64,000 nucleotides of DNA. It comes from an uncultured Acidobacteriota bacterium. Its GTDB lineage: Bacteria > Acidobacteriota > Thermoanaerobaculia > UBA5066. The stretch covers positions 288,001-352,000 of the forward strand of contig CAVZYA010000003.1 of the NCBI GenBank assembly GCA_963779415.1, written 5' to 3'. Position numbers and translations under genes: made by a program. The notes beneath the pieces were generated by a model, which did not search any database, was not told where the DNA came from, and saw only the letters and a list, made by a program, of their open reading frames with translations. Shown piece by piece: positions 1 through 64,000 of the stretch; position 1 is the stretch's first letter; each line of letters begins with the position of its first letter.

Positions 1-1
1 C

Positions 2-322
2 GTCGCGCCGCAGGTCCTCTGGTTCAAGAAGGCGCGCGAATCGGTCCCGGTCCTCTTCACTTCCGCCGTGATCGTCTCGATCGGGATGTGGCTCGAACGG
101 TTCATCATCGTCATCACGAGCCTTCACCGCGACTTCCTCCCCTCCTCGTGGGGGATGTACCACGGGACGAAGTGGGACGTCATGACGTTCGTCGGGACGC
201 TGGGCCTCTTCCTGACGCTCTTCTTCCTCTTCATCCGTTTCCTCCCCTCGATCTCGATCTTCGAGATGCGGACGATCACGAAAGCCGACGTGCCCGCGAA
301 GCCGGAAGGAGGAGCCGCGTGA
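2..322 (+). CDS. actC: Alternative complex III subunit ActC (NrfD/polysulfide reductase family), 5'-partial
   Basis: C-terminal 'GMWLERFIIVITSLHRDFLPSSWGMY' is typical of ActC; the frame is open to the window edge; actD/E/F follow. Confidence 0.9.
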   Translation, partial: VAPQVLWFKKARESVPVLFTSAVIVSIGMWLERFIIVITSLHRDFLPSSWGMYHGTKWDVMTFVGTLGLFLTLFFLFIRFLPSISIFEMRTITKADVPAKPEGGAA

Positions 323-882
323 CGAGCGCCCCTCTCTCCATGCCGGCCGGCGAGAGGCCACTCTACGGCCTGATGGCCGAGTTCGCGACCCCCGCGGCGC
401 TCATCTCGGCCCTGAAGCGGGTCCGCAGAGCGGGGTACACGAAGCTCGACGCGTACACCCCGTTCCCGATCGAGGAGGTCATCGAGGCCCTCGACCCGCC
501 GCGGTCGAAGGTTCCGGCGATCGTCCTCGCGGGGGGCATCGTCGGGGGTCTCGCCGGCTGGGGGCTCCAGTACTGGATCAACGTGATCGACTACCCGCTC
601 AACATCGGCGGGCGGCCGTTCAACAGCTGGGTCGCTTTCATCCCGCCCACGTTCGAGACGACGGTCCTCTTCGCCGGGATCGCGGCCATCGTCGGAATGC
701 TCGCCGTCAACGGACTGCCGCGGCCGCATCACCCCGTTTTCAATGTCCCCCGTTTCCAGTTCGCGTCCCGCGACCGGTATTTCCTCGTCATCGAGGCGGC
801 CGATCCAAAGTTCGACCCGAAGAAGATCCGCGAGGAGCTGGCCGCCGCGGGGGCCGAGGGCGTCCATGAGGTGGAGGAGTGA
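319..882 (+). CDS. actD: ACIII subunit ActD (DUF3341)
   Basis: 'LYGLMAEF...LDAYTPFPI...YPLNIGGRP..SW.AFIP.TFE'; GTG overlaps the actC stop (alternative ATG at 340). Confidence 0.88.
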   Translation: MTSAPLSMPAGERPLYGLMAEFATPAALISALKRVRRAGYTKLDAYTPFPIEEVIEALDPPRSKVPAIVLAGGIVGGLAGWGLQYWINVIDYPLNIGGRPFNSWVAFIPPTFETTVLFAGIAAIVGMLAVNGLPRPHHPVFNVPRFQFASRDRYFLVIEAADPKFDPKKIREELAAAGAEGVHEVEE

Positions 883-883
883 G

Positions 884-1504
884 GTGAAGCGCTCCCTCCT
901 GCTCCTCTTCGCCCTGGCCCCGCTCGCCGCCGGATGCCGGCAGGGAATGTTCAACCAGCAGAAGCTGAAGCCCTACCGCCCGAGCGCTCTCTGGGAGAAC
1001 GGCAGCTCCGCCCGGCCGCTCCCGGCCGGTACGGTGGCGCGCGGATTTCTTCGAGAGGACCGCGCGCTCGAGACGGGGGTCGGGCCCGACGGTAAGTTCC
1101 TCGTCGAGCTCCCGATGAAGCTGACGAAGGAGCTCCTCCACCGCGGGCAGGAGCGCTACGACATCTTCTGTTCCCCCTGCCACGGGCGGACCGGGGACGG
1201 GACCGGGATGATCGTCCAGCGCGGCTTCAAGCGGCCTCCGTCGTTTCATATCGACCGCCTGAAGAACGAGCGGATCGGCTACTTCTTCGACGTCGACACG
1301 AACGGCTTCGGGCAAATGTCCGGCTACGCGGCGCAGGTGCCGGTTCGTGACCGGTGGGCGATCGCGGCCTACGTCCGGACCCTTCAGCTCTCGCGCGAGA
1401 CGCCGGCCGCGTTCCTCTCGGACCACGACCGGGCCGAACTCGACAAGGCGCCTCCCGCGCCGGCCGATCCGATGGGCGCCGTGGCGCCGGGGATTTCCCG
1501 ATGA
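884..1504 (+). CDS. actE: ACIII monoheme cytochrome c lipoprotein ActE
   Basis: Lipobox LAAGC, heme motif CSPCH, 'RGQERYDIFC', 'DRWAIAAYVR'. Confidence 0.88.
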   Translation: MKRSLLLLFALAPLAAGCRQGMFNQQKLKPYRPSALWENGSSARPLPAGTVARGFLREDRALETGVGPDGKFLVELPMKLTKELLHRGQERYDIFCSPCHGRTGDGTGMIVQRGFKRPPSFHIDRLKNERIGYFFDVDTNGFGQMSGYAAQVPVRDRWAIAAYVRTLQLSRETPAAFLSDHDRAELDKAPPAPADPMGAVAPGISR

Positions 1505-2697
1505 GCCGCCCCGAGTCGTACGCCCCGCCCGCCGCCGACCTCGCCGCCTTCGGCGGCAAGGCTCTCGCCGTCGGGCTGGTCGGGCTCGCCGCCTCCCTGG
1601 CCGGATGGCGCCTTGCGCCAGAGATCTTCTACCGCGCCTGGCTCGTCGGTTGGGTCTGGATCCTCGGCGTCGCGCTGGGAGCGGTCGGTATCTATCTTCT
1701 CCACATCCTCTCGCGCGGAGCCTGGGGGCTCGTCATCAGACGCCTGCTCGAGGCCGCGACGGGGACGCTCCCGGTTCTCGCCCTCTTCTCGATTCCCGTC
1801 CTCGTCGGCCTGAAATCAATCTACCCGTGGGCCGACGCCACCGGGGTCGCCCACGACGAGCTTCTCCGGCACCGGCAACCCTGGATGAGCGTTCCCTTCG
1901 TCACCTTCCGGCTCGTCCTCTACTTCGCGATCTGGGGGGGCTTCTCGTTCGCCCTCGCCGGCCTCTCGAGGAAGCAGGACTCCGCCGGCGATCCCGCGGC
2001 CATCGAGCGGAAGATGCAGGGGCTCGCGGGGCCGGGCCTGGTCCTTCACATCCTCGCCGTCTCGTTCTTCTCCTTCGATTTCCTCATGTCGGTGAACGCT
2101 CACTGGTACTCGACGATTTACGGGCTCTACGTCCTCGGTGGACAGGCCGTCTCGGGGATGGCGCTCGTCATCCTCGCCGAGCTGCTTCTTTCCTCGCGTC
2201 TTCCGATGTCCGACGTCCTGCAGAAAAGGCACGTGCACGACCACGGGAAGCTCCTGCTCGCCTTCATGATGCTCTGGGGATACTTCGCGATCTCGCAGTT
2301 CCTGATCATCTGGTCGGGCGACCTTCCGGAGGAGGTCGGCTTCTTCACGGACCGCTTCACCGGAGGATGGGGGGCCGTGGCCATCGGCATCGTCTTCCTC
2401 CACTTCGTCCTTCCGTTCTTCCTCCTCCTCTCGCGAGACCTGAAGCGCGACGTGAGGAAGCTGTCCGTCATCGCCGCGCTTCTCCTCGTCATGCGGTGGG
2501 CAGACCTCTACTGGCTGGCCGCGCCGGCCTTCAGCCCGAAGCAGCTCTCGTTCCACTGGCTCGACCTCGCGACGCCCGTGGCCATGGGAGGACTCTTCCT
2601 CTTCGCGTTCACGAGACGTCTCGCCGCGCACCCCCTCCTGCCGTCGAAGGACCCGAATCTCGAGGCGGCGCTCCAACCGGAGTCCGCGCATGGCTGA
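1501..2697 (+). CDS. actF: ACIII membrane subunit ActF
   Basis: Polytopic membrane protein with 'HWYSTIYG', 'DHGKLLLAFMMLWGYFAISQFLIIWSGDLPEE'; ATGA overlap with actE. Confidence 0.88.
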   Translation: MSRPESYAPPAADLAAFGGKALAVGLVGLAASLAGWRLAPEIFYRAWLVGWVWILGVALGAVGIYLLHILSRGAWGLVIRRLLEAATGTLPVLALFSIPVLVGLKSIYPWADATGVAHDELLRHRQPWMSVPFVTFRLVLYFAIWGGFSFALAGLSRKQDSAGDPAAIERKMQGLAGPGLVLHILAVSFFSFDFLMSVNAHWYSTIYGLYVLGGQAVSGMALVILAELLLSSRLPMSDVLQKRHVHDHGKLLLAFMMLWGYFAISQFLIIWSGDLPEEVGFFTDRFTGGWGAVAIGIVFLHFVLPFFLLLSRDLKRDVRKLSVIAALLLVMRWADLYWLAAPAFSPKQLSFHWLDLATPVAMGGLFLFAFTRRLAAHPLLPSKDPNLEAALQPESAHG

Positions 2698-3124
2698 GAA
2701 GCACCCCCCCGCTCACGGCGCCCCCGGAGAAGGCCTCGATCGCGAGATCCACTACAAGGCCGTCCGGCGCTTCGTGGCGTTCCTCCTCATCCTCGTCGCC
2801 GCCGGCCTCGTCTCGATGTGGGCGCTCTTCGCGTTCCTGAGGCGTGAGATCGCCCGGAGCCAGCCTCCGGCGCCTCCGCTCGCCGGGGCGCGCGAGACGC
2901 CGCTCCCGCCGGAGCCCCGGCTCGAGGGCCCGCCCGGTGTGGGGCTTCAGGCCCTGCGGACGAAGGAAGACGCCGTCCTCGCGGCGTGGGGATGGGTCGA
3001 CAGGGAAAAGACGGTGGCCGAGGTCCCCATCGACCGCGCCATCGAGATCGCGGCCGAGAGAGGACTGCCGGTCCGATACGGGAACCCGACCCCAGCCCCG
3101 GCTGCCGGAGGGGTCGCAAAATGA
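2690..3124 (+). CDS. ACIII accessory subunit (ActG-like)
   Basis: One TM segment plus 'PPEPRLE...WGWVDREK..EVPIDRAI', seen in the gene after actF in such operons. Confidence 0.7.
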   Translation: MAEKHPPAHGAPGEGLDREIHYKAVRRFVAFLLILVAAGLVSMWALFAFLRREIARSQPPAPPLAGARETPLPPEPRLEGPPGVGLQALRTKEDAVLAAWGWVDREKTVAEVPIDRAIEIAAERGLPVRYGNPTPAPAAGGVAK

Positions 3125-3972
3125 CCCGACGCGTTTCCACCCTCCTCGCCGCCGCGACGAGTCTTCTCCTCGTCGCAACTCCCGCGATCGCCCAGAAGTG
3201 GACGGGATCGGAGGCCGCGGCCCCGCCGCCGCCCCCGCCGACGAAGGACGTCGGTTTCGACCAGAAACTCGGCGGGCAGGTCCCCCTCGATCTCGTCTTC
3301 AAGGACGAGTCCGGGCAGGACGTGAAGCTCTCCCGGTACTTCGGGAAGAAGCCCGTCATCCTCCACCTGATGTACTTCGAGTGCCCGATGCTCTGCGGCA
3401 TGGTGATCGAAGGTCTCCTCCGGAGCCTCCGCGCGCTCTCCTGGGACGTCGGGAAGGAGTTCGAGGTCGTCACCGTGAGCTTCGACCCCCGCGAGGGACC
3501 CGAACTCGCGAAGGAGAAGAAGGAGAACGTCCTCAAGACGTACGGGCGCCCCGGGGCCGCCGCCGGCTGGCACTTCCTGACGGGGAACGAGGACTCCATC
3601 CGCGCCCTCACGAAGGCGGTCGGCTTCCGGTACGTCTGGGACGCCGGGCAGAAGCAGTTCGCCCACCCGACGGGGATCGTGATCCTGACGCCGGGCGGGA
3701 GGATCTCCCGGTACTTTTTCGGCATCGAGTTTCCGACGAAGGACCTCCGCCTCGGCCTCATCGACTCGACGAGCGAGAAGATCGGCGGCCTGACCGACCA
3801 GCTCCTCCTGATGTGCTACCACTACGACCCGCGCGCGGGGCGATACACGCCCGCCATCACCCGCCTCCTGAAGGGAGCGGCAGCGCTGACTCTCATCGGC
3901 CTCGTCGCATTCATCGCAACGATGCTTCGCCAGGAGCGGCGGAGGGACGGCGGCGCGGGGAAGGCCGCCTGA
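3121..3972 (+). CDS. SCO1/SenC family copper chaperone
   Basis: CxxxC motif 'YFECPMLC', 'FAHPTGI', signal peptide and C-terminal TM. Confidence 0.9.
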   Translation: MTRRVSTLLAAATSLLLVATPAIAQKWTGSEAAAPPPPPPTKDVGFDQKLGGQVPLDLVFKDESGQDVKLSRYFGKKPVILHLMYFECPMLCGMVIEGLLRSLRALSWDVGKEFEVVTVSFDPREGPELAKEKKENVLKTYGRPGAAAGWHFLTGNEDSIRALTKAVGFRYVWDAGQKQFAHPTGIVILTPGGRISRYFFGIEFPTKDLRLGLIDSTSEKIGGLTDQLLLMCYHYDPRAGRYTPAITRLLKGAAALTLIGLVAFIATMLRQERRRDGGAGKAA

Positions 3973-3976
3973 CGAA

Positions 3977-4945
3977 ATGACGCCGAACGCTCCGCTCTTC
4001 CCGACCTCCGCTTCCGAGCTCGCCCGCTCGGTCGACCACCTCTTCTTCTTCGCGCTCGCCTTCTCGGTCTTCTTCGCGGTCCTCATCGCGGTCCTCATCG
4101 TCTTTCTCGGCTCGAAGTACCGGCGCCGCCATCCGGACGAGGTGGGTGTCGCAGTCGATGACCACGCCCTCTCCTCGAAGATGCTCGAGCTCTCCTGGAC
4201 CGCGATCCCGTTCGGGCTCCTCCTCGTCCTCTTCGGGTGGGGCACCTGGGTCTTCTTCCACCAGATGCGTCCGCCCGACGACGCCGTGGAGTACTGGGTC
4301 ACCGGAAAGCAGTGGATGTGGAAGATGCAGCATCCGGACGGGACACGGGAGATCAACGAGCTGCACGTCCCCCTCGGACAGGCCGTGAAGCTGAAGATGA
4401 TCTCCGAGGACGTCATCCACGACTTCTTCGTCCCGGCCTTCCGCGTCCACGTGGACGTCCTCCCGTCGCGCTACACGACCTACTGGTTCAAGGCCGACAG
4501 GACCGGCACGTTCCACCTCTTCTGCGGCCAGTACTGCGGCGTGGAGCACTCCTACATGGTCGGGAAGATCGTCGTCATGGAACCGAAGGACTACGAGCTG
4601 TGGCTCTCGGGGGTCCGGCCGGGGCAGGCGCCGCTCCGGACCGGCGAAGAGCTTTTCGTCGCGAACGCCTGCAACACCTGTCACCGCCCTGACTCGTCGG
4701 CGCGCGCCCCGATCCTGAACGGCGTCTACGGGACGAAGGTAAAGCTGATCGACGGATCGACGGTGACGGCCGACGACGGCTACGTCCGCGAGTCGATCCT
4801 GAGCCCGCAGGCGAAGATCGTCGCCGGCTATCAGCCGATCATGCCGACCTTCAAGGGCGTCATCACCGAGGAGGAGCTGCTGCAGCTCGTCGAGTACGTC
4901 AAGAAGCTGCCGCCGCCGGCCGCCGGCGCCGGGGGGACCCGCTGA
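3977..4945 (+). CDS. coxB: Cytochrome c oxidase subunit II with fused cytochrome c (caa3 type)
   Basis: 'DVIHDFFVP', CuA loop '[12 protein letters not shown]', C-terminal CNTCH heme motif. Confidence 0.95.
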
Positions 4946-4947
4946 CG

Positions 4948-6586
<1,639 letters not shown>

Positions 6587-6597
<11 letters not shown>

Positions 6598-7251
6598 CCC
6601 CCACGGCGGCCTCCCCGGCCTCGCGCACCACTTCGACTCCTACGAGCAGCAGAGGGAGTCGGCGACGCTCGGGATGTGGTTCTTCCTCGTCCAGGAGATC
6701 CTCTTCTTCGGAGGGCTCTTCTTCGCCTACGCGCTCTACCGCTGGAAGTACCCCGTGGCCTTCAATGCCGGGAGCCACCAGCTCGACGTGGTGCTCGGGA
6801 CCTTCAACACGGCCGTCCTGATCGGCAGCTCGCTCACCGTGGCGATGGCGGTCCGCTCCGCGCAGATCGGACGGCCGAAGCGGATCGTCGGCTTCCTCCT
6901 CGGAACCGCCGTCCTCGGCTCGATCTTCCTCGGCGTGAAGGCGTACGAGTACCACCACAAGTGGGTCGAGCACCTCGTGCCGGGGCCGAACTTCGCGTTC
7001 GAAGGGCCGGGGGGGAGCACGCCCGGCTCTTCTTCTCGCTCTATTTCGCGATGACGGGGCTCCACGCGCTTCACATGGTCGTCGGGATCGCGATCCTCCT
7101 CTTCCTCCTCAGGCCGGCGTGGCGGGGGCGCTTCACGCCCGAGAGCCACAACCTGCTCGAGGGGTTCGGTCTCTACTGGCACTTCGTCGACATCCTCTGG
7201 ATCTTCCTCTTCCCGCTCCTTTACCTCGCGGGACGCCACCACAACTTCTGA
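6587..7251 (+). CDS. coxC: Cytochrome c oxidase subunit III (apparent frameshift at G-run 7009-7015)
   Basis: '[18 protein letters not shown]' in one frame and '[12 protein letters not shown]...GLYWHFVD' in another; one more G in the 7-G run joins them. Confidence 0.9.
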
Positions 7252-7260
7252 GGACGGCGC

Positions 7261-7566
7261 ATGAGCACGGACACGAGCCACATCTCCCCGGTCAGGACCC
7301 TCGTGGCGGTCTTCTTCTCCCTGCTGGCCCTAACGGCCCTGACGACCGCCGTCTCGTACGTCGACCTCGGCGCGGCGAGCACGGCCGTCGCCCTCGCGAT
7401 CGCGTGCACCAAGGCCTCGCTCGTCGTCTGGTTCTTCATGAACGTCCGGTTCAACTCGAGGCTGATCCCCGTCGTGATCCTCGGCGGTCTCTTCTTCGTC
7501 CTCGTCCTCTTCGTCGAGACCTTCGCCGACTACGGCAGCCGCGGCTGGTTCGGCAACGGGCGGTGA
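7261..7566 (+). CDS. coxD: caa3-type cytochrome c oxidase subunit IV
   Basis: Three TM segments, 'KASLVVWFFM', last gene of the operon. Confidence 0.85.
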   Translation: MSTDTSHISPVRTLVAVFFSLLALTALTTAVSYVDLGAASTAVALAIACTKASLVVWFFMNVRFNSRLIPVVILGGLFFVLVLFVETFADYGSRGWFGNGR

Positions 7567-7620
7567 GCGGCCGAGCCCTCACCTCGCATCCCTCGTAGCC
7601 CGTCGCTCCATAATCCCGCC

Positions 7621-8850
7621 GTGGCCCTCATCCTCGGCTACGTGGAGCCCGGCACCGACCGCAGGCGCCTCAGGCCCCTGACCGGGCGAATGAAGATCGG
7701 CCGGGCCGTCCCGGACGAAGACGTCTTCCTCGACGCGCCTACCGTTGCGCCGGTTCACGCTGAAGTCGAGGAACTCGACCCGGAAAGCGCCGTCATCCGG
7801 TCTCTTTCCGGGGATTCGGCCACCTTCTTCAAAGGAGAGTTGACGGCAGAATTCCGCGTCAGGTCCGGTGACGAGGTCGTCTTCGGCGACGTTCGCGTTC
7901 AGGTCCTCGACGACGGCCTGCTGGCTCCAGCCGGCCCGGCTCACGCCGGCGTTCCCGAGGCCCGAGATCCGACCGCGCGCGAGCGCCGATATCGCCTCGC
8001 GACGGGTGCTCTCGCCCTGTTCCTGCTTCTGCTCGCGGGGACTCTCTTGAGCCCGCCGGGGCGGCGGTACCTCCAGGAAACCTCTCTGCGCTGGATGATT
8101 CAACTCGACAGGAACGTGGCGGAGCGGGCTCGCCGGTGGAACGCCCTTCTCGTGGCGCGAAACCGGGCCGGGACTCCCGTTCTGCCGGTGGCCACGCCGC
8201 CCGTCGCGAGGCCCCCCACTCCCGTACCTGGCCGAACGCCCGTGCCCACACCCGGCTTGTCGGATCGCATCGAAAGTGCGCTGCGTGGCGTCGTCGCGAT
8301 CCTGGACAGGCCGAACGGCACGGGCCGCATCATGGGATCCGGGGTCTTCGCCCGCGGTCTGACCGGCGCCTACATCCTCACGAACCGGCATGTGGTCGCC
8401 GGCTATCAGCGAGTCGGCGTCCTCACCTACGGAAGGGAGTGCTTCGCGGCGACCGTCGAGAGGCTGGATGAAAAGAACGACCTCGCCATCGTAAAGCTCG
8501 AGAGCGATCAGCCTCGGATCGGGGTTCTGAATTCTCTGGCCCTCGGCCGCCGGGACCAGCTCAGAATCGGTCAGACGGTCTATGCCATCGGGTCGCCGGT
8601 GGCAGATGAACTGAGTTTCTCCGTCACCCGCGGAATCATCAGCTCCTCCAGGCGAGACCTGGGGGGAGTCACGTTCATCCAGCATGACGCCGCGATCAAT
8701 CCCGGGAACAGCGGAGGACCGCTGATCGACGAGAGCGGGCAGGTCATCGGAATCAACACGCTCAAGGTCCGTGACGCGCAGGGTCTCGGGTTCGCCATCC
8801 CGAGCGATGCGGTCCTCGATTTCCTGAAGAGAGCCGAGGAGAAGAAGTGA
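7621..8850 (+). CDS. FHA-like domain / TM / trypsin-like (S1, HtrA-like, no PDZ) serine protease
   Basis: N-terminal 'KIGR...DVFLDAPTVAPVHAEV...GDEVVFG'; TM 'LALFLLLLAGTLL'; triad TNRHVV / NDLAIV / GNSGGP. Confidence 0.8.
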   Translation: MALILGYVEPGTDRRRLRPLTGRMKIGRAVPDEDVFLDAPTVAPVHAEVEELDPESAVIRSLSGDSATFFKGELTAEFRVRSGDEVVFGDVRVQVLDDGLLAPAGPAHAGVPEARDPTARERRYRLATGALALFLLLLAGTLLSPPGRRYLQETSLRWMIQLDRNVAERARRWNALLVARNRAGTPVLPVATPPVARPPTPVPGRTPVPTPGLSDRIESALRGVVAILDRPNGTGRIMGSGVFARGLTGAYILTNRHVVAGYQRVGVLTYGRECFAATVERLDEKNDLAIVKLESDQPRIGVLNSLALGRRDQLRIGQTVYAIGSPVADELSFSVTRGIISSSRRDLGGVTFIQHDAAINPGNSGGPLIDESGQVIGINTLKVRDAQGLGFAIPSDAVLDFLKRAEEKK

Positions 8851-9827
8851 CGACCGCACCCATGGCGTCGCGTCCGTTTCCGTCGGACATTCCGACCGCA
8901 AGCGAGATCACGACCGGTCCGGACGGTGCTCTTCGGCTCCATCGGCGACTTCTGGGGCCATGGCGACAGGACCGTCGAGCGCGGGACGTCCTGCTGGCCG
9001 AGATCGAAGCCAACGCCAGAGTCCCGCTGAGCAGCGAGACGCTGGTTCCGCTCGTGGACCAGGGTGACGTTCCCGAACCCTGGCTGGCCCGTCGCTTCTT
9101 CGAGTGCGGCACCCTTGCCCATCGCATCCGACGAACGGACTGGCCGCAGGGCGACGAGCTCCTGACAATCGTCGCCACCCTCCTGAAGGCTTTCGAAGAG
9201 CTGGATCGCCTCGGCCTCACTCATGGCGATCCCGCTCCGTGCAACGTCTTTTTGACCCCGGAGGGGACGGTGCGGCTGGGCGACCTCTGCTCGGCTCGGG
9301 CCAGGTTCGCGGCCGGGCCGGATCACCCGGACCGCTCGAGAGAAGCTCCATCGGATCGCGGACGATTCCTCCGCTGGTTCGCCCGACTCACGGAACGTTG
9401 CGACCAGGACGACCCCCTGGTTCGCCAGGTCGCCGATGCCCTCGCCGGCGGTGCCACGGAGAAAATGAAGCTCCTGCGACTCTCCAGGCTCGCCGAGGAG
9501 CGGTTCTCGGTGGCCGCCCCCGTACGAGGCATCGATCCGAACCGGGCCGCAATCGCCGCGTCAGGACCCGAGTCGGTTGCCGTGTCGCTCGTGATCGGTC
9601 CGGTCCGCGACGAAAAGAGCTCGTATCTCGCGGCCAAGCTTCTGTCCGGCCTCGTGGGCCGACCTCTCGCCGAAGTGCGCGCTCGTCTGCGCGAGGGAAC
9701 GGAAGTCGTCGAATCACTCTATCCCGATCCGGCGAGAGTGCTCGTCGACCAGCTCGTCGTCCTGAACGCGCCCGTCCGGGTCATGCAGGCCGTCCGCGGT
9801 CCGGAGGTCTTAAGATCGCGGCAATGA
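8847..9827 (+). CDS. Degenerate Ser/Thr kinase-like protein with C-terminal bL12-CTD-like domain
   Basis: 'THGDPAPCNVFLTPEGTVRLGDLCSAR' resembles kinase subdomains VIb-VII; GTGA overlap with the upstream gene. Confidence 0.6.
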   Translation: MTTAPMASRPFPSDIPTASEITTGPDGALRLHRRLLGPWRQDRRARDVLLAEIEANARVPLSSETLVPLVDQGDVPEPWLARRFFECGTLAHRIRRTDWPQGDELLTIVATLLKAFEELDRLGLTHGDPAPCNVFLTPEGTVRLGDLCSARARFAAGPDHPDRSREAPSDRGRFLRWFARLTERCDQDDPLVRQVADALAGGATEKMKLLRLSRLAEERFSVAAPVRGIDPNRAAIAASGPESVAVSLVIGPVRDEKSSYLAAKLLSGLVGRPLAEVRARLREGTEVVESLYPDPARVLVDQLVVLNAPVRVMQAVRGPEVLRSRQ

Positions 9828-12326
9828 GCGACTCCCACACCAAAACGAACGGGAACGGCGCGGCGCGCGGGATCCCGAGGCCGATGCCCGGCCACCTCGA
9901 CATCCCGGGGATCATCGAGTCCTTCGCGGAGCGGATGATGTACTCCGTCGCGAAGGACGAGCACACGGCCACCGACGTCGACGTCTACTTCGCCCTCGCG
10001 TACGCCGTCCGGGACCGCCTCATGGAGCGGTGGTTCCTGACGCAGGATACGTACTACCGGACGGACGCCAAGCGGGTCTACTACCTCTCGATGGAGTTCC
10101 TGCCCGGGCGGGTCCTCCTCAACAACATCCTCGCCCTCGGCGCCCATCCCGCCTACGCGCGGGCCGTGGAGAAGCTCGGCTACAACCTCTCCGACATCGA
10201 GGAGAAGGAGGTGGACCCGGCCCTCGGCGGCGGCGGGCTCGGGCGCCTCGCCGCCTGCTTCGTCGAATCGGCGTCCACCCTCGCCCTTCCCTTCTTCGGC
10301 TACGGCATCCGGTACGAGTACGGCATCTTCCGGCAGCGGATCAAGGACGGCTTCCAGGTGGAGGCTCCCGACAACTGGCTCCGCACCGGGAACCCCTGGG
10401 AGATCCCGCGCCCCGACTCCGTGATCCCCGTCAAGTTCTACGGCCGGACGATCACGTACCGCGACGACGCCGGAAAGCCGCGGACCGAGTGGGTCGACAC
10501 CGAGGACGTCTACGCGATGGCGTACGACATGCCCGTGGTCGGGTACCGGAACGACACGGTCAACTCGCTCCGTCTCTGGTCCGCCCGGTCGACGCGGGAG
10601 TTCGACCTCGCGCACCTTCAACGCGGGCGACTACACGCACGCCGTCGAGGACAAGACCCGCACGGAGAACATCTCGAAGGTCCTCTACCCGCCCGACCAC
10701 GAGCTGGCCGGGAAGGAGCTTCGCCTCAAGCAGCAGTTCTTCTTCGTCTCGGCCACCCTGCAGGACCTCCTGCGGCGGTTCAAGAAGCGGGACGACCGGT
10801 CGTGGGACGAGCTCCCCGACAAGGTCGCGATCCAGCTGAACGACACGCATCCCTCCGTCACCATCCCGAGCCTGATGCGGCTCCTCGTGGACGAGGAGCG
10901 GCTCGAGTGGGGCCACGCCTGGGAGATCACGCAGGCCGTCTGCGGATTCACGAACCATACCGTTCTCCCCGAGGCGCTCGAGACGTGGCCGAAGGAGCTG
11001 TTCGGAAAGCTCCTCCCCCGCCATCTCCAGATCGTCGAGGAGATCGACCGCCGCTTCCGCGAGCAGGTGAGGCGGAGCTTCCCGGGGGACGAGGAGAAGG
11101 TCGCGCGGACGGCCATCCTCTCCGATGCGAACGGCGGCGTGGTCCGGATGTCCCATCTGGCGATCGTCGGGAGCCACGCGGTCAACGGCGTCGCCAAGCT
11201 CCACTCCGAGATCCTGAAGCACAAGACGTTTCGTGACTTCCACGAGCTTTTCCCCGGCCGCTTCCAGAACAAGACGAACGGGATCACGCCCCGGCGCTGG
11301 CTCCTGAAGTGCAACCCGGCCCTTTCGGCGCTGATCACCGACGCGATCGGCGAAAAGTGGATCACGGACCTCGACCAGCTCGCCCGGATCCGGCCGCTGG
11401 CCGACGACGCCGCCTTCCGGGAGCGCTGGGCGGCGATCAAGCGCGAGAACAAGGTCCGGTTCGCCGGCCTCTGCGGCAGACATTTCCAGTTCGCCTTCGA
11501 TCCCGACGCGCTGCTCGACGTTCAGGTCAAGCGGATCCACGAGTACAAGCGGCAGGTCCTGAACGCCCTTCACGTCCTCGCCCTCCGGAACCGGATCCAT
11601 GCGGGCCTTCCTGCAGGCCCGCCGAGGACGGTCCTTTTCGGAGGGAAGTCGGCCCCCGGCTACGCGATGGCGAAGCTGATCATCCGGTTCCTGAACGGCG
11701 TGGCGGAGCTGGTCAACGGCGACCCGAAGCTGGAGGGGCGGCTTCGCGCCTTCTTCCTCCCGAACTACGGCGTCGCCTGCGCCGAGCGGATCTTCCCCGC
11801 GACGGACCTCTCCGAGCAGATCTCGACCGCCGGCCTCGAGGCCTCCGGCACCGGGAACATGAAGGCGGCGTTGAACGGCGCCCTGACGATCGGGACGCTG
11901 GACGGAGCGAACATCGAGATCCGGGACTCCGTCGGGCCCGAGAACATCTTCATCTTCGGCCACACGGCCGAGGAGATCGACGCGCTTCGGCGCTCCGGCG
12001 ACGACCCGAAGCGCTGGATCGCCGCGAGCCCGGAGCTCGACAAGGCCCTCGCGGAGCTGCCGCGGATGGAAGGGGGACACCCGGGGCTCTTCCGGCCCCT
12101 CCTCGACGAGCTGCTCGAGCGCGATCGTTTCTTCAACTGCGCCGACTTCGCCTCCTTCGTCGAGACGCAGGAGAGGATCTCCGCCCTCTTCGGCACCGGG
12201 ACGTGGGTCAGAAAGTCGATCCTCAACGTGGCCGGGATGGGCTACTTCTCCTCCGACCGCGCCATCCACGAGTACGCCGAGGAGATCTGGAACGTCAAGC
12301 CCGTGCCGGTCCGGTTCGAGGGGTGA
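9824..12326 (+). CDS. glgP: Glycogen/alpha-glucan phosphorylase (apparent frameshift near 10612)
   Basis: 'YYLSMEFL', 'GLGRLAACF', 'QLNDTHP', 'KRIHEYKRQ', PLP motif 'EASGTGNMK'; frames switch at FDLAH/FNAGDY. Confidence 0.93.
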
Positions 12327-12457
12327 GCGAGGGTGGCGAGAATCTCGTCTGCGTACCGCTGGCGCCCGCCGAGACGCCGCGCTACGGTTGTGGCGGATGC
12401 GATACGACAAGGCTCTCGAACTGGGGCTCAGGAGGCGGCTTCTGAAGTCCCTTCCGA

Positions 12458-12550
12458 GGCCCGAAAGTAGCCACCGGTAGGAACATAGATGCGGCTACCA
12501 GTAGGAACTTCCACGTCAAATGGCCCGAAAGCGGCTACCGGTAGCCACAT
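12458..12550. repeat. Three imperfect ~18-bp repeats (G(T/C)(A/G)GC(C/T)ACC(G/A)GTAG...), one with the palindrome GGCTACCGGTAGCC
   Basis: Copies start at 12467, 12491 and 12531; GGCCCGAAAG starts at 12458 and 12522, running into copies 1 and 3. Confidence 0.6.
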
Positions 12551-12568
12551 GGGGCTGCCGTCTAATAC

Positions 12569-13270
12569 TGGTTAGGCAGCCTGTCATGAAACGGATGGTC
12601 GTTCCTGTCATAGCCGCCGCTGCCGTGTCGCTGTCTGTTCTTGGCCTCGGAGCGACAAGGTCCGGGTTTTCCTTGCCGCCGTGGCTGCGTTCTACAGCCG
12701 AACCGGAGGTCCTCGCTGTTCACCTGTGGAACCTACCGAAGGAGTCCTTTCTATTTTGGATCGAATCGCCCCTCAAAGGCTGCGGAGACCAGGGTGGGCC
12801 CTGCCACTACCGTCTCTACGCAGCCTCCCGGCTTTCCGGGAAGACCCGGCTCATCATGCAGACAGACCCTCTCAAGTCCAAAGTTACACTTAACACCCTA
12901 TCGATTCGCCACGTCTATAGCCCACCGAAGTTCCCCGGGTTTCTGGAAGTACGTGGTGCGTCTGGCGCCGTGGGCGTATCACTCCACTTAATTGAGGCAG
13001 AGTGGTCCGCTCCGCTCGGAACATATAGTTTCAAGGTTGTCTTTGACGACGGAAGGCGGGCGTTCTTCTTCCGACATTCCGATGATGACTTCGTGGACGA
13101 GCTCATCGCTGTAGATCGGTGGGAATGGCAGCCCGGCCACTTCGACGTGAGCATTGGTATTCCAAGCGCGTATGAAGTATTTCGTTATCAGAAGGGCTCA
13201 TTTGTTCGCACAGCTAGCTACACAGTCTGGCCACCCCCACGGCCCCCAGGAAAATAGGGCTGCCTAACCA
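12569..13270 (+). mobile_element. Integron-type gene cassette (solitary; attC interrupted)
   Basis: Core site G|TTAGGC at 12571, 15 nt before the ATG; inverse core GCCTAAC at 13262-13268 just after the stop; 13-bp complementary ends TGGTTAGGCAGCC / GGCTGCCTAACCA; visibly lower GC. Confidence 0.7.
12586..13257 (+). CDS. Hypothetical exported/membrane-anchored protein (cassette ORF, 223 aa)
   Basis: Open frame with N-terminal hydrophobic segment 'MKRMVVPVIAAAAVSLSVLGLGA'; atypical codon usage. Confidence 0.65.
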   Translation: MKRMVVPVIAAAAVSLSVLGLGATRSGFSLPPWLRSTAEPEVLAVHLWNLPKESFLFWIESPLKGCGDQGGPCHYRLYAASRLSGKTRLIMQTDPLKSKVTLNTLSIRHVYSPPKFPGFLEVRGASGAVGVSLHLIEAEWSAPLGTYSFKVVFDDGRRAFFFRHSDDDFVDELIAVDRWEWQPGHFDVSIGIPSAYEVFRYQKGSFVRTASYTVWPPPRPPGK

Positions 13271-13272
13271 CG

Positions 13273-13631
13273 TATCTGGACTCCTCCTGTTGGTCAAGCG
13301 AGGGTGGTGTCTGATCTTCTCCTCTTAAGCAAGGCGACGTTTCGATGCGCGAGGTGCTTGCCGCGTCCGAACGAGCCGGGGGGGATGAGCGGTGGGGTCG
13401 CGACGGCACACGTATCTTCGGCCTCTCGAGGTGGAGCCAGCGTGGGCTCCGGGCCAGGATGAAATCCGCACACGGGGAGCCAATCGTTGGCACAACGGCC
13501 TCTTGGGGCCAGCGGGGTTATCGGCTTTCCCCCGTGTCGGTCGGACCGAGCTCATCTCTCGTTTCTCTTCGCGTTCGTCGGCGGGAAGGCTTTCTTTTAG
13601 ACTCCTTTCGCCGTTCGTCTCTTTAGGCCGG
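13273..13631 (-). mobile_element. Right end of an IS1111-type (IS110 family) element, transposase absent
   Basis: Minus strand: sub-terminal IR GGAGGAGTCCAG, outward -35 TTGACC (13297-13292), motifs GGTCCGACCG, AAGCCGATAAC, GCGGATTTCATCCTGGCCCGG and GAGGCCGAAGATACG; probable transposase stop CCG-GCC-TAA at 13631-13623. Confidence 0.7.
13390..13560 (-). ncRNA. Putative bridge RNA / seekRNA (boundaries approximate)
   Basis: Nested stems carrying short matches to the flanking target (TAACCcCG vs TAACCaCG) and to the element end (AGATACGTG). Confidence 0.6.
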
Positions 13632-13863
13632 GGTGATTGGGGTCAGGTCTCAGTTTTCTATTATAGAAGCCTCGGGGACAGCGGCCACGGGCAGGACGGG
13701 GCGGCCCGAAGAGGGCGGCGACGGCACTCGCCCGGTCCCGGATGACGGTGATTGGGGTCAGGTCTCACTTATCTATTATAGGAGCCTCTGGGACAGCGGC
13801 CACGGGCAGGACGGGGCGGCCCGAAGAGGGCGACGATGGCACCCGCCCGGTCCCGGATGACGG
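13632..13863 (+). repeat. Tandem repeat, 2 x 115 bp, headed by GGGGTCAGGTCTCA (REP/HUH-end-like)
   Basis: Copies start at 13632 and 13747; 7 mismatches counted by eye. Confidence 0.85.
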
Positions 13864-13929
13864 AGATACGGACCGGGGATGATCTAGACTCGCGGCGGAA
13901 GCAGGCCTCGAGGTCGTGAAGGAACTCCG

Positions 13930-14283
13930 ATGACGCGTCGGGAGCTGAAAGAGGCGGCGACCGAAGAGGGGCGGGCGGTGCTGGTCCCCGGCATGAAGGA
14001 GCCCGCCCTGCGCGGAGGCGGCGACATCGATTACACCTGTCCGGGCTGCGGGTCGGTACTGGCCGAGCAGGTCGGCGAGGGGCGCATCTGGGATCTCGTC
14101 ATCGAGTGCGGGAGCTGCGGGACGCTCGCCGAGTTCCCGAAGCTGGCCGAAGGGAGCCACGCGGACGGCTACGTCTTCTTTCCCGCGGGGCGTTTCCCGA
14201 TCACCCGGTCCGTCGACACCCGGGGCGCGCTCCTCGTCGGAGTCGGCGCCATCCGCGGCCGCTCGGCACCGTATCTCCACTGA
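13930..14283 (+). CDS. Small zinc-ribbon protein
   Basis: CPGC...CGSC pairs; AAGGAA upstream. Confidence 0.65.
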   Translation: MTRRELKEAATEEGRAVLVPGMKEPALRGGGDIDYTCPGCGSVLAEQVGEGRIWDLVIECGSCGTLAEFPKLAEGSHADGYVFFPAGRFPITRSVDTRGALLVGVGAIRGRSAPYLH

Positions 14284-14342
14284 ACACCCCTCAGCTGGAC
14301 TATGCTCGGAGGACTCGAAAAGAGAACTTTGAGGAGGTTCCG

Positions 14343-14903
14343 ATGGTTCCGGTGACGTCGCTGTGGCTCCCGATCGTCCTTTCGGCGGTGATTGTGTTTG
14401 TCGCCAGCTCGATCATCCACATGGTCCTTCCGTTCCACAAAGGCGACTACAAGAAGCTCCCGAACGAGGAGGGCGTGATGGACGCTCTCCGGGCGTTCAA
14501 GCTGGGGGCGGGGGACTATGTCTTCCCGTGCGTCGGGAGCCCGAAGGAGATGAAGGAACCGGCCTTTCTCGAGAAGAGAACCCGGGGGCCCGTCGGCATG
14601 ATGACGATCATCGAGAGCGGCCCCGTCTCCATGGGGCCGAGCCTCGCCCAGTGGTTCCTCTACTGCCTCGTGGTCGGCGTCTTCGCCGCGTACATCTCGG
14701 GGCGCGCCCTCGGGCCGGGCGCGCATTACCTGAAGGTATTCCGTTTCGCGGGCGCGACCGCCTTCATCGGCTACTCGCTCGCCCTCTGGCAGAACACGAT
14801 CTGGTACAAGCGCGCCTCCCTGACGACGCTCAAGTCGAACGTGGACGGACTCGTCTACGGGCTCCTGACGGCCGGGACCTTCGGCTGGCTCTGGCCCCGC
14901 TGA
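14343..14903 (+). CDS. Conserved hypothetical membrane protein
   Basis: Strong GAGGAGG RBS; ~4 TM segments; ends 'GTFGWLWPR'. Confidence 0.75.
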   Translation: MVPVTSLWLPIVLSAVIVFVASSIIHMVLPFHKGDYKKLPNEEGVMDALRAFKLGAGDYVFPCVGSPKEMKEPAFLEKRTRGPVGMMTIIESGPVSMGPSLAQWFLYCLVVGVFAAYISGRALGPGAHYLKVFRFAGATAFIGYSLALWQNTIWYKRASLTTLKSNVDGLVYGLLTAGTFGWLWPR

Positions 14904-14940
14904 GCCCGCGCGCCGCGACGGAAGGTCCGCACTCCCGCGC

Positions 14941-15609
14941 ATGCCGTTCCCGGCGTCCCTCGTCGCGCTGAGCGCCGCGGCGGCCGTATCGGCCGCCCTC
15001 GCCGTGCGCGGGCACTACGATGGGCCACGCCGGACCCTCGTCTACGTCTTCAAGCCGTTGACGACGATCCTGATCCTCACGATTGCACTTCGGCCGTCGA
15101 GCGGCGCCCCGGGTCGTTACGCCGGCGGCGTCGCGCTCGGGCTCGTCTTTTCCCTCGCCGGCGACGTCTTCCTCATGCTCCCCCGGGACCGTTTCCGCGA
15201 AGGGCTCGCGAGCTTCCTCGCCGCGCACGTCTGTTACATCGTCGCCTTCACGTCGGGGATCGCGCTCTTCACCGGGCCCGCGGCGGCGGCCGCCTTCGGC
15301 GCGCTCGGTCTCGTTCTCCTCCGTCTCCTCTGGCCGGGCATTCCGCGCCGCCTTCGCCTTCCCGTCGTCCTCTACGTCGCGGTGATCCTGACGATGGCGT
15401 TCCAGGCGACGGGCCGCGCCCTGCAGATTCACGACGCGTCGTCGCACCTTGCCGCTACGGGAGCCGCCCTCTTCGTCGTTTCCGACGCTCTTCTCTCATG
15501 GGACCGGTTCCGGGTCCCGTTCCGTTCCTCGCGGGCCGCCGTCCTCTCGACCTATTTCCTCGCCCAGTGGCTGATCGCCCTCTCCGTTCCGGCCGCAGCG
15601 TCGCCCTGA
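14941..15609 (+). CDS. YhhN/lysoplasmalogenase family membrane protein
   Basis: 'FKP', 'SLAGDVFLM', 'GLASFLAAH..Y', 'LFVVSD.LL', 'TYFLAQ'. Confidence 0.88.
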   Translation: MPFPASLVALSAAAAVSAALAVRGHYDGPRRTLVYVFKPLTTILILTIALRPSSGAPGRYAGGVALGLVFSLAGDVFLMLPRDRFREGLASFLAAHVCYIVAFTSGIALFTGPAAAAAFGALGLVLLRLLWPGIPRRLRLPVVLYVAVILTMAFQATGRALQIHDASSHLAATGAALFVVSDALLSWDRFRVPFRSSRAAVLSTYFLAQWLIALSVPAAASP

Positions 15610-15683
15610 GCGGCCCCCCTCGCGGGAGAGACGCCCGGGCCGCGCCGCGCTATCGTCCGGAGAGCAAAGAGGAGGATCGCTCC

Positions 15684-15956
15684 GTGGCCTTCGACTCCGG
15701 CGACTCCGAGTCACCCAGCCCCTTCAGCCGGCAACAGCTCGTCGCCGGGGCGCTCTCCGCCGGCCTCGTCTCCTCGGCATGGCCGGTGCTCGATGACGCC
15801 CCGCCGGCCGGCGACGTCCCGTTCGAGCTTTCCGAGGCGACGACGGCGGGGTCGCTCGCGCTCGTGGGAGCCCGTCCCCCGGCCGACGCGTTCCTCGTCC
15901 GGCGGCTTCGCGAGGCGGGCGCCGGCCTCCGCGTTTCCTTCCGACCGCCGACCTGA
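15684..15956 (+). pseudogene. Internally deleted amidase-signature enzyme remnant
   Basis: Tat-like leader, then 'FELSEAT' fused directly to 'TAGSLALVGARPPADAFLVRRLREAGA'; no catalytic GGSS/GS region. Confidence 0.6.
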
Positions 15957-15977
15957 GCCTCTGAAGGAGTGACACCA

Positions 15978-16487
15978 ATGAGCCTGATACCCCCCGAGAC
16001 GTTCCGCCGCTTCTTCGAATACGAGAAGGACGCCCACGCGAAGACGCTCGTCTCGCTCTCCGCCGTCCCCCCGGAGAAGCGCGCGGCGCCGGAGTTCCAG
16101 AAGGCCGTCGAACTGATGGCTCACATCGTCGGGGCGCGGTGGTTCTGGTTCCAGCGAATCGGCGCCACGACGGAGAGGCCCCTGAAGATGTTCGTCAAGA
16201 ACTTCCCCGTCGCCGACCTTCCCGCACGCGTTTCGGAGATGGAGGCGGCCTGGAGCCGCTACCTCGACGGGCTGACCGAGGCCGAGCTTTTTCGCGCCGT
16301 CGAATGGGGACCGGCGGACGGCCCGCGATTCACGAACACGGTGGAAGAGGTTCTGACCCAGACCTTCGGCCACTCGATCTACCACCGCGGCCAGATCGCC
16401 CTCCTCCTCCGGCAGATCGGGTGCGAACCGGCGGCAACGGAGTTCGTCTACTTCACGCGGAAGCCCGCCGCCCCCCTTCCGCGCTGA
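15978..16487 (+). CDS. DinB/YfiT family protein
   Basis: 'MAHIVGARWFW', 'HSIYHRGQI' metal-binding His pattern (alternative GTG at 15969). Confidence 0.85.
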   Translation: MSLIPPETFRRFFEYEKDAHAKTLVSLSAVPPEKRAAPEFQKAVELMAHIVGARWFWFQRIGATTERPLKMFVKNFPVADLPARVSEMEAAWSRYLDGLTEAELFRAVEWGPADGPRFTNTVEEVLTQTFGHSIYHRGQIALLLRQIGCEPAATEFVYFTRKPAAPLPR

Positions 16488-16520
16488 CGGGGACGCCGCG
16501 CACTGCTATCGTTGGCGGCG

Positions 16521-16886
16521 ATGACCCATCCCGTACCGACCCGTCGGATCCTCCAGTGGCTTCTGCCGTCCGCGCTCTCGGTCGTTCTGCTTCTCCTGCT
16601 CCCGGAGCCCTGGTGGCCGCTCGCCTTCGTTCCGGCCCTCGCCGGAATGCTGCTCAAGAGCCGCAAGGACGATCTCCGTCGGCCGCTCTCGCCGGGATTC
16701 GTCCTCGCCCAGATGAGCCCGATTCTGGTCCTGAGCGCCCTCACGCTCCTCTTCTACGCCATCCCGTCGCTCCGCGACCACCTGCCCGCCGACTGGATCG
16801 TCCGGCTCGTTCTCTTCCTCGGCTGGATGCTCTCGGCTTACAACCTCTGGCGCCGTTCCCTGCGAGCCCGCCCCGGGACGGTCTGA
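16521..16886 (+). CDS. Hypothetical membrane protein
   Basis: ~4 hydrophobic segments; TGcTATCGT 8 nt upstream. Confidence 0.6.
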   Translation: MTHPVPTRRILQWLLPSALSVVLLLLLPEPWWPLAFVPALAGMLLKSRKDDLRRPLSPGFVLAQMSPILVLSALTLLFYAIPSLRDHLPADWIVRLVLFLGWMLSAYNLWRRSLRARPGTV

Positions 16887-16940
16887 GCCGCCCGGGAACG
16901 CGGCGGCGTCCGCCCGGCCGACGCCCCCCGCGGTGCGCCG

Positions 16941-17870
16941 TCAGTAGAGCTCGACGCCGGTCAAGGCGGACGTGATCCGGGTGCCGGCTTCGCCGCGGAC
17001 GATGCGGCCGACGTCTGCGAGGGAGCCAATCGCGGCATCCTTCCCCGTGGCGACGGCGAACTCGATCGCCGACTCGACTTTCGGCCCCATCGAGCCCGCG
17101 GCGAATCGAAGGCCCCGGAGCGCTTCGGGCGAGGCCCGCCGGATCGCGCGCCGCTCCGGCGTTCCCCAGTCGAGATAGACGGCGTCGGCGTCCGTCGCCA
17201 TGACGAAGAGGTCGCAGTCGAGCTCGCGTGCCATGAGAGCGCCCGCGCGGTCCTTGTCGACGACCGCCTCGACGCCGTGGAGCTTGCCGTCGGGGCCGTA
17301 CATCGTCGGGATCCCCCCGCCGCCGGCGCAGATGACGATGCACCCCTTCTCGAGGAGCCACCGGACCGGGCGGATCTGGAAGATCCGCTTCGGCTTCGGC
17401 GAGGGAACGACGCGACGGAAGCCCGCCCCGTCCGGGGCCATCGACCACCCCTTCTCGGCCTCGAGTCGGACGGCATCCTCGCTGGAGTAGACGGGGCCGA
17501 TCGGCTTATCGGGGCTCTTCCAGGCCGGGTCGTCGGGGTCGACCTCGGTCATGGAAAGGAGCGTCGCGAAGGGCTGCTCGAACGGGAGGATGTTCCCGAG
17601 CTCCTGCTCGATCATGTAGCCGATCATCCCTTCGGTCTCCGCTCCGAGAACGTCGAGGGGATAGATCTCGGACTTCGAGTAGGCGGCCCCCTGCAGGGCG
17701 AGAAGCCCCACCTGCGGTCCGTTCCCGTGGCTCACGATGAGCTGGTGCTCGCGCCCGAGGGGTGCGAGGGTCTCGGCGGCGATCTTGACGTTCTTTCGCT
17801 GGTTCTCGGCCGTCAGCGGCTCCCCGCGCCTGAGGAGAGCATTGCCGCCCAGGGCCACCAGGATGCGCAT
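16941..17870 (-). CDS. arcC: Carbamate kinase
   Basis: 'VALGGNAL', 'SHGNGPQVG', 'KPIGP', 'RRVVPSP', 'GGGGIP', 'GSMGPK'. Confidence 0.95.
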
Positions 17871-18868
17871 CACGCCAGCGTGGCGACGAGGAGCGCCTTG
17901 ATCGTGTGCATCCGGTTCTCGGCCTGGTCGAAGACGACCGAAGCCGGCGACTCGAAGACATCGTCCGTCACCTCGAGGCCGTCGAGGTCGAACGTGCGGA
18001 AGAGCTCCTCCCCCTTGGTCGTCTCCCGGTTGTGGAAGGCCGGGAGGCAGTGGAGGAACTTCGCGTCCGGATTTCCCGTCGCCTTCATCAGCTTTGCGTT
18101 CACCTGGTACTTCTTCAGGATCGAGATCCGCTCGGCCCACTTCCCGGCGGGCTCGCCCAGCGAGACCCAGACGTCGGTGTAGACGAAGTCGCACCCCTTG
18201 ACGCCCTTCTTCGGCTCGTCGGTGATGGTGATCGCGGCCCCCGAGAGCGCGGCGAGCGCCTTCGCCCTCTCAACGACCCTCTCGTCCGGCGAGAGGGCCT
18301 TCGGCCCGACGAGCCTCACGTCCATTCCCATCAGCGCTCCGGAAAGGAGGAGCGAGTGCGCCACGTTGTTCCGGGCATCGCCGAGAAACGCGAACGAGAG
18401 GTCCTTGAGCGGCGCTCCGGCGTGCTCTTCCATCGTCAGGAGATCCGCGAGAATCTGTGTCGGGTGGGACTCGTCCGTCAGTCCGTTGTAGACCGGGACC
18501 CCGGCGTGCTTCGCGAGGATCTCGATGCTCTCCTGCGAGAAGCCCCGGTACTCGATGGCGTCGTACATCCGGCCGAGGACGCGGGCGGTGTCCTTCATCG
18601 ACTCCTTGTGGCCGATCTGCGAACCCGAAGGGTCCAGGGTGGTCACGCCCATCCCCTGGTCGCGAGCCGCCACCTCGAAGGCGCAGCGGGTCCGGGTCGA
18701 GGTCTTCTCGAAAACGATGCAGAGGTTCTTCCCCGAGAGGCGGGGGGTCTCGAGCCCGGCGCGCTTGGCGCGCTTCAGGTCGCGGGCGAGGTCGAGCAGG
18801 AAGCGGAACTCGGCGGCCGAAAGGTCGGTCACGTCGAGAAGGCTGCGATTTCTCAGGTTCACGGGCAT
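17870..18868 (-). CDS. arcB: Ornithine carbamoyltransferase (likely catabolic)
   Basis: 'FEKTSTRTR', 'HPTQ', 'TDVWVSLGE', 'HCLP', 'QAENRMH'; coupled to arcC. Confidence 0.93.
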
Positions 18869-19005
18869 CTCGGTCTCCTTGAAGAGTCGAAGCGCCCCCA
18901 TTCTGCCCCGGTTGGCGCCGGACGGCGACCGGCCGCGGCGCGCAGCGACGAGACGCCGCGCCGGGGGACCCCCGGCGCCTATACTCTCCCCCCCGAGACC
19001 GGAAG

Positions 19006-19440
19006 ATGAGCCCCCTTCCCTCCGCCTATCCCGTCGAGGTGCCGCGCAGCGTCCGCGTCCTCGTGGCCGCCACGCTCGTCCTCCTCTCGGCCGTGGGGCT
19101 CGTCCTTCTCGTCATCTCGCTCGCGAGCCCGACGTCGCCGGCATGGCTCCTCGTCTTCGCCGTTCTCTGGCTCGTCGCCGTGGTGCTCCTTGCGGTACAG
19201 GTTCTCGCCTTCCCGACCCGGCTCGAGCTGGGGACCGACGGCGTGATCCGGTTCGTCTGCCCCACGCGGATCGTCGCCGTGCCGCTTTCGTCGATCCGGG
19301 CCATCCGCCCCGGCTCCTTCGGCCTCCTCGTTGTCCACGACCGGGGAACGATCCGGATCCCCGTCCGTCCAACGGGTCTCGCCGACCTCGCGACGCGCGT
19401 GAAGGCCGCGAGCACCCGCGCGGTCCTCATCGGGATCTGA
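19006..19440 (+). CDS. Hypothetical membrane protein (2 TM + bacterial PH-like domain)
   Basis: Two TM helices, then beta-rich '[11 protein letters not shown]...VPLSSIRAI'. Confidence 0.55.
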
Positions 19441-19464
19441 GCTGCCGGACGGTAGACTCGCCCC

Positions 19465-20127
19465 GTGACGATCCTCTTTTCCGTGAGAAAGCTGGCTCTC
19501 CCCGGGCCGGGGGAGGCACTCCCCGGGCGGGCCGAGCCGATGCCCATTCCCGAACGTCATTTCCTGAACGGAAATCGCCTCTCTCCACCTTTCCCGGAAG
19601 GAACCGAGCGGGCCCTCTTCGGGATGGGCTGCTTCTGGGGAGCGGAGCGGCTCTTCTGGCAGGCGCCCGGCGTTTACGCGACGGCCGTCGGATATGCGGG
19701 CGGCCAGACTCCGAATCCGACCTACCGCGAGGTCTGCACGGGAGAGACCGGGCACGCGGAAGCCGTCCTCGTCGTCTTCGATCCGGCGTCCGTCTTCTAT
19801 GCGGATCTTCTCCGCCTCTTCTGGGAGAAACACGACCCGACGCAGGGAATGCGCCAGGGAAACGACGTCGGAACCCAGTACCGTTCCGCGATCTTCACCT
19901 TCGGCGAGGTTCAGCAGCGCGCCGCCGAGGCCAGCCGAGCGGCGTACCAGGAGGTCCTGAGCGGAGCGGGCCGGGGCGCGATCACGACCGAGATCCTCGA
20001 AGCGCCAACGTTCTATTACGCCGAGGAGGAACACCAGCAGTACCTCGGAAAGAACCCCGACGGTTACTGCGGCCTCGCCGGCACGGGGCTTTCCTGCCCG
20101 GCCGGACCCGTACAATCTCCGCCATGA
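19465..20127 (+). CDS. msrA: Peptide methionine sulfoxide reductase A
   Basis: 'GCFWG', 'GYAGG..PNPTY.EVC', '[18 protein letters not shown]', 'AEEEHQQY'. Confidence 0.97.
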
Positions 20128-20744
20128 AACGTCTTCTTCTCCTCGCCGCCGCCCTCCTCGCGCTCGGTCCCTTTCCGGCGTCCGCACAGAGTTCCGACGA
20201 CCTGACGCTCTTCGAGCGCTATGCGAAGAAGACCGAGAAAAACCCTGCTCTCGGGAAGATGGCCGAAACCCCCCCTGCCGGACTCGAAAAGGCGAAGTGG
20301 ATGGCCGGGACCTGGGACGTCACGTCGCGCCGTTACGGGACGCCGACCCTTCCCGAGCGGGTCCAGAAGGGGACACGCCGGACGAACTTCGAGATGAAGG
20401 GATGGTGGCTCGCCTCGATCGACGACATCGGCGACCTGAAGGCGGCTTCCCTCATCACCGAGGACCCCTTCTCGCAAAAGTGGGTGCGCGTATTCCTGAG
20501 CAGCTGGGGAGGGGGGCTCGCGCGGCCGATGATCTCCTCGGAAGGCTGGCAGGACGGAAATATCTCCTTCGAGGGGGCGATCGTCCTCTTCGGCGAGCCC
20601 GTCGACGTCCGCCTCCGGATCTCGAGGGCCGACGAGGACCACTACTTCGAGGTCTGGGAAGAGAAACTCCCCGGAAACCGGATCGTCCCGATCTTCGAGG
20701 TTCAGGCGGTCCGGCGGAAGGCCGCGCCCGCCAGGGCGAAGTAG
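20124..20744 (+). CDS. Secreted hypothetical protein (beta-barrel, DUF1579-like)
   Basis: Signal peptide '[21 protein letters not shown]'; 'WMAGTWDV'. Confidence 0.6.
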
Positions 20745-20771
20745 CGCGGCGGCGGACGGTCGGGCGGAGCG

Positions 20772-21353
20772 GTGTCCTCGACGACGATCCGGACAGTCGC
20801 CGGCTTCCTGGGCGGCCGCGTCCAGGTCCGGGTCGGCGACCTGACACGGGAGGACGCTGACGCGATCGTGAACGCCGCGAATCCGTCGCTCCTCGGCGGG
20901 GGGGGCGTGGACGGAGCGATTCACCGCGCCGCCGGCCCGGCTCTTCTCGAGGCGTGCCGGGAGGTCCGGCGGACCCTCCATCCGGACGGACTCCCGACCG
21001 GCGGGGCGGTCGCGACGACGGGGGGAAGCCTGAAGGCGAGGTTCGTCATCCACGTCGTCGGCCCGGTCTGGGGACAGCACGCAGGAGGCGAGCGCGAGCT
21101 GCTCGCCTCCTGCTACGAAAAGGCGCTGGCGATCGCCGCGGAGAGGAATCTCGCCTCCGTGGCGTTCCCGGCCATCTCGACCGGGATCTACGGCTTCCCC
21201 CGCGAGGAGGCCGCGAAGGTGGCGTCCCGCGCCATCGCCGGGTCCCTCGCGCGGAGCGACTTCCCCCGCGAAGTCCGGCTCGTCTTCTTCTCCGAGGAGG
21301 ACGCCATGGTCTTCCTCGGGCACCATGTGTTCAGGACGGACGGCGGAGGATGA
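20772..21353 (+). CDS. ymdB: Macro domain O-acetyl-ADP-ribose deacetylase (YmdB-like)
   Basis: 'GDLT..DAIVNAAN.SLLGGGGVDGAIHRAAG', 'FPAISTGIYGFP'. Confidence 0.93.
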   Translation: MSSTTIRTVAGFLGGRVQVRVGDLTREDADAIVNAANPSLLGGGGVDGAIHRAAGPALLEACREVRRTLHPDGLPTGGAVATTGGSLKARFVIHVVGPVWGQHAGGERELLASCYEKALAIAAERNLASVAFPAISTGIYGFPREEAAKVASRAIAGSLARSDFPREVRLVFFSEEDAMVFLGHHVFRTDGGG

Positions 21354-21955
21354 CGTCGCGCAAACTCCTCCGCTGCGGCTGGGCGCGGACGGAGCTGTCG
21401 ATCGACTACCACGACGCCGAGTGGGGCGTGCCCGAGCACGACGACCGCGTCCTCTTCGAGTTCCTGACCCTCGAGGGGGCGCAGGCGGGACTCTCCTGGG
21501 AGACGATCCTGAGGAAGCGTCCGCGCTACCGCGAGGTCTACGACGGATTCGATCCGGCAACGGTCGCGCGCTACGGCGCGAGAAAGCAGGCGGCCGTTCT
21601 CTCCGACCCCGGCATCGTCCGGAACCGCCTGAAGGTCGCTGCGGCCGTCACGAACGCGAAGGCGTTTCTGAAGGTGCAGGAAGAGTTCGGCAGCTTCGAT
21701 GCGTTCCTCTGGAGCTTTGTCGGCGGGAAGCCGAAGGTGAACCGCTGGAAAGCGCTTCGGCAGATCCCCGCCAGGACCCCCGAGTCCGACGCGCTTTCCA
21801 GGGATCTTCGGAGGCGCGGTTTCACCTTCGTCGGGTCGACCATCGTCTACGCCTTCATGCAGGCGGTCGGACTCGTCAACGACCACGTATCGGAGTGCTT
21901 CCGCTGGCCGCTGGTCAGCCGGCTGGAGGCTCCTCCGACTGAAAGTGGCTCGTGA
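21350..21955 (+). CDS. tag: DNA-3-methyladenine glycosylase I
   Basis: 'RCGW..YHDAEWG', 'LEGAQAGLSW.TIL.KR', 'IVRNRLK', 'GLVNDH...C'. Confidence 0.96.
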   Translation: MTSRKLLRCGWARTELSIDYHDAEWGVPEHDDRVLFEFLTLEGAQAGLSWETILRKRPRYREVYDGFDPATVARYGARKQAAVLSDPGIVRNRLKVAAAVTNAKAFLKVQEEFGSFDAFLWSFVGGKPKVNRWKALRQIPARTPESDALSRDLRRRGFTFVGSTIVYAFMQAVGLVNDHVSECFRWPLVSRLEAPPTESGS

Positions 21956-22487
21956 TGTCGTCCATCCGCTCCTTGAGCGTCAGGCTCTTGTAAACCTCGA
22001 CCGTTCTGCTGACGAATCCGGCGATCTGGGCGGGCTGCATCGAGTCTCCCGCAAGTCGGCAGACCTTTCGGGCGAAGACCGACACGAGGGAGTTGCCCGT
22101 GAGAATCGGCTCCGTGAGAAACGCCTCGCATTCTGCGTATCCCAGCTCGGACTGACTCAGTCCCTCGAAGGCCTCTCTTACGATTTGCTGCCTGACGTCA
22201 TCCGGCCGACCATCGGAGAGCTCCTGGGCGAGCGGAAGGACGATCTTGGGCGCGAGCTCGCCCATGAGCCGCCTGTGGGTCTCCTCGTCCAGCGTCCCGT
22301 ACGCATTTCGATTCACGAGGTGCATGAAAAGAAAGATGTACTCCCAGACGATCCGGAGCCACTTCTCCTTTCGCTCCGCATCGGTCGGAAAGCTCATCCA
22401 CTCCTGCAGCGGCTCGGCGCACCTGAAAGTGGCTTCCTCGATTGCCGCCGCCAGAGCGGCGATGGGAGAGTCGTTCGTCTGGTCCAT
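21915..22487 (-). CDS. Hypothetical helical protein, divergent from dnaE2
   Basis: 190-aa ORF with normal globular composition and lower GC; TACGAT -10 six nt before the ATG. Confidence 0.65.
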   Translation of the reverse strand: MDQTNDSPIAALAAAIEEATFRCAEPLQEWMSFPTDAERKEKWLRIVWEYIFLFMHLVNRNAYGTLDEETHRRLMGELAPKIVLPLAQELSDGRPDDVRQQIVREAFEGLSQSELGYAECEAFLTEPILTGNSLVSVFARKVCRLAGDSMQPAQIAGFVSRTVEVYKSLTLKERMDDITSHFQSEEPPAG

Positions 22488-22508
22488 GGAGAGATCGTAG
22501 CCCGGCAC

Positions 22509-22537
22509 TTGACTTACGCTTAACTTACGACTAATGT
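22509..22537 (+). promoter_or_regulatory. Sigma70 promoter of dnaE2 with direct-repeat operator
   Basis: TTGACT-N17-TAATGT; ACTTACG at 22512 and 22523 (11-bp period). Confidence 0.75.
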
Positions 22538-22547
22538 TTCGCGCCCC

Positions 22548-25500
22548 ATGGGAGAGGGCCGAGAGCGCACGCCGGGTCCGCCATCGCGCGACTGGATCGG
22601 GCCGGAGAACACGCGGATCTACCTTTCCCCCGGCGCGCGAAAAGAGAGGCTCCAAAAGCGGAGCTTCGCGCCGGCAGTGGCCCGGGGGCCGCGGTACGCC
22701 GAGTTGCGGTGCGCGTCGGCCTTCTCGTTCCTGAACGGCTCGTCGCTCCCCGAGGACCTCGTCGAGCGGGGGGCGGCGCTCGGCCTCCCTGCCGTCGCCC
22801 TCGTCGACGCGGGCGGCGTCTCGGGCGCTCCGCGCTTCTGGAAGGCCGCGAAGGCGGCGGGGCTCAAGGCGCTGGTGGGGGCGGAGGTCACGCTCGACGA
22901 GGAATGGCTGCACAAACCGCAAGGGCCTGCAAAGAGGACCATTTCTTCGAAGGTAAGAGAAGAAGAGCAGAAGACGCCCGGCTCTCCTTCATTCGAAGCA
23001 CGGCGCGGCGAAGCCGCGCTCCCCCAGCGGCGCTTCGCGCCGCTGCAAGACTCTCGTCTTTCCGGCCCTCTGGGTCTGGTCCCTCCCCCACCACCGCCCG
23101 GCACGCCCCCCGCGAGGCTGACACTCCTCGCGGAGAGCCGGACGGGTTATCGGAACCTCTGCAAGCTCATCTCGGCAGGCGCGCTGGGGAAGCCGAAGGG
23201 AGAGGGCTTCGTCACGTGGGAGGAGGTGGCCGCGCACGCGGAGGGGCTGCACGTCCTGACCGGGGGCGAAGAGAGCCCGGTCCACCGTGCGCTCGCCTCG
23301 CGTGGCCCTTCCGGCGCGCGGCGGCTCCTCGCGAAGCTCGCCGGGCTCTTCCCGGGCCGCCTCCACGTCGAGCTTCAGCGCCACGGCCTCCGCGAGGAGG
23401 AGCACGCCAGCCGCGCGCTCGTCGACCTCGCGAGCGCCCTCCGGCTCCCCCTCCTCGCCACGAACGGCGTCCGCTACGCGAAGCCGGAGGGGAAGGAGCT
23501 TCACGACGCTCTCGCCTGCCTCCGCTTCCGCACGACACTCGACGGCGCGGGAGCCCGCCTTCACGCCCACCGCGAGCGGCACCTGAAGGACGCGGCGGAG
23601 ATGGCGCGCCTCTTCCCGGATCTCCCCGAGGCGCTCGGACACGCCGCCGATCTCGCGGAGCGGCTCGACTTCACGCTCGCCGACCTCGGCTACCGTTTTC
23701 CCGACTACCCGCTCCCGCCGGGCGAGAGCCCCGCCTCGTACCTCCGCCACGTGACGTGGGAAGGGGCGCGCGCCCGCTTCCGGCCGCTCACGGGGCGGGC
23801 GCAGGCGCAGATCGGAAAGGAGCTCGACCTCATCGAGAAGCTCGACCTCGCGGGCTACTTCCTGATCGTCTGGGACATCGTCCGGTTCTGCCAGCGGGAG
23901 AAGATCCTCGTCCAGGGGCGCGGCTCGGCCGCCAACAGCGCCGTCTGCTACGCCCTCTCCATCACCGCCGTCGACCCGGTGAAGATGGACCTTCTCTTCG
24001 AGCGCTTCCTTTCCGAGGAGCGGGGAGAGTGGCCCGACATCGACCTCGACCTCCCGTCGGGCGACCAGCGGGAGAAGGTGATCCAGTACGTCTACGGCCG
24101 GTACGGCCCGCACGGCGCCGGGATGACGGCGAACGTCATCACCTACCGCGACCGGTCGGCCGCGCGCGAGATGGCGAAGGTTCTGGGCTTTTCGGGTGAC
24201 CAGATCGACACGCTGGCGAAGGTCCTGGGCAGCTGGAGCTTCGGTGAGTATCGGGAGCCGAATCGTGACGTACTCAAGGAACTAGAGGGGGTCGGCTTCG
24301 ACCCTGACGACCCGCGCGTCGGTCACTTCGCGCGCCTCTTCGTCTCGGTCCAGAACCTGCCGCGCCATCTCGGCCAGCACTCGGGAGGGATCGTCATCGC
24401 GCAGGGGCGCCTCGACGAGGTCGTTCCGCTCGAGCCCGCGGCGATGGAGGGGCGCGTCGTCATCCAGTGGGACAAGGACGACTGCGCCGACCTCGGCATC
24501 GTGAAGGTGGACCTCCTCGGCCTCGGGATGCTCAGCGCGATCGAGCGGATGATCCCGATGATCCGGACGCACGAGGGGGTCGACGTCGACCTCGCGCACC
24601 TTCCGCCCGACGACCCGGCCGTCTACCGGATGCTGAACGAGGCCGACACGGTCGGCGTCTTCCAGGTGGAGAGTCGGGCGCAGATGGCCTCCCTTCCCCG
24701 GAACGCGCCGTTCTGCTTCTACGACCTCGTCATCCAGGTCGCCATCATCCGCCCCGGCCCGATCGTCGGCGGGATGGTCCACCCCTTCTTCGACCGGCGG
24801 CAGGGGCGCGCGCCGGTCGTCTACCCGCACCCCTCGCTCGAGCCGATTCTCAAGAGAACATTGGGCGTCCCGCTCTTTCAGGAGCAGCTCCTCCGGATCG
24901 CCATGGTGGCGGCAGGTTTCACGGGCGGCGAGGCCGAGGAGCTGCGCCGCGCCATGGGCTTCAAGCGGTCGGCCGAGCGGATGGCCTCGATCGAGAAGCG
25001 ACTTCGCGACGGGATGGCGGCACGCGGCATCACGGGGGAGGCGCAGGAGCAGATCGTGAAGTCGATCACCTCCTTCGCCCTCTACGGCTTCCCCGAGTCG
25101 CACGCGGCCAGCTTCGCCCTCATCGCCTACGCGAGCGCGTGGCTCCGGGCGCACCACCCGGCCGCCTTCCTCGTGGGACTCCTGAACGCCTGGCCGATGG
25201 GCTTCTACCACCCCGCCACGCTCGTGAAGGACGCCGAGCGCCACGGCGTCACGGTGCTGCCCATCGATGTCGGCCTCTCGGGCTGGGAATGTCGGTTGGA
25301 GAGAAGACCGGAGATTTCTTCGAAGGGGGACCGGGAGGGCCCACATCTCGCCGTGCGCCTCGGACTCCGATTCCTCAAAGGTCTCTCGGAGAAGGCGGGG
25401 AAGGCCATCGAAAGCGAGCAGGTGAAAGAAGCCTTCCACGACGTCGCCGACCTCGCGCGCCGGTGCGCGCTGCGGCCCGACGAAATGGACCGTCTCGCGT

Positions 25501-26048
25501 GGGCCGGGGCGCTTTCGTCGCTCGGCCTCTCGCGCCGCGAGGCGATGTGGCAGGTGGCGGAGGTCGGCCGGCTCACCGGGCCGCTCTACGAGTCGCTCCC
25601 CCCTTCTTCGTCGACTCCGACGCCGCTCCCGCCGATGTCGGCCCTCGCCGAGACCGAAGCCGACTACGACGCGACCGGGATGACGGCCGGTCCGCACCTT
25701 CTTTCGTACCTGCGCGACCGGCTCCGGAAAGACGGGGTTCTTTCCGCCGCCGAGCTCGCGGCGCGCCGGAACGGCGACCGCGTCCGGGCGGCGGGGGCCG
25801 TCATCGTGCGGCAGCGCCCCGGGACGGCGAAAGGATTCGTCTTCCTCTCGCTCGAGGACGAGAGCGGCATCGTCCAGGCGATCGTCCGCCCCGACCTCTT
25901 CAGGGAAAATCGTTCGCTCATCGTCGGCACCCCCGGCCTCGTCGTCGAGGGGAAGCTCCAGACGACCGACGGGACCCTTTCCGTCCGCGCCGACCGCTTC
26001 TGGCCGCTCCCCTCCCTCCCCGACCTCCCGAGCCACGACTTCCGATGA
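22548..26048 (+). CDS. dnaE2: Error-prone DNA polymerase DnaE2 (ImuC)
   Basis: PHP 'YAELRCASAFSFL', 'QGRGSAANS', 'PDIDLD', 'PRHLGQHSGG', 'QWDKDD', 'YGFPESH', 'RQRPGTAKG', C-terminal 'SHDFR'. Confidence 0.96.
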   Translation: MGEGRERTPGPPSRDWIGPENTRIYLSPGARKERLQKRSFAPAVARGPRYAELRCASAFSFLNGSSLPEDLVERGAALGLPAVALVDAGGVSGAPRFWKAAKAAGLKALVGAEVTLDEEWLHKPQGPAKRTISSKVREEEQKTPGSPSFEARRGEAALPQRRFAPLQDSRLSGPLGLVPPPPPPGTPPARLTLLAESRTGYRNLCKLISAGALGKPKGEGFVTWEEVAAHAEGLHVLTGGEESPVHRALASRGPSGARRLLAKLAGLFPGRLHVELQRHGLREEEHASRALVDLASALRLPLLATNGVRYAKPEGKELHDALACLRFRTTLDGAGARLHAHRERHLKDAAEMARLFPDLPEALGHAADLAERLDFTLADLGYRFPDYPLPPGESPASYLRHVTWEGARARFRPLTGRAQAQIGKELDLIEKLDLAGYFLIVWDIVRFCQREKILVQGRGSAANSAVCYALSITAVDPVKMDLLFERFLSEERGEWPDIDLDLPSGDQREKVIQYVYGRYGPHGAGMTANVITYRDRSAAREMAKVLGFSGDQIDTLAKVLGSWSFGEYREPNRDVLKELEGVGFDPDDPRVGHFARLFVSVQNLPRHLGQHSGGIVIAQGRLDEVVPLEPAAMEGRVVIQWDKDDCADLGIVKVDLLGLGMLSAIERMIPMIRTHEGVDVDLAHLPPDDPAVYRMLNEADTVGVFQVESRAQMASLPRNAPFCFYDLVIQVAIIRPGPIVGGMVHPFFDRRQGRAPVVYPHPSLEPILKRTLGVPLFQEQLLRIAMVAAGFTGGEAEELRRAMGFKRSAERMASIEKRLRDGMAARGITGEAQEQIVKSITSFALYGFPESHAASFALIAYASAWLRAHHPAAFLVGLLNAWPMGFYHPATLVKDAERHGVTVLPIDVGLSGWECRLERRPEISSKGDREGPHLAVRLGLRFLKGLSEKAGKAIESEQVKEAFHDVADLARRCALRPDEMDRLAWAGALSSLGLSRREAMWQVAEVGRLTGPLYESLPPSSSTPTPLPPMSALAETEADYDATGMTAGPHLLSYLRDRLRKDGVLSAAELAARRNGDRVRAAGAVIVRQRPGTAKGFVFLSLEDESGIVQAIVRPDLFRENRSLIVGTPGLVVEGKLQTTDGTLSVRADRFWPLPSLPDLPSHDFR
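22920..23080. repeat. Nested palindromic element inside dnaE2 (in frame)
   Basis: Hairpins GCGCGGC-GAA-GCCGCGC (23003-23019) and CAGCGGCGC-TTC-GCGCCGCTG (23025-23045), enclosed by AAGACG/CGTCTT and AGGGCC/GGCCCT. Confidence 0.6.
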
Positions 26049-26115
26049 GGGCTCCAGCCGGACTTGCCCCTTGCGCCCCGCCCGGTGACGTTACAGCCCA
26101 CGGAAGGAGCTGAAT

Positions 26116-26469
26116 TCAGCCCTCATCGAGGTCTTCCTTCAGGAGCGCTGCCAGAGCCGGCTCGACCTGCGGGAGGTCTTCGACAGCCGTCCTCCAGACG
26201 AGTCGGAGATCAACGCCGAAGTACTCGTGGGAAAGCACGTTTCTCATGTCCGCCATGTCCAGCCAGGGAATCGCAGGATGTCGGTCGCGCACATCGGAGG
26301 GCACGTGGCGTGCCGCCTCGCCGATCACTTCGAGGTTTCTGAGAATGGCGTCGACGGTCCGCCGATCGTGACGGAAGGAAGCCTCATCGAGTCCGGCGAC
26401 GTAGCCTCGAATCGTCCTGATACCTTCGAGGATGTCCTCGATACGCAGCCGCCACGACCTACGCGGCAC
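26116..26469 (-). CDS. HEPN/DUF86 ribonuclease toxin (HepT-like)
   Basis: 'DAILRNLEVIGEA', 'IPW', RX4HXY motif 'RNVLSHEY'. Confidence 0.92.
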   Translation of the reverse strand: MPRRSWRLRIEDILEGIRTIRGYVAGLDEASFRHDRRTVDAILRNLEVIGEAARHVPSDVRDRHPAIPWLDMADMRNVLSHEYFGVDLRLVWRTAVEDLPQVEPALAALLKEDLDEG

Positions 26470-26752
26470 GAACGGCGTCTCGGAGAACTGCTTCCCGCAT
26501 GGCCGGCCTTAGGGCCTCCGGTGTGACGAGGTCCACGCGTCGGCCCAGGGCGCCCTCAAGGCGGCGCCGGACCCGAACGAAGTCGAAGAGCCCCGCGGGT
26601 CGCCCGAACTCGACCAGAACGTCCACGTCGCTGTCGGGCCGATCCTCGCCCCGGGCGGCCGACCCGAAGAGAGCCAGTGACGACACGCCAAAGCGCTCCA
26701 GCTCCGGCCGGACCGATCTCAACGTTTCGAGGATCTTCGCACGCGCCGTCAT
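26459..26752 (-). CDS. Minimal nucleotidyltransferase antitoxin (MntA-like)
   Basis: GSX10DXD motif 'FGSAARGEDRPDSDVD', 'GRRVDLVT'. Confidence 0.92.
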   Translation of the reverse strand: MTARAKILETLRSVRPELERFGVSSLALFGSAARGEDRPDSDVDVLVEFGRPAGLFDFVRVRRRLEGALGRRVDLVTPEALRPAMREAVLRDAVRAA

Positions 26753-26895
26753 GGCCAACAGTATGCCACCCACCCGACCACGGCGGGGCGAGGGAGGAGC
26801 CTCTTGCTCTACCGTCTTCCGCTCCTACGGCGCGAAGAACTCCTGAAGGGTCGCAAGGAGCCGGTAACGGGTTCCCGGAGGCAGAATGTGGAAGG

Positions 26896-28901
26896 TCAAC
26901 GGGTCCCGCGTGCCGCTTCAGTGAGGAGCGCCGTCGCTTTGTCGAGGGCCTGTTCGAGCGCGACGGTCGTCGCCTCGATCCGCGCGGCGTCTCCGCTCCG
27001 AAGAGCGCGGGCGAGGCCGGGAAGCGCTTCGGCCGCGCAGCCGTTCGTCTCAGAAGGACCGACGAGGAGGCCCGCGTCGGCAAATGGCGCGCCGCTCCTC
27101 TCGAAGGAGGCTCGCGCCGCGAGGAGCGCCTTCTCGACAATCGCTCCACGAGAATCCGTCCCCTTCGATCGCCACGCCCCCGAGGCCTCGAGCGCCCCGG
27201 CCGCGATGCCGAGGCGCCGCGCCGCTTCCGACACCCGCTTCCTCTCCGGAGAGTCGCCGAAGGAACGATTCTCCTTCGCGAGTTCCGCGAGGCTTTCGTC
27301 GATCCACGAAGCCACTTCCGTGAACCGCAGAGGGAAAACCGGCGCCTCGGCGAGACGCGACACGTAGAGCGCGAGGATCTTCGAGAGGAGCGCCGTGTAC
27401 CGGAAGCCCGGGTCGACGAGCCGGCCGTAAAGGTCCATTCCGTCGTAGACCGAGTGATAGAGCGGGTAGGTCCTCCGTCCGAACCCGACCTCGGCGCACG
27501 AGACCCCGGCGAGCCCCTGGAAGGGCGACGTGTCACCGGAAAACCCGGGGAGCCCGATCCGGGCGCGGATCTCGAAGAGCGACTTCTCCGTCAGCGGATC
27601 CCGGACGAGGGGGAGGATCTCCTCGAGGGGACCGCGAAGACCGGGCGCCACGTCGGCCCCGAAGTCGAGGGCGCGGACGGCGGAATCGACGAAGACGAAG
27701 GCCCCCGCTCCGGCAAGAGAAGGGAGCCGTCGCGTGACCCATGCCGTGGAGCCCAGCATCCCGTACTCCTCGCCGTCGAAGAAGGCGAAGACGACGTCGC
27801 GCCGGAGCCGGAGGCCCCGACCCACGAGACGGGAGAGAGCATCGGCCGTCTCCAGGACCGCCGCCGCACCCGAGACCGGGTCCGTGGCGCCGTAGACCCA
27901 CGCGTCCACATGGGTGCCGACGAGGACGGGCGCGGCCTCGGGCCGGCTGCTCCGGAGCGTCGCCGTCACGTTCCGCAGAATCCGCCTCTCCCACTTCTGA
28001 CGCGAGACGAGGCGGACGGTCGCGGGTCCGGGACCGAGCCGGTAGGGAACGGGGAATGCTCCCCTCGCGTCCTCGGAAGCCTCCGGACCGCCGATCCGGC
28101 GAAGGAGCTCCTCCGCTACGGCGGCGGAGATCGGGAGCGCCGGGACTTTCGGAAGCGTCGAGACACCGTGCGAGAGCGCCGCCTCCGGATCGCCCGGATA
28201 GAGGAAGTAGCCGAGCATCGAGCCGCGCTGGACGGTCCAGGGGTTCGCGTGCGTCCCCTCGGGATAGGGCGGCCTGCGAAAGCCCTGGTCCTTCAGGTCG
28301 GGGTAGAGGAGGAGGCCGGCGACTCCTTCCTCGGCCGCGAGGAGAGCCTTCATGCCGCGGCAGATCCCTTGCGCACGGAGCAGGACGATCTTCCCCGCCG
28401 GCGAGATCCCCTCCTTCTTCAGGCTGGCGTAGTCCTCGCGCGTTCCGAAGTTCCCGAAGACGACCGGGGCCGTGACGTCCGCGTCCGGCGCGAAGGCGAA
28501 GAACGGAATCTCCGAATCCGCCGCGGCCGCGAACGCCGTCCCGGAGAGAGGCTTCTCCCGAAGGTCGAAAGACAGCATGTCGGGCGCGACGAGCGTCAGC
28601 GAGGACTCGAGGGGCTCCGGAAGGCTCACCGGCTGCTCTTCGACCTGGACGTCGAGGCCGAGTGTACGAAGCCGCTCCGCGACGGCGTCGAGCGCCCGTC
28701 CGTTCGCGGGCGTTCCCGCCCGATGAGGCTCGCGGGCCAGTTCGGTCATCGCGCGGCCGATGCGCCCGGGATCCACGAGGCCGTCGAGGCCCCGAAGGCG
28801 CCGGGCGAGGGGATCCGACGGGCGAAGGCCCCACCACGCCGCCCCGGCGACGGCGAGGAACGCCACGAGAGCGAGCGCCCGGCGCGAGCCTCCCCCCTCA
28901 C
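26896..28901 (-). CDS. M28 family peptidase with PA domain (glutamate carboxypeptidase II-like); start displaced by probable homopolymer indel
   Basis: 'PHRAGT', 'VQRGS', 'HVDAW..GA.DP.SG', 'FDGEEYGMLGS', 'YHSVYD'; GTG at 28901 comes into frame if the C-run at 28892-28897 has one more base. Confidence 0.85.
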
Positions 28902-30250
28902 GGCCGGGCCGCGCGGGGAGGACGCACCGGCCGACCGGGACCGAAGGCGATCCAGTCGGCGGCGCGGAGGAGCTCCCGCGCCTGCGCGAGAGCGCGCGTC
29001 CGCTCCGAGGCCTCTTCGCGGATGGCGTCGAAATCCCGGTCGAGAAGGGCCCGGGCGAGGCTGGCGTGAGGTGCCGCGAGGCACTCGTTCCCGGGCTCCG
29101 GTCCGACGAGCAGCGACCCGCGGCCGAAACGGTTCGCCGATCCGGCGGCCGAATGCGCAAAGACGTCCATCGCCCGCTCGAGAAGGCGATTCGCCGCCTG
29201 CGCCTTCTGACGCGAGAGGCGTCGGAGCCGCGGTGCCCTCGCGTCCCAACGGCGCGCCGCCTCCTCGAAGCCGTCCAGTGCGTCCTGGAGGCTCTTGAGC
29301 GAAGAGACCCAGTCGTTCGACGAAGTCGCGCGCGCCTCGAGGTTCCGAAGCGTCGCCCGGAAGTCTTCCGCGATCTCCATGAACCGATACGGGAGGACCC
29401 GGTCCGTCGCGAGCATCCCCGCGAAGAGAACGAGAACGCGGGCGAGAAGGGGTGGGGCGGCGGAGCCCATCTGCACGACGGGGACCGTCGTTCGGGCCAT
29501 GAACGGTCCGGCGTCCCCGCCGAACCTGGGGAGAGAGAACGCCACCTTCCCTCCGGCGACCGGCTTATCCGCCATCGAACCGGGAACCGCACCCAGCACC
29601 GCCCCGATGACATTGCGGAGACTGGGGGTGGTCCTCGGGAGGATCTTCTTTCCCTCCGTGGCGGGCCCGACATCGACGTAGGCCATCGGGAGAGGAGTGC
29701 GGTCCCGGAGCGCCTGCTCGACGAAGGCTTCCGACCCGGGGAAACCGGACGCTCCGTCGTCCCAGAAGGCGAACAGGACGCTCCGTTCGGGCTTCCACCC
29801 GCTCGACCCGATCGCCGCGAGAACCTCGGCCGTTTCGAGCAGGACGGCCGTCGCCGAAGCGGAGTCCGCCGAGTCCGGCCCGGAAGCGTCGTAGTGCGTC
29901 CCGACAAGGACCGGCCGGGCGTCGGAGCCGCGCCCCGGGAGGAGCGCGAAGAGATTCCGAAGCGGGCGACGAACGGTCTCCGCCTCGAACACCGCATCCC
30001 AGGTCTTCAGACCGATTCTCGAGAGGCGTTCTTCCACGAGCTTCGCGCCGGCGGCGCCCGCCGCGGTGCCGTCCGAAGGCGGGGGGGCAGAGAGCCTCCC
30101 CGTCTGGCGGTCGATCCGGGAGGCATCCACGAGACGCGTCACGCGCGCCCCCTCCCGCTCGACGAATCCCGCGCGAGCGCGAGCCGACCAGATCTCGGCC
30201 GCGAGAGCGGCAAGAACCGCCGCCGCGACGAGGGCGATACGGAGTCTCAT
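28898..30250 (-). CDS. M28 peptidase-like paralog lacking PA domain and catalytic residues
   Basis: 'PVLVGTHYD..D.AS.TAVLLETA' retained; 'FWDDGASGFPGS' replaces DGEE; no YHS motif. Confidence 0.75.
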   Translation of the reverse strand: MRLRIALVAAAVLAALAAEIWSARARAGFVEREGARVTRLVDASRIDRQTGRLSAPPPSDGTAAGAAGAKLVEERLSRIGLKTWDAVFEAETVRRPLRNLFALLPGRGSDARPVLVGTHYDASGPDSADSASATAVLLETAEVLAAIGSSGWKPERSVLFAFWDDGASGFPGSEAFVEQALRDRTPLPMAYVDVGPATEGKKILPRTTPSLRNVIGAVLGAVPGSMADKPVAGGKVAFSLPRFGGDAGPFMARTTVPVVQMGSAAPPLLARVLVLFAGMLATDRVLPYRFMEIAEDFRATLRNLEARATSSNDWVSSLKSLQDALDGFEEAARRWDARAPRLRRLSRQKAQAANRLLERAMDVFAHSAAGSANRFGRGSLLVGPEPGNECLAAPHASLARALLDRDFDAIREEASERTRALAQARELLRAADWIAFGPGRPVRPPRAARP

Positions 30251-30266
30251 ACGGTCCCCACTCGGA

Positions 30267-31832
30267 TCACTCGATGTTAGCAGCCGTTCCCGGCGAGGAC
30301 GGCGGACGGAGGACCGAGAGAACGTAGAGGACGTAGAACGGAAGGAGGTGGATCGTCATCCTCCCGAGCCCGACCCGGATGAAGTTCCGGTAGCAGAGGC
30401 GGTAGTCGGTCAGCTCGTAGGGCTGGACGGCCGCCACGGGATCCGAGAGGAATGGGAAGAGGGCGAAGCACGCGACGACCGCCGCGAGGCTGGCGAGCGT
30501 CACGAGCCCGTAGAGGCGTTTCTCTCCCTCCGCGCCGCGTCCGGCGGCTCTCTCGCGAAACCCGATGAGGAGGTCCACGGCCGCGGCGGCCACGACGGCA
30601 TAGAGCGTCGCCCCGAGCCCCTTGTGGGAGAGCCACTGCCCCTGCCACGAGGAGGCGAACTCCGAAAGAACGACGCCCGCCGCGGCTAGCGGCGTCGGGG
30701 CAAGGCTCCGCCATCCGTCCGAGGCCTGCGAGAGGAGTCCCGGCGCCTTCAGGAAGCCGGGCCGAAGGAGCCACGTCGCCCAGACCGCCGAGGCGACCAC
30801 GAACGGTCCCACGGGGAGGCGCGGCCCTCCGAGAAGACGGGCGATGACGAGCGCCGCCGCAGCAGCACCGAGGTAGTAGAGCCCGTCCGGCCGGACGAGG
30901 ACCGCGGCCGCCAGACAGAGCGTCCCGGCGACGAGCTCTCCCCGGCTCGGGCCTCCGTCCCGGTTTCCGGCACCCGGAAGACCGAGCACGAGGAGCAGTC
31001 CCGCCGAGAGAAACGCCATGAGCGGTGCGTTCGCGTAATACATCGCCGTTCCCTGCCAGACGTGGACGACGGAAAGGAGGAAGGCAAGGGCGATCGCCGC
31101 GGCCGACGGCACTACCCGTGCAAACCGGTCGCGCGCAAAGAGAGCGAAAAAAAAGAGTAGCAGCGTCGCGACGAGCCGCCCTTCGAAAAGAGGGTCTCCC
31201 TCTCCCAGCCCGAGGAGGATCGAGAAGAGCGGCGGGTACTCCGGATGGTCGCAGGGAAGGAGCGCGCCGAAAAATCCCCGATCGGCGAACCCGGACGCCC
31301 GGCAGGCCCAGATCCGGACCGCATCGAAGTGGACGTACGGGAAGATCGTCGGAACGAGGAGCGAGAGGAGAACCAGGGCCGAGACTCCGTCGGCGAAGGA
31401 CGCTTTCGGAACGAGAAAAGGGGGAGGAGGGGCGGCATCGGAGCGCGGCCAGAACGCCGCCAGAAGGGCGGAGGCGGCGAGCGCGAGCCCGGCCGAAACG
31501 ACCACGAGCCATCCCGTCGCGAAGCCGGCGCCGTAGGCGACGAGGCCCATCCCGGCGAGGTTCGCGAGGCCGGCCGCGCCGAGCCGTCCCGAGAAGCTCC
31601 CCGAGCCGCCGCGCCGCGCCCAGAGCCACGCGGCGGCCACGAGACCCGCGACGAGGAGGACCGAGCTTCCGCGCGCTCCGGCGCCCGCGCTCCGGACGCG
31701 GGGGACGACGTCGAGGAGCTGCTCGAAGAAGAGCTTCTCCTGGGCCGCGAGAATGACGACCTGCACCGCGAGGGCGAAGAGGAGAAACCCCCGGAGGCGA
31801 GCCCGAAGCCGCCCCGCCCCGGACGCCTTCAG
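30267..31832 (-). CDS. Polytopic membrane protein, GT-C/PMT-like glycosyltransferase (start uncertain)
   Basis: >10 TM segments; loop 'HFDAVRIW...DHPEYPPL', 'VRPDG'; abuts the fabF stop. Confidence 0.55.
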   Translation of the reverse strand: MKASGAGRLRARLRGFLLFALAVQVVILAAQEKLFFEQLLDVVPRVRSAGAGARGSSVLLVAGLVAAAWLWARRGGSGSFSGRLGAAGLANLAGMGLVAYGAGFATGWLVVVSAGLALAASALLAAFWPRSDAAPPPPFLVPKASFADGVSALVLLSLLVPTIFPYVHFDAVRIWACRASGFADRGFFGALLPCDHPEYPPLFSILLGLGEGDPLFEGRLVATLLLFFFALFARDRFARVVPSAAAIALAFLLSVVHVWQGTAMYYANAPLMAFLSAGLLLVLGLPGAGNRDGGPSRGELVAGTLCLAAAVLVRPDGLYYLGAAAAALVIARLLGGPRLPVGPFVVASAVWATWLLRPGFLKAPGLLSQASDGWRSLAPTPLAAAGVVLSEFASSWQGQWLSHKGLGATLYAVVAAAAVDLLIGFRERAAGRGAEGEKRLYGLVTLASLAAVVACFALFPFLSDPVAAVQPYELTDYRLCYRNFIRVGLGRMTIHLLPFYVLYVLSVLRPPSSPGTAANIE

Positions 31833-33091
31833 ACCTTCTTCATCAGAAGGCACGCGTTCGTGCCTCCGAAGCCGAACGAGTTCGAGAGGGCCACGTTCAC
31901 GGCCCGTTCGCGCGCGACGTTCGGCGTGTAGTCGAGGTCGCACCCGGGGCCGGGGGTGACGAGGTTGATCGTCGGCGGAATCACGCCGTGGCGGACGGAG
32001 AGAGCGAGGATTCCCGCCTCGAGCCCCCCGGCGGCGCCGAGGAGGTGTCCCGTCATCGACTTCGTCGACGAGATGGCGAGGTGATCCGCGTGACTGCCGA
32101 AGGCCCGCCGGATCGCGATCGTCTCGATCCGGTCGCCGTGCGGCGTCGACGTGCCGTGCGCGTTGATGTAGTCGACGGACTCGGGAGGGAGTGCCGCGTC
32201 GGCGAGTGTGTTCCGCATGACGCGGAACGGGCCGTCACCGTCCTCGGACGGCGCCGAGATGTGCCAGGCGTCGCCGGACATTCCGTAGCCGGCGAGCTCG
32301 GCGTAGATCGCCGCCCCGCGGGCGACGGCCTGTCCCAGCTCCTCGAGAATAAGGATCCCGGCCCCTTCGCCGAGGACGAAGCCGTCGCGGTCGAGGTCCC
32401 ACGGGCGGGAGGCGCCGGCCGGGTCGTCGTTCCGCGTCGAAACTGCCCGCATAGCCGCGAACCCGCCGATGGCGAGCGGCACGACGACCGATTCGGTCCC
32501 CCCCGCGATCATCACGTCGGCGTCCCCTCGCCGGATGATATTCGCGGCGTCCCCGATGGCGTGCGCCGAGGTGGCGCAGGCGGTCGCGACGGCGGTGTTC
32601 GGTCCCTTCGCCCCCGTCCGGATCGAGACGAGGCCCGACGGCATGTTCACGATCAGCCCGGGGATGAAGAAGGGACTGATCCGGCGAGGCCCTTTTTCGA
32701 GGAGCGTCTTGTGCATCTCCTCGATGAGGGGAAGCCCGCCGATCCCCGCCCCGATGCAGACCCCGACCCGCTCGGCGTTCGCCGCGTTGACGACGACGCC
32801 GGAATCGGCCAGCGCCTCGCCGGCCGCCGCCACGGCGTAGTGGACGAACGTGTCGAACTTCTTGACGTCCTTCTTCTCGAAGAACCTTTCCGGCTCGAAC
32901 CCCTTCACCTCGGCCGCGATCCGACAGGCGTAGTCGGTCGCGTCGAAGCGCGTGATCGGGCCGACCCCGGAGCGCCCCGCGAGCAAGCTCTCCCAGGTCT
33001 CGCGGGCAGTGAGGCCGACCGGGGAGACGAGCCCGACGCCGGTCACGACGACACGCCGACGGCCCCGGCCGTCGAGGAGCGGAAGGGTCAT
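31829..33091 (-). CDS. fabF: 3-oxoacyl-ACP synthase II
   Basis: 'RRVVVTG', 'TACAT', 'INAHGTST', 'TKSMTGHLLGAAG', 'NSFGFGG'. Confidence 0.97.
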   Translation of the reverse strand: MTLPLLDGRGRRRVVVTGVGLVSPVGLTARETWESLLAGRSGVGPITRFDATDYACRIAAEVKGFEPERFFEKKDVKKFDTFVHYAVAAAGEALADSGVVVNAANAERVGVCIGAGIGGLPLIEEMHKTLLEKGPRRISPFFIPGLIVNMPSGLVSIRTGAKGPNTAVATACATSAHAIGDAANIIRRGDADVMIAGGTESVVVPLAIGGFAAMRAVSTRNDDPAGASRPWDLDRDGFVLGEGAGILILEELGQAVARGAAIYAELAGYGMSGDAWHISAPSEDGDGPFRVMRNTLADAALPPESVDYINAHGTSTPHGDRIETIAIRRAFGSHADHLAISSTKSMTGHLLGAAGGLEAGILALSVRHGVIPPTINLVTPGPGCDLDYTPNVARERAVNVALSNSFGFGGTNACLLMKKV

Positions 33092-33104
33092 CAGAAGGGC
33101 CGGC

Positions 33105-33350
33105 TCAGGCCGGCTTCGCCTTGCTTTCGATGTAGGCGATGGCGTCCTTGACCTTCTGGATCTTCTCCGCGTCCTCGTCCGGGATCTCGATTCCGAACGC
33201 CTCCTCGAACGCCATCACCAGCTCGACGGTGTCGAGGGAATCGGCGCCGAGATCATCGACGAACGAGGCTTCGGGCTTGACCTCTTCGGCCTGAACGCCG
33301 AGCTGCTCCACGATGATGCCCTTGACCTTCTCTTCAACCGCGTTCGACAT
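33105..33350 (-). CDS. acpP: Acyl carrier protein
   Basis: '[18 protein letters not shown]'. Confidence 0.97.
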
Positions 33351-33430
33351 CAAAATCCTCCGTTCAAAATCCGGGAGCGGCCACCGACCACCGGCGGGCT
33401 CCCGTCTGTTTCGTAGGTCGGGCGGGAAGT

Positions 33431-34189
33431 CTAACCGATGTAGAGCCCCCCGCTCACATTGAGGCATGTTCCCGTGACGTACGCGCCAAGGTCCGAGGCC
33501 AGATAAAGGACGGCGTCCGCCACGTCATCCGGGGCGCCGAGCCGGCCGAGGACGATCTGCCTGAGCAGCGCTTCCCGGGCCTCCGGCGTCAAGGCGTCGG
33601 TCATGGCCGTCGCGATGAAGCCCGGCGCGACGGCGTTCACCGTGATGCCGCGCGATCCGATCTCGCGGGCGAGAGCCTTCGTGAATCCCACGACCCCCGC
33701 CTTGGCGGCGGAGTAGTTCGTCTGGCCCGCGTTCCCCATCAGGCCGACGACCGAAGTGATGTTCACGATCCGTCCCGCGACCTTTTTCCGGACCATCACC
33801 TTGGCGGCCTCCTGAGCGGCGAGGAAGACGCCCGTCAGGTCCGTGGCGACGACCCGGTCCCAGGCCTCCTTTCCCATCCGCAGGATCAGCCCGTCCTCCG
33901 TGACGCCGGCGTTGTTGACGAGGATGTCGAGCTTTCCGTGCTGCTCGACGAGGGAGCGGAAGCCGGCCGAGACGGAGGCCGGGTCGGCCACGTCCATCCG
34001 CAGCGCTTCCGCCGACCCGCCGGACGAGGCGATCGATTCGGCGACAGCGCGCGCTTTCTCCCCGGTCCGGGCCGCCACGACGACGTGCGCCCCCGCGGCG
34101 GCGAGCCGCCTCGCGATCGCCTCGCCGATCCCCTGCGAGCCCCCCGTCACGAGAGCGACCTTCCCGCCGAGCGAGATCACAAAGCCCAT
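33431..34189 (-). CDS. fabG: 3-oxoacyl-ACP reductase
   Basis: 'TGGSQGIG', 'NNAG', '[11 protein letters not shown]'. Confidence 0.95.
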
Positions 34190-34237
34190 CGTCTTCCTCC
34201 GGTTCCCCTCGACGATATCAAGAGGGACGGCGGCCCC

Positions 34238-35180
34238 TCACGAGGGGGCGAGGAGCTTCCCGATCCCGGCCGCGTCGGAGGTCGAGGCGACCGGCCACTC
34301 CCTTGCGATCCTCCTCGCGAGCCCCGCGAGGACGGCGCCCGGGCCGCACTCGATCCCGGACGGAGCCGCAGCCGAGAGGACGCGGACGCTCTCGACCCAT
34401 CGGACCGGGGAGCAGACCTGCCGTTTCAGGGCCGCTCGCGCGGCCCCGGGATCGCGGATGGGCGCGGCGTCCACGTTCGTCACGACGGGAAACGACAACG
34501 GCCCGAACGGCGTCGCGTCGAGATACGGCGTCAGCTTCTCCTCTGCCGGCTTCATTAGAGCGCAGTGGAACGGCGCGGAGACGGGGAGCGGGAGGACCCG
34601 CTTCGCCCCCGCCGCCTTCAGGATCCCGGCCGCCTTCCCGACGGCGCCGGCCGTCCCCGCGATGACGGTCTGCTCGGGGGAGTTGAAGTTCGCCGCGGAG
34701 CAGGCTTCGCCCGTCGCTCTCTCGGCCTCGGCGCACGCCGCGGCCACCACCTCGGGGGGGGGGCCGATGACGGCCGACATCGCGCCCGCTCCCGCCGGGA
34801 CGGCTTCCTGCATGAAGAGGCCGCGCCTTCGGACGAGGACCACGGCGTCCTCCAGCGTCAGCGCTCCGGCGGCGACGAGAGCGGCGTACTCGCCCAGGGA
34901 GTGTCCGGCCGCGATCGAAGGCGAAACGCCGCGAGCCCGGAGGATCTCGTAGACCGCCATGGAGTGCGTCACGATCGCCGGCTGCGTCACGGCCGTCCTC
35001 TTCAGATCCTCCTCCGTCCCTTCGAACGAAACCGTCGAGACGGAGAGGCCGAACGGCGCGAGGGCGGCGTCGGCCCGCTCGTAGACGTCGCGCGCCTCCC
35101 GGAATGCCGCCGACGAGGTCCTTCCCCATCCCCGCGAACTGCGAGCCCTGCCCGGGGAAGAGGAAGGCGCCCGTCACCAT
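34238..35180 (-). CDS. fabD: Malonyl-CoA:ACP transacylase (apparent frameshift near 35110)
   Basis: 'FLFPGQGSQ..GMG' in one frame; 'TQPAI', 'GHSLGEY', 'VSAPFH' in another. Confidence 0.92.
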
Positions 35181-36157
35181 CGGACGAGGGCCGCGCCCCA
35201 CGTCAGCCCGGCGCCGAACGCGGTGAAGAGGATCAGGTCTCCCCGCTTGATCCTTCCCTCGCGCACGTACTCGTCGAGGGCGATCGGAATCGAGGCGGAA
35301 CTCGTGTTCCCGTAGCGGGAGATGTTCACGACGCAGCGGTCCGAGGGAATCTCCAGCCTCTCGCCGACGGCCCGGATGATCCGGTCGTTCGCCTGATGGG
35401 GGATCAGCCACTGGACGTCGGCCGAGGTGAAGCCCCCCTCCGAAAGGACGTCGCGGCAGACCTCCGTCATCGCGCGGACGGCCACCTTGAAAGTCTCTCC
35501 CCCCATCATCTTGATGAAGCCGAGGCGCTGCTCGAGCGTCTCCGGGCGGCTCGGCGGTGCGTTGGAGCCCCCTCCGGGCATCGAGATGTAGCCTGCCCCC
35601 TCTCCGTCGCAGCGGATCCTCGTCGCGAGGACGCCGTGGTCGGCTTTCGTCGCCTTGAGGACCGTCGCTCCGGCGCCGTCCCCGAAGAGGACGCAGGTTC
35701 CGCGGTCCGTGTAGTCCGTGAAGCGGGTCAGGAACTCGGCGCCGATGAGAAGGATGTTCTGCGCCTTGGCCGACTGGATGAGGCCGTCGGCGACGTGAAG
35801 GCCGTAGAGCCAGCCGGAACAGCCCGCGTTCTGGTCCCAGGCCGCCGCCTTCTTCGCCCCGAGCTTCTGCTGGACGAGGCAGGAGGCCGACGGCACGAGC
35901 TGGTCCGGAGAGACGGTCGCCAGGATGACGGCGTCGAGCTCGCGCGGATGGACGTCGGCCGCCTCGAGGGCGATCCGGGAGGCGGTCACCGCGAAGTCCG
36001 ACAGGACGTCCCCGTCCTCCGCCTTCCGCCTTTCGCGGATCCCCGTCCGCGTCGTGATCCATTCGTCGTTCGTGTCGACGATCCCGGCGAGGTCGGCGTT
36101 CGTCAGGATTCGCGCCGGAACGGCCGCGCCGGTGCCGGCGATGGTGGCATGAAACAT
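35174..36157 (-). CDS. fabH: 3-oxoacyl-ACP synthase III
   Basis: 'WITTRTGI.ERR', 'AGCSG', 'LFGDGAGA', 'PHQAN', 'GNTSSAS', 'FGAGLTWG'. Confidence 0.97.
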   Translation of the reverse strand: MFHATIAGTGAAVPARILTNADLAGIVDTNDEWITTRTGIRERRKAEDGDVLSDFAVTASRIALEAADVHPRELDAVILATVSPDQLVPSASCLVQQKLGAKKAAAWDQNAGCSGWLYGLHVADGLIQSAKAQNILLIGAEFLTRFTDYTDRGTCVLFGDGAGATVLKATKADHGVLATRIRCDGEGAGYISMPGGGSNAPPSRPETLEQRLGFIKMMGGETFKVAVRAMTEVCRDVLSEGGFTSADVQWLIPHQANDRIIRAVGERLEIPSDRCVVNISRYGNTSSASIPIALDEYVREGRIKRGDLILFTAFGAGLTWGAALVRW

Positions 36158-36188
36158 TCGGTCCCCCCTTGACCCGAAAGCGGGAATG

Positions 36189-37199
36189 TTAGCGGGAGAG
36201 CGCCTCCGGCGCGAACTCCACCGCCTTCTTCCGGATCTTTTCCGGGAGGCCGTGCGCCACGAAGTCGTGCGCCGCCCGGATGGCGTTGCGGACCGCCTTG
36301 CCCGTCGAGCGACCGTGCCCGATGAGACAGGCGCCGTTCACCCCGAGAAGGGGCGCGCCGCCGTATTCGCTGTAATCGAGCCTCTTTCGGAAGGCGCGAA
36401 AGGCGTCCTTCGAAAGGAGAAACCCCATCGAGGCCTGGAGGCTCCGGGTGATCTCCTGCCTGAGCGCCTCCTCGACCATGTGGGCGAGGCTCTCGGAGAC
36501 TTTCAGGATGACGTTCCCCGTGAAGCCGTCCGTGACGATGACGTCCACGTCGCCCGAGTAGACGTCCCGCCCCTCGACGTTTCCGACAAAGTTGAGGCCC
36601 GACGACTTGAGGAGCGTGAAGACCTCGCGCGTCGTGTCGGTCCCCTTCCCCTCTTCCTCGCCGACGGACATCAGGCCGATCCGGGGCCGCGTTACGCCGA
36701 GGACTTCCTGTGCGTAGAAGTGCCCCATCAGGGCGAACTCCCGGTAGTGCTCGGGGCGGCACGTGACGTTCGCACCGACGTCGAGCAGGACGCGCCTGCG
36801 TCCGAGGCCCGGCAGGACGGTCGCGAGCGCCGGACGATCGATGCCGTCGAGGACCCCCATGATCATCTTCGCGACCACCATGGCGGCGCCCGTGTGTCCC
36901 GCCGTGAACATCCCCCGGGCGCGCCCTTCGCGGACGCACTCGGCGGCGATTCGGACCGAGGCGCGGCGCTTTTTCCGGATCGGCGTGATGGACGGCTCGT
37001 CGAATCCGACGACCTCGTCCGCGTCGACGATGCCGATCCGGCTCCCCGTGTAAGCCTGACGCTTCAGCTCGGACTCGATCTCCCGCCTGCGGCCGACGAG
37101 GAGCGATTCCAGCCCGAGCTCGACGGCGGCGGCCACGGCTCCTTCCACGACGGCGCGGGGCGCGTGGTCGCCGCCCATCGCGTCGACGGCAATCGTCAT
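36189..37199 (-). CDS. plsX: Phosphate acyltransferase
   Basis: 'IAVDAMGGDHAP', 'LDVGAN', 'GEEEGKG', 'DGFTGN', 'HGRS'. Confidence 0.96.
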   Translation of the reverse strand: MTIAVDAMGGDHAPRAVVEGAVAAAVELGLESLLVGRRREIESELKRQAYTGSRIGIVDADEVVGFDEPSITPIRKKRRASVRIAAECVREGRARGMFTAGHTGAAMVVAKMIMGVLDGIDRPALATVLPGLGRRRVLLDVGANVTCRPEHYREFALMGHFYAQEVLGVTRPRIGLMSVGEEEGKGTDTTREVFTLLKSSGLNFVGNVEGRDVYSGDVDVIVTDGFTGNVILKVSESLAHMVEEALRQEITRSLQASMGFLLSKDAFRAFRKRLDYSEYGGAPLLGVNGACLIGHGRSTGKAVRNAIRAAHDFVAHGLPEKIRKKAVEFAPEALSR

Positions 37200-37224
37200 G
37201 AGCGGCCGGCCGCTTCCTCTTCCG

Positions 37225-37410
37225 TTACTCGGATTCGGACCCCGCCATCACCTCGCGCCCCCTGTAGGTGCCACAGGAGGGGCAGACGCGATGGGGCTGC
37301 TTGGCGACGCCGCATTTGGGGCAGACCGAGGTCTGCTTCGGCTTGAGGAAGTCGTGCGCGCGCCGCATGTCGCGGCGGGTCTTGCTGTGTCTGTGTTTCG
37401 GGTTCGGCAT
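37225..37410 (-). CDS. rpmF: 50S ribosomal protein L32
   Basis: 'PNPKHRHSKTR..RRAH', CPKC/CPSC zinc ligands. Confidence 0.95.
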   Translation of the reverse strand: MPNPKHRHSKTRRDMRRAHDFLKPKQTSVCPKCGVAKQPHRVCPSCGTYRGREVMAGSESE

Positions 37411-37425
37411 CGGAATTCTCCTGGC

Positions 37426-37968
37426 TCAAATCTCGGAGTCGTGGCGCCGGAGCGCCTTCAGGGCGGTCCAGCGGTCGTCTCTGGGCGGGGCGCAGCTGCA
37501 GGGGGTCACGTTCCGGTCGGCGCCGCACTCGGGGCAGAGGCCCCTGCAGTCCTCCCGGCAGAGGGCCCGCATCGGGATTTCGAGCTGCACCTGTTCGTCG
37601 ATGAGCGGGTCGAACGGGACCGTGAAGTCGTCGTAGAAGACGACGTCGAGGTCGGTCGCCTGAAGCTCGGTCTCTCCGTCCGCGTCGGGAACGGGCAGGT
37701 GCCGTGCGTGCGCGGGCGCGAAAACCCACGACACGGGCCCCGTCCGGCGGAACGGCACCGGCCTGAGGCACCGGGCGCAGGCCACCGTCCCGTCGAATTC
37801 GAGGATCCCGTCGAGAAGGAAGCCCGGCTCGGCCCGGCGGAGCCGGCCCGCGAAGGAAACCGGCTCGAGCGACAGAAGCTCGACCCGCTCGAGACGTTCG
37901 GCCGGAACGTCGAAGCGATGAGAAAGATCAACGGGCTCGTCGAGAGCCTTCTCGAGATCGAGATCCAT
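37426..37968 (-). CDS. yceD: YceD/DUF177 protein
   Basis: 'CARCL', 'LCREDCRGLCPECG', 'DRWTALK'; upstream of rpmF. Confidence 0.9.
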   Translation of the reverse strand: MDLDLEKALDEPVDLSHRFDVPAERLERVELLSLEPVSFAGRLRRAEPGFLLDGILEFDGTVACARCLRPVPFRRTGPVSWVFAPAHARHLPVPDADGETELQATDLDVVFYDDFTVPFDPLIDEQVQLEIPMRALCREDCRGLCPECGADRNVTPCSCAPPRDDRWTALKALRRHDSEI

Positions 37969-38021
37969 GGATCGGGCCCTCCCCAAGGCGGGCCGCGAAG
38001 TATAGGGAATAATCCCGTTGA

Positions 38022-39113
38022 ATGCGAGTCGCGGTCGACGCGAGGCCGTTCGAGGAGCGGCTCACGGGAGCCGGGAGGGTCCTCGAGGGGCTTCTTCCGG
38101 CGTGGCGGCGCTCTTTTCCGGAGGACCGGTTCCTTCTCGTCTCGCCGCGCCCGATCTTTCTTCCGGCGGCGCTCGCCGGAGATCCCGGTTTCGACGTGAA
38201 GGTCGGGCCCGGACTCCCCGGCACGCTCTGGCTCCAGACGCTCGCGGCCGGAATCGCGCGGCGTGCCGGCGCGGAACTCTTTCTCGGCACGCTCTCCATC
38301 GTGCCGACGCTCTCGACCCTCCCCTGCGTCGCCCTGATCCACGACCTGACGCCGCTCCTCTTCCCGGTATGGCACTCGCGCAGGAACCGGCTCGGCTTCG
38401 TCCCCTTCATCGCCGGGACCGTCCGGCGGGCGAAGCGGATCGCGACTGTCTCGGACGCGACGCGCGACGATCTCCTCCGTGCCTTTCCCGAGGCCGCCGA
38501 GAAGACGGCCGTCGTCCCGAACGGGCTCCTCCCGCCGCCTGCGGACCCGGGTGGGCCGCCGCCGAACGGCGGCCGCCCGTACGTCCTTTTTCTCGGCACG
38601 CTCGAGCCTCGGAAGAACGTCCTTCGTCTCGTGGAGGCGCTCGAATCGATCTGGGACCGCCGTCCCGGATTCCCGGACCTCGTCCTCGCCGGCGGGGAGG
38701 GGTGGGGGCTCCCGGGACTCCCGGCCCGCCTCGCGGCCTCGCGGCACGCGGAGCGGATCCGGCCGATCGGCTGGGTGGACGACGTCCTCGCGGCGCAGCT
38801 TCTCCGCCACGCGCGCCTTCTCGCCTATCCGAGCCTCTACGAGGGCTTCGGCTTTCCGCCCCTCGAGGCGATGGCTCTCGGGACCCCCGTCGTCGGCTCC
38901 TCTGCATCGTCGTTCCCGGAGGTGATCGGCGATGCCGGCCTCCTCCCAGATCCGGAAAGCGTCCCGGAGATCGCGGCGGCCGTCGAGCGGACGAACGACG
39001 ACAAGGCGTGGCGAGCCGAGGCGCGCGCGCGGGGCTTCGGCCGGGCCGGCCTCTACCGGTGGGAAGCCTCCGCCGCGAAAATGCGTGCCCTCTGCCAGGA
39101 GGCGCTCGCGTGA
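38022..39113 (+). CDS. Glycosyltransferase family 4
   Basis: 'IHDL', 'GTLEPRKN', 'PSLYEGFGFPPLEAMA.G'. Confidence 0.93.
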   Translation: MRVAVDARPFEERLTGAGRVLEGLLPAWRRSFPEDRFLLVSPRPIFLPAALAGDPGFDVKVGPGLPGTLWLQTLAAGIARRAGAELFLGTLSIVPTLSTLPCVALIHDLTPLLFPVWHSRRNRLGFVPFIAGTVRRAKRIATVSDATRDDLLRAFPEAAEKTAVVPNGLLPPPADPGGPPPNGGRPYVLFLGTLEPRKNVLRLVEALESIWDRRPGFPDLVLAGGEGWGLPGLPARLAASRHAERIRPIGWVDDVLAAQLLRHARLLAYPSLYEGFGFPPLEAMALGTPVVGSSASSFPEVIGDAGLLPDPESVPEIAAAVERTNDDKAWRAEARARGFGRAGLYRWEASAAKMRALCQEALA

Positions 39114-40159
39114 CACACGTCCTTCTCGACGCGAGAAAGGCCCGGGACTTCGGGATCGGGCGGTACGTTCTCGGGCTCCTCCGTGCTCTCGCCAGGCGCG
39201 GCGACCTCGCGCTTTCTGCGGTCGTCTTTCCGGAGGATGTCGGGCTCCTCCCGACCGGCGTCACCCCGGTCCTTTCCACCGCCGGCCACTACACGGCCGG
39301 AGAGCTTCTCTCAGTCCGGGGCGCGATCCTGCGAGCCCGGCCCGACCTCTTTCACGCGCCTCACTACGTCGTGCCGCTCGCCCCCCCTTCGCCGGTGGTC
39401 GTCACGATCCACGACCTGATGCACCTCCAGCGCCCCGAGCACGCGGCGATCTCCAGGCGTGCTTACGCCGCTTGGATGATCCGGCGGTCCGTGCGGCTCG
39501 CCGCCCGGATCGTCACCGTCTCCGGCGAAACGAGACGGGATCTCATCGCATTCGACCCGCGGGCGGCCGGAAAGAGCGTGGTCATCCCGAACGGAGCCGA
39601 GAACGGTTTCTTCCGGGCGGGAGAGAAGGCGCGACCGGACGGCAGCCCTTCCGGGCGCTATCTCCTCTTCGTCGGGAACGACAAGCCGCACAAGAACCTC
39701 CACGGGCTTCTCGCCGCATGGGCGCGCCTTCGGACGGCACACCCTCTCCTCGAGCTTCGCCTCGCGGGCGTTCCGGCGGAGAGCCGAAGGGCCGACGGCG
39801 TCCGCGCTCTCGGATTCGTCCCGGACGAAGAGCTCCCCGCCCTCGTGGCCGGAGCCGAACTCCTCGTTCTCCCCTCCTTCGCCGAAGGGTTCGGCCTCCC
39901 GGTCCTCGAGGCGCAGGCCGCCGGGACGCCCGTCGTCTGCTCGGATCTCCCGGCGCTCCGAGAGGCGTCGGGAGGCGCCGCCCGCTTCTTCGACCCGTCG
40001 GACCCGGCTTCGATCGGGCAGGCTCTCGGGAGCCTCCTTTCCGACGAGGCCGGAAGGTCGCGGCTCCGGGAAGCCGGCCGAAAGCACGCCGCCGCCTTCA
40101 CCTGGGACCGCGTGGCAGAGAAGACCGCCGCGCTCTACCGGGAGGCGCTCGGACGATGA
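39110..40159 (+). CDS. Glycosyltransferase family 4
   Basis: 'GIGRY', 'VTIHDL', 'KPHKN', 'EGFGLPVLEA'. Confidence 0.92.
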   Translation: MTHVLLDARKARDFGIGRYVLGLLRALARRGDLALSAVVFPEDVGLLPTGVTPVLSTAGHYTAGELLSVRGAILRARPDLFHAPHYVVPLAPPSPVVVTIHDLMHLQRPEHAAISRRAYAAWMIRRSVRLAARIVTVSGETRRDLIAFDPRAAGKSVVIPNGAENGFFRAGEKARPDGSPSGRYLLFVGNDKPHKNLHGLLAAWARLRTAHPLLELRLAGVPAESRRADGVRALGFVPDEELPALVAGAELLVLPSFAEGFGLPVLEAQAAGTPVVCSDLPALREASGGAARFFDPSDPASIGQALGSLLSDEAGRSRLREAGRKHAAAFTWDRVAEKTAALYREALGR

Positions 40160-41322
40160 AGGTCGCGCTCGTCCACGACTGGCTGACCGGGACGCGTGGG
40201 GGGGAGAGGGTCCTCGGGGAGCTTTCCCTTCTTTTTCCCGACGCCCCCCTCTTCACGCTCTTCCACTTTCCCGGGACCGTCCCGGCGGAGATCGAACGCC
40301 TCGAGATCCGGACCACCTTCCTCCAGCGCCTCGTCTCTCCGGCGCGGGACTACCGGAAGCTCCTCCCTCTCTTCTTCCCCGCCGCCGAGAAGTGGGACCT
40401 CTCGGGCTTCGATCTTGTCCTCTCCTCTTCGCACTGCGTTGCCAAGAACGCGCGGAAGGATCCGCGGGCGTTCCACGTCTGCTACTGCCATACCCCGGTC
40501 CGGTATCTCCACGACCAGTTCGACGACTACTTCCGGGGGAGGTCGGCCGCGGTCCGCGCCCTCGCCGGGGCCGTCCGCCGTCCGCTCGCGGCGTGGGATC
40601 GCGCGGCGGCCGGGAGGGTGGACGCTTTCGTCGCGAACTCGGAGAACGTCCGGGGACGGATCCGGAAGCTCTACGGGCGGGAGTCACGGATCGTCTTCCC
40701 TCCCGCGGACACGGAGTTCTTCACGCCGGTTCCGTCGACGCCGCGCTCGGGCTTTCTCGTCGTCTCCGCGCTCGCCCCCTACAAGCGGGTCGACGACGCG
40801 ATCGCGGCCGCGAACCGCCTGAAGCTCGACCTGACGATCGCAGGCTTCGGCCCCGAGGAGGCGCGCCTCCGCCGTCTCGCCGGTGAGACCGTCCGCTTCG
40901 CCGGCACTCCCTCAGACGAGCGGCTTCGGGATCTCTACCGCTCCGCGGAGGCGGTCCTGATGCCGGGAGAGGAGGACTTCGGCATCGTGCCGGTCGAAGC
41001 CCAGGCATGCGGGACGCCCGTCGTGGCCCTCGGACGCGGAGGGGCCACCGAGACCGTCGTGGACGGAGCGACCGGAGTCCTCTACTCCGATCCGGGGCCG
41101 GTGCCGCTCTCCGATGCCATCGACCGGCTCCGCGGCCTCCGCCTCGACCCGGACGCCGCCGTCCGGAATGCCGGGCGCTTCTCCCGGGAACGGTTCCGGG
41201 AGGCTCTGGCGACCTCCCTCGACGCCGCTCTCCGGGAGGCCGGCCGGGGAGACCTCGCCGAGGAGACGGCACGACGCCTTTCGCCCGGGGGCCGTAGAAT
41301 CCCCGAAGCTTCGGTCCGATGA
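40156..41322 (+). CDS. Glycosyltransferase family 4 (WbaZ-like mannosyltransferase)
   Basis: '[16 protein letters not shown]', 'YCHTP.RY', '[15 protein letters not shown]'. Confidence 0.92.
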
Positions 41323-42718
41323 TCCGACGACAGACCCGACGCCTCCAGGCTCTCTTCCTTCTCGCCGACGTCCTCGCCACGTGGGGGGCGCTCGCCGTGG
41401 CGTATCTGATCCGGTTCGAGTCCGTCTGGCCGACCCCGAAGGGTCATCAGCCCTTCTCCGCTTACGCGATCCTCCTGCCGGTCATCGCGCTCCTCTGGCC
41501 GGTCGTCTTCTACTTCCACCGCCTCTACCAGGTCCGGCGCGACCGCTCGATGATCGACGAAGGGCTCGCCGTCGTCGTCGCCGTCGCGCTCGGCACGATC
41601 CTCCTCGTCGGCCTTCTCTCCTTCTGGCGGACCTTCAGCTTCAACCGGCCTCTCCTCGTCGTCTTCCTCCTCCTCGACATCCTCATCGTCGGGGCCGTCC
41701 GCTTCGGGATCCACCGGTATCTCGAGATCGTCTGGGCGTCGGGGATCGGAGTGAGGCGTGCCCTCATCGTGGGCGCCGGCCGCGCCGGACGGGCGCTGGC
41801 CGACAAGCTCCTCGACCACAAGGCGACGGGGGTCAAGCCGATCGGATTCGCGGACGACGACCCCGGGAAGCGGACCTCGGACTACCGGACTCTCCCCGTT
41901 CTCGGGACGACGCACGAGGTACGCGACCTCCTGGCGCGGCACGACGTCGACACCGTCTTTCTGGCTCTTCCGGTCGAGGCGCACCGGACGATGATGAGGA
42001 TCGTGCAGGAGGTCGGGAACGAGATGATCGACATCCGTCTCGTTCCCGACGTCTTCCAGTTCGTCACGTTCAAGGCGGGCGTGGAGGACTTCGACGGCCT
42101 GCCGGTCATCAACCTGACGCAGGTCCCCCTCGAGGGATGGAACTCTCTCGTCAAGCGGAGCATGGACCTCGTCCTCTCGGCCGCCGGCCTCACGGCCCTC
42201 GCCCTTCTCTATCCGTTCATCGCGCTCGCCATCTGGCTGGAGGACCGCGGCCCCGTCGTCTACGCCCAGGAACGGATGGGCCTCGACGGCCGTCTCTTCC
42301 GGATGTTCAAGTTCCGCTCGATGAAGGTGAACGCCGAGGAGTCGGGCGCGAAGTGGGCCGAGGAGAACGACCCGAGGCGGACCCGCGTCGGGAGCCTTCC
42401 TTCGGCAAGACGTCCCTCGACGAGCTGCCCCAGCTGATCAACGTCTTCCTCGGTGACATGTCGCTCGTCGGGCCGCGCCCGGAAAGGCCGGAGTTCGTCC
42501 ACGAGTTCAAGGAGAAATTCCCGCAGTACATGCTCCGCCACCGGGTTCGGGCCGGGATCACCGGCTGGGCGCAGGTCCACGGCTGGCGCGGGAACACGAG
42601 CCTCTCGAAGCGGATCGAGTACGACCTCTACTACATCGAGAACTGGAGCGTGAGCCTCGACGTCAAGATCCTCTGGCTGACGCTTCGCTGGGGCTTCACG
42701 CACAAGAACGCGTACTGA
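41319..42718 (+). CDS. wcaJ: Undecaprenyl-phosphate glucose phosphotransferase (WcaJ-like; apparent frameshift near 42395-42407)
   Basis: 'KRSMDL', 'FKFRSM', 'DPRRTRVG', then '[22 protein letters not shown]', 'GITGWAQV' in a second frame. Confidence 0.9.
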
Positions 42719-42800
42719 GTGCTTCGCACTCAGTACGCGTACGCGTCGCTGTTCATGCATCAGGGGAACCCGATGTCCGGGTTCCCCCGAACCCCCTCCG
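42708..42800. repeat. Double-hairpin REP-like element / bidirectional terminator between convergent genes
   Basis: Perfect 15-bp stem ACGCGTACTGAGTGC-TTC-GCACTCAGTACGCGT (42708-42740), then GGGGAACCCG-N5-CGGGTTCCCC. Confidence 0.7.
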
Positions 42801-42804
42801 CGCG

Positions 42805-44925
42805 TCAGGAAGATCGGAGCGCCTGCCTGAATGCTGCGATGGTCTCGCGGAGGCCTTCCATGTCCCGAGCCTCGGCGCTCCCCCCGAACGACTCGCGGAG
42901 GTACGCTCGAACGACTCTCGTCGCGATGGCGTATCCGCCAGGGGCGACTCGCTTCGTCTCGGCGAGCGTCTCTGCGGGCACGGCCGACGCCGTCAGCCGC
43001 GCGCCGCGGCGCCGGAGGATCCGCTGAAGCTTCCGGTACGCCGCCGCTGCCGGCGGAAGACGTCCCGCGAAGCCCGTCGCACGACGAAAGACGAGAAGGC
43101 CGATAAGAGCCACGACGACCGCGACGCCGAGCGCCGCCGCCACGAGGCCGGCACGGCCCAGCTTCGTCCCCGTGGCGCGAAGGACGCCCCGGAACCGGTC
43201 GAGCGCGCCAACGGCCGACGCGGCGATCGTCCCGACCGTATCGCGAGCCGCACGGATCAGCTCGATCTGGTCTCCCTGCGTGAAGCCGAGAAGGTACCGG
43301 TCGTAGAGGAACTCCACGCCGTCCGAGATCTGCCGCAGCCGCGAGAGGAGAGGCACCCGGGTGACGCCGGGGACGCCCGCGGCCGGCGTCGGATCGAAGG
43401 GGACCCACCCCTTCTCGCCGCACCAGGCCTCGACCCACGCGTGCGCGTGCTCGCCCCGGATCAGAACGTAGTGGCCAAACGGCCCGATCTCCCCTCCGGC
43501 GAACCCCGCGACGAAGCGGCTCGGTATCCCGATCTCGCGCAGAAGGAGCGCCATCGCCGTCGCGAAGCTCTGGCAATGACCGCGCTTCTTCTCCGTTAGA
43601 AAGAGCTCCACCCCGTCCGGACCGGACGGCAGGCCTTCGAGCGCGTACGAGAAATCGGACCGGAGCCACCCTTCGAGCCGGGCCGCCGCGGCCTCCGGAT
43701 CCCGTCCGGGATCGATCCCCGCCGTCCGTTCGCGGGCGATCCGCGCGAGCGCCTCCGACGGGGGCGCGGCCGAAGTCTCCACGACGTTCCCCGGCGCGCG
43801 GTCCGGCTCCGGAGAGGGGGCGAGAAACGCGGTGTAGCGAAGAGTCCGGTCCGGCTTGTAGAAGAGCCGGAGATTTCGCGCCTGATCCCGCTCCAACTGC
43901 GCCGACGTCCAGCCACGGAACGAGGACTCCTCGAAGCGAAGGGCCATGCCGCGGACGGGGAAGGGAATGTAGCGGGAGTCGAGCGGCAAGAGGTCGATCT
44001 CGAACGAGTGACTCTCGTCCGGAATCGGAGTCCTCGGACCCCCGAGCGGCACGAAGGCGCCCCCGGCCGCCGGGAAGAGGCGGCCGCGCGCTTTCGGGTT
44101 CCTCCACGCGCGCCCGTCCCACGTCTCGTAGGCCGCCACGCGGAGGCGGAGGAGTCCCTCCTCCCAGCTCTCGCCGCTGCCGGCCGACGTGAGGCGGGCG
44201 AGGACCCGGTCGCTCTTCTTCAGCGTCCCGAAGAGATCGGGCTCGGCTGTCTCCGAGATTCCCGTCGTGATCTCCTGTCCGCTCGCGACGCCGCGGACGT
44301 AAGGAGTGCGGAGGCGCGGAAGAATCGCGAAGAACGGGACCGCGAGAATGAGGGCGGCGGCGACCGAAGCCGAGAGTGAGCCCCATCCGGGAAGGCCCGC
44401 GGCGCGCGGGTCGCGGCTCCATTCCTCGGGAGCGGCGGCGAGGTCGCGCAGGAGCGCCCACCGGACGAGGACGCGCCACGCCATGACGCCGAAGACGGCG
44501 ACGAAGAGAAGGATCGAGAAGTGGAAGGAGGTCGAGACCGAGGCGACGAAGAGGAATCCGCAGAGGATGAGCGCCATCGAAAGGTCGCGTTCCCGGCGGA
44601 GGGAGGCGAGCCGGAAGAGCATCGTGAAGAGGAGCAGGTGGAGCGTGGCCCGGAGGAGGCTGTGGCTTCCGTAGCGGATGTCGGCGTAGTAGACCGGGAG
44701 ATAGAGAAGGCCGGCGACGTTCAGGACCGCGTTGGACAGGCGAAGGATCTTTCGGCGCCGGGCGCGGAGGAGGATCGCTCCGAGCGCGAGGAGGTAGAGG
44801 GCGAGAAGCCCGACTTCGACCGCGTACGCGAAGAAGAGGGGGACGGGGGCGAGCGCCGCGAGCGTCCCGACCGCGAGGAGCCGCTCGCGGAGGAACGGAA
44901 GATCCGCCTCCGGCGCCGCCGTCAT
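42805..44925 (-). CDS. DUF3488/TgpA-type membrane transglutaminase-like protein
   Basis: N-terminal TMs; triad 'GHCQSFA', 'HAHAWVE', 'FDPTP'. Confidence 0.9.
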   Translation of the reverse strand: MTAAPEADLPFLRERLLAVGTLAALAPVPLFFAYAVEVGLLALYLLALGAILLRARRRKILRLSNAVLNVAGLLYLPVYYADIRYGSHSLLRATLHLLLFTMLFRLASLRRERDLSMALILCGFLFVASVSTSFHFSILLFVAVFGVMAWRVLVRWALLRDLAAAPEEWSRDPRAAGLPGWGSLSASVAAALILAVPFFAILPRLRTPYVRGVASGQEITTGISETAEPDLFGTLKKSDRVLARLTSAGSGESWEEGLLRLRVAAYETWDGRAWRNPKARGRLFPAAGGAFVPLGGPRTPIPDESHSFEIDLLPLDSRYIPFPVRGMALRFEESSFRGWTSAQLERDQARNLRLFYKPDRTLRYTAFLAPSPEPDRAPGNVVETSAAPPSEALARIARERTAGIDPGRDPEAAAARLEGWLRSDFSYALEGLPSGPDGVELFLTEKKRGHCQSFATAMALLLREIGIPSRFVAGFAGGEIGPFGHYVLIRGEHAHAWVEAWCGEKGWVPFDPTPAAGVPGVTRVPLLSRLRQISDGVEFLYDRYLLGFTQGDQIELIRAARDTVGTIAASAVGALDRFRGVLRATGTKLGRAGLVAAALGVAVVVALIGLLVFRRATGFAGRLPPAAAAYRKLQRILRRRGARLTASAVPAETLAETKRVAPGGYAIATRVVRAYLRESFGGSAEARDMEGLRETIAAFRQALRSS

Positions 44926-45986
44926 GCGGCCTGCCCTCCGGACCGGATGGCCACCGAGAAGACGCTGATCGACGGCGGGGGGACGGCGGCGGCGGGGGCC
45001 GGATCCTTCGACGGCTCCACGAGGGCGAACGCCGTCAGCAGCGCGCGCCGGTGCGCGGGACCCGATCCGGGCGGAAGAAGCCGTCCGCCGAGGACGAGTC
45101 CGACCCGGCTTCCCCGCGCGAGGAGCTGAAGAGCGAGGCCCGCGGCCTCCGAGATCGCCGCTTCGAAGGCCTTCTCGAAGTCGGGCCCGGCGCCGGCCGG
45201 GCGCCGGACGTCGACGCGGATCAGTGCGTCCCTCCCTTCCTCGGCCGCGCGCTCCTTGATGATGAACTTTCCCTGCCGCGCCGTCTGGGGCCAGTGGACG
45301 TCGCGCGGGTCGTCGCCGAAGACCGCGTCGCGGAGATTCCGGATCTCGGCGCCTCGTCCCGAGCGCCGCGATCGCGGATCGCCGCTCTCGGCCTCGCGCG
45401 GATCGGGGCGCGGCGGCGGGCCGATCCGGAGAGCCGGATAGACGATCCGCTCGTCGGCCACCTCGCGAACCCTCCCCTTCCGGAAGAGGCCGATCGGGAA
45501 TCCGCTGTAGACGAGGAGCGACTCGGCGCGGCGCCGTCCCCGGTGCGTGAAGACGAGGTCCACCCCGCGACACTCCTCCGCTCCAGGCTCGATCCGCGAA
45601 AAGAGGATCGGCGCGGCCGCGCCGCCGATCTTGACGAGGAGGGCACGCCGCGGGAGCCGGCCGCGGTTCCGAAGGCGGAGGGTGAAGCGCGACGGCTCTC
45701 CCGCGAAGATCTCCGCCGGGCCATCGAGGCCGACATCGAGCCCCTCCACGTTCCGGCGCGAGACGACGCCGGAGACGACGAGCGCGCCGAGGAAGATCGA
45801 CACGAGGAGGTAGAGGCCGTTGTTCCCCGTGTTCGTGGCGCCGATGGCCACGACGAGGGTCATCAGGATGAAGCCGAGACCGAGATTCGTGACCCGGACG
45901 AGGATCCCCTTCTCGAAGATCCCCCGGAAGCGGCTCGCGGCCGGAGCCGGCTCGCGGACCGCGTCAGAGCGGGACGGGGGCTTCAT
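44922..45986 (-). CDS. DUF58 family protein
   Basis: 'ATNTGNNGLY', 'FP.GLF', 'LRD...GDDPRDVHW..TAR'. Confidence 0.88.
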   Translation of the reverse strand: MKPPSRSDAVREPAPAASRFRGIFEKGILVRVTNLGLGFILMTLVVAIGATNTGNNGLYLLVSIFLGALVVSGVVSRRNVEGLDVGLDGPAEIFAGEPSRFTLRLRNRGRLPRRALLVKIGGAAAPILFSRIEPGAEECRGVDLVFTHRGRRRAESLLVYSGFPIGLFRKGRVREVADERIVYPALRIGPPPRPDPREAESGDPRSRRSGRGAEIRNLRDAVFGDDPRDVHWPQTARQGKFIIKERAAEEGRDALIRVDVRRPAGAGPDFEKAFEAAISEAAGLALQLLARGSRVGLVLGGRLLPPGSGPAHRRALLTAFALVEPSKDPAPAAAVPPPSISVFSVAIRSGGQAA

Positions 45987-46929
45987 CCAGGATCCGCTGG
46001 ATGGCGTCGCGCTCCTTGCGCCCGGCGGCGGTGGCGTCGAAGGCGCCGGGAAGCGTCGCGAGGACGCGGTGGGCAAGAACCGGTATCGCCACGCGCTTGA
46101 CGTCGTCCGGCGAGGCGAAGGCCCGCCCGGAGACGAGCGCCCGTGCCTGGATGGCCCGGAAGAATCCCTGCGCGCCGCGCGGCGAGACGCCGAGGATCAG
46201 GTCGCGGCTCTTCCGCGTCCGCGCGACGATCTCGAGGACGTAGTCCATCAGCTTGTCGACGACCGTCACCCTCTCGGTCGCCTCCTGGGCGTCCTTCAGC
46301 TCCGCGAGCGACATCTCCGGGGAGAGCGCCGCGAGGATCCGGTCGGCCCCCCCCGAGATCAGGAGGCGCCTCTCCTCGGAACGCTCCGGATAGCCGAGCG
46401 AGATCCGCATCAGGAAGCGGTCGAGCTGCGACTCGGGGAGCGGATAGGTCCCGAGATACTCGACCGGGTTCTGCGTGGCGAGGACGAGAAAGGGCTCGGG
46501 AAGCGGCCGGGTCACCCCGTCCGACGAGACGGCCCGCTCGTTCATCGCCTGGAGGAGCGCGGCCTGGGTCTTGGGCGTCGCGCGGTTGATCTCGTCGGCG
46601 AGGAGGACCGGAGTGAAGACGGGACCGGCGTGGAACTCGAACTCCTGCTTGCGCGCGTTGAAGACCGTCAGGCCGAGGATGTCCGAAGGGAGAGTGTCGG
46701 GCGTGAACTGGATCCGGTGGACGCCGACGCCGAGCGACCGGCCGATCGCCGTCGCGAGCGTCGTCTTCCCGACGCCCGGGACGTCCTCGATCAGGAGATG
46801 GCCCCGGGCGAGGAGGCAGACGACCGCGTCCTCCACGGCGGCGGCCGGACCGCGGTAAGCCGTCCGGACGGCGGCGACGAGGCGAGCGACGGGGTCGAGG
46901 ACGTGCGCCGGAGCCGGCACGGCGCTCAC
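45964..46929 (-). CDS. MoxR family AAA+ ATPase
   Basis: 'LIEDVPGVGKT', 'RIQFTPD.LPSD', 'LADEINR', 'ATQNP', 'QLDRF'. Confidence 0.94.
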   Translation of the reverse strand: MSAVPAPAHVLDPVARLVAAVRTAYRGPAAAVEDAVVCLLARGHLLIEDVPGVGKTTLATAIGRSLGVGVHRIQFTPDTLPSDILGLTVFNARKQEFEFHAGPVFTPVLLADEINRATPKTQAALLQAMNERAVSSDGVTRPLPEPFLVLATQNPVEYLGTYPLPESQLDRFLMRISLGYPERSEERRLLISGGADRILAALSPEMSLAELKDAQEATERVTVVDKLMDYVLEIVARTRKSRDLILGVSPRGAQGFFRAIQARALVSGRAFASPDDVKRVAIPVLAHRVLATLPGAFDATAAGRKERDAIQRILDEAPVPL

Positions 46930-48026
46930 GGCTTCTGCCCTCGCGCGACGGTCCCCTCGACGTAGCGCCGAAGCTCTTCGAGGGCGTCCCGCCGCGTGAC
47001 GAGAAGGCCGCCTTCCGACTCCACGACGGCGAGCCCCGAGACCCCGATGACGCAGACGGCCTTCCCGGGGACGAGGACGAGGTTGTTCGGAGCGTCGATG
47101 GCCGTGACGTCCCCTTCGGTGACGTTCCCGCGGGGGTCGGGCGTCCGGAACTCCCAGATCGCCTCCCACGAGCCGAGGTCGCTCCACCCGCAGGCGCAGG
47201 GGACGGTCCGGACGTCGCGCGCCTTCTCCATGACGGCGTAGTCGATCGAGACGGAGGGGGACGAGGAGAAGGATTCTTCGAAGGAAGAGAAATCCCCCGC
47301 AAGCCGGGCGGCATCCGCGCGCCGAACCGCGTCGAGTAAGTCGGGAGAGCAGCGCTTCATCTCTTCGAGAAGAAGAGCGCCCCGGAACACGAAAATCCCC
47401 GCATTCCAGAGGTGGCGACCGGAGGCCGCATACTCCCGGGCGCGGGCGAAGTCCGGCTTTTCCACGAAGCGCACCACCGGTACTGGCGCGCCCTCAGCCC
47501 CTTTCGAAGAAAATCCCGGGGCGGTCTCTCCCCTCTCGATCTCCATGTAGCCATAGCCGGTCTCCGGCCGCGTCGGCGGGATGCCGAGCGTGACGAAAGC
47601 GTCGCTCGTCCGCGCCGTCTCGACGGCCGTCCGGAGCGCGGTGACGAACGCTTCCTCGTCGCGGATTGCCTGGTCGGAAGGGAGGACGACGAGAACGGCT
47701 CCGGGCGCCTCGGCCTCGATGGCGAGCGCGGCCAATGCGATCGCCGGCGCCGTGTTCCGCCGCACCGGCTCGAGGACGAGCCGCGACTCGGCGACCTCGG
47801 GAAGTTCCTTCCGGACCTGCTCCGCGTGCGACCGCCTCGCGGAGATCCAGACGTTCTCCTCCCCCGCCACCCGCGCCGCCCGGCGGAACGTCTCCCGGAG
47901 GAGCGAATCGCGGCCGGCGAGCGGGAGAAAGGGCTTGGGCCTCGCATCCGTCGAGAGGGGCCAGAGGCGCGTCCCGCTCCCTCCGGCGAGGATCAGGGCG
48001 TGAACGACACGGGGAGTTCCGGACAC
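46926..48026 (-). CDS. manC: Mannose-1-phosphate guanylyltransferase
   Basis: 'ILAGGSGTRLWPLS', 'EP..RNTA', 'PETGYGY', 'FVEKP', 'SIDYAVME', 'WSDLGSW'. Confidence 0.93.
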   Translation of the reverse strand: MSGTPRVVHALILAGGSGTRLWPLSTDARPKPFLPLAGRDSLLRETFRRAARVAGEENVWISARRSHAEQVRKELPEVAESRLVLEPVRRNTAPAIALAALAIEAEAPGAVLVVLPSDQAIRDEEAFVTALRTAVETARTSDAFVTLGIPPTRPETGYGYMEIERGETAPGFSSKGAEGAPVPVVRFVEKPDFARAREYAASGRHLWNAGIFVFRGALLLEEMKRCSPDLLDAVRRADAARLAGDFSSFEESFSSSPSVSIDYAVMEKARDVRTVPCACGWSDLGSWEAIWEFRTPDPRGNVTEGDVTAIDAPNNLVLVPGKAVCVIGVSGLAVVESEGGLLVTRRDALEELRRYVEGTVARGQKP

Positions 48027-48073
48027 GTCGCGCATTCTACGGGCGCGGCACGCCTTTCGCCTCGCGCCGTCCT

Positions 48074-48604
48074 TCAGAGAAGAGCCAGGAGAGCGGCCGC
48101 GAGGACGACCGCCACGAGAAGCCCGCCGAGAATGTCGTCCGCCATGACGCCAAGGCCCCCGGGGAGCGACTCGGCCTTTCCGACGGGCCCCGGCTTGACG
48201 ACGTCGACGATCCGGAAGAGGAGGAAGGACGCGGCGACGAGGCTCCAGAAGAGAAAAGGGGACGCCGTCCGCGCGAGCGCGTAGACGGGAAAGACCGAGA
48301 TCGCCTGCCCCGCCACCTCGTCGATGACCACCTCCGAAGGATCCTCGCGCCGGAGGAGCCTTGCCACCTTTCCCGAGACGACGATCCCGCCGAGAGACGC
48401 GACGACGGCAAAGACGACGAGGCCCCGAAGGCCGGCGAGGCGGAAGGACCCCTCGATGAAGGGAATGGCGAGGAGACTTCCCCACGTGCCCGGCGCGACG
48501 GGGAGGAACCCCGATCCGAACCATGTGGCGAAAACCGCGGCTACGGGAGCCGTGCCGAAGACCTCCCTCCACGTCTTCGGCGCCGCCCCTTGATTTCCGC
48601 TCAT
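48074..48604 (-). CDS. pgpA: Phosphatidylglycerophosphatase A
   Basis: 'APGTWGS', 'DPSEVVIDEVAG', 'FRIVDVVKP', 'GVMADD'. Confidence 0.93.
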   Translation of the reverse strand: MSGNQGAAPKTWREVFGTAPVAAVFATWFGSGFLPVAPGTWGSLLAIPFIEGSFRLAGLRGLVVFAVVASLGGIVVSGKVARLLRREDPSEVVIDEVAGQAISVFPVYALARTASPFLFWSLVAASFLLFRIVDVVKPGPVGKAESLPGGLGVMADDILGGLLVAVVLAAALLALL

Positions 48605-48693
48605 GCCGGGCCTATCTTGCCCCCGTTCCTTCCGTGCCGCGCCTGCGGCGTGTCCTTTCCTCCCGCCGCCCCCCTCGGCCGAACGTCGAAACC

Positions 48694-48699
48694 TATAAT
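48694..48699 (+). promoter_or_regulatory. Consensus -10 box upstream of recA
   Basis: TATAAT ~40 nt before the recA ATG; no clear -35. Confidence 0.55.
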
Positions 48700-48738
48700 C
48701 CGCCGTCTCTCGAAAGGAACGGGAAAGAGAGGACCTGA

Positions 48739-49824
48739 ATGGTCGAAGCCAGCAAGGAAAAGCTCAAGGCGCTCGAGCAGGCCGTCGCGCAGATCGACCG
48801 CCAGTTCGGAAAGGGAGCGCTCGTCCGTCTCGGAGACAAACCGCACGAGACGATTGCCGCCATCTCCAGCGGCTCCATCGCCGTCGACGCCGCACTCGGC
48901 ATCGGCGGCGTCCCCCGGGGCCGCGTCGTCGAGGTCTTCGGCCCCGAGTCGTCGGGCAAGACGACCCTCACCCTTCACATCATCGCCGAGGCGCAGAAGC
49001 GCGGCGGGCTCGCTGCCTTCATCGATGCCGAGCACGCGCTCGACCCCGATTACGCCAAGAAGCTCGGCGTCGACGTGGACAACCTGATGGTCTCGCAGCC
49101 GGACTCCGGCGAGCAGGCCCTCGAGATCGCCGAGGCGCTCGTCCGGTCGGCCTCCATGGACGTCGTCGTCATCGACTCCGTGGCGGCCCTCGTCCCGAAG
49201 GCCGAGCTGGAAGGCGAGATGGGGGACGCGGTGGTCGGACTCCAGGCGCGCCTCATGTCGCAGGCGCTTCGAAAGCTCACCGCGGTCGTCTCGAAGTCGA
49301 AGACGACGCTCATCTTCATCAACCAGATCCGGGAGAAGATCGGCGTCATGTTCGGCAATCCCGAGACGACGTCGGGAGGTCGGGCGTTGAAGTTCTACTC
49401 GTCGATCCGGATCGACATCCGCCGGATCAACGCGATCAAGGACGGCGAAGAGGTCGTCGGCTCGCGGACGAAGGTGAAGATCGTCAAGAACAAGGTGGCC
49501 CCTCCCTTCAAGGTGGCCGAGTTCGACATCGGCTACGGCGAAGGGATCTCGAAGACGGGCGAGCTGATCGACCTCGGCCTCGAGCAGAAGATCGTCGAGA
49601 AGTCGGGGGCCTGGTTCAGCTACGGCGACCTCCGGATCGGGCAGGGGCGGGAGAACTCCAAGCAGTTCTTCCGCGACAACCCGGACATCGCCGCGGAGGT
49701 CGAGAAGAAGATCCGCGAACGGCTCGGCCTCCCGACCGGCGACGTCGTCGCCGGTCCCGCGCCCGCCCCTTTGCCAGCCCCGACGCCGCACCCGAAGTCG
49801 TCCTTCCCGGATCGGAAAAAGTAG
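48739..49824 (+). CDS. recA: Recombinase A
   Basis: 'GPESSGKTT', 'FIDAEHALD', '[11 protein letters not shown]', 'GGRALKFY', 'KNKVAPP'. Confidence 0.98.
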
Positions 49825-49825
49825 C

Positions 49826-52804
49826 GTGCGGAGGGCCCGGCCCCTGGGCCTCGCCCTCCTGCTCGCGTTGCTCGGCGGAGCGGGCGCCGCGGCCGGCGAC
49901 GAGCCGGCGCCGTTCGCCACGGCGTGGATCGTCGTCTCCCCGGGCGACCCGAGAATCACGGCGCTCCAGAAGGCGCCACCGTTGCCCCTCTCGCCGAACG
50001 CTCCGGGCCTCCTACTCGAGGTGCCGGCGACCAGCTTCGGTGATGCCGGGTCCGTGGAGTCGGCGCGCCGCCTCGTCTCGTTCGCGCATCGTTCGGGATG
50101 GAGGTCCGGCCTAGCGCTCGACCTTCCCGACACGGCCGTCCCGACGGACCCGCGCGCCGCCGAAGCCTCGACGCCGGAGACGCTCTATCCCGGTCTCGGG
50201 ACGCTCCTTGCGGCTTCTGCCGGAGCGGACCTCTTCGTCCTCGGCTTTCCGGCGCTCGAAGAGAAGTCCCTCCCGGCCCGGCGCTTCGTCCTCCGGAAGG
50301 TTGCCTCGTCGATACGAGCGGCAAGTCGCTCTTCCCGAGTGGACCTCCTCGTCGATGCGCTTTCCGGCGCGCCGCCCTTCTCGATCGCCGCCCGCGAGTT
50401 TCTCACCGAGGATGTCGCTGCCTACGTGGACCTCTTCGGCCTCCGCGCGCAGGCGCCTCTTCCCTCGCCTTCGGCCCTCAGGGCCGCCGCCGACACGGTC
50501 GGAGAAGGCCGTCCGCTCCTCCTCGTCGTACCGGATCAGGCCGACGCGGCGTCACTTCTCGACCTCGTCGGCCGCTATGCGCCGGCGGGAGTCCCGGCCC
50601 TCGCGGCTCGGCTCCGGCCGGACGGGGGCGACGACACCGCTCTCCTCCGGTTCGGGCGGCTTCTCGCGGGGGACTTCGGCCCCGACGCGCGGGGCGCCTC
50701 CGTCTGGACCGTCGGCGAATCACCCCTCGCGGCCTACCGGTTTCTCGCGAAGGCCGATCTCGGGGGTGTCGTCCTCGTTCCCGGGATCGGCGCCGACGGA
50801 GGACCGTTCCGCGGCGAGATCCTCGTGACGCTCGACGCCGACACGTACTCCGCCTTCGAGGTGACGGAGCTTTCGACCGGCCGGAGCGGTCGCTTCGCGA
50901 TCCCGCCGATGAAGGGTCCGCCGACGCTCACCCTCTCGACGGTCTCGGGGCCGCTGGCCGTCGTCCTCGTCGCGCGCAAGCTTCCTCCGGCCGAGCATCA
51001 CCGCGCCTCGGAGGAGGCGACGGCGTCCCGGGGGATCACGGTCGAGGAGATTCTCGCCCGCCATCAGGCCTGGCGCGCCGCCCGCGACGCCCGCTGGAAA
51101 CGCCTCCAGGCTCGGAACACGACCTCCTACCGGATCCGCCTCGTCGGGCTGAACGAGTCCGCGGATCTGACGGTTTCCGGGGCCTTCTTCTTCGAACCCG
51201 GAAAGGGGTACGACTGGGTCTGGGAGGAGGCCTTCTTCAACGGAGTCCGGTGGCCGGGAAAGACCGTCCCGAAGCTCCCTCTCCTCCAGCCCGAGAAGGT
51301 CTCGGAGCTGCCGCTCGCCCTCACGTTCAACGATGCCTACCGGTACCGCCTCGACGGGGAGGAGGTCGTCGGCGGCATTCCCTGCTGGCGCCTCGCCTTC
51401 GAGCCGGTCGCGGAGTTCTCGGACCAGCCGATTTTTTCCGGAGACGTCTTCATCTCGCGCCAGGACTTCTCCGTCATCCGCGTCCGGTCGCGGCAGATGA
51501 ACCTGAAGGGAGACGTCCAGGCGGCGGACGAGACGACCGACTTCGAGATCGTCGCGCCCGCAAGCGGCGGCCCCGCGATGCGCTTCCCCGTCCATGTGAA
51601 GGGATACACCGTCTTCCGGACCTTCTCGCGCACGACGACGATCGAGCGCGAGACGAAGCTCACAGAGGTCCTCCTCGATCCGCCATCTTTCGCGGAGACA
51701 AAGGCGGCGGCCCTCGCCTCCAACGCGGTCATGGTGCGGGACACCGAAGCGGGGGTCCGGTACCTCGAGAAGACGAAGGAGGGCGAGCGGCGTCCGGCCA
51801 TGAAAGCGAAATCGAGCCAGCTCTTCGGCCTCGCCGGCGTCCTCGTGGACAAGGCCTACTCGACGCCGCTCCCTCTCCTCGGCGTCTACTACGTCGACCT
51901 CGACACCAACCGGGCGGGAGACCAGACCCAGGTCGTCTTCGGGGGGGTCCTCCTGGCCGGCTCCTTCAACCGGCTGGACCTCTTCGGGACGAAGCTGGAG
52001 GCGGGTGCGGACGTCTTCGGCATCGCCATCCGCGCGAACAACACCGTCTGGGCCGACGGCGCGAGGGTCGACGCCGAAACCGTGGGGACGCGCTCCTTCG
52101 GGGTCAACCTGAACCTCGCCTATCCGATCCTTCCTCATCTGAAGGTGGCGTTCACCCTGGGTGGCGGACACCGGGACTTCGGCGCGACGTCCACCACCGC
52201 GCCGGACTTCGCCATTCCCGTCGATCACTGGCTCTACAGCCTCGAAGGTCGCATGACGTTCGACGCGGGCGGCTACAACCTCACCGGAACCTACGGCTGG
52301 AATCGACGGTCGCGATGGGAGCCGTGGGGATATGCGGGAAACCCCGACTATTCCCCGGACCGCGACCGATTCCAGACGTGGAGCACGACCCTCGCGAAGG
52401 ACTTCTACTTCCCGAGCTTCACCTACCTCACCGCTTCCGGGTCCTGGATGGGCACGGCGAACGCCGACCGCTTCTCGAAGATCACGACCGGGGAGTTCGG
52501 CCGCACCTTCCTGATCGGATTTTCCTCGGGGAGCCTTCGCGTCGAGCAGGCCCTCAGCCTCCAGAGTTCCTTCGGCGTCTCGATCGGGACCCTTTTCCGC
52601 CTCGCGGTCGAATACGACGAGGCCTGGGTCTGGGACGTGCCGTCGGGCTATTCCGGGACGAGCTTCGCGGGCGCCGGGATCATCGGCAGCCTCCCCGGGC
52701 CCTGGTCGACGCTCCTCCGGTTCACGGTCGGAACTCCCGTCATCGGGCGCGACAAGGGGTATGGCGGGGTCACGGCGGCCGTGAACGTCCTCGTGATCTT
52801 CTGA
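49826..52804 (+). CDS. Large exported multidomain protein, probable C-terminal outer-membrane beta-barrel
   Basis: Signal peptide; central 'VEEILARHQ' LolA/RseB-like segment; amphipathic beta-strands ending in terminal Phe. Confidence 0.6.
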   Translation: MRRARPLGLALLLALLGGAGAAAGDEPAPFATAWIVVSPGDPRITALQKAPPLPLSPNAPGLLLEVPATSFGDAGSVESARRLVSFAHRSGWRSGLALDLPDTAVPTDPRAAEASTPETLYPGLGTLLAASAGADLFVLGFPALEEKSLPARRFVLRKVASSIRAASRSSRVDLLVDALSGAPPFSIAAREFLTEDVAAYVDLFGLRAQAPLPSPSALRAAADTVGEGRPLLLVVPDQADAASLLDLVGRYAPAGVPALAARLRPDGGDDTALLRFGRLLAGDFGPDARGASVWTVGESPLAAYRFLAKADLGGVVLVPGIGADGGPFRGEILVTLDADTYSAFEVTELSTGRSGRFAIPPMKGPPTLTLSTVSGPLAVVLVARKLPPAEHHRASEEATASRGITVEEILARHQAWRAARDARWKRLQARNTTSYRIRLVGLNESADLTVSGAFFFEPGKGYDWVWEEAFFNGVRWPGKTVPKLPLLQPEKVSELPLALTFNDAYRYRLDGEEVVGGIPCWRLAFEPVAEFSDQPIFSGDVFISRQDFSVIRVRSRQMNLKGDVQAADETTDFEIVAPASGGPAMRFPVHVKGYTVFRTFSRTTTIERETKLTEVLLDPPSFAETKAAALASNAVMVRDTEAGVRYLEKTKEGERRPAMKAKSSQLFGLAGVLVDKAYSTPLPLLGVYYVDLDTNRAGDQTQVVFGGVLLAGSFNRLDLFGTKLEAGADVFGIAIRANNTVWADGARVDAETVGTRSFGVNLNLAYPILPHLKVAFTLGGGHRDFGATSTTAPDFAIPVDHWLYSLEGRMTFDAGGYNLTGTYGWNRRSRWEPWGYAGNPDYSPDRDRFQTWSTTLAKDFYFPSFTYLTASGSWMGTANADRFSKITTGEFGRTFLIGFSSGSLRVEQALSLQSSFGVSIGTLFRLAVEYDEAWVWDVPSGYSGTSFAGAGIIGSLPGPWSTLLRFTVGTPVIGRDKGYGGVTAAVNVLVIF

Positions 52805-52826
52805 CACCCCCTAGAATCCCTTTTCG

Positions 52827-53435
52827 ATGGGAGCCTCCCTCGCCGTCGCGCTCTTCCTCCTCGCCTCCCCCGCTCCACGGGACGGCTGGCCGCTGGCCGC
52901 CGAGCTGCTCGTCGGCGCCGACGCCGCCGCTCTCGCTCCCCCCGACTTCAAGCGCCAGATCGTCAGACACCGTGATCGGCTGATGGCAGGAATCCGGGAT
53001 GCCGCCGGGGCCGACTCCGGAGGAAACGACGCGGCAACACACCGGGCGGCGGCCGCACGGCTGGCCCGGAAGATGGCTGCCGCCATCCGCGGCCGGACCC
53101 CCTTCGAAGACGTCGCCTTCATGTCGGGCGGCCTCGTCCACGAAGCGGCCGAGGCGGCGCGCCTCTCGGGCGGCGCCGATGCCGGTGAGCTCGCGCGCGC
53201 CTCGAAGAGGGCGCGCTTCCTCGGCTACTCCGCCCCCCCGTTCGCCGATCCCGAGGCCCTCGCGGCCAGCGTCCCGCTCTCTCCCGGCGCGACGCCCACG
53301 GCCGTCTACGACGCCGCCGTGACCGTCTCGACGCGTCTCTTCGCCTGGGTCTGGAAGAGCGCCGGCGGAGATGCCTCGATCGTGACGAAGTACCCCGGAT
53401 CGGGGGGCCCTTACCCTCTCCGGGATTCCCCGTAG
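52827..53435 (+). CDS. Exported helical hypothetical protein
   Basis: Signal peptide, then 'W...LAPPDFKRQI...G' pattern reminiscent of the PLC/P1-nuclease fold. Confidence 0.5.
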   Translation: MGASLAVALFLLASPAPRDGWPLAAELLVGADAAALAPPDFKRQIVRHRDRLMAGIRDAAGADSGGNDAATHRAAAARLARKMAAAIRGRTPFEDVAFMSGGLVHEAAEAARLSGGADAGELARASKRARFLGYSAPPFADPEALAASVPLSPGATPTAVYDAAVTVSTRLFAWVWKSAGGDASIVTKYPGSGGPYPLRDSP

Positions 53436-53447
53436 AATCCGCCCGCC

Positions 53448-54992
53448 GTGAAGAACAGACGCCGCGCCCTCCTCTCCGTTTCCGACCGCACCGGTCTCCT
53501 CGAATTCGCGCGGGGGCTCGCGGCTCTCGGCTTCGAGATCGTCTCCACCGGAGGAACCGCCGCCGCCCTCGCGGAGGGGGGGCTCGGCGTCACGCCCGTC
53601 TCGGACCTGACATCTTTTCCCGAACTCTTCGGCGGGCGGGTCAAGACCCTCCATCCGAAGGTCTTCGGAGGAATCCTCTACGACCGCTCGTCACCACGCG
53701 ACGCCGCCGAAGCCGCGACCAACGAGGTCGGACCGATCGACGTCGTCGCCGTGAACCTCTATCCCTTCGAGCAGACGATCGCCTCCGGCACCGCAACGTT
53801 CGCCGAGGCGATCGAGAAGATCGACATCGGCGGGCCGTCGCTCCTTCGTGCCGCAGCCAAGAACCATGCGCACGTTGCCGTGGTCTGCGATCCGGCGGAC
53901 TACCCTTCGGTCCTCGAGGAGCTGCGCGCCGGCGGGGCCGTCACGGGCGCCACGCGGTGCCGGCTCGCGGCGAAGGTCTTCCGGCGGACCGCCGCCTACG
54001 ACGCCGCGATCGCGCGATGGTTCTCCCGCGAGGCGGGGGCGGGCGACTTCCCGGAGCGCCTGACGCCCTCGTTCGCGCTCGTCTCCAGGCTTCGTTACGG
54101 GGAAAACCCGCACCAGAGAGGCGCGCTCTACGCCGATCCGGCGGCCTCTCCGGCCGCGCTCGCCCGGGCCCGGGTGCTCCAGGGGAAGGAGCTTTCGTAC
54201 AACAACTTCCTCGACGCCGACGCCGCGCTCTTCGCGGCGCGCACTCTCGGCGCCGGAGGCCTCGCGATCATCAAGCACCGGATACCCTCCGGCGCCGCCA
54301 TCGCCCCGACCCTCGCGGAGGCCTTCGCGGCGGCCTGGGAGTCGGACCCCATCGCGGGCTTCGGAGGGGTCGTGGCATACGCCGGCGTTCTCGACGCCGA
54401 GGGAGCCGCCGCGCTCACTTCCCGATTCCTCGAGGTCGTCGTCGTCCACGCCGTGACCGAGGACGCGAAGCCCTTCCTCGCGAAGAAGCCGAACCTCCGG
54501 ATCCTCACCGTGGCGCCGGAGAGCGGGCCCCGGCCGCGCCTCGAGATGCGCGGCGTCGACGGCGGCCTCCTCGTCGAGGACGGAGATCTCGGCCCCGACG
54601 ACGAGGGTGCCTGGAAGGTCGTGACGAAGCGCGCCCCGACGGAAGCCGAGCGGGCCGCGCTCCGCTTCGCCTTCAAGGTCGTCCGGGCGGTCGTCTCGAA
54701 TGCGATCGTCGTCGCCGGTCCCTCCGCGACTTACGGAATCGGCGGCGGACGGACGAGCCGCGTCGACGCCTGCCGCGACGCCGTGGAAAAGGCCGGCGCC
54801 CGCGCCCGGGGGGCCGTCGCCGCGTCGGACGCCTTCTTTCCGTTCCCCGACGGCCCCGAGGTCCTCGCGGGCGCGGGGGTGACCGCGATCATTCAGCCGG
54901 GAGGCTCGGTCCGGGACGCCGAGGCCGTCGCGGCAGCCGATGCCGCAGGCGTCGCCATGCTCTTCACGGGCACGCGGCACTTCCGCCATTGA
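53448..54992 (+). CDS. purH: Bifunctional AICAR transformylase/IMP cyclohydrolase
   Basis: 'RALLSVSD', 'GRVKTLHP', 'IDIGG', 'LRYGENPHQ', 'SDAFFPF', 'RHFRH'. Confidence 0.97.
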   Translation: MKNRRRALLSVSDRTGLLEFARGLAALGFEIVSTGGTAAALAEGGLGVTPVSDLTSFPELFGGRVKTLHPKVFGGILYDRSSPRDAAEAATNEVGPIDVVAVNLYPFEQTIASGTATFAEAIEKIDIGGPSLLRAAAKNHAHVAVVCDPADYPSVLEELRAGGAVTGATRCRLAAKVFRRTAAYDAAIARWFSREAGAGDFPERLTPSFALVSRLRYGENPHQRGALYADPAASPAALARARVLQGKELSYNNFLDADAALFAARTLGAGGLAIIKHRIPSGAAIAPTLAEAFAAAWESDPIAGFGGVVAYAGVLDAEGAAALTSRFLEVVVVHAVTEDAKPFLAKKPNLRILTVAPESGPRPRLEMRGVDGGLLVEDGDLGPDDEGAWKVVTKRAPTEAERAALRFAFKVVRAVVSNAIVVAGPSATYGIGGGRTSRVDACRDAVEKAGARARGAVAASDAFFPFPDGPEVLAGAGVTAIIQPGGSVRDAEAVAAADAAGVAMLFTGTRHFRH

Positions 54993-55597
54993 GGCTCGCG
55001 CTTCTTCTCCCCTTTCTTCTCGCGGCGGCCGATCCGGCCTCGGTTCTTTCGGCCGTCCGGAAGGCCTACACGGCGAGCGCGTCCTCGACCTCGAAGTTCG
55101 TCGAGACGTACGCGCCCGCGGGGTTTCCGGCCGCGGCTCCCGAGGCGGGACGCGTGACGCTTCAGGCCCCGGACCAGGTCCGGTTCGACTACGACGGGCC
55201 GGAGGGAAAGCTCTTCACGTTCGACGGGAAAGCCGCGCGCCAGTACGTCGCGGCCGACAACCAGATGATCGTCAAGACGCTCCGCCCCGAGGAGCGCGAG
55301 AGGCTTCCGCTCCTCTTTCTCGAGTCGCCCGAGACGGTCCTCCGGCGCTATACGGTCACGGCGAGCGACTCGGGGGGAGGGCTCGTCGAGCTGACGCTCC
55401 GCCCGAGGGCCGGGAGCGAGCCGTCCCGGATCCTCCTCGACGTCGACGCGTCCGGAGAGGTGAAGCGTCTCGTCGTCACGGACGCCGCCGGCAACCGGAC
55501 GACGTTCGACTTCTCGGACAAGGAGGCCGGCCCGCGCCGGCCCGCTTCCGACTTCACGCTGAGTCCTCCGGCCGGGACGAAAGTCCTCGCGGACTGA
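54989..55597 (+). CDS. lolA: Outer-membrane lipoprotein carrier LolA family
   Basis: Signal peptide, 'GRVTLQAPDQVRFDY', 'D..GNRT', 'FTLSPPAGTKV'; TTGA overlap with purH. Confidence 0.75.
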   Translation: MRLALLLPFLLAAADPASVLSAVRKAYTASASSTSKFVETYAPAGFPAAAPEAGRVTLQAPDQVRFDYDGPEGKLFTFDGKAARQYVAADNQMIVKTLRPEERERLPLLFLESPETVLRRYTVTASDSGGGLVELTLRPRAGSEPSRILLDVDASGEVKRLVVTDAAGNRTTFDFSDKEAGPRRPASDFTLSPPAGTKVLAD

Positions 55598-55615
55598 AAG
55601 GAGTGAGGACGAATC

Positions 55616-56107
55616 ATGGGTGACCCGAGCTTCGACGTCGTCTCCGAGGTAAACCTCCCGGAAGTCGCCAATGCGGTCGCCCAGGCCCAGAAGGAAATCG
55701 GCCAGCGCTTCGACCTCAAAGCGACCGCCGCCGGCCTCACGCTAGCCGCCACCGAGCTGACGCTCGCGGCGAACGACGAGTTCGGCCTCAAGGCCGTGAA
55801 CGACGTTCTCCAGGCGAAGCTCGTCAAGCGCTCGGTTCCCCTGAAAGCTCTCGACTACGGCGCCGTCGAGCCTGCGGCGAAGGGAACCGTACGGCAGGTC
55901 GTCACGATCCGTCAGGGGATCGCGATCGAGAAGGCCCGGGAGATCGTCAAGGCGATCAAGGACGCGAAGCTCAAGGTTCAGGTGTCGATCCAGGGGGACC
56001 AGGTGCGCGTCACGGGGAAGAAGAAGGACGACCTCCAGTCCGTCATCGCCCTCCTCCGGGCCGCGGATTTCCGCATTCCCCTCCAGTTCACGAACTACCG
56101 GGGCTGA
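55616..56107 (+). CDS. yajQ: YajQ family nucleotide/c-di-GMP-binding protein
   Basis: 'PSFDVVS', 'RFDLK', 'IQGDQVRVTGKKKDDLQ', 'LQFTNYR'. Confidence 0.95.
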   Translation: MGDPSFDVVSEVNLPEVANAVAQAQKEIGQRFDLKATAAGLTLAATELTLAANDEFGLKAVNDVLQAKLVKRSVPLKALDYGAVEPAAKGTVRQVVTIRQGIAIEKAREIVKAIKDAKLKVQVSIQGDQVRVTGKKKDDLQSVIALLRAADFRIPLQFTNYRG

Positions 56108-56195
56108 GCGTCCGCCCCGCGACATCCCTCCTCCCCGGGCCGTCGTCGTCGGTGCGGGAAAAGGAGGCGCTCGCGATAAGATCGCCGCCGGATCG

Positions 56196-57254
56196 ATGAA
56201 GCCGAGCACTCTGAAGGAGCGCCTTCTCACCGCCACTCTCCCGGCCGAGGAGCGTGAGAACGGCCGACGGCTCCTCCGGGCACTCGAGCCGATCCGTTCG
56301 AAGCTGGACCAGGTGGAGGCGGAGCTGGCTCAGCGCAGCCGTTCCCCGATCCCGACGATCTCGCTCATCGGGGACTACCTCGTCGAGGGGGGCGGCAAAC
56401 GGATCCGGCCGTCGCTCCTCCTCCTCGCCTCCCGGCTCCTCGGCTACGACGGGGAGCGCGACGTCCGTTACGCGGCCGTCATCGAGTTCATCCACACGGC
56501 GACCCTCGTCCACGACGACATCATCGACGACGCGGAGACGCGCCGCGGCCGTGCCAGCGTGAACCGGCGCTGGGGAAACGAGCTGACGGTCCTCTTCGGC
56601 GACTACCTCTATATGAAGTCGATGGAGATCTCCCTCGAGGAAGGGGACCTCCGGGTCCTTCAGCTCCTCTCGCGTGTGACGCTCGAGATGACCGAGGGGG
56701 AGATCATCGCGTCGGAGAGGCGGGGGCTCCTCGAGCTGACGCTCGACGGCTACCTCGACATCGTCCGGCGAAAGACGGCTCTGCTCTTCGCGGCGTCGTG
56801 CCGGATCCCGGCGTTCCTCGTCGACACCTTCCACGGAGAGCCGGCGGAAGCGTGGGGCGAGCGCCTCTGGGAGTTCGGTCTCTCCCTCGGAATCGCCTTC
56901 CAGCTCCAGGACGACCTCCTCGACTACACGGCGACGGAAGAGGAGCTGGGCAAGCCGGTCCTTTCCGACCTTCGTGAGGGAAAGCTGACCCTTCCCCTCA
57001 TCCTGAGCCTCGAGGACGCCACCTGGGCCGAGCGGAAGCAGATCGAGACCGTCGTGGCCGAGGGACGCTTTCTCTCCGTCTCCCCGGGGGAGATCCTCGC
57101 GATCGTCGAACGGCTGGGGGCGGTCGAGCGGGCGCGCCGGATGGTCGATGACTACGCAGAGCGCGCCCGCCGCATCGCCGAAGCGTTTCCCGATTCCCCC
57201 TCTCGGGACGGGCTCCTTCTGGCGGCCGATTTCGCGGCCCACCGCCGTAAATAG
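56196..57254 (+). CDS. Polyprenyl diphosphate synthase (IspB-like)
   Basis: 'GGKRIRP', 'LVHDDIID...RRG', 'KTA', 'FQLQDDLLD', 'EGKLTLP'. Confidence 0.94.
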   Translation: MKPSTLKERLLTATLPAEERENGRRLLRALEPIRSKLDQVEAELAQRSRSPIPTISLIGDYLVEGGGKRIRPSLLLLASRLLGYDGERDVRYAAVIEFIHTATLVHDDIIDDAETRRGRASVNRRWGNELTVLFGDYLYMKSMEISLEEGDLRVLQLLSRVTLEMTEGEIIASERRGLLELTLDGYLDIVRRKTALLFAASCRIPAFLVDTFHGEPAEAWGERLWEFGLSLGIAFQLQDDLLDYTATEEELGKPVLSDLREGKLTLPLILSLEDATWAERKQIETVVAEGRFLSVSPGEILAIVERLGAVERARRMVDDYAERARRIAEAFPDSPSRDGLLLAADFAAHRRK

Positions 57255-57377
57255 CTGCCCGCGAAGCAGATCCGCTGATCCACCTTATTCCTAATTTCCT
57301 TAGGCCAATGGCGGGAGTATCCCCTTATGTTTTCTGGCAGGCACGGCATTCGACCAGAATCTGACGTAAGAAGTTAG

Positions 57378-57406
57378 GGCCATCGTCGCTATGGCCTTTT
57401 ATTTTT
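57378..57406 (+). terminator. Possible intrinsic terminator
   Basis: GGCCAT-N7-ATGGCC followed by TTTTATTTTT. Confidence 0.45.
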
Positions 57407-57416
57407 CGGATTTCTC

Positions 57417-57452
57417 TTGATTTTCACAGCTCATGGGAATAACTTCTCCACA
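57417..57452 (+). promoter_or_regulatory. Sigma70-like promoter overlapped by DnaA-box-like 9-mers
   Basis: TTGATT-N17-TAACTT; TTCTCCACA (57444-57452) and TGGGAATAA (57434-57442). Confidence 0.45.
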
Positions 57453-57495
57453 GCCCCTGATGGTCGAATAGAACGCAACGCCGAACGGAGAGGGA

Positions 57496-57930
57496 ATGTT
57501 CGAGAAGCTCTTCCGATCGTTCCGGACGACCTTCAACGATTCGCGTCGTGAGGAGTTCACGCTCGAAGAGGAAGTCGCCCTCTACCGCCACCGCGCCGAC
57601 CTCGCGCTCGAGGAAGAGCGCTGGAACGACGCGTTGGTCTTCCTGGCCAAGATCCTTCGCCTGAACCCGTACGACCTGCAGGCCCGCATGGCCGTCGCCT
57701 GGACCTACCACTACAAGCTCGGCGAGGCGACGAAGGCGCTCCTGACGTACGAGAAGGTGATCGCCGCCGCAGGCTATGACGAGTCGAACTCGTACTCTGC
57801 GGCCGCGCGCGAAGGGATTCGAGAGCTTGCCTTTTCCGCCGAAGTTCCGTCTCTTCCGATGGACGGCCTGATGGACGAAGAGTCCGAAGCCGGGCCCTCG
57901 GGCGACGCCTCCCGAAGCGCCGCCGTCTAG
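57496..57930 (+). CDS. Small TPR protein
   Basis: GGAGAGG RBS; TPR-like 'ALVFLAKILRLNP..ARMAVA..Y...LGEATKALLTYEKVI'. Confidence 0.75.
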   Translation: MFEKLFRSFRTTFNDSRREEFTLEEEVALYRHRADLALEEERWNDALVFLAKILRLNPYDLQARMAVAWTYHYKLGEATKALLTYEKVIAAAGYDESNSYSAAAREGIRELAFSAEVPSLPMDGLMDEESEAGPSGDASRSAAV

Positions 57931-57959
57931 CCTCCTCCTTCTCCCGTTCCCCGGTCTCG

Positions 57960-57990
57960 CGCCCGCCTCCGGGCGGGCGTCTCCTCTTTC
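57960..57990 (+). terminator. GC hairpin, possible terminator
   Basis: CGCCCGCC-TCCG-GGCGGGCG then a pyrimidine tract. Confidence 0.4.
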
Positions 57991-58027
57991 GTTGACGATT
58001 CCTCGGGGCGCGATGCTAGTATCGAAC

Positions 58028-58813
58028 GTGCCCCGCGTTGCGGTCGTCATCCCTTCCCGATTCGGCGCCGAGCGCTTTCCGGGCAAGCCTCTCCACCCCA
58101 TTGCCGGTGTTCCGATGGTCGTCCGCGTCCTGAAGCGGGCGCAGGAGGCGGAAAGGATCGACCTCGTCCTCGTCGCGACGGACGACGCGCGGATCGCCTC
58201 CGCCGTCGAGGCGGCGGGCGGCCGGGCCGTCCTGACCGACCCGGCCCTCCCGTCGGGAACCGACCGGGTCTTCGCGGCCGTCCGCGACCTACCGGTCGAG
58301 ATCGTCCTGAACGTCCAGGGGGACGAGCCGCTCATGGACCCGCGCAACATCGAGCGCGTGGCCGATTTCCTTCGGGCGCACCCGGAGTTCCCCCTCGCCA
58401 CGGTCGCGCTCCCCCTCCCGGAAGAGGGCGACGCCGCCGATCCGAACGTCGTCAAGGTCGTCCGCGGCGACGACGGCCGGGCCCTCTACTTCTCGCGCGC
58501 GCCCATTCCGTATCGCCGCCGGCCCGAGCCGGGCCTTGCCACACTGAAACATCTCGGGCTCTACGGCTACCGGAAGGAGGCCCTGAAGCGCTGGACCGAG
58601 CTGCCTCCGCACCCGCTCGAGCGGGCCGAGAGCCTCGAGCAGCTCCGCGCCCTCGCGGCCGGGATGGCGATGGCCGTTCTCGATGCCGCGAGCGACTCGA
58701 TCGGGGTCGACACGATCGAGGATGCCCGAAGAGTCGAGGAGATTCTGAGAAAGCGTGACCTGGGCCCCGAAGCCAACATCGTGATTCCCGCGGAGGTGCA
58801 GAGTGGGAACTAA
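58028..58813 (+). CDS. kdsB: CMP-KDO synthetase
   Basis: '[15 protein letters not shown]', 'SGTDR', 'NVQGDEP', 'ALYFSR', 'ESLEQLR', 'GVDT.ED'. Confidence 0.95.
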
Positions 58814-60495
58814 GTACATCTTCATTACCGGCGGCGTGGTCTCGGGCCTCGGAAAGGGAATCGCGGCGGCTTCGATGGGCGCCCTCCTCGAGGCCCGGGG
58901 ATTCAAGGTCACCCTCCAGAAGTTCGACCCGTACATCAACGTCGATCCCGGCACGATGTCCCCGTTCCAGCACGGCGAGGTCTACGTGACGGACGACGGC
59001 GCCGAGACCGACCTCGACCTCGGGCATTACGAGCGCTTCACGTCGGCAATCACGGGAAAGGCGAACAGCATCTCGACGGGGAAGATCTACCAGGCCGTCA
59101 TCGAGAAGGAGCGGCGAGGCGATTACCTCGGAAAGACCGTGCAGGTCATTCCGCACATCACGGACGAGATCAAGGACGGGATTCGCCGCGTGGCCGGCGA
59201 CAACGACGTCGTCCTCGTCGAAATCGGCGGTACGGTGGGCGACATCGAGTCGCTCCCTTTCCTCGAGGCGATCCGGCAGTTCCGGCAGGACGTCGGGCGC
59301 GGCAACGCGATCAACGTCCACCTGACCCTCGTCCCCCACATCGCCGCCTCGGACGAGCTGAAGACGAAGCCGACGCAGCATTCCGTGAAGGAGCTCCTCT
59401 CCATCGGGATCCAGCCCGACATCCTCCTCTGCCGGGCCGACCGTGCCGATCCCCGAGGAGATGAAGAAGAAGATCTCTCTTTTCTGCAACGTGGATGAGA
59501 GGGCCGTCATCACGGCCCAGGACGTTCCGAGCATCTACGAGGTCCCCCTCGCCTTCGCCCGCGAGGGCCTCGACGAGATCCTTCTCGACTACCTCTCGCT
59601 CCCCCACTACACGCGCGATCTCGCGAAGTGGGAGCAGATCGTGAACCGCGTGAAGAACCCGGCCGAGGAGGTCACGATCGCCATCTGCGGGAAGTACGTC
59701 CAGCTGGGCGACAGCTACAAGTCGCTGAACGAGGCGCTCCACCACGGCGGCATCGCGAACGGCCTGAAGGCGAAGCTCGTCTTCGTCGATTCCGAAGAGC
59801 TGGAGGCGAGCGGCTTCCCGGATACGCTCGTGAGCGCGGACGCCATCCTGATCCCCGGCGGCTTCGGCAAGCGCGGGATCGAGGGGAAGATCCAGGCGAT
59901 CCGGTATGCGCGCGAGATGAAGGTGCCGTTCTTCGGCATCTGCCTCGGGATGCAGTGCGCCGTGATCGAGTACGCCCGGCACGTCGTGGGGCTCGAGCAT
60001 GCGAACTCCACCGAGTTCGATCCGGACGCGCCGCACAAGGTCATCTACAAGCTTCGCGACCTCCTGAAGGTGGAGGCCCTCGGCGGGACGATGCGGCTCG
60101 GCAAGTACCCGTGCGACCTCGCGGAGGGCTCCCTCGCGCGCCGCTGCTACGGCGAGGCCCAGATCTGGGAGCGCCACCGTCACCGGTACGAGGTGAACCA
60201 GGAGTACCTCGGCCCCCTCCGGAGCGCCGGAATGAGCTTCGCGGGGATGTCGCCCGACCGGAAGTTCGTGGAGATGGTCGAGCTGACGGATCACCCCTGG
60301 TTCCTCGGCTGCCAGTTCCACCCCGAGTTCAAGAGCAAGCCGACCGTGCCGCATCCTCTCTTCAGGGACTTCGTCCGCGCGGCGCGGGCTCACAAGCACG
60401 CTCGGCGGCAGGGAGCCGAGCGGACGGCGTCGGAGCTCTCCCCCGTCGTCGAGGCCCCGGCCCATCTCCCGACCCCGAACGGCGAATCCGCCTGA
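58803..60495 (+). CDS. pyrG: CTP synthase (apparent frameshift near 59442)
   Basis: '[16 protein letters not shown]', 'KTKPTQHSV', then 'PGGFG.RG', 'GICLGMQ', 'ERHRHRYE', 'QFHPE' in a second frame. Confidence 0.95.
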
Positions 60496-60564
60496 AGAGG
60501 GCCCGAAGGCCGGAGCTTCTCCTCGCGGCGGTCCCTGCAGGCGCTGCTACGATGGAGGGCGCCC

Positions 60565-61404
60565 ATGAAGGTCTTCGCGTCGATCACCCCTCATCTCTCC
60601 GTCGGTGACCGCTGCCGCCCCGTCTTCTTCGCCGGGCCGTGCGTCCTCGAGTCGCGAGCGCACGCCCTGAAGATGGCGAGGGAAATCAAGAAGGTCTTCA
60701 CCGATCTCGGCGCCGCCGACCGGCTCGTCTTCAAGTCCTCGTTCGACAAGGCGAACCGGAGCGCGGGCGACTCGTTCCGGGGTCCCGGTCTCGAGAAGGG
60801 GCTTTCGATCCTGTCGGAGGTGAAGGAGAAGACGGACCTTCCTGTCGTGACCGACGTCCACGAGCCCGAGCAGTGCGCGATCGCCGCCGAGGTCGCCGAC
60901 GTCCTCCAGATCCCGGCGTTCCTCTGCCGGCAGACCGACCTCATCCTCGCCGCCGCGGGGACGGGGAGGGCGCTGAACGTGAAGAAGGGGCAGTTCCTCG
61001 CCCCGGACGACGCCAAGCAGATCGTCGAGAAGTGCCGCGCCGCGGGAAACGGGAACATGATTCTCTGCGAGCGCGGGACGACCTTCGGCTACCACAACCT
61101 CGTCGTCGACTTCCGCGCGCTCCCCATGATGCGCGCGCTCGGCGTCCCGGTGATCTACGACGCGACGCACTCCCTCCAGCTCCCGGGCGGCCTCGGGACG
61201 GAGACGGGGGGCTCCCGCGAGTACGCCCCCGCTCTCGCACGCGCCGCCGCCGCCGTCGGCGCCGACGGCTACTTCTTCGAGGTCCACGACGACCCGGCGC
61301 ACGCGAAGTCCGACCGCGCCACGCAGCTCCCCCTCGCGACCCTCCCGAAGTTCCTCTCGGACCTCCTGAAGTTCGACGCCCTCCGGCGCGAGACGAACCC
61401 TTAG
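60565..61404 (+). CDS. kdsA: KDO-8-phosphate synthase
   Basis: 'AGPCVLES', 'KSSFDKANRS', 'QIPAFLCRQTDL', 'NVKKGQF', 'DATHS'. Confidence 0.97.
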   Translation: MKVFASITPHLSVGDRCRPVFFAGPCVLESRAHALKMAREIKKVFTDLGAADRLVFKSSFDKANRSAGDSFRGPGLEKGLSILSEVKEKTDLPVVTDVHEPEQCAIAAEVADVLQIPAFLCRQTDLILAAAGTGRALNVKKGQFLAPDDAKQIVEKCRAAGNGNMILCERGTTFGYHNLVVDFRALPMMRALGVPVIYDATHSLQLPGGLGTETGGSREYAPALARAAAAVGADGYFFEVHDDPAHAKSDRATQLPLATLPKFLSDLLKFDALRRETNP

Positions 61405-61455
61405 GAGAGTCGCGCCCCACAGACGTCGACTCGAGCGGCCCTTCTCGCCGGCTGA

Positions 61456-63756
61456 GTGACAATGGCGCGGGAGAGTGCTGGCATAGGCATCCAACCGGGG
61501 ACACGACTGGGGCCTTACGAGGTCGTTTCGCTGCTCGGCGCTGGCGGAATGGGCGAGGTGTATCGCGCCCGCGACCCGCGCCTCGGCCGCGAGGTCGCGA
61601 TCAAGACGATCGCTCCCCATCTCGGCGGCGGGCCGGAGGCGCTCGCCCGATTCCAGCGCGAGGCCCGGACGATCGCGGCCCTGACCCATCCGAACATCCT
61701 GGCCGTCTTCGACGTGGGAACCCACGAAGACGTCTGGTTTCTCGTGACGGAGCTGCTCGAAGGGGAGACCCTGGGCGAGAGGCTCTCACGCAACGTCCTC
61801 CCCTGGACGAAAGCGGTCGACATCGCGGCGGCCGTGGCCGAGGGGCTCGCGGACGCCCATGCGCACGGGATCGTCCACCGCGACCTCAAGCCGGGAAATC
61901 TGTTCCTGACGTCGGAGGGACGGGTCAAGATCCTCGACTTCGGCCTGGCCCGGCGGATCCTCTCCGCGGCCGCTGCCGGGGACGCGGAGGCGCCGACGCT
62001 CGCGCCCTCCACGGAGCCCGGGACGATCCTGGGCACCGTCCTCTACATGTCGCCGGAGCAGGTCGAGGGCGGGCCGCTCGACGCCCGCTCGGACATCTAC
62101 TCGCTCGGATCCGTCCTCTACGAAATGCTCGCCGGGAAGCCTCCCTTCCCGTCCACGTCGCCTGGCGGAACGATGGCGGCCATCCTGCGTGATCCTCCGC
62201 CGCCGATCCCCGGGGACCGGCAGGCGCTCCCGGCCGGCCTCGAACGCGTCGTGTGGCGCTGTCTCGAAAAGAACCCGGACGAGCGGTTCCAGTCGGCCCG
62301 GGATCTGGCATTCGCGCTCCGGGCCTTTTCCCGCGGCGCGGCGCCGACCGCTGAGGAGGCCGCAGTCCGGAGGGGTCCCCCGTCCGTAGCCGTCCTTCCG
62401 TTCCGTAATCTCAGCGCCGATCCGGAGAACGAGTTCTTTGTCGACGGGATCCTGGAGGACGTGATCGCGCATTTGTCGAAAATCCGCTCCCTGAAGGTGA
62501 TTTCCCGGTCGTCGGTGATGCCCTTCAAGGACCGGGAGCAGAGCCCGCGGGAGATCGGGACGACTCTGGGCGCTTCTGCGATCCTGGAAGGGAGCGTCCG
62601 GCGCGCCGGGAATCGCGTGCGCATCGTCGCGCAGCTCATCGAGGCCCGGACGAACGAGCACATCTGGGCCGAAACCTACGACCGCGAGCTCACCGACATC
62701 TTCGCGATTCAGACCGACGTCGCCTTCCAGATCGCCGCGGCATTGAAGGCGGAGCTCTCTCTCGACGAGCGGCGCCGGATCCAGAGGACTCCGACTCGCG
62801 ATCTCCGCGCCTATCAGCTCTACCTTCAGGGGAGGTACTGCCACAGCCGGTACACCGAGGAGGGGTTCCGAAAGGGCATCGGCTACTTCGAGGAGGCGAT
62901 CGCCGCGGACCCGGAGTTTGCGCTGGCGCACGCGGGGCTGGCGCTGGCGTATGCCGAGCTCGGCCAGGAACAGGGCTCCGGGGCGCTCAAACCCGCGGAG
63001 GCCTTTCGAAGGGCCCGGGAAGCCGTCGCGAAGGCGCTGGCGCTCGACAACGCGCTCGCGGAAGCGCACGGCGTCGTGGCGCTTCTGAAGTTCATATGCG
63101 ATTACGACTGGGTCGGCGCCGAACGGGAATTCCAGCGCGCGCTCGAGCTCAGTCCGGGGAGCGCGGACCTCCACGATCACTACGGATGGCTCTGTTCGGC
63201 GCTCGGGCGATACGACGACGCGATCCGGCTCGTGAAGCGCGCGCAGGAGCTGGACCCGCTGACCCATCGTTCGGATCTCGCCAACGAACTGCTCCGGGCG
63301 GGTCGGATCGCTGAGGCGCTGGCGCTCGCCGAGCGGCTCGTCGAATTCGAGCCCGACTACCCGAGGGGCCACTCGATCTCGGGCTGGGCCCTCATCGCGA
63401 TGGGCCGCAGCCGCGAAGGACTCGAGGCGCTCGAGCGGGCCGCCGCGCTGAGCCCGGAGAGCACGACCTTCCTGGGACAGCTTGGCCAGGCGTACGGGAT
63501 GACCGGCGAGGAGGCGAAGGCCCGGGACGTTCTCGCGTGCCTTCACGCCCTGTCTCTGACCCGCACCATCTCCCCGTACGCCTTCGCTTACGTTCACACC
63601 GGCCTCGGCGAGAACGACCTGGCTCTCGACTGGCTCGAAAGGGCCTACGAGCAGGGGTCGGGTCCGATCTACGGAATCAAGGGTTCGTTCCTGTTCCGGA
63701 GCCTCCGGTCGCATCCCAGATTCACGGCGCTCCTCCGGAAGATGAACCTCGCCTGA
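61456..63756 (+). CDS. Hanks-type Ser/Thr kinase with TolB-like and TPR domains
   Basis: 'LGAGGMGEVY', 'VAIK', 'HRDLKPGN', 'DFG', 'YMSPE'; 'SVAVLPFRNLS'; TPR repeats. Confidence 0.93.
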   Translation: MTMARESAGIGIQPGTRLGPYEVVSLLGAGGMGEVYRARDPRLGREVAIKTIAPHLGGGPEALARFQREARTIAALTHPNILAVFDVGTHEDVWFLVTELLEGETLGERLSRNVLPWTKAVDIAAAVAEGLADAHAHGIVHRDLKPGNLFLTSEGRVKILDFGLARRILSAAAAGDAEAPTLAPSTEPGTILGTVLYMSPEQVEGGPLDARSDIYSLGSVLYEMLAGKPPFPSTSPGGTMAAILRDPPPPIPGDRQALPAGLERVVWRCLEKNPDERFQSARDLAFALRAFSRGAAPTAEEAAVRRGPPSVAVLPFRNLSADPENEFFVDGILEDVIAHLSKIRSLKVISRSSVMPFKDREQSPREIGTTLGASAILEGSVRRAGNRVRIVAQLIEARTNEHIWAETYDRELTDIFAIQTDVAFQIAAALKAELSLDERRRIQRTPTRDLRAYQLYLQGRYCHSRYTEEGFRKGIGYFEEAIAADPEFALAHAGLALAYAELGQEQGSGALKPAEAFRRAREAVAKALALDNALAEAHGVVALLKFICDYDWVGAEREFQRALELSPGSADLHDHYGWLCSALGRYDDAIRLVKRAQELDPLTHRSDLANELLRAGRIAEALALAERLVEFEPDYPRGHSISGWALIAMGRSREGLEALERAAALSPESTTFLGQLGQAYGMTGEEAKARDVLACLHALSLTRTISPYAFAYVHTGLGENDLALDWLERAYEQGSGPIYGIKGSFLFRSLRSHPRFTALLRKMNLA

Positions 63757-63790
63757 AGCGCAGCAAAGGGAAAACGACCGGAGCTCCAGC

Positions 63791-64000
63791 ATGAACGCGA
63801 GCCCTGCGGCCACCGCCTTCGCCATCTCCTTCCGACGCGTTACCGTCCGCCGCGGCCGCGAGCTCGCGCTCGACGGCGTCACCTTCGACGTTCCGGCGGG
63901 CTCGGTCTTCGCCCTCCTCGGGCCGGAGGGTTCCGGCCGCTCGGCCCTGCTCCGGTGCCCCCTCGGACGGGTGAAGCCCGACGCGGGGACCTGTTTCGTC
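63791..64000 (+). CDS. ABC transporter ATP-binding protein, 3'-partial
   Basis: 'ALDGVTFDVPAGSVFALLGPEGSGRS' (variant Walker A); runs off the window edge. Confidence 0.7.
   Translation, partial: MNASPAATAFAISFRRVTVRRGRELALDGVTFDVPAGSVFALLGPEGSGRSALLRCPLGRVKPDAGTCFV

Follow-up and report, generated by a model that had tools for sequence, protein, structure and literature searches.

A noncoding stretch beside a gene cassette in an uncultured Acidobacteriota bacterium raises the question of what the RNA-encoding end of a mobile element is doing when no enzyme lies next to it. The stretch lies in a 64,000-nt piece of DNA, referred to here as the window. A first-pass annotation had described it as the RNA-encoding end of an attC-targeting, IS1111-type insertion sequence (IS), stranded without its enzyme. 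This description is essentially right: the relationship to full copies, the two-loop fold, and the match of the guides to target and ends are all shown, as is the lack of the enzyme in the assembly. From these sequence comparisons, minus-strand positions 13272-13631 are very probably the 3'-terminal remnant of an attC-targeting IS1111-family IS, now most likely doing nothing.

Extent and Ends of the Remnant

Comparison with full copies identified minus-strand 13272-13631 as the 3' end of an IS1111-attC-type IS. All features listed in the first-pass annotation, including the conserved blocks, the TTGACC box, and the sub-terminal repeat, were located on the minus strand in their places. The 5' limit of the remnant is formed by CCG GCC and a TAA stop (13623-13631, minus strand). 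These had been read as probable last codons and stop, a reading borne out by L012, L014, and L026, whose full-length transposase genes end in codons and a stop that line up with them. A tblastn search with the full transposase gave no further match at the window locus (L001) beyond them. The DEDD transposase (PF01548 and PF02371), present in homologous copies, is absent from the window. Because only two codons and the stop of its gene, tnp, remain, the window holds a fragment of an IS1111 member and not a member.

About 350 nt of noncoding DNA, collinear with full copies, separate the stop codon at 13623 from the right end at 13272. A 363-nt query aligned over its positions 3-363 with copies in other genomes, and its stop codon aligned with the transposase stop of full copies. 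The near-full-length alignment and the aligned stop argue that the listed features are not there by chance.

Toward the right end, the minus strand carries TTGACC (13292-13297), a putative -35-like box of the junction promoter that would form when the IS circularizes. TTGAC or TTGAT is found in close copies and in ISPa25, and the junction-promoter role is that given in the available part of the family literature (PMC12288879). The right sub-terminal inverted repeat, GGAGGAGTCCAG, occupies 13276-13287 of the minus strand; full copies (L026 and L016-L021) and ISPa25 carry its mirror, TGGACTCCTCC, at their left ends. A left sub-terminal repeat was not found in the window, where the matches were two-mismatch chance hits; both repeats are present in L026, L016-L021, and L027. 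Beyond the right repeat, a right-end extension (...GATAC; 13272-13275, minus strand) leads to a putative IS/target junction at 13272/13271, as judged from six right-end fragments in the genome, full copies, and an empty attC. The IS most likely ends in ...CCAGATAC at 13272. This is four nt past the inverted repeat by comparison with full copies and with the empty attC of the same genome, which corrects the three nt originally given. Since donor and target have letters in common, the cut can be placed only to within 1-3 nt.

Homologous Copies and the State of Their Transposases

Of 61 related genomes searched at the DNA level, 14 carry the stretch, the window's own counted, and four genomes other than the window's have it at near full length. 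The first-pass annotation had proposed looking for copies 3' of a DEDD/IS110 transposase, and such copies were found. PF01548 and PF02371 occurred together in 7 of the 10 ORFs tested directly upstream in the RNA sense. Across 151 genomes of the order, a covariance model of the RNA, R1, detected the core in 23. Thirty loci bearing the core were then examined by tblastn; 19 had a full-length transposase directly upstream, six had a C-terminal piece only, three had no transposase (the window, L083, and L090), and two were cut by a contig end. Among the 28 decidable loci there were thus 19 with a full-length transposase and nine that had kept the RNA and lost most or all of tnp. The latter number makes a remnant of the window's type a common decay product. 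Retention of the RNA in truncated copies is expected, since the search query was the RNA end. In two copies, L065 and L071, most of tnp is deleted, yet both ends, both sub-terminal repeats, and the RNA are still in place.

Full copies L016, L018, L021, and L027, inspected by eye, lie inside imperfect palindromes of 58-75 nt with AAC...GTT ends. Compared with named elements, the transposase from one full copy shows 48% identity to that of ISPa25 and 46% to those of ISKpn4, ISPpu24, and ISPa62. The earlier remark that the element is possibly undescribed is reasonable for the particular IS, given 46-48% identity to the nearest named elements, but not for the kind of element, which is well known.

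Fold of the seekRNA Core

The seekRNA (bridge RNA) core lies at 13392-13553 on the minus strand and consists of two stem-loops within an outer stem. The conserved blocks GGTCCGACCG, GGGGGAAAGCCGATAAC, GATTGGCTCCCC, GCGGATTTCATCCTGGCCCGGAG, and GAGGCCGAAGATACG all fall inside 13553-13392. R1 is based on 13 sequences, namely the window copy and 12 copies in related genomes. It scored the window core, one of its own 13 training rows, at 174.4 bits and found no other match in the genome. Applied to named elements, R1 matched ISPa25 (74.8 bits, E 2e-15) and ISKpn4 (45.6 bits, E 3.8e-9), both just 3' of tnp. A covariance-model search had been suggested as a check, and here a model of window-family copies matches the 3' noncoding regions (NCRs) of two attC-targeting elements from a group with experimentally validated seekRNAs.

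In the 13-sequence alignment, 94.8% of cells pair over 43 pairs, compared with 29-46% when the partners were slid. Compensatory change was seen at nine pairs, and none of 500 shuffles gave values as high as those observed. The single-sequence fold was no better than shuffles (z -1.08), with 21 of 200 shuffles folding equally well. As the single-sequence energy is not significant, the case for the structure comes entirely from covariation, which supports the two-loop fold that had been put forward for checking. No substitution breaks a stem in the window copy, and its RNA core is complete.

Rfam at gathering thresholds returned nothing across the whole window, with only chance-level matches around the locus. 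Rfam 15 also detected nothing in the NCRs of ISKpn4, ISPa25, and L026, so the blank at the locus is uninformative. A simple promoter and terminator scan at the locus found 0 sites, which fits a silent relic and is no proof of one.

Guide Segments, Target, and IS Ends

Stem-loop 1 (13471-13536, minus strand) is the predicted target-binding loop, as its guides match the flanks. The 5' guide is UAACCCCGC (13520-13512) and the 3' guide is UGCCAACGAU (13492-13483). In each copy, the right flank agrees with the 5' guide read as its reverse complement, and the left flank has the same sense as the 3' guide. Both guides vary together with the flanks across a table of 16 elements. Taken together, they read close to the attC arm ...TGCAACGCGGGGTTAG of the same genome.

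Stem-loop 2 (13406-13469, minus strand) is the predicted donor-binding loop, as its guides match the IS ends, with 5' guide UUUCAUCC (13464-13457) and 3' guide AGAUACGUG (13417-13409). The 3' guide equals the right end and flank, AGATAC/GTG at 13277-13269, in nine of nine positions. The left-end extension of full copies, GATGAA, agrees with the 5' guide read as its reverse complement, and the two covary in ISPa25 and ISKpn4. Guide changes that track flanks or ends include CGATGTTG in L019, L021, and L027, GGGGTA in L020, and CTGTA in ISKpn4. All four guide segments are intact in the window copy and match the attC target and the IS ends.

The Cassette attC and the Integron

The remnant abuts a cassette on the plus strand. 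The cassette has a single ORF (12586-13257; 223 aa from an internal ATG), with a signal-peptide-like N-terminus and no Pfam family. Its 5' boundary, GGTTAGGCAGCC (12570-12581, plus strand), is the R' part carried by the cassette and repeats perfectly in inverse orientation as the R'' arm, GGCTGCCTAACC (13258-13269, plus strand; core GCCTAAC at 13262-13268). This 12-nt perfect inverted repeat sets complementary R' (GTTRRRY) and R'' (RYYYAAC) cores around the one ORF, and its 11-mer occurs only at those two places in the 4.36-Mb genome. Cassette G+C is 56-59%, against 68.5% for the whole window. On the minus strand, the core reads GTTAGGC at 13268-13262. The IS ends 3 nt past GCCTAAC with the cassette ORF on the opposite strand, and ISPa25 and ISKpn4 are arranged alike.

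The cassette cores are identical to those in attC sites beside the integron integrase of the genome (TIGR02249, 468.8 bits against a cut-off of 265; C2:1591940-1592887). Eight core motifs lie in the 10 kb beside the integrase, compared with 0.1 per 5 kb genome-wide, and the attC sites there carry the very arm into which full copies are inserted; an attC arm is found in C2:1591258-1591337. The window's cassette is solitary, as the window lies on another contig than the integrase. The L''/L'/R' half of the attC and the IS left end are absent from the window: 12 arm-motif matches with at most two mismatches were found against 19.3 expected, none near 13.6-14 kb. The first-pass annotation had placed the RNA locus in an attC site. 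This is half right: only the R'' arm and the cassette boundary survive, leaving the attC incomplete.

Truncation Point and Cognate Enzyme

By sequence comparison, the rest of the IS is replaced by a 115-nt tandem repeat of 2.1 copies (13632-13867, plus strand). Each unit contains a genome-wide motif, GGGGTCAGGTCTCA...TATTATAG. The repeat was considered as the IS left end and rejected, because the left ends of full copies are entirely different. The GGGGTCAGGTCT motif lies 8-11 nt from two truncation points in this genome. The comparison does not support it as a general mark of truncation: in relatives, six of eight truncated or orphan copies lack it, and one more, L090, carries it only with one mismatch.

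The assembly consists of three contigs, is 92% complete, and has no N in the window. A public metagenome contig of 151 nt is identical across 13516-13666, although it may share the sample and so may lack independence. Among public data sets, two DNA sets match the locus, at low depth and over 12832-13008 and 13374-13666 only, and no RNA set was listed.

The absence of a transposase, as first annotated, holds for this 92%-complete assembly, where the sole cognate trace is a 154-residue remnant elsewhere (C1:690442-690903, residues 38-191, 74% identity); at that completeness, the enzyme gene could be missing from the assembly. Two other IS110-family genes in the genome share 25-32% identity with the cognate type and gave no R1 match. 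The best R1 score on the genome's other IS110 loci, 17.1 bits, was rejected as spurious, with almost no conserved letters and large insertions. The genome includes a second IS110-family element that targets attC and whose transposase ORF looks full length. A resident, distantly related IS110-family transposase lies at C2:1589359-1590369.

Comparison with Known Systems

The closest known system is the IS1111-attC group of ISPa25, ISKpn4, and ISPst6 (Siddiquee et al. 2024, PMC11187229, available part). Shared with it are the order of tnp, 3' NCR with seekRNA, sub-terminal repeat GGAGGAGTCCA, and TTGAC box, and also the target and orientation, antisense to the cassette beside the GTTAG core. With ISPa25 and ISKpn4, the RNA agrees in sequence and structure by R1, and the guides are laid out alike. 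In the available part of the same paper (PMC11187229), RNA derived from the ISKpn4 NCR co-purifies with its transposase, and a similar seekRNA is predicted for ISPa25. The window family differs from the group in its full-copy transposases, only 46-48% identical, and in its hosts, which are uncultured Acidobacteria-type genomes rather than Pseudomonadota plasmids. It targets the attC arm GTCCGCTGCAA...GTTAGG, unlike ISPa25, ISKpn4, and ISPst6. Of what these three possess, the window copy lacks the enzyme, the left end, and one half of the target.

Two further systems were compared. Among the papers listed by a literature search for orphan bridge RNAs in IS110 elements, one was relevant, on ISPpu9 of Pseudomonas putida (PMC12288879). 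In its available part, an orphan ssr9, or MITEPpu9, occurs alone in the chromosome; Ssr9 is dispensable for transposition and has its own pair of IS-like boxes, hence it can excise. As in the window, a small-RNA module normally 3' of an IS110-family transposase occurs alone. The window RNA differs in being the guide itself and in having one IS end only. The window RNA also shares its target-binding and donor-binding loops, with two guides each, with the IS621/IS110-group bridge RNA. For IS621, the subject of work by Durrant et al. and Hiraizumi et al. in 2024, a single RNA reportedly has both loops, and the two guides of each loop are said to pair with opposite strands around a shared core. 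IS110-type elements have their RNA 5' of the recombinase gene and no sub-terminal repeats. In contrast, the window RNA lies 3' of the gene, as in IS1111 types.

Origin and Present State of the Remnant

The parent element is about 1.43-1.49 kb long and comprises a left end with a sub-terminal repeat, a DEDD transposase, a 3' NCR of about 350 nt, the right sub-terminal repeat, and the right end. It inserted antisense, a few nt inside the R'' core of the cassette attC. In elements of this kind, the 3' NCR specifies a seekRNA with two internal loops, one pairing with both strands of the attC arm and the other with the two IS ends, and this RNA serves the transposase in joining the circularized IS to the target. 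In the window, nearly all of tnp (two codons and the stop survive), the left end, and the distal half of the attC are gone, and unrelated DNA, the 115-nt tandem repeat, has taken their place. Lacking a left end, the remnant cannot move, and the genome encodes no enzyme that it could serve. We infer that its guide RNA is not made or not used. Its stems are unbroken, its guides intact, and its donor guide matches nine of nine positions, so nothing in the sequence shows the window copy to be dead.

An orphan RNA gene kept for work in trans, loading onto an incoming or distant IS110-family transposase and either steering it to host attC sites or itself serving as a decoy, is improbable. The core and four guides are intact, RNA is kept where most or all of tnp is lost at 9 of 28 decidable loci, a second attC-targeting element is resident with its apparently full-length transposase ORF, and NCR RNA given in trans supports ISEc11 transposition in the available part of PMC11187229. 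However, identity between the resident IS110-family transposases and the cognate type is only 25-32%, and the simple scan found no promoter-like site; RNA retention is what an RNA-end query would return, and one copy gives no sign of selection. Use of the window RNA in trans, as the first-pass annotation had allowed, is accordingly graded here as unlikely. The broader idea is that orphan seekRNA genes are kept because they still work, either re-arming incoming transposases of the same group for host attC sites or soaking them up. It is slightly less probable still. If true, orphan seekRNAs that soak up transposases would shield integron recombination sites from further insertions.

A misassembled join at 13631/13632, with a complete IS there in the real genome, has little to commend it: repeats and IS copies are often misassembled in metagenome-built genomes, but the 151-nt public contig, possibly from the same sample, reads identically through the join, the three-contig assembly has no N in the window, and no full cognate transposase occurs anywhere in it. 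L065 and L071 show that MITE-like, non-autonomous forms, mobilizable with a supplied transposase, exist in relatives. The window copy has neither a left end nor a left sub-terminal repeat and runs into an unrelated tandem repeat past 13631, which makes it a yet poorer candidate for such an element. Hardly credible is an origin outside any IS, whether as a structured RNA in its own right or as a coding region for protein. Frames of 91-117 codons are open across the stretch on both strands, one of them at 13392-13745 (plus), but the two that were scanned, 13218-13493 (minus) and 13345-13626 (plus), have no Pfam family, the conservation is that of paired RNA with compensatory changes, and from end to end the stretch is collinear with the 3' termini of elements that bear a transposase. 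The preferred reading thus remains that of a 3'-terminal remnant of an attC-targeting IS.

Implications

Herein, the window element is a correctly recognized and fairly ordinary relic of a kind already known. Its value is as a lesson in annotation, for annotation based on ORFs passes over it and no Rfam 15 model picks up even the validated ISKpn4 RNA. The 16 natural elements form a small data set of guide, target, and donor covariation that could help set programming rules. To our knowledge, the attC-targeting IS1111 group was until now known mainly from Pseudomonadota resistance integrons. Our results add chromosomal cassettes of uncultured Acidobacteria-type bacteria to the range of this group and its guide RNA, with an RNA architecture conserved enough for one covariance model to span both host groups.

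Structure of the Remnant and Its Transposase-Bearing Relatives

The locus at window 13631–13272 (minus strand) had been described in a first-pass annotation as an orphan IS1111-type bridge/seekRNA locus in an attC site, without a transposase. All features listed there were found on the minus strand at 13631–13262. The transposase-end codons CCG GCC TAA (13631–13623) are followed by a block of conserved strings within 13553–13392, TTGACC (13297–13292), GGAGGAGTCCAG (13287–13276) and then ATAC, GTG and GTTAGGC, the last at 13268–13262. The setting is chromosomal, between a glycogen phosphorylase gene ending at 12326 and a YhhN-family gene starting at 14941, where G+C dips to 56–63% compared with 68.5% over the whole window. 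The glycogen phosphorylase match spans two frames (9104–12326): the ORF at 9104–11236 covers profile positions 2–155 and the ORF at 10875–12326 covers positions 235–713, which suggests a frameshift or sequencing error around 10.63–10.88 kb.

Directly past 13631 lies a 115-nt tandem repeat (13632–13867, 2.1 copies, 93% matches). A public 151-nt contig, possibly from the assembly's own sample, is identical over 13516–13666 and hints that the join at 13631/13632 is real. The repeat contains the motif GGGGTCAGGTCTCA-N5-CTATTATAG, whose 11-mer core occurs at 31 sites on contigs C1, C2 and C3 of this genome (G000). Several copies stand directly upstream of ORFs starting MSRPLRLEFPGA, which we take to be RAYT/IS200-like. 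In G000 the motif lies 8–11 nt past the points where two IS remnants are cut off; variants occur near two more remnants, and one variant occurs in another genome (G022, locus L090). Six other copies in relatives, truncated or orphan, lack the motif.

Inside the window's genome, only the terminal part (13263–13410) recurs, as four other fragments plus one of 30 nt, each preceded by CTAACC or CTGACC. A DNA search matched the stretch in 14 of 61 related genomes, the window's own counted, and four other genomes gave near-full-length matches (query 3–318 up to 3–363 of 363). The IS110 transposase domains PF01548 and PF02371 were present in 7 of the 10 tested ORFs lying directly upstream in the RNA sense; one of the three ORFs without them had been scanned in the wrong frame. 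Because the stop codons of these upstream transposases align with the window TAA, 13631–13272 comprises the final two transposase codons with their stop, the entire 3′ noncoding region and the right end of such an element. Homologues of the stretch thus lie 3′ of an IS110 transposase, as anticipated. The transposase of a full copy shows 48% identity to ISPa25 and 46% to ISKpn4, ISPpu24 and ISPa62, the best named matches among plasmids. In the two records inspected, resistance cassettes of class 1 integrons flank ISPa25 and ISKpn4, which are in antisense orientation.

Predicted seekRNA Fold and Guide Segments

An RNA structure was derived from an alignment of thirteen copies of the conserved core. 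In the predicted fold an outer stem encloses stem-loops 1 and 2, which are alike in build, each combining a large internal loop with a small hairpin at its tip. Across 43 pairs, standard pairing occurs in 94.8% of cells, compared with 29–46% when partners are slid by 1–3 columns, and nine pairs show changes on both sides, in support of the two-loop fold proposed earlier. Pairing, compensatory pairs and covariation score stayed below their observed values in all 500 shuffles, a control that inflates significance among related sequences, the slid control being fairer. The single-sequence fold alone was not significant (z −1.08).

The covariance model built from this alignment (R1) scored 74.8 bits (E 2e-15) on the 3′ noncoding region of ISPa25 and 45.6 bits (E 3.8e-9) on that of ISKpn4, both outside the training set, so the covariance-model check was positive. 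In the window's genome its one match was the window copy itself (13553–13392, minus strand), one of the 13 training rows (174.4 bits), with no credible match at the other IS110-family loci. Of 151 genomes from the order, R1 matched 23; of 151 sampled phylum-wide it matched 5, the window's own and G010 included. Rfam gave no match on the window at gathering thresholds and only chance-level hits around the locus, which is uninformative because no Rfam model detects the ISPa25 or ISKpn4 RNAs. Siddiquee et al. 2024 (PMC11187229) describe an 82-nt seekRNA from the ISKpn4 noncoding region that copurifies with its transposase, and predict a similar seekRNA for ISPa25.

The four internal-loop strands of 16 elements were tabulated against flanks and IS ends. 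The reverse complement of the loop 1 5′ strand matches the right flank (CGATGTTG in loci L019, L021 and L027, CATGTTA in L017, GGGGTA in L020, TTGTTA in ISPa25; GGGGTTA against GTGGTTA in the window). The loop 1 3′ strand reads in the same sense as the left flank and runs on into the opening letters of the left end (ACGCGAT in L016, CAATGAT in L019 and L021, GGCACYGAT in L020, TTGAASGCT in ISKpn4). The reverse complement of the loop 2 5′ strand matches the left-end extension (GGATGAA in L026, ATGATGRGA in L021, ATGGAA in ISPa25, CTGTA in ISKpn4), and its 3′ strand equals the right end, AGATACG. By these matches, loop 1 would read the target and loop 2 the donor, an arrangement already known from seekRNAs and bridge RNAs. 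All four guides of the window's RNA are intact. Its loop 2 3′ strand, AGATACGTG, matches its own right end and flank at 9 of 9 positions, and the two loop-1 guides jointly spell TGCCAACG / GCGGGGTTA, a sequence similar to the arm …TGCAACGCGGGGTTAG present in this genome. This arm motif occurs at eight sites genome-wide, five next to the integrase.

Gene Cassette and attC Target

A single ORF with a signal-peptide-like start (12586–13257, plus strand) adjoins the remnant within the low-G+C stretch and matched no Pfam family. A perfect 12-nt inverted repeat borders it (GGTTAGGCAGCC, 12570–12581; GGCTGCCTAACC, 13258–13269), and the 11-mer of this repeat is absent from the rest of the 4.36-Mb genome. 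Together, ORF and repeat have the hallmark of an integron gene cassette: an R′ core opens it and the R″ core of its attC closes it. The 240-nt segment left of the cassette (12340–12581) is paralogous to C1:689712–689953; it contains the 3′ part of a 119-codon ORF, whole on C1 only, and terminates in GTCTAATACT(G/A)GTTAGG. Past it, the two loci carry different cassettes, each followed by an R″ core and a fragment of this IS's right end; possibly a solitary cassette insertion site was used here twice.

A true integron integrase is encoded at C2:1591940–1592887 (TIGR02249, 468.8 bits, cutoff 265). Core motifs are dense beside it (8 in 10 kb, the genome-wide rate being 0.1 per 5 kb), and an empty attC site lies at C2:1591258–1591337 (GCCGCCTAAC…GAGTCCGCTGCAAT GAGGTGTTAGGCGGC). 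Within C2:1583000–1592900, cassette sites lie downstream of the intI 3′ end, with intI on the minus strand and attC cores at lower coordinates, the "inverted integrase" layout. In relatives, full copies of the IS occupy a precise position, flanked by …GTCCGCTGCAA(G/T) and G(A/G)GGGTTAGG; on the cassette coding strand this lies a few nt inside R″, with the IS antisense. These copies and the ISPa25 and ISKpn4 records agree with the IS1111-attC insertion mode stated in the first-pass annotation. Its placement of the window copy in an attC stands for the R″ side, the only one that survives; neither the GTCCGCTGCAA arm nor a left sub-terminal repeat was found in the window.

An unrelated second IS110-family element at about C2:1589170–1590727 (L007, L011, L030), with a transposase 25–32% identical to the first type, occupies the central part of an attC next to the integrase. 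Its right end adjoins GTCCGCTGCAGCGCGGGGTTAGGC, and another right-end fragment lies near C1:751158. It appears to target another place in the same attC type.

Cognate Enzyme, Remnants and Fate of the RNA End

A tblastn search of the genome with seven full transposases yielded one cognate remnant (C1:690442–690903, residues 38–191, 74% identity to the nearest query), cut at both sides and joined to the final 92 nt of a right end, and two further IS110-family genes, 25–32% identical. The reported lack of a cognate transposase therefore holds for the assembled part of the genome (92% complete, 3 contigs).

In 30 RNA-core loci compared, the upstream transposase is full-length at 19, reduced to a C-terminal piece at 6 and missing at 3 (the window, L083 and L090); contig ends cut the other 2. 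RNA-keeping remnants are common, and these counts are silent on preferential retention because the RNA end served as the query. Two of the six C-terminal-piece loci, L065 (G222:C13) and L071 (G248:C291), are internally deleted. What remains of them is both ends with their sub-terminal repeats, the final 26–96 transposase codons and the seekRNA core; they look like candidate MITE-type derivatives with their own guide RNA. In two related genomes, four RNA-core copies lie within about 11 kb, at G209:C1:577830–588346 and likewise at G265:C1:2198962–2209620, 2–6 kb apart, as if the IS accumulated in cassette arrays.

The observation of a stranded RNA end is confirmed, and the evidence supports its interpretation as the right end, with the RNA gene, of an IS1111-family element that targets attC, left without its enzyme, left end and complete target. 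The window copy is most likely an inert relic. A role of its RNA in trans is conceivable but unlikely; ISEc11 transposition, according to Siddiquee et al. 2024 (PMC11187229), requires the noncoding-region RNA in cis or in trans. The IS1111-attC group and seekRNAs are already known. This particular lineage is diverged (46–48% transposase identity to named members) and has Acidobacteria-type hosts.

Follow-up and report, generated by a model that had tools for sequence, protein, structure and literature searches.

Within the stretch of DNA analysed here, called the window (64,000 nt), lies a single integron-type gene cassette and, on the minus strand, the 3' part of an insertion sequence (IS), from 13273 to about 13633. 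The features of the locus are listed below, with a slash marking a junction between the element and its flank or between the two element ends.

12583-13257, plus strand: ORF of the cassette, 224 aa from the listed start; its attC holds the IS remnant.
13262-13272, plus strand: left half of the interrupted attC, consisting of the R'' box GCCTAAC (13262-13268) and a 4-nt spacer CACG (13269-13272).
13273-13287, minus strand: right end, with the subterminal inverted repeat GGAGGAGTCC (13287-13278) and the terminal extension AGATA (13277-13273).
13292-13297, minus strand: -35-like hexamer TTGACC, part of a predicted circle-junction promoter.
13298-13395, minus strand: spacer between RNA gene and right end, poorly conserved and alignable among close relatives only.
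13396-13547, minus strand: seekRNA/bridge-RNA gene, about 155 nt, closed by helix P1 (13547-13540 with 13404-13396).
13409-13418, minus strand: right donor guide (donor loop 3' strand) AAGATACGTG, identical to the right end plus flank, AGATA/CGTG.
13457-13466, minus strand: left donor guide (donor loop 5' strand) GATTTCATCC, complementary to the left end GGATGAA.
13485-13496, minus strand: left target guide (target loop 3' strand) GTTGTGCCAACG, same sense as the L''-side flank CCGCTGCAA plus CG.
13511-13520, minus strand: right target guide (target loop 5' strand) TAACCCCGCT, complementary to the strand of the R''-side flank in the sense of the transposase gene (tnp).
13623-13633, minus strand: inner break, with the relic tnp stop TAA (13625-13623) and about 8 nt of the tnp 3' end, aligned with full-length tails.

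No Pfam match was obtained for the cassette ORF. The two arms of a perfect inverted repeat of 13 nt flanked it, TGGTTAGGCAGCC at 12569-12581 and GGCTGCCTAACCA at 13258-13270, representing the GTTAGGC and GCCTAAC cassette boundaries. The attC half constituted the right target flank of the IS, the junction reading GCCTAAC-CACG/IS, and the orientation was that usual for the IS1111-attC group, with tnp antiparallel to the cassette gene. Retained in the remnant were the right end and the entire 3' non-coding region with its RNA gene, while tnp, the left end and the distal attC half were lost. The relic stop codon was separated from the right end (13273) by about 350 nt of non-coding sequence, equal in length to that of the full-length relative G010b; upstream of the inner break tnp, left end and remaining attC were all absent, and an unrelated tandem repeat began at 13632. 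No DEDD (RuvC-like)/PF02371 transposase gene was found in or adjoining the remnant in the ORF list of the 64-kb window, and the sole plus-strand occurrence of GGAGGAGTCC was at 44148, 30 kb from the remnant; the locus has no left end. Small ORFs over 13218-13745 were unsupported as proteins, that of 13218-13493 merely running through the IS end.

Over about 330 nt, the tail shared 79% to 84% identity with sequences that, in relatives, come immediately after full-length genes for DEDD transposases, bearing out the first-pass annotation, which had read the region as the RNA-gene tail of a minus-strand IS110/IS1111-type element. Of these transposases, the L018 protein matched PF01548 (42.6 bits) and PF02371 (78 bits), and its best named plasmid relatives were ISPa25 (46.9% identity), ISPpu24 (44.2%) and ISKpn4 (43.6%). 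In all full-length relatives the RNA gene was located downstream of tnp, and the inverted repeats were subterminal and 10 bp long; when inverted, the right-end repeat corresponds to GGACTCCTCC at the left end of these copies, a partner known from relatives only. GGAGGAGTCCAGATA was present in 23 of 25 tabulated right ends, the others being G040d, with GGACGAGTCC, and G155, which matched the shorter GAGGAGTCC only. Distant elements had in common just 13395-13590 and the terminal 29 nt. It is therefore very probable that 13273 to about 13633 is a dead remnant of an IS of the IS1111-attC group (IS110 superfamily) sitting in an attC; because it lacks a transposase gene, it is the remnant of a member and not itself a member.

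A covariation alignment of 29 sequences, including ISPa25 and ISKpn4, gave a fold of 40 pairs in 7 helices with two loops, in which 93.0% of the cells were paired versus 34.5% to 47.3% with slid partners, and 14 compensatory pairs (both sides changed) were observed versus 5.3 in shuffles (0 of 500 as high). The pairing of hairpin P7 was kept though its sequences differ, and helix P6 encloses P7 and a linker, thereby placing the donor strands in a multiloop. The RNA was assigned to the minus strand because G-U pairs were frequent. The folding energy of the window RNA alone was unremarkable (z = -1.02; 27 of 200 shuffles folded equally well), and no Rfam family reached its gathering score over the 64 kb, with just three chance-level eukaryotic matches (E 1.6-4.3) in 12400-14400. 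The four segments proposed as guides in the first-pass annotation were all at the positions given there, and all fell in single-stranded loop strands of the covariation-supported fold.

Two of these segments, CGGGGTTA at 13513-13520 and CGTTGGCA at 13485-13492 on the plus strand (minus-strand TAACCCCG and TGCCAACG), belong to the target loop. They follow each other as 13520-13511 (top-strand pairing) and 13496-13485 (bottom-strand pairing), the order of an IS1111-type seekRNA. The right target guide matched its own flank TAACCACG at 7 of 8 positions and an intact attC of the genome (TAACCCCGCG) over 9 contiguous nt, but a match such as that of TAACCCCG to TAACCACG was not significant alone, being reached by 438 of 2000 shuffles. 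Only when related elements were compared did this match, and likewise the other two segments, gain significance, which the window by itself does not give. When the flanks of 13 to 20 distinct copies were compared, both target-loop strands co-varied with them, with 65 of 120 matches versus 46.3 after shuffling for the right target guide and 58 of 91 versus 38.7 for the left one, neither observed value being reached in 20,000 shuffles, a significance that is overstated in that the shuffles ignore the relatedness of the elements. In the left target guide, it was the last 7 nt that co-varied with the left junction (13 distinct copies); the left flank of the window copy itself has been deleted. As for TGCCAACG, which had been likened to the attC L box, CAACG and the upstream GTTG block did match the targets, whereas the middle is a bulge of 1 to 3 nt.

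It might be argued that the repeats arose by chance or belong to a family associated with attC sites or cassettes, without IS or RNA, since the shared sequence begins at the attC R'' box in every copy and the 7/8 match carries no significance by itself. This reading is refuted, with virtually no probability left to it: in relatives the sequence adjoins DEDD transposase genes without interruption, it lacks the inverted symmetry of attC and a downstream GTTRRRY partner, and its helices align one by one with those in the ISPa25 and ISKpn4 non-coding regions.

The choice of attC as target by the IS was apparent when junctions were set against intact attCs of the same genomes. Right junctions were 4 to 6 nt from an RYYYAAC-type box in all 25 copies, RYYYAAC + N4 also preceding the five other remnants in the genome, and left junctions came after CCGCTGCAA-type L'' boxes; in G040, four copies broke the attC repeats of a cassette array at the same position and in the same orientation, beside intact attCs. 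The intact attC halves of the genome read GCCTAAC/GTCTAAC-N6-TTGCAGCGGAC. The empty target predicted earlier, TAAC-N4-TTG, was not supported, intact sites being mostly TAAC-N6-TTGCAG; the spacer was 4 nt in 6 of 6 genome remnants versus 6 nt in 3 intact attC halves.

On the donor side, CACGTATCT occurred at 13269-13277 and again at 13409-13417, two copies in the 64-kb window versus 0.06 expected, and a second copy within 13278-13640 arose in only 1 of 2000 mononucleotide shuffles; the right donor guide thus has a 9-nt identity with 13269-13277. In the element set this guide showed weak covariation (45 of 75 versus 40.5; 651 of 20,000 shuffles as high), and the right-end pentamer co-varied with the RNA, since AGATA, ATATA (ISPa25) and ATATG (ISKpn4) each equal a pentamer in their own RNA. 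The remaining segment, plus-strand GATGAAAT at 13458-13465 (minus-strand ATTTCATC), had been used to predict a left end beginning (C)GATGAA and followed by an inverted repeat. GATGAA and GGACTCC were indeed found in 6 of 6 full-length copies of the lineage, with G and not C as the preceding base: the left end was GGATGAAGTGGACTCC in G010b, G291, G196a/b and G279a/b, and the left donor guide matched it at 7 to 8 of 9 positions. No covariation beyond conservation was observed for this guide (60 of 81 versus 58.5; 6807 of 20,000 shuffles as high), the donor guides being conserved together with the IS ends.

Plus-strand GGTCAA at 13292-13297 gives TTGACC on the minus strand, followed by exactly 17 nt (13291-13275) and TACG (13274-13271). 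All 11 elements of the lineage had TTGAYN-17 nt-TA/GGAT, 4 with their own left end and 7 with the left end borrowed from G010b. The circle-junction promoter would accordingly be TTGACC-17 nt-TA/GGAT, so that the predicted right-end -35 box, located 17 nt from a junction-spanning -10 box, was recovered while the -10 box would be TA/GGAT instead of the TACG/AT that had been anticipated. The CG following AGATA differs among near-identical copies (CG, TG, AG) and is therefore target-derived; the dinucleotide was CG in 16, TG in 3, CC in 3, AG in 2 and CA in 1 of 25 right junctions. Among 18 left junctions, GATG was preceded by T in 9 copies, by G in 8 and by C in 1, and none showed the CG core suggested as common to donor and target. 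No dinucleotide was common to the right and left junctions of these copies (25 right, 18 left). Core models with CG, TG, AG, TA or a single A were tried, none of which fitted both junctions in every lineage; spacer forms of 4, 5 and 6 nt occurred.

These features suggest how an intact element would move. It would excise as a circle in which the right and left ends abut, the expected junction being ...GGAGTCCAGATA (…CCAGATA) joined directly to GGATGAAGTGGACTCC (GGATGAAG…), and a promoter would be formed from TTGACC in the right end, 17 nt, and TA/GGAT across the junction. The transcript would span tnp and the non-coding region, the latter presumably folding into the RNA of about 155 nt with two loops closed by P1. 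In the target loop, TAACCCCGCT would pair with the tnp-sense strand of the R''-side spacer, and the 3' strand, GUUG...CAACG, would pair at the L'' box (CCGCTGCAA + CG) with the other DNA strand. Of the donor-loop strands, UUUCAUCC would recognise GGATGAA at the left end, and AGAUACG would recognise AGATA at the right end together with the first flank bases. The DEDD transposase would then recombine the circle with attC. This mechanism cannot run for the window copy, which lacks both a cis-encoded transposase and the left end that a junction promoter would require.

The IS1111-attC group, which is said to have been named by Tetu and Holmes in 2008, shares with the lineage described here subterminal inverted repeats (family range 7-17 bp) with short terminal extensions, of which the window keeps the right one only, an extended non-coding stretch after tnp, a fixed insertion point in attC where the L'' box meets the spacer, a constant orientation there, and overlap of the two RNA matches in the target. 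ISKpn4, ISPst6 and ISPa25 belong to this group and possess seekRNAs (Siddiquee et al. 2024, PMC11187229); like them, the full-length relatives encode a DEDD transposase with PF01548 and PF02371. According to the accessible text of that paper, the validated seekRNAs of these three elements likewise have the top-strand match 5' of the bottom-strand match, a downstream location and a similar length, and transcription, transposase binding and need in transposition are experimental for ISEc11, ISKpn4, ISPa11 and ISPst6 only; its supplementary folds may already show the donor-side matches of ISKpn4, ISPst6 and ISPa25. The RNA blocks GCCGATAAC, ATGGCCCGG and AGGCCG.A.ATACGA and the helices are common to ISPa25 and ISKpn4, whereas the cognate transposase of the relatives is just 44% to 47% identical to theirs and the right-end extension is AGATA versus ATATA or ATATG. 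Other differences from the group are a -35 box 4 nt more distant from the end, an environmental host genome of 68% G+C, and the loss of tnp and left end in the window copy.

As in the IS621 bridge RNA (Durrant et al. 2024, PMC11208160, in the portion available), a single RNA has a target-binding and a donor-binding loop, each with two strands pairing with opposite DNA strands flanking the crossover, and the circle junction forms a promoter, here a predicted one. IS621 has its RNA gene in the left end, ahead of the recombinase gene, whereas the RNA gene here follows tnp and belongs to the right end. The donor strands lie in a multiloop, as the same portion reports for many members of IS1111, and the inverted repeats measure 10 bp versus 2-3 bp in IS621. 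No dinucleotide core duplicated at both junctions was identified. ISPpu9 is also an IS110-family element with its RNA gene downstream of tnp and extra tnp-less copies of that gene in the genome (PMC12288879, available portion). Its ssr9 is reported there to be dispensable for transposition and to form its own circles, whereas here the RNA is predicted to be a guide and the orphan copies are nested deletions with only the right end in common.

Six remnants in the genome shared one terminus, and their inner breakpoints all differed (13287, 13323, 13354, 13378, 13410 and about 13632). In a truncated copy, the same terminal 92 nt were fused to a DEDD domain that shared 74% identity with the L018 protein. 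The IS110-family gene L008, beside intI, was ruled out as a second copy, being 28% identical and having its CTGGACTC match within its reading frame. The common terminus, two remnants whose breakpoints exactly adjoin AGATAC, the internal right-end copy, a tnp-less element of about 550 nt in G291 with both ends and the RNA gene between attC halves, and the circle-forming solo RNA modules described for ISPpu9 (PMC12288879, available portion) could together indicate that the tail is not dead, being a non-autonomous module still mobilised, or a recombination site, served by a transposase in trans. We consider this very improbable, since the window copy has no left end, six different inner breakpoints are the pattern of deletion and not of a discrete module, and the assembly has no intact cognate transposase, its two other IS110-family proteins being 28% identical; the assembly is 92% complete, so the gene could be in unassembled sequence.

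The RNA gene, present in one copy in the genome (nhmmer), was complete, with all seven helices intact and 89% to 92% identity to those of full-length elements, and a seekRNA is not strictly limited to closely related transposases (PMC11187229, accessible text). The orphan RNA might on these grounds have been retained for a role in trans, for example as a domesticated guide for the transposase of IS1111-attC elements entering the genome or as a decoy that titrates it. Such a role is also very improbable, given the single copy, the lack of promoter evidence, a match in only 1 of 7 same-genus genomes searched, most of which lack the element, and the fact that a recent deletion would equally leave intact sequence.

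A dead remnant remains our reading of the locus, and there is a slim chance that the deletions were not random. AGATACG at 13417-13411, within the 9-nt repeat AGATACGTG (13417-13409), is a copy of the true right-end terminus, two other genome remnants break exactly at this internal copy, and relatives contain tandem right ends and the tnp-less mini element. The DNA of the right donor guide may thus act as a pseudo-end, orphan tails arising by guide-directed mis-recombination. If so, the family makes its own modular derivatives, and tails could stay landing or decoy sites for incoming copies.

RNA-guided IS110/IS1111 recombinases are in development as programmable tools for genome insertion, and the attC-targeting group disrupts integron cassette arrays. 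The locus brings no new mechanism; it is a relic of a known system. The first-pass reading of the guide segments was largely correct, its interpretation being partly supported, and raw sequence sufficed to read the guide RNA and to predict from it an element end that is missing. Together with its relatives, the locus provides ready covariation material on the IS1111-type RNA, in which the donor loop has been described in less detail than in IS621, and a natural series within one lineage, in a high-G+C environmental group, in which the target-loop strands drift with attC variants while the donor strands and the ends stay fixed.

The remnant at window 13273-~13633 (minus strand) is inert and represents a new high-G+C, environmental lineage within the already described IS1111-attC group. 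Window 13259-~13632 was 79-84% identical to stretches of related genomes; a DNA search with this segment had matches in 14 of 61 relatives, and with only the RNA core as query, 21 of 401 genomes of the class had a match. Positions 13262-13930 contained neither a long ORF nor a transposase, and the remnant region had no match in Rfam. In the related loci L018 and L032/L040, a full-length gene, on the strand equivalent to the window's minus strand, was immediately followed by a homologous tail. In L018 this gene encoded a protein of 351 aa with DEDD_Tnp_IS110 and Transposase_20 domains, whose best named plasmid relatives were ISPa25 (46.9% identity), ISPpu24 (44.2%), and ISKpn4 (43.6%). ISKpn4, ISPst6, and ISPa25 are described in PMC11187229 as targeting a single position within attC sites. 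Four copies in the complete genome G040 interrupted attC repeats of its cassette arrays, intact sites reading ...GAACATCGGC|TTGCAGCGGAC... and interrupted ones AACATCG(G)|TATCTGGACTCC...GGAGTCCATCTCATCA|TTGCAGCGG, with GGACTCCTCC/GGAGGAGTCC as the inverted repeat at the element ends.

The remnant retained the stop codon of the relic tnp (13625-13623), the entire non-coding region and, at 13287-13273, the right end; it lacked tnp, the left end and the remainder of the attC. The cassette-like ORF that preceded it lay between the arms of a perfect 13-nt inverted repeat, with GTTAGGC and GCCTAAC in these arms. Between this cassette and the end of a glycogen-phosphorylase-like ORF (12326), the interval 12458-12581 contained direct repeats GGCCCGAAAG.GC.ACCGGTAG and a 30-nt hairpin, GGCTGCCGTCTAATACTGGTTAGGCAGCC, resembling a collapsed attC. 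At 13632 began two tandem 115-nt units (13632-13861, 94% alike) unrelated to the IS, each opening with an A+T-rich, promoter-like motif, GGGGTCAGGTCTCA...TCTATTATAG(A/G). With one mismatch allowed, the genome had 35 occurrences of the 13-mer GGGGTCAGGTCTC, often with short GGGGTCA iterons in front, and copies also lay close to the inner breaks of the remnants C2:131743 and C2:288043.

Every motif that the first-pass annotation had read as a guide or promoter element was confirmed at its position: CACGTATCT at 13269-13277 and 13409-13417, and, on the minus strand, TAACCCCG (13520-13513), TGCCAACG (13492-13485), ATTTCATC (13465-13458), and TTGACC (13297-13292) followed by exactly 17 nt and TACG. 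The 9-mer CACGTATCT was present twice in the window versus 0.06 expected, its second copy inside the element being matched in 1 of 2000 shuffles. The reported 7/8 match of TAACCCCG to the flank was real but not significant alone, since 438 of 2000 shuffles reached it. The window alone was thus insufficient to establish the reading, and related sequences were needed.

A structure of 40 pairs in seven helices was tested on an alignment of 29 distinct sequences, to which ISPa25 and ISKpn4 contributed their non-coding regions, with the following features in the window.

13547-13540 with 13404-13396, minus strand: helix P1
13537-13530 with 13477-13470, minus strand: helix P2
13526-13520 with 13484-13478, minus strand: helix P3
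13520-13511, minus strand: target loop, 5' strand
13511-13507 with 13500-13496, minus strand: P4, hairpin between the target strands
13496-13485, minus strand: target loop, 3' strand
13469-13467 with 13408-13406, minus strand: helix P5
13466-13457, minus strand: donor loop, 5' strand
13456-13452 with 13423-13419, minus strand: helix P6
13450-13445 with 13438-13433, minus strand: P7, inside P6 with a linker
13418-13409, minus strand: donor loop, 3' strand

Standard pairs occupied 93.0% of cells, versus 34.5-47.3% with partners slid by 1-3 columns, and both sides had changed in 14 pairs versus 5.3 for shuffled data, none of 500 shuffles reaching the observed count. Pairing of hairpin P7 was maintained across the variants GCC/GGC, CGGC/GCCG, GCGC/GCGC, and GGCC/GGCC; G-U pairs were frequent in P3, P4, P5, and P6, which identifies the minus strand as the RNA strand. 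Single-sequence folding energy was unremarkable (z = -1.02). All four segments proposed as guides fell within the four single-stranded loop strands.

Loop strands and junctions were tabulated for 31 copies, and cognate pairings of distinct copies were compared with shuffled ones; as the shuffles take no account of relatedness among copies, the significance of the guide matches that follow is overstated. The right target guide versus the 6 nt adjoining the AAC/GTT anchor scored 65/120 in 20 copies (shuffled mean 46.3), and the last 7 nt of the left target guide versus 5 flank and 2 element nt scored 58/91 in 13 copies (38.7), neither being equalled in 20000 shuffles. Guide and flank changed together as AACATCGGT with ACCGATGTT (G040, G048), AACACCTCT with GAGGTGTT (G196), and ACCCC with GGGGT (G009). 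The right donor guide covaried weakly within the tabulated set with the 5 nt after AGATA (15 copies, 45/75 versus 40.5; 651 of 20000 as high), and the right-end pentamer equalled a pentamer of the element's own RNA: AGATA in the window's lineage, ATATA in ISPa25, and ATATG in ISKpn4. The left donor guide was highly complementary to the left end; no covariation with its first 9 nt was observed in nine distinct copies (60/81 versus 58.5; 6807 of 20000 as high), because RNA strand and left end are both conserved. In PMC11187229, the order of matches in IS1111-type seekRNA is the same as here, the strand pairing with the tnp sense lying 5' of that pairing with the opposite strand, with an overlap in the target.

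The left end predicted from the RNA, (C)GATGAA and then an inverted repeat resembling CTGGACTCC, was found except for the preceding base, which was G: CCGCTGCAA|GGATGAAGTGGACTCCTCC occurred in all six own-lineage copies retaining a left end (G010b, G291, G196a/b, G279a/b), and over 18 left junctions the base before GATG was G in 8, T in 9, and C in 1. The dinucleotide after AGATA was not constant among near-identical copies (CG in G291 and G010, TG in G196 and G279b, AG in G279a) and is therefore target-derived, the element ending in ...CCAGATA. Abutting the ends gives a predicted circle junction TTGACC-17 nt-TA|GGAT, and all 11 elements of this lineage had TTGAYN at the same 17-nt distance, seven with a borrowed left end. 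The proposed junction promoter thus holds as a sequence-based prediction, with TAGGAT instead of TACGAT as the putative -10; in more distant lineages, the -35 box was 4 nt nearer the end and the -10-like hexamer lay within the left end. A shared CG core was not supported, as CG was present at no left junction and no dinucleotide was common to both junctions. Of 25 right junctions, 16 had CG after AGATA; most left target guides ended in CG. The left end of full-length copies contained a conserved hairpin GGCATC...GTGCCAACG, including in G010b and G028a GTTGTGCCAACG, which had a 12-nt identity with the window's left target guide (L040 651-663 and L018 9-21 against window 13496-13485) and resembled the target half-site GCTGCAACG.

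Empty sites of the expected form TAAC-N4-TTG were not found; intact attC halves were TAAC-N6-TTGCAG, in 3 of 3 in this genome and, apart from a few with 5 nt, in relatives. An intact half of this genome, TAACCCCGCG|CTGCAG, shared a 9-nt uninterrupted match with the right target guide of the window. At right junctions, the element lay 4 nt from the GTT anchor in 7 copies, 5 in 4, and 6 in 14. The spacer was 4 nt in all six remnants of this genome; G040 copies had 4 or 5 nt next to intact sites with 6. The missing spacer bases seem to be located at the left junction in G272 and G023, though not in G040. It therefore seems that the crossover register is variable by 0-2 nt or that insertion is accompanied by small deletions. 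In L049 (G279a) and L054 (G220a), a tandem duplicate right end, two GGAGGAGTCCAGATA 0 or 4 nt apart, preceded the attC flank. At L045 (G291:C13, ~1243-1792, oriented), a mini element of ~550 nt between both attC halves consisted of a left end, the final ~100 nt of tnp, an RNA gene in full and a right end; it is a non-autonomous derivative retaining its own guide RNA.

Five additional remnants in this genome shared the terminus of the window remnant, with inner breaks at the equivalents of window 13287, 13323, 13354, 13378, and 13410. One was joined to an incomplete DEDD domain with 74% identity to the L018 protein: a 193-aa ORF at C1:690361-690903 (L010 1300-1881, minus strand) comprised residues 19-172 of the cognate transposase and the element's last 92 nt. 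A second remnant lay 1060 nt beyond this ORF in the same orientation. Remnants C2:131743-131889 (equivalent to window 13263-13410) and C1:1362619-1362680 (equivalent to window 13353-13411) broke off precisely beside the internal AGATAC(G), a copy of the right-end terminus, and guide-encoding DNA may have been used here as a pseudo-end; the latter was followed by an inverted duplication of adjacent GTGTGCCGTCGAGAC. An integron integrase (TIGR02249, 469 bits) was encoded at C2:1588791-1592887 (L008, L011) near at least three intact attC halves, the genome's halves reading GCCTAAC/GTCTAAC-N6-TTGCAGCGGAC. Between two of them was a different IS110-family element, with a transposase 28% identical and without GGACTCC repeats.

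With the RNA alignment as query, the sole nhmmer match in the genome was the window copy, and the remaining IS110-family proteins were just 28% identical, so that in this assembly, which is 92% complete, the RNA gene is an orphan. The first-pass decoding was largely right, and the underlying biology is already known from PMC11187229 and, on IS1111, PMC11208160; what the remnant preserves is a seekRNA/bridge-RNA gene that is intact but orphan.
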